Shown here: piece by piece, positions 1-32,000 of the stretch | How the letters are laid out: each line of letters begins with the position of its first letter | Position numbering within the stretch: the first letter of the stretch is position 1 | Origin: Xanthobacteraceae bacterium | GTDB taxonomy: Bacteria; Pseudomonadota; Alphaproteobacteria; Rhizobiales; Xanthobacteraceae | Length of the DNA: 32,000 nucleotides | Direction: 5' to 3' | Assembly (NCBI GenBank): GCA_035295845.1 | Contig: DATGIF010000027.1 | Coordinates: 120,424 to 152,423, forward strand | The notes under the pieces: generated by a model | Database searches by the model: none | Told to the model about the DNA's origin: nothing | Seen by the model: the letters and a program-made list of their open reading frames with translations, nothing else | Made by a program: the position numbers and the translations under genes

Positions 1-1243
1 CGAAGGTTTGCATCAATTGCTTGAAGCCCTGGCCCTCTGCGCCGCCGAGGAGATTCTCCGCCGGCACCTCGAAGCCGTCGAAGCCGATTTCGAATTCCTT
101 CATGCCGCGATAGCCGAGCACTTCGATTTCGCCGCCGCTCATGCCGGGCGCGGGGAACGGATCGGCGTCGGTGCCGCGCGGCTTCGGCGCGAGCAGCATC
201 GAGAGGCCCTTGTAGCCCTGCTCGTTCGGATTGGTGCGCACGAGAAGCGTCATCAGGTCGGCGCGCACCGGGTGCGTAATCCAGGTCTTGTTGCCGTAAA
301 CTTTGTAGACGTTGCCTTCGCGCACGGCGCGGGTTTTCAGCGAAGCGAGGTCGGAGCCGGTGTTGGGTTCGGTGAAGACGGCGGTCGGCAGCACTTCGCC
401 GGAGGCGATCTTCGGCAGCCAGTGTTTTTTCTGCGCGTCGGTGCCGGAGCCGAGGATCAGTTCGGCGGCGATCTCCGAACGCGTGCCGAGCGAACCGACG
501 CCGATATAGCCGCGCGACAATTCATCGGAGACGACGCACATCGATTCCTTGCCGAGGCCGAGGCCGCCATATTCCTCCGGAATGGTGAGGCCGAAGACGC
601 CGAGCTCCGCCATGTGGGCGATGACCTCGAGCGGGATGTACTGGTTCTTGAGGTGCCAGCCGTGCGCGTGCGGCACCACTTCAGCATCGGCGAAGCGGCG
701 CATTTCCTTTCGCATGGCCTCGAGCGTTTCGTCGAGGCCGTCGTCGCCGACGGTGCCTTGCGACTCCTTGATGAACTCGGCCAGTTTGGCGCGCGCCGCG
801 GCCGTCGTTCCGTCCGCGATCAGCGACTTCACGGCCCGTGTCTTGCGCTGCTCGATGCGATCGTCGGCAAGGCCAAGCGCGGAGAGCCGCACGATCTCGC
901 CCTGGCTCATGGGAATGCCGCCGAAGATTTGCGCGAGCGTCTCGCCAAGGCCGATGATGACCAGGAGCCGCTCGGTTTCGCCGAGGCGTCCCGCCTCGTG
1001 CATGCGCCGGGCGTAGGCGGAAAGCTGGCGGATCACCTCGACATAGGTCGCAAGCCACGCGAGGCCGTGGGTTGCGTGCTGCTCGCGCTCAAGGAGCGAT
1101 GCGGAAAGGGCGCCGTTCGCGGACACGCGCGCGCCGACGGCATTGATCGCGTCGGTCAAAAGCGCGCCGGCAGCGTCTTCGGCCTCGGTGGCGTGGCGAA
1201 GAAGGTCCGGTTCTGCCGATGAAGCGCGGGCGGCGCGGGACAT
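1..1243 (-). CDS. mcd: Acyl-CoA dehydrogenase with long N-terminal extension, probably (2S)-methylsuccinyl-CoA dehydrogenase; 5' part only, C-terminus lies outside the window
   Basis: The minus-strand frame is open from the window edge to ATG at 1243-1241. It is absent from the ORF track because it runs off the window. Translation begins MSRAARASSAEPDLL. An N-terminal region of about 170 aa is followed by an ACAD core (GVFGLTIPEEYGGLG, FTEPNTGSDLASLKTRA, YKVYGNKTWITH). The long N-terminal extension together with ccr and ecm nearby favours Mcd. The + ORF 8..1222 is its antisense shadow. Confidence 0.7.
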   Translation of the reverse strand, partial: MSRAARASSAEPDLLRHATEAEDAAGALLTDAINAVGARVSANGALSASLLEREQHATHGLAWLATYVEVIRQLSAYARRMHEAGRLGETERLLVIIGLGETLAQIFGGIPMSQGEIVRLSALGLADDRIEQRKTRAVKSLIADGTTAAARAKLAEFIKESQGTVGDDGLDETLEAMRKEMRRFADAEVVPHAHGWHLKNQYIPLEVIAHMAELGVFGLTIPEEYGGLGLGKESMCVVSDELSRGYIGVGSLGTRSEIAAELILGSGTDAQKKHWLPKIASGEVLPTAVFTEPNTGSDLASLKTRAVREGNVYKVYGNKTWITHPVRADLMTLLVRTNPNEQGYKGLSMLLAPKPRGTDADPFPAPGMSGGEIEVLGYRGMKEFEIGFDGFEVPAENLLGGAEGQGFKQLMQTF

Positions 1244-1274
1244 GGCTCGTCCTCGATTTCAGCCATCAGCCTAC

Positions 1275-1289
1275 TTGTGCAGCGCACAA
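1275..1289. promoter_or_regulatory. Perfect inverted repeat TTGTGC-AGC-GCACAA, 32 nt upstream of the mcd-like start, in the mcd/MCP divergent region
   Basis: Read directly: 6-bp arms with a 3-nt centre. The TGC-N3-GCA core is shared with motifs upstream of ccr and ecm. Confidence 0.35.
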
Positions 1290-1425
1290 AATCAAGGCGC
1301 GAGGGCTCACCTCCGCCTTAGCAGGGTGTTGTTAACCATTCCAAGGCTTTGATCGTCATGGATATCCGGGCTCCGGCCTTCTGTCCGGCGCCGGCGCCTT
1401 TCGCTGTGGTTCAGAGACGTCAGGC

Positions 1426-3477
1426 ATGGACTTCTCCCGGCTCGGCTCGGTTTTTTCGCGGCTCGGCTCGCTCCTGCGGCGTCCGCTGTATCTCCTTTCC
1501 GTCCGCGCCCGCATCGCGACGCTCGCTTTCAGCCCGGTGCTCGGCTTCATGATTATCGGGCTCGCTTACGTCGTCGGCGAACACGAGCTCGAAAGCGCCT
1601 TCGACAGCGTGAAGAGCGCGAGCGCGCTCGCGGATGTGAGCCGCGATTTCAAAACCGCCATTGGCACCATGCGGATCACCGCCAAGGAATTCGCGGCGCA
1701 GCCCGAGACGAACGAGATCAAGACATTTAGCGAAGCCTACGCCGCGGCGCTGAAGAGCCTCGAAAGCATCGAGGTCGGCGGCGAAGCGTCGGAAAAGCAA
1801 GGGGTCGGCTCGCTGCGGCAGCGGTTGATGGAGTTGAAAGAGAAATTTTCCGCCATGCAGATGGAAGCGGAGAAACTCGGCCTGTCCGCGAATGAGGGTC
1901 TGCGCGGCCGGGTGGAAAAAAATTCGGCGGCGGTCGAGCGGATCATCAACCAGGAAATGTCATGGCTGTCGGATGCCGACCAGAAGAAGCTCCTGTTTTC
2001 GCTTCTGATCATGCGCCGGTACGAGGCCGACTACCGGCTGAACCGGCAGGATATCGCGCACTCGATGTTCTTTCTCGAGTTCCAGAATTTCAACAGTGCG
2101 CTCGGAAGGATGAACGCGGTCGGCGACAAGATCGCGCCGGCCTCGCTGTTGAAGCGGCAGTTGACCGAACAGGTCAGAAGCTATGCCGACACGTTCGGCG
2201 AATGGGCCGAGACCGACGACCGGGTCAAGCCGTCGCTCGCGATCATCGAACTGGACAGCGCCGAAATGCTGCCCGCCGCCGACAAGATCATCGCGCTTGC
2301 GGGGCAGCGCGAGGAAGAAGCAACCGCGCGGTTCGATGCCTCGCAGATGCGCACGAAGTGGATCATTCTTTCCGCCGGCTTCGCCGTCGCCCTGTTGGGA
2401 CTTTTGCTCAGCTGGCTGATCGGACGCAGCATCACGCGGCCGCTCGGGGGGCTGGCGAGCGCGATGAAAAGCCTTGCCGAAGGCAATCTTTCCGCCGCCG
2501 TTCCGGCGGCGCGCGCAAGCGACGAGATCGGCGCCATGGCGCGCGCGGTGCTTGTCTTCCGCGACAACGCCCGCGAACGCGACCGCCTCGAGGCCGAGCA
2601 GCAGCACACGAGCGCCGAACGCGAAGCGCACGCGGCGGCGGTGGAAAGGCTCGTGCGCGGCTTCGCGGGCACCGCGGATCTTGCGCTCGACGCGGTGAAG
2701 GCGGCCGCGAACAAACTGGGGATCGCCGCCGACGGCTTGGGCGAGACAGCAGGCCGGGTCGGCTCGGAAGCGGAGCAGGCGGGACGCGCGGCGGGTGCCG
2801 CTTCCGCGAACGTCGCGCAAGCCGCGGCCGCCGCCGAGCAGCTCGCGGGCTCGGTCGCGGAAGTGGCGCGGCAGACCGCAAGCTCGACCGAAGTTGCCGG
2901 CCGCGCGGTGACCGAGACGCAGCGCTCGGTCGGGATCATGGGCACGCTCGCGGAAGCGGCGAGCCGCATCGGCGAGGTGGTGGGCCTCATTCAATCGATC
3001 GCGGCGCAGACGAACCTTCTCGCGCTCAACGCCACCATCGAAGCGGCGCGCGCCGGCGAAGCCGGCCGCGGCTTCGCCGTGGTTGCCGCCGAGGTGAAGT
3101 CGCTCGCCAACCAGACCGCGCACGCGACCGAGGAAATTACGTACCAGATCAACGCGATCCAGGAAGCCTCGTTCGAGGCGCGGCGCGCGATCGACACGGT
3201 GAGCTCCGTCATTCAGGAAATGTCGGCCATGGCCGCTTCCATCGCCTCGGCGGTGGAGGAGCAAAATATGGCGGTCGTTTCGATCGCCAATAACGTGGCG
3301 CTCGCCTCAAACGAGGCCGATGTCGGCGCCAACGCCATGCGCGGCGTCGAGCACGCGGCGAGCGGCGCACGGCTGACCGCGAGCGACGTGGCCGCACTCG
3401 CCGTCCAGCTTGGCGGCGAAGCGGAAAATCTCAACGCCGCGATCGGCAAGTTCCTTGCCGAGGTGCGAGCCGCCTGA
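1426..3477 (+). CDS. Methyl-accepting chemotaxis protein (two TM helices, periplasmic domain, HAMP, MA signalling domain)
   Basis: 683-aa ORF. TM1 is [19 protein letters not shown] and TM2 is [22 protein letters not shown]. It carries the highly conserved MCP hairpin motif [33 protein letters not shown]. Confidence 0.9.
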
Positions 3478-3516
3478 AGCCGCGGTATTCGCGGATCGGG
3501 ATGCCTTCTTTTCCAC

Positions 3517-4404
3517 TTGCAAGGGGCGCAACGATCCGCAATCAGAGGGCGTGACCTTTGGGGAAACGCCGTGAACCGTGCCTACAGGCTCGCGCTCGAC
3601 GCCTTCTATGCCTTCAATGATGACGACGGCTGGGCGATCGCGAGCCACATCGCGCTGTCGGCGCTGATGGCGCTGTTTCCGTTCCTGATTTTCGTGACCG
3701 CGCTGGCGGCGCTGTTCGGCACCAAGGAGCTTGCCGACGCGACCGCGATGCTGCTGCTGCAAAGCTGGCCGAAGGAGGTGGCGGAGCCGATCGCATCGGC
3801 GATCCATGACGTGCTGACCAATTTGCGCACCGACGCGCTGACCTTCGGCGTCCTGTTCGCGGTCTATTTTTCCTCGAGCGGCATCGAAAGCCTGCGGATC
3901 GGCCTGAACCGCGCCTATGGCGTGCGCGAGACGCATTCGTGGTGGTGGATGCGGATCGAATCGATCCTCTATGTTTTCGTGGGCGCGGTTTCGCTCCTGG
4001 CGCTTGCGTTTCTCATCGTGCTCGGGCCCTTGATCTGGGCGACGGCGACGAAATACGCACCCTGGCTCAAGCCGTTCGCGGGCATCGTCGACCTCACGCG
4101 TTATGGGCTGACGTCGTTCGTGCTCGTGGTCGCGCTCATCGTGGTGCACAAATGGCTGCCGGCGGGGCGCCGGAGCTTTGCCGAGATCGCGCCGGGGATC
4201 GTGGTGACGCTTGTCTTGTGGATCGCGGCGGGTGCCTTGTTCGGCTCGTATCTGTCGGAATTCGCCTACACTTACGTCACGTATTATGCGGGGCTTGCCT
4301 CGGCAATGATCGCGCTCGTGTTTCTGTACGTGACGGCGTCGATTTTCGTCTATGGCGGCGAGCTGAATTCGGTGATCCGCAAGGAGCGCGAGGCGAGGCC
4401 ATGA
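3517..4404 (+). CDS. YihY/BrkB (virulence factor BrkB / ribonuclease BN-like) family inner membrane protein
   Basis: Polytopic membrane ORF with the family-typical N-terminus (AFNDDDGWAIASHIALSALMALFPFLIF). The track start at 3517 is TTG. An in-frame GTG at 3571, preceded by GGGGAA, is an alternative start. Confidence 0.8.
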   Translation: MQGAQRSAIRGRDLWGNAVNRAYRLALDAFYAFNDDDGWAIASHIALSALMALFPFLIFVTALAALFGTKELADATAMLLLQSWPKEVAEPIASAIHDVLTNLRTDALTFGVLFAVYFSSSGIESLRIGLNRAYGVRETHSWWWMRIESILYVFVGAVSLLALAFLIVLGPLIWATATKYAPWLKPFAGIVDLTRYGLTSFVLVVALIVVHKWLPAGRRSFAEIAPGIVVTLVLWIAAGALFGSYLSEFAYTYVTYYAGLASAMIALVFLYVTASIFVYGGELNSVIRKEREARP

Positions 4405-4413
4405 AGCCTTTAT

Positions 4414-5049
4414 TTATTTCATCAGCTTCGCGCTGAAACTCGTGCCGGCGCCTGCTGCCGGCGTGAAGGACATTTCCACTTCCGCGCGCTTGCCGCAAAG
4501 ATCGAACTTCCAGCTTTCCGACCACGGCGTGTTGCCGTCCTTGTAAGGCTCGATCTCGCGCGTGTCGGTGACCCAGCTTTTCTCGCAGCCGGGCGGATTC
4601 GCGGTTGAGGCCGCCACCTTCGCCACGCGGATCGAATCGCGCTGAAGCCGGGGATCCGCCTTGGTCTCGCCCGGCAGGAGTTCGATCGCGCGCGATTTTT
4701 CGTCTTCGAGAAAAAGCATCAGGTTTCGCCGCGCGCGCGGCTCGCAATCGACGAGATAGCGCTCAACCCAGGAAATCGATTGCGGCGAGACCGGATAGGG
4801 GAGCGCCTCGATCAACGCGCTCAGCCGGGCTCCCTTGCAGTCATAGCCGGGAATATTCGCGCCGGACTTCCTGAGCGCGTCGGCGCGCGTGGCCGCGAAT
4901 TCGCCGGAAAAGACGCGGGAGGCGATCTTCGCGCCATAGGCCCGCGTGATCGGCCCGCGATCGGCGCGGCTGACGTCCGGCCCATCGTCGGCAAAACCCG
5001 CGGATAAAGAAACAAGGAAGGCGAGGAAGAAGGCGGCAAGCCGCTGCAT
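4414..5049 (-). CDS. Secreted/periplasmic protein of unknown function (signal peptide, 4 Cys)
   Basis: Only the last 211 codons of track ORF 4414..5925 look coding. The ATG at 5049 gives MQRLAAFFLAFLVSLSAGFADD, a signal-peptide-like N-terminus. It starts 5 nt after the ccr stop. I recognise no family. Confidence 0.6.
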   Translation of the reverse strand: MQRLAAFFLAFLVSLSAGFADDGPDVSRADRGPITRAYGAKIASRVFSGEFAATRADALRKSGANIPGYDCKGARLSALIEALPYPVSPQSISWVERYLVDCEPRARRNLMLFLEDEKSRAIELLPGETKADPRLQRDSIRVAKVAASTANPPGCEKSWVTDTREIEPYKDGNTPWSESWKFDLCGKRAEVEMSFTPAAGAGTSFSAKLMK

Positions 5050-5054
5050 CGCGA

Positions 5055-6332
5055 TCAGCCGTCCGTCGCCTCGATCACGTCGTCGAACGTGCGCAGTCCC
5101 GGACGCGGCGCGTTGACGAGCACCGCCATGTTGCCGGGCTTGTGCTGGTTCTTCCACATCAGCATGTGGGCGTGGGGAATTTGCAGCCACGGCAGCGCCT
5201 CGCTCATGCAGGGATCGACCCGGCGGTCGAGCACGAACTGATTGGCGGCGGATGCCTGCTTGAGATGCGCGAAGTGCGAACCCTGAATGCGTTTCTGCCG
5301 CATCCACACGTAGCGCGCATCGAAAGTGATGTTGAAGCCGGTGGTGCCGGCGCAAAAGACGACCATGCCGCCGCGCTTGGCCACCAGCGTCGAGACCGGG
5401 AAGGTCTGCTCGCCGGGATGCTCGAAGACGATATCGACGTCGCGCTTGCCGGTGATGTCCCAGATCGCCTTGCCGAAGCGGCGCGCTTCCTTGACCCAGC
5501 CGTCGTATTCGGCGCTGCCGACCTTGGGCATGGCGCCCCAGCATTTGAACGCGCTCCGATTGATGACGCCCTTGGCGCCGAGATCGCGCACGTATTGCGA
5601 TTTGGCGTCGTCGGAGACGATGCCGATGGCGTTGGCGCCCGACGCGGCGACCAGCTGCACGCCGAACACGCCGAGCCCGCCCGAGGCGCCCCAGACCAGA
5701 ACATTGTCGCCGGGTTTCAGCGTGTGCGGCGGGTGACCGAACAGCATGCGGTAGGCGGTGGCGAGCGTAAGTGTGTAGCAGGCCGATTCTTCCCAGGTCA
5801 GATGCGGCGGCTTGCGCATCAGCTGGCGCGACTGCACGCGGCAGAACTGCGCGAACGAGCCGTCCGGCGTCTCGTAGCCCCAGATGCGCTGCGACGGCGA
5901 CAGCAGCGGATCGCCGCCGTTGCACTCCTCATCGTCGCCGTCGTCCTGATTGCAGTGCACGATGACCTCGTCGCCGACTTTCCAGCGCCGCACCTTTGGG
6001 CCGACCGCCCAGACGATGCCGGAGGCGTCCGAGCCGGCGACGTGGAACGGGTTCTTGTGCACGTCGAGCGGCGAGATCGGCTGGCCGAGGCCGGCCCACA
6101 CCCCGTTGTAGTTGACGCCGCCGGCCATGACGTAGACCAGCACTTCGTCGTCGGCGATCGGCCAGGTCGGCACCACTTCGCACTGCATCGCCTGTTCGGG
6201 CGGACCGTGGCGCTCCTTGCGGATCGCCCAGGCGTGCATCCTGGCCGGCACGTGGCCGAGCGGCGGCACTTCGCCGATGGCATAAAGCTCTTTGAGTGGC
6301 GCGGCTTGAGGCTTGTGCTGGGCAACCGCCAT
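5055..6332 (-). CDS. ccr: Crotonyl-CoA carboxylase/reductase
   Basis: The ATG at 6332 is preceded by GGAGG. The 425-aa product begins MAVAQHKPQAAPLKELYAIGEVPPLGHVPARMHAW. It has the MDR fold (VLVWGASGGLG) and Ccr-typical length and N-terminus. The upstream part of track ORF 5055..6569 is non-coding read-through. Confidence 0.9.
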   Translation of the reverse strand: MAVAQHKPQAAPLKELYAIGEVPPLGHVPARMHAWAIRKERHGPPEQAMQCEVVPTWPIADDEVLVYVMAGGVNYNGVWAGLGQPISPLDVHKNPFHVAGSDASGIVWAVGPKVRRWKVGDEVIVHCNQDDGDDEECNGGDPLLSPSQRIWGYETPDGSFAQFCRVQSRQLMRKPPHLTWEESACYTLTLATAYRMLFGHPPHTLKPGDNVLVWGASGGLGVFGVQLVAASGANAIGIVSDDAKSQYVRDLGAKGVINRSAFKCWGAMPKVGSAEYDGWVKEARRFGKAIWDITGKRDVDIVFEHPGEQTFPVSTLVAKRGGMVVFCAGTTGFNITFDARYVWMRQKRIQGSHFAHLKQASAANQFVLDRRVDPCMSEALPWLQIPHAHMLMWKNQHKPGNMAVLVNAPRPGLRTFDDVIEATDG

Positions 6333-6410
6333 GTGGCGACCTCCGCATCCCGCCCGAGCCCCACGACAACGGGCGATTCCGGGCGCGGTTGCGTCAGTCT
6401 GCATCACATT

Positions 6411-6427
6411 ATGTTGCGCTGCAATAA
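6411..6427. promoter_or_regulatory. Imperfect palindrome ATGTTGCGCTGCAATAA, 79 nt upstream of the ccr start
   Basis: 14 of 17 positions are identical to the motif upstream of ecm (ATGTTGCAATGCAACAA). It contains the 13-mer GTTGCGCTGCAAT, which repeats at 6531. Confidence 0.35.
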
Positions 6428-6511
6428 GCCTTTCGTTCGCTTCCCAGCTGGGGCCGCTGCTAAGCCAACCGAAAGGAATGCCGCGCCAAACTCGGACTGC
6501 GGCGCCATCCG

Positions 6512-7771
6512 GTGCCGGACCGCGAGCTTGGTTGCGCTGCAATGCACACCGCTCCCGCCACCATGCCAAAAGACGCCGCGCCGCTTTCGCCCCGGCGCTT
6601 GATCGGCGTCGTCAGCCTGGCGCTGGCGCTCGGCTATGCGGTGCTTCTATTCGGAACGTACCTGCAGGGGCATTTTTTGACCGACGCCCAAGGCCAGCCG
6701 ATCGCCAACGATTTCGTCGATGTGTATGCAGCGGGACAGTTGGCGCTCGAAGGCGCCGCGGCCACCGCTTACGACTGGCCGCAGCACAAGGCCGCCGAAG
6801 TCCGCGCGCTCGGCCATGATTTCCCGGACTATTATGGCTGGCATTATCCGCCACCGTTTTTGTTCGTCGCCATGGCGCTGGCGCTGCTGCCGTATCTCGC
6901 CGCTTCTTTGCTTTGGCTGGCCGCGACGCTTGCGGCGTATGCAACGGCGCTGCGCGCTATTCTCGGCGAGCGCAGCGGCATTTTGCTGGCGCTCGGCTTT
7001 CCGGCGGCGGTCTGGAATATCACAGCCGGGCAGAACGGCTTTCTCACCGCCTCTTTGATCGGCGGCACGCTTGCCTTGCTCGAGCGGCGACCGGTGCTCG
7101 CCGGCATTTGTCTCGGGCTCCTCACCTACAAACCACAATTCGGATTGCTGTTTCCACTGGTGCTGATCGTCGATCGGCGCTGGACCACGATCGCGGTCGC
7201 GGCGCTGGTGGCGTTTGCCATGGCGGCAGCCTCATGGCTCGCCTTCGGCAGCGCCAGCTGGCAGGCGTTCGTGCACTGGATGCCGATCACCAGCCACGTC
7301 GTGCTCGGCGAAGGCCGCGCCGACTTCGGCCGGCTGCAAAGCTTGTTTGGACTGGTCCGCGCGCACGGCGGCAGCGAAGGGCTTGCCTGGTCCATGCAGG
7401 CGGCGGGCAGTCTCGCGACCGCCGCGCTGGTCGTCTGGCTGTGGCGCCGCCGTGCGGCCTATGAGCAGAAAGCCGCCGCGCTCGCCGCCGGCGCACTGCT
7501 CGTTACGCCTTACGTCTATATGTACGACCTCGTCGTGCTCGCGGTCGCCGTCGCCTTCCTGCTGCGCCATGCGTTCGAACACGGCCTCGCCGCCGGCGAA
7601 GTCGCCGCGCTCGCCGCGGCCGGCGTGCTGATCTTGAGCTTCCCTTACGTCAAGACGCAGGTCGGCCTGGCGGCGGTGGTGATCGTCATGATGCTGATCG
7701 TTCATCGCGCCATCATCGCGGCGGCAACAGCGATATCTGTGCCGGCAACAGCGACAGAGCAAGCATCATGA
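6512..7771 (+). CDS. GT87 / DUF2029-family polytopic membrane glycosyltransferase (GT-C type), paralog 1
   Basis: Multi-TM ORF with family-typical blocks: DFVDVYAAG, GWHYPPPFLF, GQNGFLTASLIGG, LLTYKPQFGLLFPL and TPYVYMYDL. The start is uncertain: GTG 6512, ATG 6542 or ATG 6563. Confidence 0.75.
   Translation: MPDRELGCAAMHTAPATMPKDAAPLSPRRLIGVVSLALALGYAVLLFGTYLQGHFLTDAQGQPIANDFVDVYAAGQLALEGAAATAYDWPQHKAAEVRALGHDFPDYYGWHYPPPFLFVAMALALLPYLAASLLWLAATLAAYATALRAILGERSGILLALGFPAAVWNITAGQNGFLTASLIGGTLALLERRPVLAGICLGLLTYKPQFGLLFPLVLIVDRRWTTIAVAALVAFAMAAASWLAFGSASWQAFVHWMPITSHVVLGEGRADFGRLQSLFGLVRAHGGSEGLAWSMQAAGSLATAALVVWLWRRRAAYEQKAAALAAGALLVTPYVYMYDLVVLAVAVAFLLRHAFEHGLAAGEVAALAAAGVLILSFPYVKTQVGLAAVVIVMMLIVHRAIIAAATAISVPATATEQAS
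6529..6545. promoter_or_regulatory. Second copy of the GTTGCGCTGCAAT motif in the ccr / GT87 divergent region
   Basis: Exact 13-nt direct repeat of 6413..6425, located at 6531..6543. It overlaps the possible ATG 6542 start of the downstream membrane protein. Confidence 0.3.
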
Positions 7772-8973
7772 CGCTGCAGGCCGTGCCCTTTCATCAGAGC
7801 GAGATGGCATCGCCGCGATCGAGCGCGTTTGCGCTGATTTGTTTCGCGCTGCTGGTTGCCAATCTCGGCTACGTCGCGGCGTTGCTCCTCGATCACGGAT
7901 GGATCATCGACGCCGCCGGCAAACCGTTTCATACCGATTTCACCAGCGTCTACGCCGCCGGCCGGCTGGCGCTCGATGGCCACGCGGCGGCGGCTTATGA
8001 TTGGAATCTGCACTATGGGGCCGAAAATGCCGTCGTCCCCCATGACTACGCCGCTTATTTGGGATGGCATTACCCGCCGCCGTTTCTGCTGATTGCGGCA
8101 TTGCTGGCGACGTTGCCGTACGCCGCTGCGTTCCTGGTCTGGATCGCCGTCACGCTGCCGCTTTATCTGGCAAGCATGCGCGCCGTCGTCGGCGACAAGA
8201 TCGGCTGGCTCATCGGCGGGGCGTTTCCGTGCCTGCTGCCGAACATCGTTCCCGGGCAGAACGGGCTGTTCACCGCAGCCCTGATCGGCGGCACATTGGC
8301 GCTGCTGCCGGCCCGTCCGATTCTCGCCGGCTGCTGCCTCGGCCTCCTCACCTACAAACCGCAATTCGGCATTGTGTTTCCGCTGCTGCTCATCGCCGGC
8401 GGCCATTGGCGCGCCATCGGCGCCGCAGCGGCAAGCGCTTGCACGCTCGCGCTGGTGACAGTCGCGGTTTTCGGCGTCGCGCCCTGGAGCGAATTTTTGC
8501 ACTGGCTGCCGCTGACCTCGCACGCGCTGTTCGCGCAGGATTCCCCCGTTCACACCGAGTGGAGCAAATTTCAGAGCGTGTTCGCGTTGGTGCGGCTCCT
8601 CGGCGGCAGCGCGTCCTTGGCCTGGGCGCTGCAAGGGCTGCTGACGGTCATCGTGGCGCTCGCGCTATGGCTGATGTGGCGGAGCCATCGGATCAGCTAC
8701 GAACTGAAAGCCGCGGCCGCAGCGGCCGGCGTCCTGCTCGCCACGCCTTACGTTTATCTCTACGATCTCGCCATCCTCGCCGTCGCCGTCGGATTTATGC
8801 TCCGCGGCGCGCTGCGCACCGGCTTCGTTCGCGGCGAGGCCGGCAGTCTGGCACTCGGCGCAGCCCTCATGATGTTGCTGCCGTTCTTCGGCATTCCCGT
8901 CGGCTTGATGACCGTTGGAATCGCCGTCGTGCTGATTGGGCGGAGAATTGCCAGCCGCGACGTAGCGGCTTGA
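7768..8973 (+). CDS. GT87 / DUF2029-family polytopic membrane glycosyltransferase, paralog 2
   Basis: Collinear with paralog 1: DFTSVYAAG, GWHYPPPFLL, GQNGLFTAALIGG, LLTYKPQFGIVFPL and TPYVYLYDL. Its ATG overlaps the stop of paralog 1 (ATGA at 7768-7771). Confidence 0.75.
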   Translation: MTLQAVPFHQSEMASPRSSAFALICFALLVANLGYVAALLLDHGWIIDAAGKPFHTDFTSVYAAGRLALDGHAAAAYDWNLHYGAENAVVPHDYAAYLGWHYPPPFLLIAALLATLPYAAAFLVWIAVTLPLYLASMRAVVGDKIGWLIGGAFPCLLPNIVPGQNGLFTAALIGGTLALLPARPILAGCCLGLLTYKPQFGIVFPLLLIAGGHWRAIGAAAASACTLALVTVAVFGVAPWSEFLHWLPLTSHALFAQDSPVHTEWSKFQSVFALVRLLGGSASLAWALQGLLTVIVALALWLMWRSHRISYELKAAAAAAGVLLATPYVYLYDLAILAVAVGFMLRGALRTGFVRGEAGSLALGAALMMLLPFFGIPVGLMTVGIAVVLIGRRIASRDVAA

Positions 8974-9033
8974 TCCAACGCACGGGTCAAAAGCTTCACG
9001 TCTCCAGTCACTTGACGGGCGTCGGCGACGCCC

Positions 9034-9050
9034 ATGTTGCAATGCAACAA
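9034..9050. promoter_or_regulatory. Palindrome ATGTTGCAATGCAACAA (perfect TGTTGCA-A-TGCAACA), 42 nt upstream of the ecm start
   Basis: Read directly: 7-bp arms. It is related to the motifs at 6411, 6529 and 1275. A TTGACG hexamer lies at 9012-9017. Confidence 0.35.
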
Positions 9051-9091
9051 AATCGGCCGCAGAGTGTTGGCAAAGCGCGACTGCAGCACCG

Positions 9092-11113
9092 ATGCGCGAC
9101 CAGGCCCGACCGCAACGCGACAAGCCGTGGATCTTCCGCACCTACGCGGGGCATTCCACCGCGGCGGCGTCGAACGCGCTCTACCGCGGCAATCTGAGCA
9201 AGGGCCAGACCGGGCTGTCGGTTGCCTTCGATCTGCCGACCCAGACCGGCTACGACAGCGATCATCCGCTGGCCAAAGGCGAAGTCGGCAAGGTCGGCGT
9301 GCCGGTCTGCCATCTCGGCGACATGCGGGCGTTGTTCGAGCACATTCCGCTCGGCGGCATGAACACCTCGATGACGATCAACGCCACGGCGGCGTGGCTG
9401 TTGGCACTCTACGTCGCGCTGGCCGACGAGCAGGGCGTGGCGCGCCGCGACTTGGCCGGCACCACCCAGAACGACATCGTCAAGGAATATCTGTCGCGCG
9501 GCACCTATGTGTTTCCGCCGGCGCCGTCGCTGCGACTCACCAAGGACGTGATTCTGTTCACCACCCAGGAGATGCCGAAGTGGAATCCGATCAACGTCTG
9601 CTCCTATCACCTGCAGGAGGCCGGCGCGACGCCGGTGCAGGAGCTGGCGTTTGCGCTCGCCACCGCGATAGCGGTGCTGGACGCGGTGCGGGCGTCGGGT
9701 CAATGCGCTGAAGACGAATTCGGCGATGTGGTCGGGCGCATCTCGTTTTTCGTCAATGCCGGGCTGCGCTTCGTCACCGAGCTGTGCAAGATGCGCGCCT
9801 TTGCCGAGCTGTGGGACGAGATCACCCGCGAGCGCTATGGCGTGCGTGACGCCAAGCAGCGGCTGTTCCGCTACGGCGTGCAGGTCAATTCGCTCGGCCT
9901 GACCGAGCAGCAGCCGGAGAACAACGTCGCCCGCATCGTGCTGGAAATGCTCGCGGTGACCCTGTCAAAAACCGCGCGGGCGCGCGCCGTGCAGCTGCCG
10001 GCCTGGAACGAGGCGCTCGGCCTGCCGCGGCCGTGGGACCAGCAATGGTCGCTGCGGCTGCAGCAAATCCTGGCCTACGAGACCGACCTTCTGGACTATG
10101 GCGATATTTTCGACGGCGCGCCGGTGATCGCCGCCAAAGTCGCCGAACTGAAGGAGGCGGCGCGCGAGGAGCTGAAACAGATTGAAAAAATGGGCGGCAC
10201 AATTGCCGCGGTCGAATCCGGCTATCTCAAACAGCAGCTTGTCGAAGCCAACGCGCGCCGCACCGAGGCGATCGAGCGCGGCGAGCAGATCGTGGTCGGC
10301 GTCAACCGCTTCGTCGAGACCGAACCGTCGTCGCTTAAGCAAGCCGCCGACGCCGTGGTCACCGTGGCGCCACAGGCCGAAGCCGATCAAATCGCGCGAC
10401 TCAACGCTTGGCGCGCCGCGCGCGACAATGCGGCGGTGGCCACCGCGCTGGCAGCATTACGGGCGGCGGCGCGCGGCGGCGCCAACGTCATGCCGGCCTC
10501 GATTGCCTGCGCCAAAGCCGGCGTCACCACCGGCGAGTGGGGTTTCGTCTTACGCGAAGCGTTCGGCGAATATCGCGCGCCGACCGGAATCGGCAGCGCG
10601 ATGCGCAATGACGCCGAAGGTCTCGACGATATCCGCGCCGAAGTCGATCGCGTGTCGAAAAAGCTCGGCCGGCGCCTGAAATTCCTGGTCGGCAAGCCTG
10701 GCCTCGACGGCCATTCCAACGGCGCCGAGCAGATCGCGGCCCGCGCCCGCGATGCCGGCATCGACGTCGTCTACGACGGTATCCGCCTGACCGCGGAGGC
10801 GATCGCCACGGCGGCCGCCGAACAACGCGTGCATGTCGTCGGCCTCTCGATCTTGTCCGGCTCGCACCTGTCCCTGGCGCGCGAGGTGATCGCCCGCCTG
10901 CGGGAAGCGGGCCTCTCCGATGTGCCGGTCGTGGTCGGCGGCATCATTCCGCCACAGGACGCCGACGCGCTCAAGCAAGCCGGTGCAGCGGCGATCTACA
11001 CGCCGAAGGATTTTGAATTGAATCTCATCTTGAGCGAGGTCTGCCGCATCGTCGAACGTAGCGCTAGTTGCGCATCACAGCCGCAATCGCTTCAGCAAGG
11101 GCGCTCGGACTGA
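9092..11113 (+). CDS. ecm: Ethylmalonyl-CoA mutase (fused adenosylcobalamin-dependent acyl-CoA mutase, MeaA type)
   Basis: 673-aa single-chain mutase. The N-terminus KPWIFRTYAGHSTAAASNALYRGNLSKGQTGLSVAFDLPTQTGYD is typical of MeaA/Ecm. The C-terminal B12-binding domain contains GLDGHSNGAEQIA and VVGLSILSGSH. It co-occurs with ccr and an mcd-like gene. Confidence 0.85.
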   Translation: MRDQARPQRDKPWIFRTYAGHSTAAASNALYRGNLSKGQTGLSVAFDLPTQTGYDSDHPLAKGEVGKVGVPVCHLGDMRALFEHIPLGGMNTSMTINATAAWLLALYVALADEQGVARRDLAGTTQNDIVKEYLSRGTYVFPPAPSLRLTKDVILFTTQEMPKWNPINVCSYHLQEAGATPVQELAFALATAIAVLDAVRASGQCAEDEFGDVVGRISFFVNAGLRFVTELCKMRAFAELWDEITRERYGVRDAKQRLFRYGVQVNSLGLTEQQPENNVARIVLEMLAVTLSKTARARAVQLPAWNEALGLPRPWDQQWSLRLQQILAYETDLLDYGDIFDGAPVIAAKVAELKEAAREELKQIEKMGGTIAAVESGYLKQQLVEANARRTEAIERGEQIVVGVNRFVETEPSSLKQAADAVVTVAPQAEADQIARLNAWRAARDNAAVATALAALRAAARGGANVMPASIACAKAGVTTGEWGFVLREAFGEYRAPTGIGSAMRNDAEGLDDIRAEVDRVSKKLGRRLKFLVGKPGLDGHSNGAEQIAARARDAGIDVVYDGIRLTAEAIATAAAEQRVHVVGLSILSGSHLSLAREVIARLREAGLSDVPVVVGGIIPPQDADALKQAGAAAIYTPKDFELNLILSEVCRIVERSASCASQPQSLQQGRSD

Positions 11114-12263
11114 TCGGCTTGCGCAAGTAGGCGTCCATGCCGGCAGCCTGCGCCGCCGCTTCATTGCCCGGCTCGCTGCGCCCGGAAATGCCGATGATGG
11201 GCGTACGGCTTGCGGGTGAGGCGAGCGCGCGAATGCGCCGGGCGGCTTCGAGGCCGTCGAGGCCGGGCAGCATCACGTCCATCAGCACCGCGTCGTAGCC
11301 GCCGCGCGCCGCCGCTGCGACAGCGTCCTCGCCCGAGCCGACGAAATCGGCGCGGTGGCCGAGTTCGGTCAGGATGGTGTTGAGAATGACGCGGCCGTAC
11401 GGATTATCTTCGGCGCACAAAATTTTCAGCCGCCGCGCCGGCGCGGAAAATTGTCCCGGCGTTTTTTGTTGTTCGGCCGCCGGGGCCGCAATGGGCAGCA
11501 CCGCGGTGAAACAAAAGCGTGCCCCGCGGCCGGGCCTGCTGGTCACGGTCAGATCGCCGCCCATGGCGCGCGCCAAATATTTGACGGTGGCGAGGCCGAG
11601 GCCGGCGCCGCCGTAGCGCCGCGCGATGTCGACGCTCGCCTGAACAAACGGCCGGAACAGCCGCTTGATCTCGGCTTGCGTCAGGCCGATGCCGCTGTCG
11701 CTCACCGTCACGGTAAGTTTGACGCGGCCGCGCGGCGCCGGGCTTGCCTTTGCCTCGAGCCGGACGACGCCCTGCGCGGTGAACTTCACCGCGTTGTCGA
11801 TGAGGTTCTCGAGCGCCGCGCGCAGCCGCACCGGATCGCCGAGCAAAAACTCCGGCAGATCGTCGGCAACGTTCACTTTCGCGTCTAAACCCTTGATCTG
11901 CGCGCGCACGGCAAGCGAGTCCGCCACCGCCTCGAACAGCCGCGCCGGTCGAAAAACCTCCTGCTGCAGGATAAGCGCGCCCGCTTCGGCCTTGGCGGCG
12001 TCGACCACCAGCGTGGTTAGCGCCGCCAAATGCTCGGCGCCGGTCTTGATGTCGGCAGCCCACTGGCGCTCACGCTCGCCGATGTCGGAGCTTGCCAGCA
12101 ATTCGCCGAACGCCAGAATGCCGTTGAGCGCGGTGCGGATGTCGTGCGCGAAAGCCGCGAGCGCAATGTCCCGGTTGATTGCAGACGGCCGCCGCTGGCG
12201 CCGGCTGCGCGCCGGCCGCGCGGCATTCCGCTTTTTCGTTTGTTTGGACCTCGCCCGCGCCAC
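11064..12263 (-). CDS. Hybrid sensor histidine kinase / response regulator lacking an input domain
   Basis: GTG start. Domains are an H-box (FAHDIRTALNGILAFGELL), HATPase_c (VSDSGIGL, GGAGLGL) and a C-terminal receiver (KILCAEDNPYGRVIL...VLMDVMLPGLDG...KP). Only about 30 very basic residues precede the H-box. Confidence 0.85.
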   Translation of the reverse strand: MARARSKQTKKRNAARPARSRRQRRPSAINRDIALAAFAHDIRTALNGILAFGELLASSDIGERERQWAADIKTGAEHLAALTTLVVDAAKAEAGALILQQEVFRPARLFEAVADSLAVRAQIKGLDAKVNVADDLPEFLLGDPVRLRAALENLIDNAVKFTAQGVVRLEAKASPAPRGRVKLTVTVSDSGIGLTQAEIKRLFRPFVQASVDIARRYGGAGLGLATVKYLARAMGGDLTVTSRPGRGARFCFTAVLPIAAPAAEQQKTPGQFSAPARRLKILCAEDNPYGRVILNTILTELGHRADFVGSGEDAVAAAARGGYDAVLMDVMLPGLDGLEAARRIRALASPASRTPIIGISGRSEPGNEAAAQAAGMDAYLRKPISPSALAEAIAAVMRN

Positions 12264-12339
12264 GGCGCCCCTCGCCTTGTGTCCTCAAGGCTCAGCCGCA
12301 CCATGGCACGGCTGCGGGTGAAACAAAAACAAAAAGGAA

Positions 12340-13215
12340 TCAGCGTCCCAGCCCCACCATGCGCCTGATATCGGCGGCGCTCAGCCCCGAGGCGCGCAGC
12401 TCGCGCAAGCTTGTCGCCTGCGTGGCTTTGGACAGCTTGCGGCCCTCGCTGTCCAGAATAAGCCGGTGATGATGATAGGTCGGCTCCGGCAGGCCGAGCA
12501 GCGTTTGCAACAGCCGATGCAGGGCGGTGGCCCAGAACAGATCCTGGCCGCGCACCACGTCGGTGACGCCTTGCAGCGCGTCGTCGATCACCACGGAGAG
12601 ATGATAGCTGGTCGGCAATTCCTTGCGCGCCAGCACCACGTCGCCCCAGCGCTGCGGCGTGGCAGTGACGGATCCGCGCTGACCTTGCGGCCCGCTGCCG
12701 GTCTCGCGCCAGGTCAAGACGCCGGTCTGCGTCAGCGCGGCGTCCATGGCGAGGCGGAGCGCGAACGGCTCGCCGGCATGGCGGCGGCGCTCGCGCTCGG
12801 CCGCCGGCATTTTCCGCGCGCGGCCCGGATAGAGCGGCACGCCGTCGGGATCGCGCGGCCAGCGGCCTTGAGCGTCGCGCTCGGCGACCAACGCGGCGAT
12901 CTCGCTGCGGCTCTCGAAACTCGGATAGAGCAGGCCCTGCGCTTCGAGCCTGGCGACGGCGGCCGCATAGTCGGCGAAATGCTCGCTTTGCCGCCGCACC
13001 GGCTCTTCCCAGGCAATGCCGAGCCAACCCAGGTCTTCATGGATGGCCGCCTCGAATTCCGGCCGGCAGCGTTGCGTGTCGATGTCCTCGATGCGCAATA
13101 ACAGCCGCCCGCCGAGATCACGCGCCGTGTCGTAATTGAGCAGCGCCGAGTAGGCATGACCCAGATGCAGGTAGCCGTTCGGGCTGGGCGCAAAACGCAG
13201 GATACGGGTGTACAT
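12340..13215 (-). CDS. gluQ: tRNA glutamyl-Q(34) synthetase (glutamyl-Q tRNA(Asp) synthetase)
   Basis: 291-aa truncated GluRS-like catalytic domain without an anticodon-binding domain. Sequence includes RFAPSPNGYLHLGHAYSALLNY and LLRIEDID. Confidence 0.85.
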   Translation of the reverse strand: MYTRILRFAPSPNGYLHLGHAYSALLNYDTARDLGGRLLLRIEDIDTQRCRPEFEAAIHEDLGWLGIAWEEPVRRQSEHFADYAAAVARLEAQGLLYPSFESRSEIAALVAERDAQGRWPRDPDGVPLYPGRARKMPAAERERRRHAGEPFALRLAMDAALTQTGVLTWRETGSGPQGQRGSVTATPQRWGDVVLARKELPTSYHLSVVIDDALQGVTDVVRGQDLFWATALHRLLQTLLGLPEPTYHHHRLILDSEGRKLSKATQATSLRELRASGLSAADIRRMVGLGR

Positions 13216-13238
13216 TGGCGGGAGGTTTTGCCGACGCT

Positions 13239-14024
13239 ATGACGGTCACCGGCGGCCGTCATTATCGATCAATGCACCAGATGCTCACGCACATTCGCAG
13301 CGAGGCCGATCTCGACGCGGCGCTGGCTGCGCTTGGCGCCGCCGATCCACGCTTGCTGTCGCTTGTGGCGGCAACAGGGCGGCCGCCGCTGCGCCGCCGC
13401 CCGGACGGCTTTGCCGGCCTCGCGGCCACCATCGTGGCGCAGCAGCTATCGACCGCAAGCGCCGGCGCAATATGGACGCGGCTCGCTGCCGCGTTCGATC
13501 CGCTCGCCCCCGAGGCGATCGCGCGCGCGCATCCGGCGCGGCTCAAGAAGGTCGGTCTGTCGGCGCCGAAAATCCGCACGCTCAAGGCTATCGCGCGCGC
13601 CGTCATCGCCGGTGAACTGGCGTTGGCGGGACTGACCGAATTGGCCGCCGAGGAAGCGCACGCGGCGCTCACCGCCATCCACGGCATCGGGCCGTGGACC
13701 GCCGACATTTATCTGTTGTCCTGCCTCGGCCATGCCGATGCCTGGCCGGCGGGAGATTTGGCGTTGCAGGAGGCGGCACGGCTGGCCTTCAACCTCTCGG
13801 CGCGGCCGAGCGCCAAAGAGATGGTGGCGCTCGCGGAAAGCTGGCGGCCGTGGCGCGCAGTGGCGGCACGGGTGCTCTGGACCTATTATCGCGCGCGCAA
13901 GGGGCGTGAAGGCGCCCCTGCCGCCGCCACCCTGCCGTCCGCCGCAACCGCGCGTGCCAAGGCACGCGGACAAGCCAACAAGAAAAAATCGCCCAAACGA
14001 GGTCGCAATGGCCGCTCTGCTTGA
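13239..14024 (+). CDS. alkA: DNA-3-methyladenine glycosylase II (HhH-GPD, AlkA-like) with basic C-terminal tail
   Basis: HhH-GPD motif LTAIHGIGPWTADIYLLSCLGHADAWPAGDLAL. The track start at 13215 is a TTG that abuts the gluQ start codon. ATG 13239 (GGAGG 13 nt upstream) seems more likely, and 13272 or 13281 are also possible. Confidence 0.8.
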   Translation: MTVTGGRHYRSMHQMLTHIRSEADLDAALAALGAADPRLLSLVAATGRPPLRRRPDGFAGLAATIVAQQLSTASAGAIWTRLAAAFDPLAPEAIARAHPARLKKVGLSAPKIRTLKAIARAVIAGELALAGLTELAAEEAHAALTAIHGIGPWTADIYLLSCLGHADAWPAGDLALQEAARLAFNLSARPSAKEMVALAESWRPWRAVAARVLWTYYRARKGREGAPAAATLPSAATARAKARGQANKKKSPKRGRNGRSA

Positions 14025-14679
14025 CGGTCCGCGGCTGGCGCCGCAATCGGATGCCGCCCAGCAACTCATTGTCTTTCTGCACGGCTACGGCGCCGACGGC
14101 AACGATCTGATTGCGATCGGCCGCGAGTGGCAGCACTATTTGCCGCGCGCCGCGTTCGTCTCGCCGCACGCGCCGGAGCCGTGCGGCCAGGCGCCGGTCG
14201 GACGGCAATGGTTTCCGCTGACCTTCCGCGATCCCAATGAGCGCTGGCGCGGCGTCAACAAGGCGGCACCGCAGCTCGAGCAATTCATCGACGCCGAGCT
14301 TGCCCGCCACAAGCTGCCGCCCACGGCGCTGGCGCTGGTCGGCTTCAGCCAGGGCACCATGATGGCGCTCCATGTCGGGCTGCGCCGCGCCACGGCGCCG
14401 GCGGCGATCGTCGGCTATTCGGGAATTCTGGTGACGCCGCCGCAGCAGGCTGATCTCGAAGCGTTTGCATCCTCGATCACATCGCGGCCGCCGGTGCTGC
14501 TGGTGCACGGCGACCGCGACGATCTCATTCCCGTGCAGGCGCTGTTTCAGGCCGCGCAAGGCTTGGCGGCGCTCGAGCTTTGCGTCGAATGGCATTTGTC
14601 GCCCGGCGTCGGCCACGGCATCGATGCCGAAGGTCTGCGTCACGGCGGCGAATTTTTAGCGCGGCGCTTTCGAGTCTGA
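14008..14679 (+). CDS. Phospholipase/carboxylesterase-family alpha/beta hydrolase
   Basis: Start at ATG 14008 (MAALLDGPRL...). It has VFLHGYGADGNDL, the nucleophile elbow GFSQGT, HGDRDDLIP and a GHGI triad context. The upstream part of track ORF 13732..14679 overlaps alkA out of frame and was rejected. Confidence 0.8.
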   Translation: MAALLDGPRLAPQSDAAQQLIVFLHGYGADGNDLIAIGREWQHYLPRAAFVSPHAPEPCGQAPVGRQWFPLTFRDPNERWRGVNKAAPQLEQFIDAELARHKLPPTALALVGFSQGTMMALHVGLRRATAPAAIVGYSGILVTPPQQADLEAFASSITSRPPVLLVHGDRDDLIPVQALFQAAQGLAALELCVEWHLSPGVGHGIDAEGLRHGGEFLARRFRV

Positions 14680-14695
14680 GACAATTTTAGTCTTA

Positions 14696-14740
14696 TGCGC
14701 AGCGCTCGCACCGGGCGCTGCGCAAATCGATTTGTTTTTG
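14696..14740 (+). terminator. Rho-independent terminator after the esterase gene
   Basis: 10-bp stem TGCGCAGCGC / GCGCTGCGCA (14696-14705 / 14715-14724) with a 9-nt loop. TTTGTTTTT follows at 14731-14739. Confidence 0.6.
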
Positions 14741-14966
14741 AACGGTCTGCGTTTAGCTCGATTAACTACCGGTAACTAATTGGCTTGAGCGAACGCGCTA
14801 GACGATTTTCTTTACCACCCGGCAATGCGCTTGGGAGCGAATTGCGATGATCGCCAAGTCTTGGTGAGGGCTATGCTGAATTATCTGTACGGCTCGATCG
14901 CCCTCGATGTTTCGTAACCCTCCTGTGCAAATGTCGGCTCGCCCCCGCAGAGTCCGGAGTCGCTGA

Positions 14967-16322
14967 ATGTGTAAGCCGCGCGCGTTCCCCTGGCGTCGTC
15001 TGGGCGCCGGGCTTTACGGCACTCTCGCCCGCGCCGCGCGCGCCTTCATCGGCAACGAGCGCGGCGCGACGATCGTCGTCGTCGGCCTCACGCTCCCAGC
15101 GATGGTCGGCGCCATGGGACTGGCGGCGGAAATCTCCTACTGGCACCTGCACCACCGCGCCATGCAAAATGCCGCCGATGCCGCCGCCATCGCCGCCGCG
15201 ACCAATGGCGGCGCCAATTACGCGACCGAGGCCAAGGCGGTCGCCGCGCATTACGGCTTTACCGACGGCAGCGCCAATATCACCGTGGCGGCGACCAACC
15301 CGGCCACCGCGCCGGGATGCACGACGAATTGCTATGTCGTCACAGTCACCGACCAGGTCTCGCTGTTCCTGTCGCAGGTCGTCGGCTACACCGGCAGCAC
15401 CAATGTCAACGGCAAGAACGTCACCACCGTCACCGCGACCGCGGTGGCGACGGTCAATCCGGCCTACTCGTATTGCATCGTTGCGCTGGCCGGCAGCGGC
15501 AAGGCCGGCATCACCGCGCACGGCGTGCCGGACGCCAATCTCAACGGCTGCAACGTGATGTCGAATACCAGCGCCGACTGCACCGGCCACGATCTGAACG
15601 CGCATTTTGGCGATGCCAACGGCGACAGCAGCGGCTGCGGTACGACGCAGCATTCCGGCAGGCCCAAGGTAAGCGATCCGTATGCGTCGCTCGCGTCCAA
15701 CATTCCGGCGAACACCTGCAACGGCACCTATCCTCAGGAGCCATCAGGCAAGAACGACCCGCCGCTGCCGGCGAGCAATCAATGGTCCGGCAGCTACGCC
15801 TCCGCCAGCACCACCGTGGTGTGCGGCGACCAGCAATTGACCGGCAACACCACGCTCAACAACACCACGCTCGTGATCGAGAACGGCCAGCTCGACACCA
15901 ACGGCTTTACGCTCAACGGCACCGGATTGACCGTCGTGTTCACCGGAACGAACGGCGGCGGCTATCAGCACATTCCGACCGGCGGCGGCACCCTCAACAT
16001 TACGGCGCCGACCGACGGCGCCTGGAGCGGCGTCGCCATCTATCAGGACCCCGGCCTGAACACCAACGTCGACGTCTCGGCCGCCGGCAACTCGCCGACC
16101 TGGGACATCAGCGGCCTGGTCTACCTGCCGCATTCCAGCGTCACGCTCAGCGGCGCAGTCAACAAATCGACCAACGGTCAGAACTGCTTCAACCTCGTGG
16201 TCGACAACATCACCATCAACGGCACCGGCGACATCTACGCCGGCAACGACCAGCAAGCCTGTAAGAACGCCGGCATCAATACGCCAATTCAGGGCGGCAA
16301 TCGCGGCACGCTGGTGAATTGA
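14967..16322 (+). CDS. TadE/TadG-like N-terminal domain protein (Flp-pilus TadG-related) with an Asn/Thr/Gly-rich, probably beta-helical C-terminal region
   Basis: The N-terminus ERGATIVVVGLTLPAMVGAMGLAAEISYW matches the Tad-like pseudopilin/TadG N-terminal hydrophobic segment. The remainder is rich in N/T/G repeats (NGTGLTVVFTGTNGGG, NITINGTGD). No vWA domain and no tad genes are nearby. Confidence 0.6.
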   Translation: MCKPRAFPWRRLGAGLYGTLARAARAFIGNERGATIVVVGLTLPAMVGAMGLAAEISYWHLHHRAMQNAADAAAIAAATNGGANYATEAKAVAAHYGFTDGSANITVAATNPATAPGCTTNCYVVTVTDQVSLFLSQVVGYTGSTNVNGKNVTTVTATAVATVNPAYSYCIVALAGSGKAGITAHGVPDANLNGCNVMSNTSADCTGHDLNAHFGDANGDSSGCGTTQHSGRPKVSDPYASLASNIPANTCNGTYPQEPSGKNDPPLPASNQWSGSYASASTTVVCGDQQLTGNTTLNNTTLVIENGQLDTNGFTLNGTGLTVVFTGTNGGGYQHIPTGGGTLNITAPTDGAWSGVAIYQDPGLNTNVDVSAAGNSPTWDISGLVYLPHSSVTLSGAVNKSTNGQNCFNLVVDNITINGTGDIYAGNDQQACKNAGINTPIQGGNRGTLVN

Positions 16323-16490
16323 AAAAAACAACCGCCTTATCCGCGCAGGACGGCATTGCAGCCGATGGCCGAACGCTTGCCGCCCCGCGCCTTCGGCTGT
16401 GGCCAGCGGGGTCGGCCTGTTCGGCATCAGCATGACGTACAGCTTCAATGCTTCGAACTGGACCGGCTGCGCGGTCGATCGATGCGGACC

Positions 16491-16516
16491 GGAACCAACG
16501 GCCCGCCCCCTGCGTT
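16491..16516 (+). promoter_or_regulatory. Candidate EcfG-type (general stress) promoter GGAAC-N17-CGTT
   Basis: GGAAC lies at 16491-16495 and CGTT at 16513-16516, giving a 17-nt spacer. It is 32 nt upstream of ATG 16548. Confidence 0.4.
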
Positions 16517-16547
16517 TGCCTGACACATGGACTTAAGGAGATCAGCC

Positions 16548-16796
16548 ATGATCAAGACCATGCTGTTGATCGGCCTGATGTCCGTGCTGGTTGCGGCCAG
16601 CACGACGGCATTTGCCGCCAGCTCGAGCGGTTCCTCAAAATTCGCGCCCGGACAGGAAGCCAAGCGTCACGCGCCCGGCCGCGTCGGCGGCCCTGGCGCC
16701 TCCGGCTACGCTCCGGGCCGGATTTACAACAAGATGGACAAGAAGTCGGTGCCAGGTCATCCCGGTGCATCCGGCTACGCGCCCGGGCATCGCTAA
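16548..16796 (+). CDS. Small secreted protein (82 aa) with duplicated PGASGYAPG motif
   Basis: AAGGAG RBS at 16535-16540 and ATG at 16548. The signal peptide is MIKTMLLIGLMSVLVAASTTAFA. The product is Gly/Pro-rich with two copies of PGASGYAPG, and a terminator follows. Confidence 0.6.
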   Translation: MIKTMLLIGLMSVLVAASTTAFAASSSGSSKFAPGQEAKRHAPGRVGGPGASGYAPGRIYNKMDKKSVPGHPGASGYAPGHR

Positions 16797-16819
16797 CCGA
16801 GTGTTAGTTGCGTGCGTAA

Positions 16820-16852
16820 AGGGGCCGCCGGTCGAGGCGGCCTCTCTGTTTT
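16820..16852 (+). terminator. Rho-independent terminator
   Basis: 10-bp stem AGGGGCCGCC / GGCGGCCTCT (one G-U pair), loop GGTCGA, then CTGTTTT. Confidence 0.65.
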
Positions 16853-17180
16853 CAGGTCGCCCGGCTCCGGCCGCTCGATGAGATTTAAAAATAGAAACCG
16901 GCTGTGACGCGGATCCGGAGGCGGCGCTTCGCGCCCTTGACAAAACAATTCTTTCGAAACACACGGCCGCCGTTGCGATCGGCGGCTTTCTCTGATCGAT
17001 AAAGAGATCAAGCTGCACGATCCGCCGCTCGGAACCCGCGCACGCCGGCCGCGCGCAGCGGCTGATCCTCAATGCGCGCTGGGGCGAATTCGTTCACGCG
17101 CGATCTTCCAGATGCCCAATTGACGACACCTTCGGTTCACGATTGGTCGCGTTCGTGTGAATGTGCCGGAACGCGTCGCG

Positions 17181-17495
17181 TCAATGCGCGGTGCGTCGCC
17201 GGGCAGCGGCGAGCTTCTCGGCCGACGCGCGCAGGGCACGCTCGTGCTCTTCCAGAATCTTCAGCGTACAGATGAAGACGTCGAGGGTCAGTTCGTCATC
17301 GCGCGTGCACGAGCCGAACGCCTTGAGCCGGGCAATGCTTTCGCGCTGCTGGGCCACGATCAGCCGGCCCTGCGCCACGTGCCGCACCGCAGTGGCGAGG
17401 TCGGTCTCCAATTCGGCCGCGAGAGTTGTCGGCACGGGTCCATTGGCGGCCGGCCCGCCGCTTCCGTATTCTCGTGGCCAACAATCTAACAGCAT
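17181..17495 (-). CDS. Small (104 aa) predicted coiled-coil protein of unknown function
   Basis: ATG 17495 is preceded by GGAGGAGGG. The C-terminal half VRHVAQGRLIVAQQRESIARLKAFG...LKILEEHERALRASAEKL is helical/heptad-like. The N-terminal part of track ORF 17181..17609 overlaps the upstream gene and was rejected. Confidence 0.5.
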   Translation of the reverse strand: MLLDCWPREYGSGGPAANGPVPTTLAAELETDLATAVRHVAQGRLIVAQQRESIARLKAFGSCTRDDELTLDVFICTLKILEEHERALRASAEKLAAARRRTAH

Positions 17496-17722
17496 CCCTC
17501 CTCCGGCAACGGCGGCGAGCGCGGCGAATAATAGGTCGCGTCCGACGGCTGCGCCCACGATGCCGGCGGCTCGTCGGCTTCGGTCACGGTCTCGCGGCAG
17601 GGTTTGCACTGATAGGTGCGCAGTTCGGGTAAGGCACCGATTTTCGGCACCGAGCCCACAAAACCCATCGGCTGGCGGCAGCGCGGGCAGAGCGGAGCGG
17701 ATTGGCGATGGTCCTCGTGCAT
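17486..17722 (-). CDS. Small (78 aa) zinc-ribbon protein (CPRC...CKPC)
   Basis: Two CxxC pairs 25 residues apart (LCPRCRQPM ... YQCKPCRETV). The C-terminal tail is Pro/Ser-rich and ends in CC. Its stop lies 10 nt inside the downstream gene. Confidence 0.55.
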   Translation of the reverse strand: MHEDHRQSAPLCPRCRQPMGFVGSVPKIGALPELRTYQCKPCRETVTEADEPPASWAQPSDATYYSPRSPPLPEEGCC

Positions 17723-17784
17723 CGGCTAGCTGTCCCCCGGGGCGGGCGTCGCGACATTGATCCAGCGCAAAGTTTTAAGGCTGA

Positions 17785-18093
17785 AACCGGCAGCCGCCCC
17801 TGCTCCGCCGGCTTTCCCCCTCTTGCGACAGTAGCGGCGATGACCGGGTTCCGCCCCCGATCTTGAACATCAAAGCGCGGCTCGGCGGCGCCGAGCTGGT
17901 GCGCCGCCGGCTTGACCAGAAGATGCACCAGATCAGCGCCGCGATGCTCGACTTCCGCCTCGGCGACGTCACGGCACTGCCGATTGCCGCGCAACTGCGC
18001 CATCACGGCGTTCCGTTCGGGTTCTTCACCGGCCAGCCGAACACACGCCAGATCGAAAGCGCCTGTCCGGGCAGGGATGGGACGAGAAGCCGA
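17785..18093 (+). pseudogene. Possible decayed response-regulator receiver domain
   Basis: This frame reads SAAMLDFRLGDVTALPIAAQLRHHGVPFGFFTGQ, which resembles the beta3-alpha3-beta4 region of stand-alone receivers (DAALLDxxLGD...PxAxxLxxxGxPFxFxTGY). There is no ATG, the N-terminal acidic pocket is degenerate, and the expected KP motif appears only in another frame (WDEKPIT). Confidence 0.3.
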
Positions 18094-18414
18094 TTACTTC
18101 CCCACCACCACCACCTTGCCGACCATGTTGGGGTGGAATTTGCAGTAATAATCCAGCGTGCCGGTCACCTTGACGACGATGCTCGCCTTGCCCTTTACGG
18201 GGATCATCACGTCGAAGCCGCCGTTGCGGGCGGTCGCGGTGTGGGCGACGATGTCCGCGTTCGTCCACTGTATCGTATCGCCGGCGTGCACAGTGATTTC
18301 TGCCGGCACGAAGGCGAGGTTTTCGATTTTCACCTGAATGGTTTCGGCGCGCGCCGATCCCGCCGCATGGACGAGAACGAGCGCGCCGAACATTCGGGCG
18401 GTCAAGCCACACAT
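18094..18414 (-). CDS. Cupredoxin (plastocyanin/amicyanin-like type-1 blue copper protein), periplasmic
   Basis: Signal peptide MCGLTARMFGALVLVHAAGSARA. The type-1 Cu ligand pattern is present: H (IVAHTA) and C-x2-H-x2-M (YYCKFHPNM). Confidence 0.8.
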   Translation of the reverse strand: MCGLTARMFGALVLVHAAGSARAETIQVKIENLAFVPAEITVHAGDTIQWTNADIVAHTATARNGGFDVMIPVKGKASIVVKVTGTLDYYCKFHPNMVGKVVVVGK

Positions 18415-18424
18415 ATCTGCGCTC

Positions 18425-18949
18425 TTATTTGAGCTTTGCCGCGACTTGCTCGGCGTGCTGCTCGTGACCCTGGAAGATCTTCAGGCCGGTCTGCAGCAGC
18501 TCTTTGAGCTCGGCGTTGCTCGCCGACGGGATGAGCGTCTTCTCCAGCGCGCCGTTGACGGCCTTATGGTAGGCGACCTCGTTCTCGATGTAGGCCTTGT
18601 CGAAGGCGGCGCCGCTCAGCTTGGCGAGCTCGTCGCGTTTTTCCTTGGCCTGTTTGGCCAGCGCCTTGCTGGTATCGTTGTCCTCCGGCGTGACCTTCAG
18701 CTTCTTGACCAGCGCCAATGCCTTGTCGTTGACCGCCTTGTGGTCGCGTTGCATGTCCTGGGCGAAGGCGCGAACCTCCTTGTTCTTGCTCTTCGCCAAC
18801 GCCTGCTTGGCGGCGTCGATATCGAGCTGGCCCGCCGTGTAGGCGATGTGCGCGATCTGCGGATCGGTCGGTTTGGCGCCTTGCGCCGACGCCGTGCCGG
18901 TGGCGATTACCATGGCGGCAAGCGCGCCGGCTATCTTAATGAACTTCAT
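18425..18949 (-). CDS. DUF4142 domain periplasmic protein
   Basis: Signal peptide MKFIKIAGALAAMVIATGTASAQG. Two ferritin-like helical repeats are typical of DUF4142 (VRAFAQDMQRDHKAVNDKA, FDKAYIENEVAYHKAV). The gene ends 10 nt before the cupredoxin start. Confidence 0.8.
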   Translation of the reverse strand: MKFIKIAGALAAMVIATGTASAQGAKPTDPQIAHIAYTAGQLDIDAAKQALAKSKNKEVRAFAQDMQRDHKAVNDKALALVKKLKVTPEDNDTSKALAKQAKEKRDELAKLSGAAFDKAYIENEVAYHKAVNGALEKTLIPSASNAELKELLQTGLKIFQGHEQHAEQVAAKLK

Positions 18950-19007
18950 TAGGAATCTCCCTTCGTCACCGTGACGGCCGAGCGGCCGTGGCTTTGTCTT
19001 GACCGCT

Positions 19008-19036
19008 ATTGGATGGGGCAGCGGCGGAAAGGTTCC
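19008..19036 (-). promoter_or_regulatory. Candidate ECF-type promoter P2: GGAACCTTTCCGCCGCTGCCCCATCCAAT
   Basis: The minus-strand sequence ends 58 nt upstream of the DUF4142 ATG. It shares GGAACCTTT and CATCYAAT, with identical spacing, with the element upstream of the sigma gene. Confidence 0.5.
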
Positions 19037-19063
19037 CGGAATTTTCGTGCCATGGCGGGCTGG

Positions 19064-19131
19064 TCCCGGCCATTCGCGTCTTCAGAGCTTCAGCCGTAAG
19101 ACGTGGATGCCGGGCATGAGGCCGGGCATGA
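19064..19131. repeat. Imperfect GC-rich palindromic (REP-like) element with a tandem GCCGGGCATGA duplication
   Basis: Arms CCCGGCCATTCGCGTCTT and AAGACGTGGATGCCGGG are imperfectly complementary. GCCGGGCATGA is repeated at 19109 and 19121. Confidence 0.4.
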
Positions 19132-19185
19132 CGAGATCAAAGGGAGCCTGGTGCCGATACGAGGTATTTTGTGCGATCCGAGAAA

Positions 19186-19238
19186 GCCGTCGATCGCAAT
19201 GGCAGCAAAAAGTTTCGGCCGCCATTGCAATCGACGGC
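19186..19238 (-). terminator. Long hairpin terminator just downstream of the sigma-factor gene
   Basis: 18-bp arms GCCGTCGATCGCAATGGC / GCCATTGCAATCGACGGC with one mismatch and a 17-nt loop. On the minus strand the stem is followed by TTTCTC. Confidence 0.55.
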
Positions 19239-19256
19239 GGAATGCGACGAGCTAAG

Positions 19257-19958
19257 TTAACCGCCGGCCGCTCCTCCCATCTCCCGCAGCCGCGCGACCA
19301 CCGCGTCGGCCATGCGCTGACAGCGCGCGCCGTCGAACGGGAAGACGTCGGTGAGCAGCGGACCGACCCGGCGTTCCAGATCGCCGCGCAGCAGGGCGCG
19401 CGCGCGGTGCAGCCGGGTTTTCACGGTCTGCGGCCGCAAGCCCAACAGCTCGGCGGTTTCCTCGATGCTCATGTCCTCGACCAGCCGCGCCACCAGGACG
19501 AGGCGAAACGGCTCCGGCAGCGCGTCAATCGCGCGCTCCAGAATTTTGTTGATTTGTTGCTGCGCCATGCTGCGTTCGGGATCGGGTTGCGAGGACCACA
19601 GGGGAAACGGAATGATCTGCGCCTCGGTCACGCCGGCGGTTTCGATGTTCTCGACATTGACCGACGCGCGCCGGCGGCGCAGACGGCCATACGCTTCGTT
19701 GAGCGCAATGCGCGTGAGCCAGGTCGACAGGCTCGACTCGCCGCGAAACTCGGACAGGTGGGTAAACGCCCGCACGTAGCTTTCCTGCACCACGTCCTCG
19801 GCGTCGTGCTCGTCGCGCACGATCGAGCGGGCGAGCCGAAACAGGCGCCGGTTGTTCTGCTGCACGATGGTGCGCAGCGCCGTCTCCTCGCCGCGCCGGG
19901 CCCGGGCCAGAAGATCGTCCTGCATCGCCAGCGCGGCCGTCATCTGCTGCTTGGCCAT
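19257..19958 (-). CDS. ECF (sigma-70 family group 4) RNA polymerase sigma factor with a short C-terminal extension
   Basis: Region 2 is DAEDVVQESYVRAFTHLSEFRGESSLSTWLTRIALNEA. Region 4 is LPEPFRLVLVARLVEDMSIEETAELLGLRPQTVKTRLHRAR. About 35 extra residues follow (VGPLLTDVFPFDGARCQRMADAVVARLREMGG). An AAGAGG RBS precedes the start. Confidence 0.9.
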   Translation of the reverse strand: MAKQQMTAALAMQDDLLARARRGEETALRTIVQQNNRRLFRLARSIVRDEHDAEDVVQESYVRAFTHLSEFRGESSLSTWLTRIALNEAYGRLRRRRASVNVENIETAGVTEAQIIPFPLWSSQPDPERSMAQQQINKILERAIDALPEPFRLVLVARLVEDMSIEETAELLGLRPQTVKTRLHRARALLRGDLERRVGPLLTDVFPFDGARCQRMADAVVARLREMGGAAGG

Positions 19959-19999
19959 TCCGCCTCTTTCGGTTCGCGACTTTTGCTGTTCGGACGCGC

Positions 20000-20028
20000 A
20001 TTAGATGCCGGCAGCGCCAAAAGGTTCC
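20000..20028 (-). promoter_or_regulatory. Candidate autoregulatory ECF-type promoter P1: GGAACCTTTTGGCGCTGCCGGCATCTAAT
   Basis: The minus-strand sequence ends 41 nt upstream of the sigma ATG. Its architecture matches P2 at 19008..19036. Confidence 0.5.
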
Positions 20029-20162
20029 TGGAAATCCCGCTCGAGCACCGGGCCTCGCCGTGCCGGCGCCATAATCCACCATAACCCTCGGAGCGGGCTT
20101 CACAATCCCGTCACCTCTGCCTATAAACTAACGGCCAAGGCCGCCTAGCGGCAACGAGTCGT

Positions 20163-20762
20163 GTGCCAGGAGCCAACTTGAACGTCCACGTCCCCGCCCC
20201 GTCAACGGCGCCCTTGGTCGGCCCGTCCGGATTCCCGGCACTGGTGCTCAACGCCGACTTTCGCCCGCTGAGCTACTACCCGCTGTCGCTGTGGTCCTGG
20301 CAGGACGCCATCAAGGCCGTCTTCCTGGAGCGGGTCAACATCGTCGCCAACTACGACCGCGCGGTGCGCAGCCCGAGCCTGGAGATGAAGCTGCCCAGCG
20401 TGGTGTCGCTGAAGACCTACGTGAAGCCGTCGACGCACCCGGCATTCACGCGCTTCAACGTGTTCCTGCGCGACCGCTTCGTCTGCCAGTATTGCGGCGC
20501 CCGCGACGACCTGACGTTCGATCACCTGCTGCCGCGTTCGCGCGGCGGCCACACCACGTGGGACAACGTCGTCGCCGCCTGCTCGCCCTGCAACCTGCGC
20601 AAGGGCAACATGACGATGGCGGAGTCCAACATGTGGCCGTCGCAAAAGCCGTTCCAGCCGTCGGTGCAGCACCTGCACCGCAACGGCCGGCTGTTTCCGC
20701 CGAACTATCTGCACGACAGCTGGCTCGACTATCTGTATTGGGACACCGAGCTCGATCCGTAA
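20163..20762 (+). CDS. HNH endonuclease family protein
   Basis: HNH motif CQYCGARDDLTFDHLLPRSRGGHTTWDNVVAACSPCNLRKG. The track start is GTG 20163. A TTG at 20177 preceded by GGAG is an alternative. Confidence 0.85.
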   Translation: MPGANLNVHVPAPSTAPLVGPSGFPALVLNADFRPLSYYPLSLWSWQDAIKAVFLERVNIVANYDRAVRSPSLEMKLPSVVSLKTYVKPSTHPAFTRFNVFLRDRFVCQYCGARDDLTFDHLLPRSRGGHTTWDNVVAACSPCNLRKGNMTMAESNMWPSQKPFQPSVQHLHRNGRLFPPNYLHDSWLDYLYWDTELDP

Positions 20763-20774
20763 GCTCTGACTGTC

Positions 20775-20861
20775 ATCGTCCGCGCAAGCGGACGATCCAG
20801 TAACCTCAGCGATCGATTTTCTTGCGCAGTGTTTACTGGATGTCCCGCTTTCGCGAGACAT
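20775..20861. repeat. Inverted pair of REP-like hairpins between convergent genes
   Basis: Hairpin 1 is ATCGTCCGC-GCAA-GCGGACGAT (20775-20796). Hairpin 2 is ATGTCCCGC-TTTC-GCGAGACAT (20840-20861). Each is flanked by CCAGTAA / TTACTGG in inverted orientation. They probably act as a bidirectional terminator. Confidence 0.5.
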
Positions 20862-20880
20862 GACACGCACCAATAAGCAT

Positions 20881-21954
20881 CTACTCCGCCGCTTCCTTGC
20901 GCACGCCGGCAAACGCCGGGGCGACTTCGGCCATGAAGCGCGACATCTCGTCTTTGACCTGATTGTGCGGCTTCAAGCCGACATTGGCGTAAAGGATCAC
21001 CTCGGCAATTCCGGCGGCCTCGACTTTCTTCAAGGTCTCGATCATGCGCGCCGGCGAGCCGAGCAGCACGGAATTTTCCGTCAAATCCTCGGGCTTCACC
21101 TTCTGCAGGCGGTCGACGATGTCGATGAAATAGCGGTAGCTCGGCGGCGCGGTTTTGGGATCGCCCGGGAACGCCGGGATCACGCACTCTTTATAGTAGC
21201 GAATCTGCCGGGCGCGAGCAGCGTCCTCGGCGGCCTTGTCGTCAGCGAAATGCAAAAAATAGCTGCACATCATGCGGCCCGGCTTCTTGCCGTGCCTGAT
21301 GCAGGTCTCGTTATAGAGGTCGGCGACCTGCTTGAGGCCGCCGAAGCTCATGGCGGCGGCGAACGGCGCCACGATCAGGCTGCAGCCGAGCCGCGCCGCG
21401 AGCTCGATCGACGGTTTCGAGAATGAGCCGACGTAGGTCGGCAGCGGCCGCTGCACCGGCTTCGGCGTGATGCGCACGTCGTCAAACGAATAATATTTGC
21501 CGTGGTGCGAGATGCGGCCCTCGGCCGCCCAGAGCTTGCGCACGAGCTCGAGGCCTTCCTCGAAGATGCCCTGGTTGTCGTCGAACGAGACGTGGAACGG
21601 CGCGTATTCGCGCTTGTCGTAGCCGCGGCCGCAGGCGAAATCGACGCGGCCGCCGGACAAAAGATCGAGCGTCGCCCATTGTTCGGCGACCCGGATCGGA
21701 TGATGCAGCGGCAGCACGGTGACGGCCGGCGCCAGCCGGATGCGCTTGGTGTTGGCCGCCACATAGGCCAGCACCATGTCGGGGCAGGACAGCACGCCGA
21801 GCGAGTTGAAATGATGCTCGCCGATCCAGGCCGAGTGCATGCCGACCTTCTCGGCATGCAGCGCCTCGGCGGTGATGTCGGCGACGAACTGGTTCGAGGA
21901 GCGCGTGTTGACGGCGTAATGATTGTCGCTGAGCGTAAAATAGCCGAAGTCCAT
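20881..21954 (-). CDS. LLM-class (luciferase-like) flavin-dependent oxidoreductase
   Basis: ATG 21954 is preceded by GGGAGGG. The product begins MDFGYFTLSDNHY...MHSAWIGEHHFNSLG and has a TIM-barrel LLM signature. The rest of track ORF 20881..23430 is read-through antisense/out of frame with the UbiD gene. Confidence 0.85.
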   Translation of the reverse strand: MDFGYFTLSDNHYAVNTRSSNQFVADITAEALHAEKVGMHSAWIGEHHFNSLGVLSCPDMVLAYVAANTKRIRLAPAVTVLPLHHPIRVAEQWATLDLLSGGRVDFACGRGYDKREYAPFHVSFDDNQGIFEEGLELVRKLWAAEGRISHHGKYYSFDDVRITPKPVQRPLPTYVGSFSKPSIELAARLGCSLIVAPFAAAMSFGGLKQVADLYNETCIRHGKKPGRMMCSYFLHFADDKAAEDAARARQIRYYKECVIPAFPGDPKTAPPSYRYFIDIVDRLQKVKPEDLTENSVLLGSPARMIETLKKVEAAGIAEVILYANVGLKPHNQVKDEMSRFMAEVAPAFAGVRKEAAE

Positions 21955-21965
21955 GCCGCCCTCCC

Positions 21966-23537
21966 TCACTCGACCGGCGTGCCCGGCGCCGCGTCTTCGA
22001 ACACGGTGACCGCCGGCGGCTGGCCGGCGAAGCCGAGCTCGCTCCAGCGCGCCACCACCTGCTCGTACATCGGCTTCGACAGCTTGGTGCGCTTGGAAAA
22101 GTTCTTGATGTAGCGATAGTCCATGCAGGCGTTGATCAGCGCCTTGGAGCCCCACGGCCGGATCTCCGGCGGATTGAGGCTTGGATCGAGAAACGTGCTC
22201 CAGGTCTCGCGCAGGATGTCGATCGATTGCGCCGGGCGCGAGCGCGTCGCCATCGCCCACAGCACCTGATGGACGTTGGTCGGATCGACGTCGTCGTCGA
22301 CCACGATGACGTATTTGCCGAAATAGGCGCCGGCGGTGGTCTGTGCGGCGAGCGCCATGACCTGCGGGGCGTGGCCGGCATACATTTGTTTGATCGACAC
22401 CACGGTCATGCCCCAGCCGGCGGCTTCCGGGATCGACCACACGCCCTGAATGCCGGGCACGCCGAGCTTTTGCAGATCGGCCCAGATCGCCGCTGAGCGC
22501 AGCGCCGCCCAGAACAGGCCGGCCTCGTTGGCCGGACCGTCCGCCATCAAGGCGCAGGTCAGCGTCGGATTGTTGCGGAAGCGCACTTTTTCCACGCGCA
22601 TATACGGCGTGGCGCCGCTCGGCCGCCCGTAATAGCCGGTGAACTCGCCGAACGGGCCTTCGGCGAACGTCTCGTCGGGATAAACAAAACCCTCGAGAAT
22701 GATTTCGGCGCGGGCCGGCAGCGGCAGCCCGGTGACGTCGCTGCGAAACAGCTCGATCGGCGCGCCGTTGATGCCGCCGTAATACTCGTACTCGCTCTCG
22801 GTCTTGGGAAAGCTCGTCGCTGCCACCAGAAACAACAGCGGATCGATGCCGTAAGCCGCCGCGATCGGCATCGGCTTGCCCATCTTCCACCACTTCTCGC
22901 GGTCGATCGTGGCGTCCTTGCCGGGCGAGGTGTAGACGCCGATCTCGCGCGGGCCTTTGATCATCATGCGGTAGGTGCCGACATTGATGCGGCCGGTCTC
23001 CGGGCATTGCGTCACCACCGCGTCGCCGGTGCCGAGATAAAGCCCGCCGTCGAGCGGCCACATGCGCTGCGCCGGAAATTGCCTTATATCGATGGCATCG
23101 CCGGTGACGATGTTCTGATTGCAGATCGCCGCCTCGGCCGGCACCTCCTTGGGCTTTTGGGTGCGGCCCATCTTGCGCTGCAAGGCCTGCACCGCCTTGA
23201 GCGGATGATCGACCGGCGCTTCGCCGATCATCAGGCAGAAGCGCGACAGATTGCAGCCGATCATGTTGTAGAGCGCGCGATGGCCGGGATGGCCCTTGAT
23301 GTTCTCGAACAACAAAGCCGGGCTTTTCTCGCTGCCGGCCAGATAGGTGATGGTGGCGGCTTCGAGATCGGGGTCGACCTCGGCGCTGATGCGCTTGAGC
23401 TCGCCCACGGCTTCGACCTTGGCGAGCCATTCATCGAGGTCGCTGGCATTGCGGCTGCGCGCCGGAACGGTGACGGTCTCATTCGCCGCCTCGCGCTTCT
23501 CGGCCGTGCCGACGCTCACGCTCATGTCCATGGCCAA
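21966..23537 (-). CDS. UbiD-family (prFMN-dependent) decarboxylase
   Basis: About 520 aa with UbiD blocks RMWPLDGGLYLGTG, GTYRMM, EGPFGEFTGYYG and YVIVVDDDVD. The track start at 23537 is TTG, and ATGs at 23531 and 23525 are alternatives. It ends 11 nt before the LLM gene. Confidence 0.9.
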   Translation of the reverse strand: MAMDMSVSVGTAEKREAANETVTVPARSRNASDLDEWLAKVEAVGELKRISAEVDPDLEAATITYLAGSEKSPALLFENIKGHPGHRALYNMIGCNLSRFCLMIGEAPVDHPLKAVQALQRKMGRTQKPKEVPAEAAICNQNIVTGDAIDIRQFPAQRMWPLDGGLYLGTGDAVVTQCPETGRINVGTYRMMIKGPREIGVYTSPGKDATIDREKWWKMGKPMPIAAAYGIDPLLFLVAATSFPKTESEYEYYGGINGAPIELFRSDVTGLPLPARAEIILEGFVYPDETFAEGPFGEFTGYYGRPSGATPYMRVEKVRFRNNPTLTCALMADGPANEAGLFWAALRSAAIWADLQKLGVPGIQGVWSIPEAAGWGMTVVSIKQMYAGHAPQVMALAAQTTAGAYFGKYVIVVDDDVDPTNVHQVLWAMATRSRPAQSIDILRETWSTFLDPSLNPPEIRPWGSKALINACMDYRYIKNFSKRTKLSKPMYEQVVARWSELGFAGQPPAVTVFEDAAPGTPVE

Positions 23538-23580
23538 AATCCTACCCTGCCGCCGCTGCTGCCCGCCGCCGTCGCCGACC

Positions 23581-23612
23581 TTATTGATTATCGGCGCCGG
23601 CGCAAAGCGCCG
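23581..23612. promoter_or_regulatory. Box A: TTATTGATTATCGGCGCCGGCGCAAAGCGCCG, upstream of the UbiD operon
   Basis: 28 of 32 positions are identical to box B at 24268. On the minus strand it contains GATAAT about 50 nt upstream of the UbiD start. It lies 4 nt downstream of the GST stop. Confidence 0.4.
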
Positions 23613-23616
23613 CGTC

Positions 23617-24222
23617 CTAGCGGCTGGTTGGTGGCGCCGTTTCCTGCAGCGAGGGCATCGCCGAGATCGGCCGCAGCCAAGCGGCGAGGCCGGGGCGCCC
23701 TTCGGTCAGATCGCCAAAGCCGCGGGCCCGCGCAAATTCCAACGCTGCGGCAAGAATGAGGTGCGCCATGCGCGGCGGCGGCTGCAGCAATGCTTGCCTC
23801 ACCTCGGCTTCAAACACATCCGCCAGCCGTCCGGCACGGGCGGCCTCATGCGCAAGCAAGGTCGGCGACCGTTCGTTCTGCGGTCGGCTCATTTCACGTA
23901 TCCAAACCGCAATGCCGTCGCAGAAGCTGCGTGCCATCGCCTCGAGCCGGCGGTACGGCCAGTCCGAATCATCGCGGTGAAAGCGGGGCTTGCCGTTGAG
24001 GCTGTCGAGATAGGCGCAGATGACTTGACTGTCCTCAAAGCCGATCCCGGCATCATCGATGAGGTAGGGCACCCGGCCGGAAGGATTGATTCGATAATAG
24101 GGACTGTCGACGGTGCGCGTCTTGGCCTCGATGATTTCGACGCGTTCACTCAGCCCCTTTTCGACAACCAGAATGCGCGCCAACCGCGCATAGGGCGAAC
24201 CAGGTGTGACGTAAAGCTTCAT
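23617..24222 (-). CDS. Glutathione S-transferase family protein
   Basis: GST N-terminal thioredoxin-like fold (MKLYVTPGSPYARLARILVVEKGL, GRVPYLIDD, DSQVICAYLD) plus a helical C-terminal domain. Confidence 0.85.
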   Translation of the reverse strand: MKLYVTPGSPYARLARILVVEKGLSERVEIIEAKTRTVDSPYYRINPSGRVPYLIDDAGIGFEDSQVICAYLDSLNGKPRFHRDDSDWPYRRLEAMARSFCDGIAVWIREMSRPQNERSPTLLAHEAARAGRLADVFEAEVRQALLQPPPRMAHLILAAALEFARARGFGDLTEGRPGLAAWLRPISAMPSLQETAPPTSR

Positions 24223-24267
24223 AGGTTCTGGGCGCCGACTGGGCCCCCCCTGTGCGACGGCGCGACA

Positions 24268-24299
24268 TTATTGATTATCGCAGCGGGCGAAAAGCGCCG
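24268..24299. promoter_or_regulatory. Box B: TTATTGATTATCGCAGCGGGCGAAAAGCGCCG, in the GST / SDR divergent region
   Basis: Second copy of box A. On the minus strand GATAAT lies about 53 nt upstream of the GST ATG. Confidence 0.4.
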
Positions 24300-24335
24300 G
24301 AACCTCGCCCGCGCCGGCCGGGTTGATCCAGCACC

Positions 24336-25379
24336 ATGGCCGGCAATAAGAATTTACACGATCGCACCGTCGTCATCACCGGCGCCTCGGCGGGCGTCGG
24401 CCGCGCCACCGCGCACCGCTTCGCCCGCGCCGGCGCCCGGCTGGCGCTGATCGCCCGCGACGCCGCAGCGCTCGACGCGGTCAAGCGCGAGGTCGAGGAG
24501 CGCGGCGGCTCTGCGCTCGTGCTGCCGCTCGACGTCGCCGATGCCGACGCGCTGTTCGCCGCTGCGGATGCCGTGGCGGCGCAGACCGGCGGCATCGACA
24601 TCTGGATCAACGACGCCATGGTGACGGTGTTCGCGCCGGTGTGGGAGATTTCGCCGGACGAATTCCGCCGCGTCACCGAGGTCACGTATCTCGGCTTCGT
24701 GCACGGCACCATGGCGGCGCTGCGCCACATGCGGCCGCGCAATCGCGGCACCATCGTGCAGGTCGGCTCGGCACTGGCCTACCGCGGCATTCCGCTGCAG
24801 GCCGCCTATTGCGGCGCCAAGCACGCCATCCGCGGCTTCACCAATTCGCTGCGCACCGAGCTCCTTCACGCCGGCAGCGCCGTGGCGCTGACCATCGTCG
24901 AGCTGCCGGCGGTCAACACGCCGCAATTCGACTGGGCCAAGACCCACATGGCGCACCAGCCGCGCCCGGTGCCGCCGGTGGTGCAGCCGGAAGTCATCGC
25001 CGACGCCATCTTCCGCGCCGCGCTCAATCCGCGGCGCGAAGTTTGGATCGGCATGACCACGCTCAAGGCGATCTTGGGCAACATGGTGTTGCCGGAGTTT
25101 TTGGATCGTTATCTGGCGCGCAACGCCTACGAGGCGCAGGAGCGAATCACTTACGTCTCGGCCGAGCGGCGCGACAACCTGATACAGCCGGTCAGCGACC
25201 TGCACCGCACCCGCGGCAGTTTTAGCAACGAAGCCGCCAATCGCGCGCTCGCCGTGCCCGGTCCCCTCGCCCGCCTTATCCCGACCCTCGCCGGCGCGCT
25301 GACCGGATTGTCGCTCGGCGTGCTATTGGCGCGCGCGCTGCCGGCACTGCGCAACGGCCGGCACGGCTTTTGGCGCTGA
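24336..25379 (+). CDS. SDR-family oxidoreductase with a C-terminal hydrophobic anchor
   Basis: TGASAGVGRA cofactor motif, NDAM, and catalytic YCGAKHA (YxxxK). The C-terminal segment LIPTLAGALTGLSLGVLLARAL is hydrophobic. Confidence 0.85.
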   Translation: MAGNKNLHDRTVVITGASAGVGRATAHRFARAGARLALIARDAAALDAVKREVEERGGSALVLPLDVADADALFAAADAVAAQTGGIDIWINDAMVTVFAPVWEISPDEFRRVTEVTYLGFVHGTMAALRHMRPRNRGTIVQVGSALAYRGIPLQAAYCGAKHAIRGFTNSLRTELLHAGSAVALTIVELPAVNTPQFDWAKTHMAHQPRPVPPVVQPEVIADAIFRAALNPRREVWIGMTTLKAILGNMVLPEFLDRYLARNAYEAQERITYVSAERRDNLIQPVSDLHRTRGSFSNEAANRALAVPGPLARLIPTLAGALTGLSLGVLLARALPALRNGRHGFWR

Positions 25380-25392
25380 GCGACAGATGCGT

Positions 25393-25411
25393 GGGCGGAT
25401 TAGCCCTACGG
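25393..25411. repeat. Truncated REP element (GGGCGGATTAGCCCTACGG) between convergent genes
   Basis: The reverse complement CCGTAGGGCTAATCCGCCC matches the two ends of the CCGTAGGGCGGAT...TAATCCGCCC elements at 29624 and 31305. Confidence 0.45.
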
Positions 25412-27247
25412 CTACTCGCTGTCCGCCGCCAGCGGATGCCTGACCTCCGCCGCCGGCTCGCCCGGCGCGTGGCGGTGGTGGCGGCATTGGTCGGTGAGCA
25501 TGTAGGCGGTGTTGATCAGCGCGATGTGGGTGAGCGCCTGCGGAAAATTGCCGATCAGCCGTTTGGCGTCGGTATCGTATTCCTCGGACAACAGGCCGAG
25601 GTCACTGCGCAGCGACAACAGCTGCTCGAACAGCGCGCGGGCCTCGTCGCGGCGGCCAACCATCACGAGATTGTCGGCGAGCCAGAAACCGCATGGCAGG
25701 AACGCGCCTTCACCCGGCGGCAGGCCGTCGAGGCCGGCGTGACTGTCGTAGCGCATGACCAGGCCGTCGACGACGAGATGGCGCTGTATCGCCGCGATGG
25801 TGGAGCGTATGCGCGGATCGTCGGCCGGCAAAAAGCCGACCAGCGGAATGAGCAGTGCGCTGGCGTCGAGATGTTTCGAGCCGTAGCTCTGCACGAAGGC
25901 GCCGACCGCCGGATTGAAACCCAAGCGGCAGACCTGGTCGTGGATCGTGGCGCGCAGCGCCCGCCAGCGCTCGAGCGGCCCGTCGACGCCGAACTGCTCC
26001 ACGGTCTTGACCGCGCGGTCGAACGCCACCCAGGCCATGATTTTCGAATGCGTGAAGCGGCGGCGATCGCCGCGCGCTTCCCAGAGGCCGTGATCGGCTT
26101 CTTCCCAGACGGTTTCGAGGTGGTCGAGCAGAGCGCGCTGCAGATCCCAGCCGTCCTTGCTGCCGCCGAGTTCGCTGTGGCGGCCGTGATGCAGCACGTC
26201 CATCAGCTCGCCGTACACGTCGATCTGCAATTGCCTGACGGCGGCGTTGCCGGCGCGCACCGGCTTCGAGCCTTCGTATCCATCGAGCCAGTCGATCTCC
26301 CACTCGTCGATGCGACGCTCGCCGGTCAGCCCATACATGATCTGCACGCGCGCCGGATCGCCCGCCACCGCGCGCAACAGCCATTGCCGCCACAGGCCGG
26401 CGTCCTCGTAATAGCCGGCGTTCATCAGCGCCAGCAGCGTGAAGGTGGCGTCGCGCAGCCAGCAATAGCGATAGTCCCAGTTACGTTGGCCGCCGAGGCG
26501 CTCCGGCAACGACGTGGTCGGCGCGGCAACGAGGCTGCCGCTCGGCCGATGGGTGAGCGCCTTCACGGTGATCAGCGAGCGGGTGACGGCGGCGCTGTAT
26601 GGCTCGGCCCGCCGCGCGCCACGCGCCCAGTCGCGCCAATATTTTTCGGTGTCGGCAAGCGCCCGCAGCGGATCGCGCGGCGGCGGCGGCGGCAGATGCG
26701 AGGGGCCGTAGCTCAGCACGAACGGGATTGTCTGGCCCGCCGCGACGGTGAATTCGCCGACGGTCTTGAAATCGACGCCGCGGAGTTCGACCGGCGTGCG
26801 CAGCACCGTCATGTCCGGTCCGGCGATCGCGCACAGTGCATCGTCGCCGAGGCGCGTCACCCACGGCAGCTCGCCGCCGTAGTCGAAACGGATGACGTAT
26901 TCGGTGCGCATCGCGAGCCGGCCGCGCTTGCCTTCGACCAGGCGGACCAGGCATGGACAGTCGCCGCGCAGCGGCATGAAATCGGTGATGGTCGCCGCAC
27001 CGCTTGCGGTCTCGAACAGCGTTTCGAGAATGAGCGTATCGCCGCGATAGCGCCGCGAGATGCGCGTTGCCGGATCGACGGCACCGATGAGCCAGCGGCC
27101 GTTGTCAGGCGAGCCGAGCAGCGCCGCAAAGCAGGCGCCGGCATCGAAGCGCGGCCAGCACAGCCAGTCGACCGAGCCGTCGCGCGCTATGAGCGCGGCG
27201 GTTTCACAATCGCCGATGATGGCGTAATCTTCGAGCCGAGCGGACAT
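25412..27247 (-). CDS. Glycoside hydrolase family 15 (glucoamylase/trehalase-like)
   Basis: 611 aa with the typical N-terminus LEDYAIIGDCETAALIARDGSVDWLCWPRFD and the (alpha/alpha)6 catalytic region (RNWDYRYCWLRDA, GLWE). Confidence 0.9.
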   Translation of the reverse strand: MSARLEDYAIIGDCETAALIARDGSVDWLCWPRFDAGACFAALLGSPDNGRWLIGAVDPATRISRRYRGDTLILETLFETASGAATITDFMPLRGDCPCLVRLVEGKRGRLAMRTEYVIRFDYGGELPWVTRLGDDALCAIAGPDMTVLRTPVELRGVDFKTVGEFTVAAGQTIPFVLSYGPSHLPPPPPRDPLRALADTEKYWRDWARGARRAEPYSAAVTRSLITVKALTHRPSGSLVAAPTTSLPERLGGQRNWDYRYCWLRDATFTLLALMNAGYYEDAGLWRQWLLRAVAGDPARVQIMYGLTGERRIDEWEIDWLDGYEGSKPVRAGNAAVRQLQIDVYGELMDVLHHGRHSELGGSKDGWDLQRALLDHLETVWEEADHGLWEARGDRRRFTHSKIMAWVAFDRAVKTVEQFGVDGPLERWRALRATIHDQVCRLGFNPAVGAFVQSYGSKHLDASALLIPLVGFLPADDPRIRSTIAAIQRHLVVDGLVMRYDSHAGLDGLPPGEGAFLPCGFWLADNLVMVGRRDEARALFEQLLSLRSDLGLLSEEYDTDAKRLIGNFPQALTHIALINTAYMLTDQCRHHRHAPGEPAAEVRHPLAADSE

Positions 27248-27326
27248 CGCGCCAAATGTTGCGCCCGCAACTTAAACGCTGCGATGCAGCCGCCCGTTCC
27301 AGCCGTGCAATGGAGCCAAAAAGGTA

Positions 27327-29621
27327 ATGTCGACAAAACCAATGGGGGGCGGACAGATCGGCCGCTCCGTGCCGCGCCTCGAAGCCCGCGAAAAGGTCAC
27401 CGGCCGCGCCGAATATACGCATCTGATGCGGCTGCCCGGCATGCTGCACGGCAAGGTGTTTCGGAGCACGGTGCCGCACGGCCGCATCAAATCGATCGAT
27501 ACCAGCGCCGCCAAGGCGATGCCCGGCGTGTTTCGCGTCATCACCGCCGAGGACGTGGTGAAGGTGATTCCGAACCCCTATTACGGCCCGGCGTTTCACG
27601 ACCAGCCGATCCTGGCGATGGAAAAGGTGCGCTTCGTCGGCGAGCCGGTGGCGGTGGTGCTGGCCGCCGATCCGCACGTCGCCGAGGCCGCCACCCAGGC
27701 CATCGTCGCCGAGTACGAGGAGTTGGAGCCGGTCTACGACGAGGTCGAGGCGATGACCGCCAAGACCTACGTGCACGAGGAGCTGAAACCCGCCGGCACC
27801 TTCGCCGATCTCAAGCATCTCAAAGGCCAGAAAGACACCAACCTCGCGCTCAACGCCAAGCTGCGGCGCGGCGACGTCGACAAGGCGTTCGCCGAAGCGG
27901 CCCACGTGTTCGAGCACGAATTCCGCACGCAAAAATGTCTGCACGTGCCGTTCGAGCCGTTCGCAGCGATCGCAGATGCCAAAGACTCCAGCATCACGAT
28001 CATTACCGGCGCCCAGGGGCCGTCGTTCGTGCGCTCGGAGATCGCACGCCTCTTGGGCTGGCCTGAGAACAAGGTCCGCATAAAAGTGCCGTATCTCGGC
28101 GGCGGCTATGGCGGCAAGCTCTACATCAAGCTCGAAGCTTTGGTCACCGCCTGCTCGATGATCGCGCGGCGGCCGGTAAAAATCGCGCTCACCATGGAGG
28201 AGCAGTTTTATCAGATCACCAAGCATCCGGCGACGGTGCGGATCAAGACCGGCGTCGACAAGGCCGGCCGCATCACCGCGCGCAAGTGCGAGGTGTTCTG
28301 GAACGGCGGCGCCTACGCCGATATCGGCCCGCGCGTCACCCACAAATCCGGCTTCGTCGCCGGCGGTCCCTACGACATCGACAACGTCTGGATCGACTCC
28401 TACGCGATGTACACCAACATGACGCCGGCCGGCGCGCTGCGCGGTTTCGGCATGCCGCAGCTCACCTTCGCGTACGAGAGCGACACCGACATGATCGCCC
28501 GCGCGCTGAAAATCGATCCGGTGGAATTCCGCAGGAAGAACGTGTTGCGCGACGGCCGTCCGCAGGCGACCGGCACGATCCTGAAAGACGCGCCGCTCGA
28601 AGCCATCCTGGAGCATGTCGCCGACCGGCTGCGCTGGACCGACAAAGCGTTCGACCGCGGCAGCGGCACGCTCCGCCGCGGCCGCGGCCTCGCCATCGCG
28701 CTCAAGGCCTGCGTGTCGCCGACCACCTCGGTCGCCATCATCAATGTCGGCGCCGATGGCAGCCCGACGCTCTACATCTCCACCGTCGACATGGGGCAAG
28801 GCTCCGACACCGGCATGGCGCAGATCGTCGGCGAGGTGCTCAACATTCCCGCCGAGCAGGTGCGCGTGGTGGCGCGCGATACCGACGTGACGCCCTACGA
28901 CATGGGCACGCTCGGCTCGCGCTCGCTGTTCCACATGGGCCACGCGGTGCGGCTCGCCGCCGAAGACGCCCGCAACAAGATCGAGGCGCTACGCCGCGAG
29001 GTCGGCGAGCCGGAAGGCAGCAACACGCCGATCGCCGGCCTGTTCATCAAAAAATACGGCATGAAGGCCGGCAACATCGTCGGCACCGGCAGCTACCGGC
29101 CCGAGCACGTCGAGCCCGATCACGACACCGGCCTGTCGCCGCAGATCACGCCGTTCTGGATGGTCTCCGGCGCCGGAGCCGAGATCGAGATCGACACCGA
29201 GACCGGCCGGCTGCGCGTGCTCAAGCTCGTCAATGCGGTGGACTGCGGCACCAAGGTCAATCCGCGCATCGTCGAGACGCAGATCTCCGGCGCCGCGCTG
29301 ATGCAGCTGGGCTTCACGCTGTCGGAGAAGATGAATTACGACGGCGGCCAGGTCACCAACGCGTCGCTTGCCGACTACAAAATCACCGGCATCGCCGATA
29401 TGCCAGCGGTGATGATCAACGAGGCGATCGACGCCTATCAGCACAACGCGCCGTTCGGCGCCAAGGGCGTCGGCGAATCCTCGACCTTGGCGCTGTCGCC
29501 GGCCATCGCCAACGCCATCGACGACGCCATCGGCATCCGCCTCACCGAGCTGCCGCTCACCGCCGAGGCCGTGCTCCGGGCGCTGCGCGAGAAGGAAGGA
29601 CGGCCGCTGGAGGCGGCCTAG
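27327..29621 (+). CDS. Xanthine dehydrogenase / aldehyde oxidase family molybdopterin-binding large subunit
   Basis: 764 aa. It has an a/b-hammerhead N-terminus (GRSVPRLEAREKVTGRAEYT) and Mo-cofactor domains (GGGYGGK, GALRGFG, DMGQGSDT, GVGES). Confidence 0.9.
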   Translation: MSTKPMGGGQIGRSVPRLEAREKVTGRAEYTHLMRLPGMLHGKVFRSTVPHGRIKSIDTSAAKAMPGVFRVITAEDVVKVIPNPYYGPAFHDQPILAMEKVRFVGEPVAVVLAADPHVAEAATQAIVAEYEELEPVYDEVEAMTAKTYVHEELKPAGTFADLKHLKGQKDTNLALNAKLRRGDVDKAFAEAAHVFEHEFRTQKCLHVPFEPFAAIADAKDSSITIITGAQGPSFVRSEIARLLGWPENKVRIKVPYLGGGYGGKLYIKLEALVTACSMIARRPVKIALTMEEQFYQITKHPATVRIKTGVDKAGRITARKCEVFWNGGAYADIGPRVTHKSGFVAGGPYDIDNVWIDSYAMYTNMTPAGALRGFGMPQLTFAYESDTDMIARALKIDPVEFRRKNVLRDGRPQATGTILKDAPLEAILEHVADRLRWTDKAFDRGSGTLRRGRGLAIALKACVSPTTSVAIINVGADGSPTLYISTVDMGQGSDTGMAQIVGEVLNIPAEQVRVVARDTDVTPYDMGTLGSRSLFHMGHAVRLAAEDARNKIEALRREVGEPEGSNTPIAGLFIKKYGMKAGNIVGTGSYRPEHVEPDHDTGLSPQITPFWMVSGAGAEIEIDTETGRLRVLKLVNAVDCGTKVNPRIVETQISGAALMQLGFTLSEKMNYDGGQVTNASLADYKITGIADMPAVMINEAIDAYQHNAPFGAKGVGESSTLALSPAIANAIDDAIGIRLTELPLTAEAVLRALREKEGRPLEAA

Positions 29622-29623
29622 CC

Positions 29624-29659
29624 CCGTAGGGCGGATCATCAGCCGAAGGCGTAACCGCC
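29624..29659. repeat. REP element CCGTAGGGCGGATCATCAGCCGAAGGCGTAACCGCC
   Basis: Imperfect palindrome immediately after the stop codon. It belongs to the same family as 31305..31339. Confidence 0.5.
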
Positions 29660-29682
29660 GTTCGTCCCGTATCGCTAAGAAT

Positions 29683-29710
29683 GGCGGATTACACTGCCGC
29701 TAATCCGCCC
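29683..29710. repeat. REP hairpin GGCGGATTA-N9-TAATCCGCC
   Basis: Perfect 9-bp stem read directly from the sequence. Confidence 0.5.
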
Positions 29711-29831
29711 TGCGCGCGCGGTTCTGAGTGAAAATCTCGGTCGGCGCGCGGCGAAAACCATTCCCTGAAGCAGACCCACGTTCCATCGGGCGCGTTCATT
29801 CGCAAACAAATCCGGCAAATACGGCATTGTC

Positions 29832-29857
29832 GGAACGCAAACCGAAGGAACTGTGTT
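29832..29857 (+). promoter_or_regulatory. Weak candidate general-stress-type promoter GGAAC-N17-TGTT
   Basis: GGAAC at 29832-29836 and TGTT at 29854-29857, 32 nt upstream of ATG 29890. The -10 deviates from CGTT at one position. Confidence 0.3.
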
Positions 29858-29889
29858 GGCGTGATGGCTCAGCAATCATGGAGGAACAA

Positions 29890-30267
29890 ATGGCCAGCAC
29901 TGTAGATACCCGCCGCGAAACAGCCTCGCTCATCGGCAGCGACAAAGTGGAGGGAACCGCGGTGTACGGCGCTGATCAGCAGAAGATCGGCAGCGTGCAA
30001 CGGGTCATGATCGACAAGATCAGCGGCAAGGTCGCATACGCCGTCGTCTCGTTCGGCGGCTTTCTGGGAATGGGCGAAGACTACTTCCCGATGCCGTGGA
30101 CGAGTTTGAAGTACGACACCAATCTCGGCGGCTATCGCACGAGCATGACGGAAAACCAGCTGAAGGGCGCGCCGAAATACAATCGGAACACCGACTGGGA
30201 CTGGTCCGACCGGTCACGCGACCGCGCGGTGTACGATTATTATAAGACGCCGGTCTGGTATGAGTGA
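29890..30267 (+). CDS. PRC-barrel domain protein
   Basis: ATG 29890 is preceded by GGAGGA. The PRC-barrel core is LIGSDKVEGTAVYGADQQKIGSVQRVMIDKISGKVAYAVVSFGGFLGMGEDYFPMPW. An in-frame ATG at 29878 is an alternative, and the upstream part of track ORF 29728.. was rejected. Confidence 0.8.
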   Translation: MASTVDTRRETASLIGSDKVEGTAVYGADQQKIGSVQRVMIDKISGKVAYAVVSFGGFLGMGEDYFPMPWTSLKYDTNLGGYRTSMTENQLKGAPKYNRNTDWDWSDRSRDRAVYDYYKTPVWYE

Positions 30268-30387
30268 CGCGATAGATTGATCATCACAATGCCGGTGCTA
30301 AGGCCATGGCTGCTCCAGCGGCCATGGCCGATGCATGCCAGGGCCCATGCTCCATGAGCGGCTCAGTCAGCCGCGCCGGCATCTCGC

Positions 30388-30717
30388 TCAACTCCCGTCG
30401 AGCCATTTCTCGTTGCGCAGAGCCTGTTTGAACTGTCGGAACGCCGCGTTGAGATCGCGCGACTTATGGGTGTGCTGCGCCTCGACCAGCAGCGCGCGTG
30501 CAAAGGTCCAGCGCGGCAGCCGGGCCAGCTCGGGAGGCAGCTCCCGATCGATGGTATCGAGGGCTTGCTCGACGGTTTTTACGACAGAGCGCACCCCGGG
30601 TGCGCGAATGCAGACCTCGGTTGGAAACTCAAGTTTTGTGCCACCAAGTGCCGATGTTGGGACCTGTGGCCGTTCCTTGGCCATCGAGTGGACCCGCAGC
30701 TCCTTGCGGTCTTTCAT
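30388..30717 (-). CDS. Small protein, DUF982-like (tentative)
   Basis: The pattern VCIRAPGVRSVVKTVEQALDTI...LPRWTFARALLVEA...AAFRQFKQALR resembles rhizobial DUF982 proteins. The start is uncertain: TTG 30747, ATG 30717 or ATG 30684. Confidence 0.45.
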   Translation of the reverse strand: MKDRKELRVHSMAKERPQVPTSALGGTKLEFPTEVCIRAPGVRSVVKTVEQALDTIDRELPPELARLPRWTFARALLVEAQHTHKSRDLNAAFRQFKQALRNEKWLDGS

Positions 30718-30743
30718 TGCATCAGTGACGGCGGATAACGACG

Positions 30744-31049
30744 TCAAAGGGGTTGGTGCATTCTGCCCAGGAGCCAGCCAAGACCGAGCGCAACAGCCGC
30801 GGTGGTATAGGGCTGAGTTTCGATGGTCTTCCGCAGCAGCTTCTCAAATGACGCTGCCGTGTCGAGCGCCGTTTCTGCGGCTTCGCTGGTACTTTCGCGA
30901 GCCCGGCCGTACAGATCCTGGGCCGCACCTGTAACTTGGTTGGCAACGCCCTCAGCCTGCGTCCTGGTATCGCCGGTAACTCGGCCGACGCCCTCCTGCA
31001 GCTTGCCGCCGACGTTGCGAGCCGTGCCGCTTATACGATTCTCGTCCAT
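30744..31049 (-). CDS. CsbD-like general stress protein fused to a DUF883/ElaB-type C-terminal membrane anchor
   Basis: ATG 31049 is preceded by GGAGGA. The CsbD-like N-terminus is GTARNVGGKLQEGVGRVTGDTRTQAEGVANQVTGAAQDLYG. The C-terminal anchor is PYTTAAVALGLGWLLGRM. The upstream part of track ORF 30744..31343 is REP-derived read-through. Confidence 0.8.
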   Translation of the reverse strand: MDENRISGTARNVGGKLQEGVGRVTGDTRTQAEGVANQVTGAAQDLYGRARESTSEAAETALDTAASFEKLLRKTIETQPYTTAAVALGLGWLLGRMHQPL

Positions 31050-31075
31050 GACTTCCTCCAACTGGTTTGTCTGAG

Positions 31076-31100
31076 AACGCACCAAACTCCGAATCGTTCG
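31076..31100 (-). promoter_or_regulatory. Candidate general-stress-type promoter CGAAC-N16-CGTT
   Basis: The minus strand reads CGAAC (31100-31096), a 16-nt spacer, then CGTT (31079-31076). This ends 26 nt upstream of the CsbD ATG. The first base deviates from GGAAC. Confidence 0.35.
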
Positions 31101-31129
31101 GACGCCCCCCCGTTGTCTCTTTCCTCTCC

Positions 31130-31339
31130 CGTGATAGAGGCGAGGAAACCACCTTGCGTAGCAAGATGGTGGAGGGGGCGGCGGACTCGACGCTTCGTTT
31201 TCATTGCAGAATTTTCGGCGAGGCCTGCGCCCCCTCCACCGCGCTTCGCGCGGTCCCGCTCCCCCGCTTTCGCGGGGGAGGATGAAAGTGGCGCTGCCGC
31301 GGCGCCGTAGGGCAGATGAGCCGAAGGCATAATCCGCCC
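31130..31339. repeat. Cluster of GC-rich hairpin/REP elements
   Basis: Includes ACCGCGC-TTC-GCGCGGT, CTCCCCCGC-TTTC-GCGGGGGAG (perfect 9-bp stem near 31259-31280), and CCGTAGGGCAGATGAGCCGAAGGCATAATCCGCCC (31305-31339). Confidence 0.5.
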
Positions 31340-31361
31340 GCACGACCCGCCGATCAGAGGT

Positions 31362-31625
31362 CTACGGCTTCCCCTCCTCCACGATTGGCCAATCCTCCTC
31401 CACGATCTGCCGGTACGCTTCGAGCCAGACCCGGACGAGAAAGCGCCGCCCGTCGCGCTCGGCCAGGAAGGCGCGGTACAGCACCTCGGCGCCGAGGTCG
31501 GCGCCCGGCAATTTCATGCTTTCGACGACGCTTTGCAGGCTGAAGGTTTCCGGTACGCCGCCTCTGACCGCAGCCGGTGACGCGCTCTCTCCCCGTGGTC
31601 TCTCGTCGTCTTGGCGCTCTGCCAT
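31362..31625 (-). CDS. Hypothetical small protein (87 aa)
   Basis: Start at ATG 31625 (MAERQDDERPRGE...). The C-terminal half LYRAFLAERDGRRFLVRVWLEAYRQIVEEDWPIVEE looks structured. I recognise no family. It is divergent from an XRE regulator. Confidence 0.4.
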   Translation of the reverse strand: MAERQDDERPRGESASPAAVRGGVPETFSLQSVVESMKLPGADLGAEVLYRAFLAERDGRRFLVRVWLEAYRQIVEEDWPIVEEGKP

Positions 31626-31751
31626 CGTCCCGTGTCTTGGGCTTGTTGCACGCGCGCTGCTGCCGCAATCGCCGGTGTGCAGCATCATACCGAAATTCTG
31701 AGTAACGGAAAAGCCGTTTTATCGATTCGCCTCCTGTTGCCGGGAGGCAGA

Positions 31752-32000
31752 ATGGCCCGCTCCCTGGAATCGCCCCGCCACGAAGCCCTGCGCGCTTTCC
31801 TCGTCGAACGGCGCCACAAGGCCGGCTTGCGCCAGGTCGACGTCGCCAAGCGGCTGCGCCGCCCGCAGTCCTACGTGACCTACGTCGAGACCGGCCAGAA
31901 GATCGTCGATGTCATCGAATTGCTGGAATGGGCCGACGCCATCGGCTTCGACCCGCGCGACGCGATCAAGCGGCTGGCGAAATTGCCAAGGGCGAAATAA
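31752..32000 (+). CDS. XRE-family helix-turn-helix transcriptional regulator (82 aa)
   Basis: GGGAGG RBS and ATG 31752. The HTH is LRQVDVAKRLRRPQSYVTYVETGQKIVDVIELLEW. The stop codon TAA is at the last three bases of the window. Confidence 0.8.
   Translation: MARSLESPRHEALRAFLVERRHKAGLRQVDVAKRLRRPQSYVTYVETGQKIVDVIELLEWADAIGFDPRDAIKRLAKLPRAK

Follow-up and report, generated by a model that had tools for sequence, protein, structure and literature searches.

Ethylmalonyl-CoA pathway genes and their upstream palindromes

Three genes of the ethylmalonyl-CoA (EMC) pathway were present in the window, that is, the whole stretch of 32,000 nucleotides that was analysed. An mcd-like acyl-CoA dehydrogenase gene (2–1243, minus strand) is represented by its 5′ part and runs past the window edge; its open frame comprises 562 aa in the full genome, and the protein has a long N-terminal extension, as is typical of Mcd. 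The crotonyl-CoA carboxylase/reductase gene ccr (5055–6332, minus strand) matched TIGR01751 with 598 bits, and the ethylmalonyl-CoA mutase gene ecm (9092–11113, plus strand) encodes a single-chain B12 mutase, a methylmalonyl-CoA-mutase-type protein of 673 aa. The identities given to these genes in an earlier sequence-only reading of this DNA were upheld, by the TIGR01751 match for ccr and by protein type and length for ecm and mcd.

The palindromes that the same reading had reported upstream of the three genes were re-read from the letters and lie where it had placed them: TTGTGCAGCGCACAA at 1275–1289 before mcd, ATGTTGCGCTGCAATAA at 6411–6427 before ccr and ATGTTGCAATGCAACAA at 9034–9050 before ecm, the 17-mers of ecm and ccr being identical at 14 of 17 positions, as claimed. 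The measured distances to the ATG (31 nt for mcd, 78 nt for ccr and 41 nt for ecm) agreed with the proposed 30–80 nt. Reduced to 15-nt boxes, with no strand assigned, the candidate PhaR-type sites were TTGTGC-AGC-GCACAA before mcd (1275–1289) and TGTTGCA-A-TGCAACA before ecm (9035–9049), both exact matches to TKKTGCRNYGCAMMA, and TGTTGC-GCT-GCAATA before ccr (6412–6426), with one mismatch. The repeat of GTTGCGCTGCAAT was likewise found as described, with a second exact copy at 6531–6543, at an offset of 118; the ATG of the first GT87 gene (6563) follows 19 nt further on. With the phasin-derived matrix described below, this second copy reached just 2.1 bits, vs. 22–24 bits at the mcd, ccr and ecm boxes, and it was dropped as a good operator; it is at best a weak, doubtful box.

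Motif specificity

The bare core TGC-N3-GCA occurred 1253 times in the genome, with an intergenic/coding density ratio of 1.15, and was rejected as a genome-wide discriminator because of this abundance and lack of intergenic enrichment. The extended 15-mer TKKTGC-RNY-GCAMMA had five exact copies in 3.28 Mb, all intergenic and none coding: phasin genes were preceded by two of them and mcd and ecm by one apiece, and the fifth lay upstream of a narK-like gene. When one mismatch was allowed, 35 matches were found genome-wide, 28 of them intergenic or 5′-proximal and seven coding (density ratio approximately 8.6). Within the window, TKKTGCRNYGCAMMA with at most one mismatch matched three times, precisely at mcd, ccr and ecm, against 0.35 matches expected from shuffles, and three matches were obtained in none of 100 shuffled windows. 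A motif frequency at chance level, which the sequence-only reading had named as counting against its own proposal, was not found for the extended 15-mer; the bare core was uninformative.

The genome scan with a position weight matrix (PWM) that this reading had called for was carried out with a matrix trained on 48 boxes that precede phasin genes in other genomes, and placed the EMC sites among the top nine. Across all positions of the 3.28 Mb, ecm ranked 6th (score 24.0), mcd 7th (23.9) and ccr 9th (22.2), with a gap in score after rank 9, the pattern that chose the training sites having itself been partly shaped by the EMC sites. An upstream score of at least 20 was reached by only 11 of 2623 genes. 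Independent of that site-picking pattern were the comparison with published footprints (see below) and an enumeration of perfect inverted repeats upstream of the phasin genes in 27 relatives. The latter yielded only TGCA-N1-TGCA, GTGC-N3-GCAC and TTGC-N3-GCAA, which correspond precisely to the cores found at ecm, mcd and ccr, respectively. For annotation, this means that a PhaR matrix of 15–21 nt, and not the TGC-N3-GCA core, separates real sites.

Candidate operators for PhaR

The palindromes are likely operators for PhaR (AniA), a PHB-granule-binding transcriptional repressor. Within the mcd site lies TGCGCTGCACAA, letter for letter the DNase-I-footprinted PhaR site of phaP4 in Bradyrhizobium diazoefficiens, and within the ecm site lies TGCATTGCAACA, which is listed as the PhaR site of bsr4236, a gene repressed by PhaR. 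Compared with the PhaR consensus TGCRNYGCASMA given in the available passages on B. diazoefficiens (Nishihata et al., 2018; PMC6201568), the mcd site fitted exactly on both strands, and the ecm and ccr sites each had one mismatch, at the S position. According to the same passages, the authors accepted sites with an S-position mismatch, namely TGCATTGCAACA and TGCACCGCAACA (PMC6201568).

The same type of box was associated with phasin genes. Pairs were present before the phasin genes of this genome (C19:36751/36781 and C16:53857/53876), those at the C19 promoter flanking CTTGAC, and boxes were found at 26 of 30 phasin loci from the relatives and this genome together, paired at most of them. A single phaR gene (G000:C27:92906-93508, minus strand) lies on the same contig, approximately 27 kb to the left of the window, and its product carries the domains PHB_acc_N and PHB_acc (PF07879, 104.5 bits; PF05233, 63.2 bits). 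PhaR autoregulation has been reported in some species; no box was found in the phaR–phaA intergenic region scanned here.

The proposal of one dimeric regulator acting through a shared operator at three separated EMC genes therefore gained from the rarity of the motif, its intergenic enrichment and the footprints, but its EMC-specific part did not hold. As to the protein, a TetR regulator of the CcrR type had been suggested; PhaR/AniA is the most probable regulator instead, because the same boxes occur at the phasin genes and the phaP4 footprint recurs letter for letter at mcd. The remark that no regulator gene is visible in the window was correct in that no TetR gene occurs there, but phaR exists on the same contig outside it.

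Promoter geometry and proposed mechanism

The position of the boxes suggests that they overlap core promoter elements of the genes that they are predicted to regulate. At mcd, a putative −35 hexamer, CTTGAT (1291–1296, minus strand), was read from the sequence and the genus alignment, and together with a putative −10 hexamer, TAGGCT (1268–1273, minus strand), it encloses a 17-nt spacer filled by the box; CTTGMT-17 nt-TAGSSY was conserved in the genus alignment of mcd upstream regions. At ccr, one box arm, TTGCAG (6419–6424, minus strand), would itself be the −35 hexamer, with the conserved block CAGACT (6396–6401, minus strand) as the predicted −10 hexamer. The 17-nt distance to this block was fixed in 52 species when alignments were anchored on the box, and the wider block TGCGGCA(G/C)ACT was conserved at +13 to +23 from the box centre. 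The geometry at ecm would be as at ccr, with the box arm TTGCAA (9037–9042, plus strand) as the candidate −35 and CAGAGT (9060–9065, plus strand) as the candidate −10 hexamer; the ecm upstream region of one relative (G008) reads TTGCAT-17-CACACT. A strict sigma-70 consensus scan of the mcd, ccr and ecm upstream regions found no promoter, and the −35/−10 assignment therefore draws only on cross-species conservation.

In cells without PHB, free PhaR dimers or oligomers would sit on the TKKTGC-RNY-GCAMMA boxes and exclude RNA polymerase from the mcd, ccr and ecm promoters, because the boxes overlap either the presumed −35 hexamer, in the form of an arm TTGCNN (ccr and ecm), or the spacer between the presumed −35 and −10 hexamers (mcd). 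A surplus of acetyl-CoA would lead to the formation of PHB granules and to titration of PhaR onto the polymer, whereupon ccr, ecm and mcd, encoding the committed, pathway-specific EMC enzymes, would be derepressed along with the phasins. This would open the route from 3-hydroxybutyryl-CoA/crotonyl-CoA, the shared intermediate, to assimilation. Given this presumed overlap, PhaR most likely represses ccr, ecm and mcd until PHB granules titrate it, and acetyl-CoA assimilation is probably turned on only when such granules are present.

It is unlikely that PhaR binds these sites as an activator or in a dual role rather than as a repressor. Such roles have precedents: in the passages available, PhaR was proposed as an activator of pdhA and pckA in B. 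diazoefficiens (PMC6201568) and was described as activating phaP3 in R. eutropha (PMC12849132). The predicted box geometry, however, with overlap of the presumed −35 at ccr and ecm and a spacer position at mcd, is that of the repressed phasin promoters both here and in B. diazoefficiens, and the R. sphaeroides data, as summarised in the relevant part of PMC12983893, favour negative control of the EMC pathway.

Extent of the predicted regulon

The regulon predicted for PhaR is neither EMC-specific nor inclusive of the whole EMC pathway. Strong boxes were found at the phasins, a patatin-like gene and the narK-like gene, and weaker ones at phaC (13.0), phaZ2 (12.8), gltA (12.9, 83 nt upstream) and a pccA-like gene. 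No box with at most three mismatches was found in a useful position at mcl, mch, pccB, two other carboxyltransferases, phaA/phaB, phaR or phaZ1. The enrichment that the sequence-only reading had proposed to look for upstream of further EMC genes did not appear, since mcl, mch, pccB and phaA/phaB had no box and the pccA-like gene only a weaker one. Strong paired boxes also occur at C19:84716/84936, and a further box at C30:19351; an Rfam scan of these sites for an MmgR-like sRNA returned only sub-threshold chance matches.

This spread of sites bears on whether a dedicated EMC regulator, for example a TetR-family protein resembling CcrR, binds the palindromes, with the likeness to PhaR sites either coincidental or due to a motif common to two regulators; we regard this as very unlikely. 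In M. extorquens, the TetR-type protein CcrR has been described as activating ccr, and a similar palindrome, TTGTGCATGGCACAA, lies 71 nt upstream of a TetR-family gene of this genome (C17:51509-52147), but its centre does not keep to R-N-Y and its score is just 14.9. Moreover, neither in the window nor in the scanned loci of relatives does any of the three EMC genes have a regulator gene next to it, and a pathway-specific regulator would not account for the occurrence of the motif at phasin, patatin-like and phaC genes. The ccr loci of Methylobacterium and Methylorubrum, from which CcrR comes, had no PhaR-type box within 3 kb upstream.

Phylogenetic conservation

The sites before mcd, ccr and ecm are conserved and far beyond chance. 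Footprinting of the three upstream regions, as the sequence-only reading had recommended, gave strong conservation for ccr and mcd, and for ecm a box scoring at least 16 at 7 of the 19 loci that were scanned in relatives. The ccr box was present with at most two mismatches in 64 of 80 related species (coding controls, 7/80) and with at most one mismatch in 47 of 80 (coding controls, 1/80), at 35–100 nt upstream of the gene. At class level, a ccr box scoring at least 16 was found in 28 of 45 alphaproteobacterial families. The mcd box was kept in all seven genus members, the other six all being exact matches with a varying spacer triplet. Within the genus, a strong box was absent from most ecm orthologues. 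In a second ccr–ecm pair, on contig C4, a weaker box (16.9) preceded ccr2 and none preceded ecm2.

Across species, both box arms were conserved while the central triplet drifted within R-N-Y. Together with the confinement of the exact genomic copies to non-coding DNA, the excess of matches in the window and the selection of precisely these sites by a matrix trained on the phasin sites of other genomes, this strongly disfavours the notion, which we consider extremely improbable, that the palindromes are chance matches or mere promoter hexamers (TTGC as −35) bound by no regulator, even though the core is common and one box arm coincides with a plausible −35.

A broader interpretation, which we offer tentatively and hold somewhat short of probable, is that PhaR control of the committed EMC genes is an ancient, class-wide alphaproteobacterial circuit built on PhaR boxes and of unusually economical layout, with one palindrome between divergently oriented ccr and ecm having dual −35 arms. 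Under such an arrangement, the two TTGC arms of the single palindrome may serve as the −35 of two opposed promoters, and one PHB-titrated PhaR dimer may gate ccr and ecm at once. The two GT87 genes inserted here may have split this ccr–ecm unit, each gene keeping its own box, and the circuit may have been lost or replaced in the serine-cycle methylotrophs Methylobacterium, Methylocystis and Methylosinus.

So far, the link between PHB and the EMC pathway has drawn its support from physiological and transcriptomic work on one or two model organisms. The boxes would give it a concrete and testable cis-regulatory basis, in which PHB status, read by PhaR, gates the entry of acetyl-CoA into the pathway. 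Because ccr boxes are conserved in most sampled alphaproteobacterial families, this rule may be general, which is relevant to the engineering of PHB producers, purple bacteria and EMC-pathway chassis. In such organisms, deletion of phaC or phaR has had unexpected effects on growth on acetate.

Comparison with known systems

CcrR, reportedly identified by Hu and Lidstrom in 2012 in Methylobacterium extorquens AM1, is said to be a TetR-family protein that activates katA-ccr, and its site reportedly lies far upstream of katA. The system resembles the present one in that ccr is regulated through a palindromic site, but CcrR is an activator and belongs to a protein family other than PhaR.

In S. 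meliloti, the PhaR motif is WNWD2NYGCRNYGCRNH2WNW, and pairs of it flank the −35 of phaP genes (PMC12542648). The boxes described here share with it the palindromic YGC-RNY-GCR core between AT-rich outer arms, present in two copies around the phasin −35, and the box-like site upstream of gltA has its counterpart in gltA being a PhaR target in S. meliloti. They differ in their association with the EMC pathway, which does not occur in the text of PMC12542648 (no instance of ‘ethylmalonyl’ or ‘crotonyl’), EPS genes dominating the extended regulon there.

The likeness to the PhaR operator of B. diazoefficiens USDA110, footprinted there at phaP1 and phaP4, extends to core and arms, to boxes that, here as predicted, overlap or flank the −35, to paired phasin boxes laid out here as at phaP1, and to regulons that are both pleiotropic and reach central carbon metabolism, here as predicted, there according to the available passages of PMC6201568. 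In the clade studied here, the arm reads GCAACA or GCAATA, with an A in place of S, more often than GCASMA, and ccr, ecm and mcd are not among the PhaR targets named in those passages.

The closest functional parallel concerns Rhodobacter (Cereibacter) sphaeroides, in which genes of the EMC pathway are under negative control by PhaR (Shimizu, Teramoto and Inui, 2022, as cited in the part of PMC12983893 available). Common to both cases would be the functional link between PhaR and the EMC pathway, with PHB as the relieving signal; the difference is that the present case concerns an uncultured Xanthobacteraceae-like bacterium and is built purely on cis-elements. The PhaR control predicted for the EMC genes here is a further instance of an already known control system.

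Palindromic sites upstream of mcd, ccr and ecm

Sequence checking placed palindromes upstream of three ethylmalonyl-CoA (EMC) pathway genes: TTGTGCAGCGCACAA (1275-1289), 31 nt before the mcd ATG (1243, minus strand), ATGTTGCGCTGCAATAA (6411-6427), 78 nt before the ccr ATG (6332, minus strand), and ATGTTGCAATGCAACAA (9034-9050), 41 nt before the ecm ATG (9092). A second copy of the ccr-site 13-mer, GTTGCGCTGCAAT, lies 118 nt to the right of the first (6531-6543). All four sequences occupy exactly the positions assigned to them in the sequence-only reading, and its gene assignments were supported by NCBIfam (ccr, TIGR01751, 598 bits; a single-chain B12 mutase of 673 aa; a dehydrogenase). The mcd product is an acyl-CoA dehydrogenase with an N-terminal extension of approximately 170 aa.

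Across the 3.28-Mb draft genome (63% GC), the core TGC-N3-GCA, on which that reading had based a shared operator, was uninformative, with 1253 copies and no real intergenic enrichment. The 15-mer TKKTGC-RNY-GCAMMA, hereafter the box, occurred exactly five times, each time in intergenic DNA. Allowing one mismatch, 35 copies were found, 28 of them in intergenic DNA or no more than 150 nt from an ORF start and seven in coding sequence, which makes up 68% of the genome. In the 32-kb window, which spans C27:120424-152423, this relaxed pattern matched three times, at precisely the mcd, ccr and ecm sites (0.35 matches expected from dinucleotide shuffles).

Identity of the regulator

Of the five exact copies, two precede phasin genes (identified via Pfam Phasin_2), where the boxes are paired approximately 30 bp apart: ATGGTGCGATGCAAAAT ... 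CTTGAC-CTTTA-TGTTGCAGTGCACTA-TTTG on contig C19, and TTGTGCGCCGCAACA and TGTTGCGACGCACAC on contig C16. Judged by sequence, this pairing is the arrangement published for PhaR (AniA), a repressor that responds to PHB. According to the Bradyrhizobium diazoefficiens study (PMC6201568), DNase-I footprints TGCGACGCACAA and TGCGTCGCACAA flank the phaP1 -35, footprint TGCGCTGCACAA covers the phaP4 -35, and the PhaR consensus is TGCRNYGCASMA. The Sinorhizobium meliloti motif is YGC-RNY-GCR with AT-rich arms, pairs of which flank the phasin-gene -35 (PMC12542648). The phaP4 footprint is contained letter for letter in the mcd site (reverse strand, TTGTGCGCTGCACAA), and the ecm site contains TGCATTGCAACA, which the same B. 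diazoefficiens text lists as the PhaR site of PhaR-repressed bsr4236 (PMC6201568). The genome holds one phaR gene (C27:92906-93508, minus strand; domains PHB_acc_N and PHB_acc), 27 kb left of the window and divergent from phaA.

A box was present at 26 of 30 main phasin loci from relatives and this genome, exact at 19 and mostly paired. A genome-wide scan was run with a 21-nt weight matrix built from 48 boxes at phasin loci of other genomes only, and it placed all three EMC genes within the top nine positions. The two boxes of the C19 phasin ranked first and fifth, a patatin-like gene second, the C16 phasin third, C19:84716 fourth, ecm sixth (score 24.0), mcd seventh (23.9), the upstream region of a narK-like gene eighth and ccr ninth (22.2), after which the score fell to 19.5. 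Upstream matches scoring at least 20 were found for only 11 of 2623 called genes, and no other position in the window scored above 12. Because the search pattern could bring circularity, all perfect inverted repeats with arms of 4-6 nt and spacers of 0-9 nt were enumerated in the phasin upstream regions of 27 relatives; only TGCA-N1-TGCA, GTGC-N3-GCAC and TTGC-N3-GCAA were enriched, which are the ecm, mcd and ccr cores.

The rarity of the box, the ranking by the phasin matrix and the footprints below support an operator shared by the three EMC genes, and its regulator is quite probably PhaR. Binding by CcrR, the TetR-type regulator raised in the sequence-only reading, is disfavoured because the motif is also present at phasin and other PHB-related genes. 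At C17:51424-52147, a TetR-family regulator gene has TTGTGCATGGCACAA 71 nt upstream, a palindrome with the arms of the mcd box and a broken R-N-Y centre, which may be that regulator's own operator.

Conservation in relatives

Footprinting of the upstream regions indicated conservation at ccr and mcd and a patchier pattern at ecm. A ccr site with at most two mismatches was found in 16 of 19 scannable loci of close relatives and in 64 of 80 species representatives (47 with at most one), compared with 7 and 1 of 80 for a control segment within ccr; these and the following counts are descriptive, without P values, because the relatives are not independent. The species set included Xanthobacteraceae MAGs, Pseudolabrys, Bosea, Rhodoplanes, Roseiarcus, Rhizomicrobium and Amorphus, and nearly all its sites lay 35-100 nt before the start. 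With one genome per alphaproteobacterial family, ccr upstream regions scored at least 16 in 28 of 45 cases and at least 20 in 22; shuffled regions rarely reached 14.

All six other genus members matched TTGTGC-RNY-GCA[AC]AA exactly at mcd, with differing central triplets (GCT, GTT, GGT, ATC, GAT), and such conserved arms around a drifting centre are what would be expected if a protein binds the palindrome. Scores of at least 20 were reached at 10 of 19 mcd loci, including the one described here. Strong ecm boxes were present in the relatives G008, G011, G014, G021, G026 and G028, and the matrix scan detected none at ecm in most genus members.

No comparable box was found within 3 kb upstream of ccr in Methylobacterium, Methylorubrum, Methylocystis and Methylosinus (loci L125, L126, L129, L131, L135, L137-L139, L146 and L150), the best methylotroph scores being 13.6-14.0, in 2 of 11 loci. 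Most other Hyphomicrobiales sampled, unlike these methylotrophs, carried a PhaR-type box before ccr, which suggests that serine-cycle methylotrophs control ccr differently.

Promoter geometry and mode of control

When 52 ccr promoters were anchored on the box, a second conserved block, TGCGGCA(G/C)ACT, emerged; it spans +13 to +23 relative to the box centre and corresponds to window 6396-6408 and the orthologous stretches of 52 species. This block is interpreted as a -10 region but could instead be bound by a second factor. A strict sigma-70 scan of the three upstream regions found no promoter, and the following elements are predictions, all with 17-nt spacing. A box arm would provide the -35 at ccr (TTGCAG, 6424-6419; -10 CAGACT, 6401-6396) and at ecm (TTGCAA, 9037-9042; -10 CAGAGT, 9060-9065); the putative ecm promoter of G008 reads TTGCAT and CACACT. 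At mcd, the box would fill the spacer between CTTGAT (1296-1291) and TAGGCT (1273-1268), a layout retained across the genus. Since these geometries resemble those of repressed phasin promoters, the three genes are most likely controlled by repression in which RNA polymerase is sterically excluded. Titration of PhaR by PHB granules would then open the EMC pathway.

The compact relatives G026, G021 and G014 have ccr and ecm side by side and divergently oriented, with one palindrome upstream of both. In the window, ccr and ecm are separated by tandem GT87 glycosyltransferase paralogs (two ORFs, 6563-8973), and each gene retains its own box. Judging from those relatives, a bidirectional promoter unit seems to have been split by insertion of the GT87 genes. 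The first GT87 ATG is preceded, at a distance of 19 nt, by the weak second 13-mer copy, which scored 2.1 and has GC-rich flanks; this copy might serve as a low-affinity auxiliary site, or it might have been left behind by the rearrangement that brought in the GT87 genes.

Extent of the regulon

No box was found upstream of mcl, mch, pccB, phaA/phaB, phaR or phaZ1, and weaker sites preceded phaC (13.0), phaZ2 (12.8), gltA (12.9; its S. meliloti counterpart is among further PhaR targets, PMC12542648), a pccA-like biotin carboxylase gene (TGTTGCGGCGCAACG) and ccr2 on contig C4 (16.9). Because of this distribution, the boxes appear to mark three pathway-specific EMC enzymes within a broader PhaR regulon rather than an EMC-only regulon.

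The ccr2 gene belongs to a second, divergent ecm-ccr pair (C4:16120-19914), 75% and 83% identical to the window copies, respectively. Its box lies 37 nt upstream, and ecm2 has none; most genus relatives' ecm genes are likewise boxless and diverge from the window ecm to much the same degree (73-76% identity).

Elsewhere, the genome's second-best box (C27:86514-86534, score 26.4) directly precedes the gene for a patatin-like phospholipase (85466-86503, minus strand), with a Fur/Zur-like gene running divergently from it; the phospholipase may be a PHB-granule-associated lipase. A NarK-family nitrate/nitrite transporter gene has an exact box, TTGTGCACCGCACAA (C30:19351-19371, score 23.8), within the approximately 300 nt before it, which could point to a connection between PhaR and nitrate metabolism. 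Two strong boxes 220 nt apart (C19:84716-84956, scores 24.8 and 16.9) are followed by a small ORF whose N-terminus resembles a signal peptide and whose tail is Gly-rich; an Rfam scan there gave no credible sRNA.

Comparison with known PhaR systems

The motif, the PhaR regulator and its mechanism are already known. A PhaR-EMC link has long been suspected in Methylobacterium extorquens, and a functional one was reported for Rhodobacter sphaeroides, as relayed in PMC12983893. The ccr, ecm and mcd genes are absent from the direct PhaR targets given for S. meliloti (PMC12542648) and from those in the accessible text for B. diazoefficiens (PMC6201568). Our literature search found no description of conserved PhaR boxes at ccr, ecm or mcd, although earlier mapping in the 2022 R. 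sphaeroides work is possible. To these systems, the present analysis adds the breadth of conservation and an operator arm that would double as the -35 element.

Follow-up and report, generated by a model that had tools for sequence, protein, structure and literature searches.

The window analysed here (the whole stretch of DNA under study, 32,000 nucleotides, or 32 kb) derives from a Xanthobacteraceae MAG and carries on its minus strand a gene for an ECF sigma factor, followed by the genes for a DUF4142 protein and a cupredoxin. A predicted promoter of the same type precedes both the sigma gene and the DUF4142 gene, and a strong hairpin lies in the spacer between the two. In the order in which they are read, the features of the locus are:

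20000..20028, minus strand: predicted ECF29-type promoter of the sigma gene, -35 GGAACC, -10 GCATCTAA (match to the published rpoE8 and Pecf29_up371 promoters)
19257..19958, minus strand: ECF29-group sigma factor gene, 233 aa, HLL28264.1 from the Xanthobacteraceae MAG (Pfam, NCBIfam NF008888)
19287..19364, minus strand: coding region of the conserved C-terminal extension of the sigma factor, residues 199-224, GPLLTDVFPFDGARCQRMADAVVARL (conservation in homologues)
19186..19238, minus strand: strong hairpin in the sigma-DUF4142 spacer (folding energy, inverted repeat I1)
19008..19036, minus strand: predicted ECF29-type promoter of the DUF4142-cupredoxin operon, -35 GGGAACC, -10 CCATCCAA (motif match, invariant alignment block)
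18425..18949, minus strand: DUF4142 protein gene, 174 aa, signal peptide, orthologue of S. meliloti SMb20593 (Pfam PF13628, 7.5e-39)
18094..18414, minus strand: type-1 copper cupredoxin gene, 106 aa, signal peptide, orthologue of AmcY (Pfam Cupredoxin_1 and Copper-bind)

The sigma factor and its candidate target genes

The sigma factor displays the two-domain sigma2 plus sigma4 ECF architecture of the ECF29 group, with Pfam domains Sigma70_r2 at residues 31-97 and Sigma70_r4_2 at residues 139-190 and neither region 3 nor region 1.1. Membership in the group was judged using NCBIfam NF008888 as a proxy, together with identity to named ECF29 members. The profile matches the protein over its full length (positions 7-228 of 231) with 290.5 bits against a cutoff of 204, and the same cutoff is exceeded by the sigma factor, ECF29_371, ECF29_2688 and S. 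meliloti RpoE8 alike (290, 306, 248 and 323 bits). Including the extension, identity amounts to 56% with ECF29_371, 52% with RpoE8 and 29% with ECF29_2688. The protein thus appears to be an ordinary ECF29 member and kin of Sinorhizobium RpoE8, and the Pfam domains and NF008888 confirm the initial identification of the gene, made by a sequence-only reading of this DNA, as an ECF sigma.

Several other assignments were considered and set aside. An RpoE-type ECF02 identity was rejected because TIGR02939 gives 110 bits, well short of its cutoff of 236, and because no rseA-type anti-sigma gene adjoins the sigma gene. The EcfG general stress sigma (ECF15) has a GGAAC-N16-17-CGTT promoter and linked NepR/PhyR, while the -10 element here is CATC(C/T)AA and not CGTT, and the adjacent genes include nothing resembling nepR or phyR. 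A CorE-like metal-sensing sigma (ECF238) requires a Cys-rich extension, and this sigma has a single Cys (C213). EcfQ and EcfF of Bradyrhizobium belong to ECF33 and ECF16, and the Azospirillum 'RpoE8' is an unrelated sigma that has only the name in common.

Both downstream products had been described as periplasmic, one a DUF4142 protein and the other a type-1 copper cupredoxin, and this description is supported by their Pfam domains, their signal peptides and the copper ligands His58/Cys91/His94/Met97, which can be read directly in the cupredoxin sequence. The DUF4142 stop codon and the start of the cupredoxin ORF are 10 nt apart. The DUF4142 protein shows a weak additional Pfam match to DUF305; a PDB sequence search with this protein returned no match, and a literature search on DUF4142 yielded no reported function.

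The promoter motif and its proposed use

On the minus strand, the 29-mer GGAACCTTTTGGCGCTGCCGGCATCTAAT (20028-20000) is followed at a distance of 41 nt by the sigma ATG (19958), and the 29-mer GGAACCTTTCCGCCGCTGCCCCATCCAAT (19036-19008) at a distance of 58 nt by the DUF4142 ATG (18949); the two 29-mers have GGAACCTTT-N12-CATCYAAT in common. Coordinates and sequences of both elements, as first read, were exact on re-check; the matrix proposed for them contained an N13 spacer, for which N12 is correct. The group motif of ECF29 (-35 GGGAAC / -10 GCATCCAA) is found upstream of the sigma gene as aGGAACC-N14-GCATCTAA at 20028-20001, with the spacing of the published rpoE8 and Pecf29_up371 promoters and a predicted TSS approximately 6-9 nt downstream. 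The published promoters of rpoE8 (GGGAACATTTCCGGAGATAGGGCATCCAA) and SMb20593 (GGGAACGTTTCGAGCCGCGAAGCATCCAA), as well as Pecf29_up371 (CCGGGAACCTTTTGTCGGCACGAACATCCAAT), are all spaced like the two sites of the window, and both candidate promoters match the published ECF29 consensus at equal spacing. In the 32-kb window, GGAAC-N18-TCYAA occurs twice against an expectation of 0.07 (0 of 100 shuffles reached 2), and the full two-block pattern with up to 3 mismatches returns only these two sites. The proposal of a duplicated ECF-type promoter is hence upheld, and it fits the ECF29 consensus.

The conservation of the motif was analyzed in related loci. The relatives obtained by scanning a genome collection are at most 60% identical among the matches listed, and relatives at 73-91% identity were added by exact-protein look-up. 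The strict motif matches 100 times in 1.1 Mb of related loci, compared with 0-7 times in shuffles. Of 66 homologous loci, 36 have it no more than 200 nt ahead of the sigma start. Of the 34 related loci that contain DUF4142, at least 30 have it in front of that gene, and in both Alpha- and Gammaproteobacteria it accompanies ECF29 sigma genes. In alignments with the 73-91% relatives, both promoter sites stand out as invariant islands amid diverged spacers. The cupredoxin is present in all 34 related loci with DUF4142, and roughly half of the ECF29 loci are without DUF4142.

An unbiased scan of metagenomes, using a version of the motif with 17 specified bases, returned 82 copies. Seventy of these lie directly upstream of a start codon, always in sense orientation and in front of a small recurring set of genes: DUF4142 is the commonest following gene (31 copies), ahead of sigma genes (21), FolE (9) and further recurring targets. 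These counts bear on the reading of the 29-mer as a dispersed REP-like repeat and not a promoter. The sequence-only reading had itself raised a dispersed REP family lying away from gene starts, and the location of 70 of the 82 copies at the starts of recurring genes shows that the motif is not a REP element. Together with the non-conserved spacer between the two motif blocks and the occurrence of just two copies in 32 kb, this leaves a REP-like repeat with a negligible probability. From these comparisons, the DUF4142-cupredoxin pair appears to be the core target, found well beyond nodulating bacteria, the promoter seems strict enough to define a pan-regulon by sequence alone, and the predicted ECF29 regulon has a redox flavour.

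The explanation that we favor, at a probability of roughly 75%, is that the locus is a Xanthobacteraceae orthologue of rpoE8-SMb20593-amcY, comprising an ECF29 sigma factor with positive autoregulation and a promoter for a DUF4142-cupredoxin operon, and having no anti-sigma gene. The sigma factor would recognise the promoter GGGAACCTTT-N12-CATC(C/T)AA. The copy before its own gene would confer positive autoregulation, and the second copy would drive a two-gene operon whose products, a DUF4142 protein and a blue-copper cupredoxin, are both periplasmic. Family membership, the match and conservation of the promoter, and synteny are demonstrated, as is promoter activation in E. coli by a 56%-identical relative; that both promoters are used by this sigma in its native host is what we infer.

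Experimental work on relatives informs this last step. In E. coli, ECF29_371 raises the output of Pecf29_up371 from approximately 6 to 112 a.u. (Rhodius et al. 2013, PMC3817407). The same promoter is activated 31- and 49-fold by ECF02 sigmas, above its cognate sigma, and approximately 4-fold by ECF15 sigmas. The response to RpoE-type ECF02 sigmas agrees with the RpoE-like promoter layout first proposed for the two sites, and it implies that another sigma could read them. The TSS data for S. meliloti include one at the rpoE8 motif and none for SMb20593, and a 126-fold overexpression of rpoE8 induced neither SMb20593 nor any other gene. This counts against our explanation, and the second promoter must therefore still be regarded as putative.

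The activation by ECF02 and ECF15 sigmas and the silence of RpoE8 overexpression would both follow if the main reader of the promoters were another of the host's ECF sigmas, general-stress or RpoE-like, with the local sigma acting as a downstream node of a cascade and not as an autoregulator. We regard this as unlikely, given that the motif travels with ECF29 sigma genes in Alpha- and Gammaproteobacteria, that ECF29_371 activates its own promoter, and that the -10 element CATCCAA is unlike the CGTT of EcfG. ECF02 sigmas are in general not known from Alphaproteobacteria, which we also count against this alternative.

The hairpin in the sigma-DUF4142 spacer, noted earlier as strong and as a putative boundary between two separately promoted units, is real and stronger than first stated (-46 kcal/mol, z = -7.2). 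It is kept in 91% relatives and missing from the 73% relatives, in which the spacer measures 82-92 nt instead of the 307 nt found here. A simple terminator scan does not call it, because its loop is too long and it is followed merely by UUUCU, with no U tract. No dispersed repeat of this hairpin was found in the window, and an Rfam search of 17000-21000 gave as its sole match a chance-level NiCo (E = 0.59) inside the HNH gene. A hairpin with no U tract that is missing from the 73%-identical relatives with their short spacers could also be an RNA-stability or processing element within a single sigma-DUF4142-cupredoxin operon transcribed from the upstream promoter, the second motif being weak or vestigial. 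Rhizobium loci ordered DUF4142-cupredoxin-sigma with one motif in front, and the failure to find a TSS for SMb20593, point in the same direction. Yet the second motif is as strictly conserved as the first (at least 30 of 34 loci) and its DUF4142 context is the commonest in the unbiased scan (31 of 82 copies), which would not be expected of a vestigial site, and a single operon is accordingly judged improbable.

Anti-sigma genes and the C-terminal extension

No anti-sigma domains were detected by Pfam and NCBIfam among the neighbours of the sigma gene (HNH, DUF4142, cupredoxin and the small downstream ORFs), and the downstream flanks of the locus vary between the 73-91% relatives. Taken together, these results indicate that the neighbourhood contains no conserved anti-sigma gene, so that the earlier observation of no adjoining anti-sigma gene holds and none had been overlooked. 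The whole ECF29 group is described as having no anti-sigma gene (PMC7826278, PMC6180224).

The DUF4142 protein has been weighed as the missing negative regulator, that is, as an unorthodox anti-sigma. It is co-conserved with the sigma factor and more conserved than it across genome loci (62-81% against 49-60% identity, among the matches listed), and amcY is up approximately 3-fold in an rpoE8-SMb20593 deletion. Judged by its sequence, however, the protein carries a signal peptide that can be cleaved off and lacks any transmembrane or cytoplasmic segment, which would make direct contact with a cytoplasmic sigma impossible; it is missing from about half of the ECF29 loci, and SMb20593 has no anti-sigma features according to Lang et al. 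2018 (PMC6180224). Such a role is very improbable.

In our favored explanation, control would instead reside in the C-terminal extension of the sigma factor. A short C-terminal extension (approximately 30 aa) with a conserved RCE/D motif is a hallmark of ECF29 (PMC7826278), and the sigma factor carries one, with RCQ in place of the published RCE/D. The extension with a single Cys had been pointed out from the start and stands; its length, put at about 35 residues after region 4, is closer to 40 after the Pfam region, the extension spanning residues ~199-233 and its conserved part residues 199-224. The sole Cys of the protein is Cys213 (codon 19320-19322). Across 66 homologues drawn from several phyla, conservation reaches 90% or more at each of F206, F208, R212, C213 and V220, with the Phe/Phe/Arg-Cys/Val signature kept as far as Acidobacteria and Myxococcota, and R212-C213 is invariant in 31 close homologues. 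The residue after RC is Q here and E, D, Q, A, N and others in relatives, so only RC is strict; strict conservation within the extension is confined to the two Phe, the Arg-Cys and a Val. The sigma2-sigma4 linker is also unusually conserved (AQIIPFP...DPER).

Solved ECF structures found in a PDB search align to the sigma factor only up to residue ~200. AlphaFold, run on the 31-sequence alignment, places a helix at residues 209-226 in a model of moderate quality (pLDDT 72, pTM 0.46; two of five models at or below 51). The moderate model and the RCQ of this sigma, as opposed to the published RCE/D, are counted against our favored explanation.

The activity of the sigma factor may be gated by this amphipathic helix, whose conserved face (Cys213 and Val220, with Met216 and Leu224) would bear the invariant Arg212-Cys213. 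A redox or metal switch based on the thiol could underlie such gating; alternatively, an unlinked regulator could dock on the helix. That the extension acts as a switch is a tentative proposal, to which we give somewhat less than even odds; full-length M. loti ECF29_371 is active in E. coli, which argues against the extension as a simple autoinhibitor.

More speculative, and rather doubtful at present, is the broader view of ECF29 sigmas as self-contained, anti-sigma-free sensors of redox state (or copper). Oxidation, thiolation or metal binding at the invariant Arg-Cys on the conserved hydrophobic face would change the docking of the helix on the sigma core or RNAP, and the altered docking would turn on a small regulon whose products are periplasmic redox proteins, among them DUF4142-cupredoxin, with FolE, truncated globin, cytochrome c, DUF2231 and MsrA as possible members in other genomes. 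If true, this would account for the lack of any induction when RpoE8 was simply overexpressed in S. meliloti. The strictly conserved Phe/Phe/Arg-Cys/Val residues provide direct targets for point mutants.

Comparison with known systems

The duplicated GGGAAC/GCATCCAA motif and the missing anti-sigma gene were reported at S. meliloti rpoE8-SMb20593-amcY by Lang et al. 2018 (PMC6180224), so the arrangement was already published for that species and the window holds a further ECF29 module. The locus is by sequence an orthologue of this system: the three genes RpoE8 (SMb20592), SMb20593 and AmcY occur in the same order (52%, 74% and 45% identity for sigma, DUF4142 and cupredoxin), and both modules have the motif before the sigma gene and again in the sigma-DUF4142 spacer, no anti-sigma, and an FPFxGxRC extension. 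They differ in the spacer (307 nt with a strong hairpin here, 77 nt in S. meliloti), the divergent neighbour (HNH endonuclease against acyP), the extension motif (RCQ against RCE in RpoE8) and the host, here a non-nodulating Xanthobacteraceae MAG. The locus alone adds little; it is the comparative results, namely the DUF4142-cupredoxin coupling, the metagenome contexts of the motif and the cross-phylum signature of the extension, that sharpen the question of the ECF29 input mechanism.

Mesorhizobium loti ECF29_371 and Pecf29_up371 form the sole ECF29 sigma-promoter pair proven experimentally, in E. coli only and with a synthetic UP element (PMC3817407). The sigma is 56% identical to ours including the extension, and its promoter core GGGAACCTTTT...CATCCAAT is nearly identical to that of the window.

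Likenesses to other groups are looser. CorE and CorE2 of Myxococcus xanthus (ECF44, now ECF238) are likewise anti-sigma-free, use a short Cys-containing C-terminal extension as sensor and have a copper or metal link, but their extensions hold several Cys in addition to a Cys in the linker, whereas the sigma here has exactly one Cys and belongs to another sequence family (best NCBIfam match NF008888). ECF41 and ECF42 resemble it in principle, with a fused C-terminal part that takes the place of an anti-sigma and contacts the sigma2-sigma4 linker; their extensions fold into domains of 100-200 residues (SnoaL-like, TPR), in contrast to the predicted single helix of approximately 18 residues in this ECF29 sigma.

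Gene content and group of the sigma factor

All three minus-strand ORFs described in the sequence-only reading (an ECF sigma factor, a DUF4142 protein and a cupredoxin) were confirmed, and the coordinates it had claimed for two 29-mers, candidate ECF29-type promoters, matched on reading the minus strand.

Features of the module (protein accessions of the trio: HLL28264.1, HLL28263.1, HLL28262.1)
20028-20000, minus strand: sigma-side 29-mer GGAACCTTTTGGCGCTGCCGGCATCTAAT, ending 41 nt upstream of the start codon (ATG, 19958)
19257-19958, minus strand: ECF sigma factor, 233 aa, with Sigma70_r2 and r4_2 domains
19036-19008, minus strand: DUF4142-side 29-mer GGAACCTTTCCGCCGCTGCCCCATCCAAT, ending 58 nt upstream of the start codon (ATG, 18949)
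18425-18949, minus strand: DUF4142 protein, 174 aa
18094-18414, minus strand: cupredoxin, 106 aa, starting 10 nt past the DUF4142 stop codon, with a His/Cys/His/Met type-1 copper site

The sigma factor scores 290.5 bits against NCBIfam model NF008888 (PRK11922; cutoff 204), the match covering profile positions 7-228 of 231, so that the family model takes in the C-terminal tail. The same cutoff is passed by ECF29_371 of Mesorhizobium loti and ECF29_2688 of Colwellia, both ECF29 representatives of the Rhodius et al. 2013 library (PMC3817407), and by Sinorhizobium meliloti RpoE8; identity to the window's protein is 56%, 29% and 52%, respectively, with the first two alignments running through the extension. 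Judged from these protein comparisons, the sigma factor is a member of group ECF29 in an RpoE8-type module. The group is described as carrying a C-terminal extension of ~30 aa with a conserved RCE/D motif, as lacking a putative anti-sigma factor and as having no experimentally addressed member (Casas-Pastor et al. 2021, PMC7826278).

The only Cys of the protein, C213, lies in ...FPFDGARCQRMADAVVARL. Residues F208, G210, R212, C213 and R215 are invariant in 31 close homologues. In a wider set of 66 homologues, translated from the genome loci listed and spanning Alpha- and Gammaproteobacteria, Acidobacteria, Myxococcota, Planctomycetes and a Dadabacteria MAG, conservation is at least 90% at each of F206, F208, R212, C213 and V220. 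What follows RC differs among relatives (E, D, Q, A, N and others), making RC rather than RCE/D the strict signature; the window's protein has RCQ in place of the published motif. Residues 209-226 are predicted to form a helix whose conserved positions C213 and V220 share one face with M216 and L224; these positions come after FPF and Arg212. Conservation is also unusually high in the sigma2-sigma4 linker (AQIIPFP...DPER).

Signal-peptide-like N-termini are apparent on inspection in the DUF4142 protein and the cupredoxin. Across loci L001-L087 (genome collection, S. meliloti and close relatives) the DUF4142 protein retains 62-81% identity, against 49-60% for the sigma factor and 39-56% for the cupredoxin, which is high for a secreted protein without assigned function; it also shows weak DUF305 similarity.

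Promoters, spacer and flanking genes

The pattern GGAAC-N18-TCYAA has exactly two matches in the 32 kb, against 0.07 expected from shuffles, and a window search for GGAACCTTT-N12-CATCYAAT returned just these two sites with three mismatches allowed; the N13 spacer of the originally proposed scanning matrix was off by one. Across loci, the consensus is GGAACCTTtt-N10-GCATC(C/T)AA upstream of the sigma gene and GGAAC(C/G)Ttt-N-gCATCCAA upstream of DUF4142. In relatives retrieved by exact protein (91%, 73% and 72%), both motifs stand as invariant islands in otherwise diverged spacers. The window and its close relatives (L082-L087) always have CATCTAA before the sigma gene and CATCCAA before DUF4142; among the loci listed, T occurs in 10/29 sigma sites versus 0/26 DUF4142 sites, and is also found in L005, L007, L008, L018, L022 and L024. 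This difference possibly constitutes a built-in difference in promoter strength.

The reported hairpin is indeed present at 19186-19238 (-46 kcal/mol, z = -7.2); it is followed only by UUUCU and was not called by a terminator scan. It is kept in 91% relatives (L082, L084), is absent from the 82-92 nt sigma-DUF4142 spacers of 73% relatives and has no dispersed-repeat copies in the window, marking it as a clade-specific spacer insertion. Across the family, the spacer is as a rule short and the second promoter comes right after the sigma stop codon. A further, window-specific insertion in the spacer (19090-19170, including 19106-19129), absent even from 91% relatives, carries the tandem 12-mer GATGCCGGGCAT/GAGGCCGGGCAT.

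The claim that no anti-sigma gene adjoins the sigma gene holds, since Pfam and NCBIfam detect no anti-sigma domains in the window's neighbours and the flanks are not conserved; the literature reports likewise for the whole group. The divergent HNH endonuclease gene is kept only in close relatives and is absent from 80 more distant loci among the matches listed, and the downstream flank differs in every relative (response regulator plus CheB/CheR-HWE kinase, alpha/beta hydrolase or GMC oxidoreductase). A 78-aa CxxC...CxxC ORF (17486-17722) was rejected as an anti-sigma candidate, having neither conserved synteny nor a ZAS-type domain.

Positions 17905-18072 (plus strand) hold a response-regulator receiver remnant with 62% identity to residues 44-104 of a 126-aa regulator that is convergent to the cupredoxin gene in 91% relatives. 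The N-terminal portion of the regulator and the CheB/CheR-HWE kinase gene beside it are missing, indicating that this flank was rearranged or deleted in the window's genome. A block of ~50 nt (20079-20130), situated between the sigma promoter and the HNH gene, is near-invariant in 72-91% relatives. It contains plus-strand TTCACA-N17-TATAAA (20099-20127) with a small GC hairpin behind it, and probably serves the HNH gene as its sigma70-type promoter and leader; the promoter scan misses it because the -10 hexamer ends in A.

Module and motif across genomes and metagenomes

A scan of species-representative genomes yielded at least 80 loci. Among the matches listed, and counting S. meliloti, the close relatives and the window, 34 loci with an extension-bearing sigma factor have a nearby DUF4142 gene, and a cupredoxin is present in 34/34 of them. 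Gene order in the loci listed is mostly sigma-DUF4142-cupredoxin; Rhodanobacter (L045) has the pair in divergent and Phenylobacterium (L049) in convergent orientation, and in Afipia (L011) it lies 2.4 kb downstream. In Rhizobium (L027-L029) the order is DUF4142-cupredoxin-sigma with a lone motif before DUF4142, and the operon targeted by the sigma factor appears to end with the sigma gene itself. Occurrence of the trio in many non-nodulating taxa (L001 Aliidongia, Afipia, L016/L023 Hyphomicrobium, the gammaproteobacterium Rhodanobacter, Phenylobacterium) makes it wider than is implied by the published remark, which calls it uncommon outside plant-nodulating bacteria.

GGAAC-N15-17-N[AG]TCNAA has 100 matches in 1.1 Mb of the loci listed, versus 0-7 in shuffles. 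Among these matches, the motif is found no more than 200 nt upstream of the DUF4142 start in at least 30/34 loci, and of the sigma start in 36/66; in many other sigma loci it lies ~1 kb upstream, before another gene preceding the sigma gene. Metagenome contigs were also scanned for GGGAACCTTT-N12-CATCCAA, anchored on no gene, giving 82 copies.

Genes directly downstream of metagenome motif copies
DUF4142: 31
ECF29 sigma factor: 21
GTP cyclohydrolase I (FolE): 9
c-type cytochrome: 3
TTHB210-like: 2
globin: 2
DUF2231 (by blastp): 2
other by Pfam (MsrA, patatin-like, third DUF2231): 3
other short or truncated ORFs without assignment: 8
motif too near contig end for an ORF call: 1

The 29-mer could instead have belonged to a dispersed REP family lying away from gene starts, as the sequence-only reading had itself considered; the gene-upstream placement of the metagenome copies rules this out. 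Elsewhere (L008, L011, L012, L017, L024, L025, L033, L038, L042, L048, L049; metagenome L088-L167) the motif precedes FolE, a Rieske-FAD oxidoreductase, a TTHB210-like periplasmic protein, a Tll0287-like haem protein, DUF2231, a truncated globin, a c-type cytochrome and, once, MsrA. These targets suggest a putative ECF29 pan-regulon with a redox theme, several of whose proteins are periplasmic.

Activation and comparison with known systems

In S. meliloti, rpoE8 is followed by SMb20593 and amcY (amicyanin), without a candidate anti-sigma at the locus; a TSS maps to an upstream -35 GGGAAC / -10 GCATCCAA motif, a second perfect copy lies in the 77-nt rpoE8-SMb20593 spacer, and 126-fold overexpression of rpoE8 revealed no detectable target (Lang et al. 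2018, PMC6180224). Both promoter strings given there occur in pSymB, at L081 positions 2388 and 3123. The window's DUF4142 protein shares 74% identity with SMb20593, and the window's cupredoxin 45% with AmcY. An additional PhaR/AniA binding site is reported in the rpoE8-acyP intergenic region (pSymB 1605799-1605819; PMC12542648), hinting at extra transcriptional input in Sinorhizobium; no comparable palindrome was seen upstream of the window's sigma gene.

In E. coli, Pecf29_up371 (listed as ...CCGGGAACCTTTTGTCGGCACGAACATCCAATTGG...) rises from ~6 to ~112 a.u. on ECF29_371 induction and is activated 31- and 49-fold by two ECF02 (RpoE-type) sigmas (PMC3817407), which backs the RpoE-like layout recognized by eye and makes crosstalk possible. 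Sigma-promoter pairing is well supported by this cognate activation with a 56% relative, the S. meliloti TSS at the motif and strict sigma-motif co-occurrence. The sigma factor would thus positively autoregulate and drive a second unit, DUF4142-cupredoxin.

Because the M. loti sigma is active in E. coli at full length, the extension does not act as a simple lock; because overexpressed RpoE8 is inert in its own host, either it is kept inactive there by something or it requires a signal. We tentatively consider, at about one chance in three, that the C-terminal helix (209-226) is the regulatory surface, acting either as a thiol switch, in which the neighbouring Arg would help to make the Cys a reactive thiolate, or by docking an unlinked factor. 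Circumstantially, the redox theme of the pan-regulon fits the thiol switch.

The sigma-DUF4142-cupredoxin arrangement is already described for the S. meliloti RpoE8 module, and both the initial observation and its interpretation proved correct, matching group ECF29 and this module type. What makes the locus of interest is less the locus itself than the way in which its family is activated. To that family the window adds a new ECF29 member from a Xanthobacteraceae MAG, with RCQ and a long hairpin-bearing spacer, as opposed to the 77 nt of S. meliloti, as local peculiarities.
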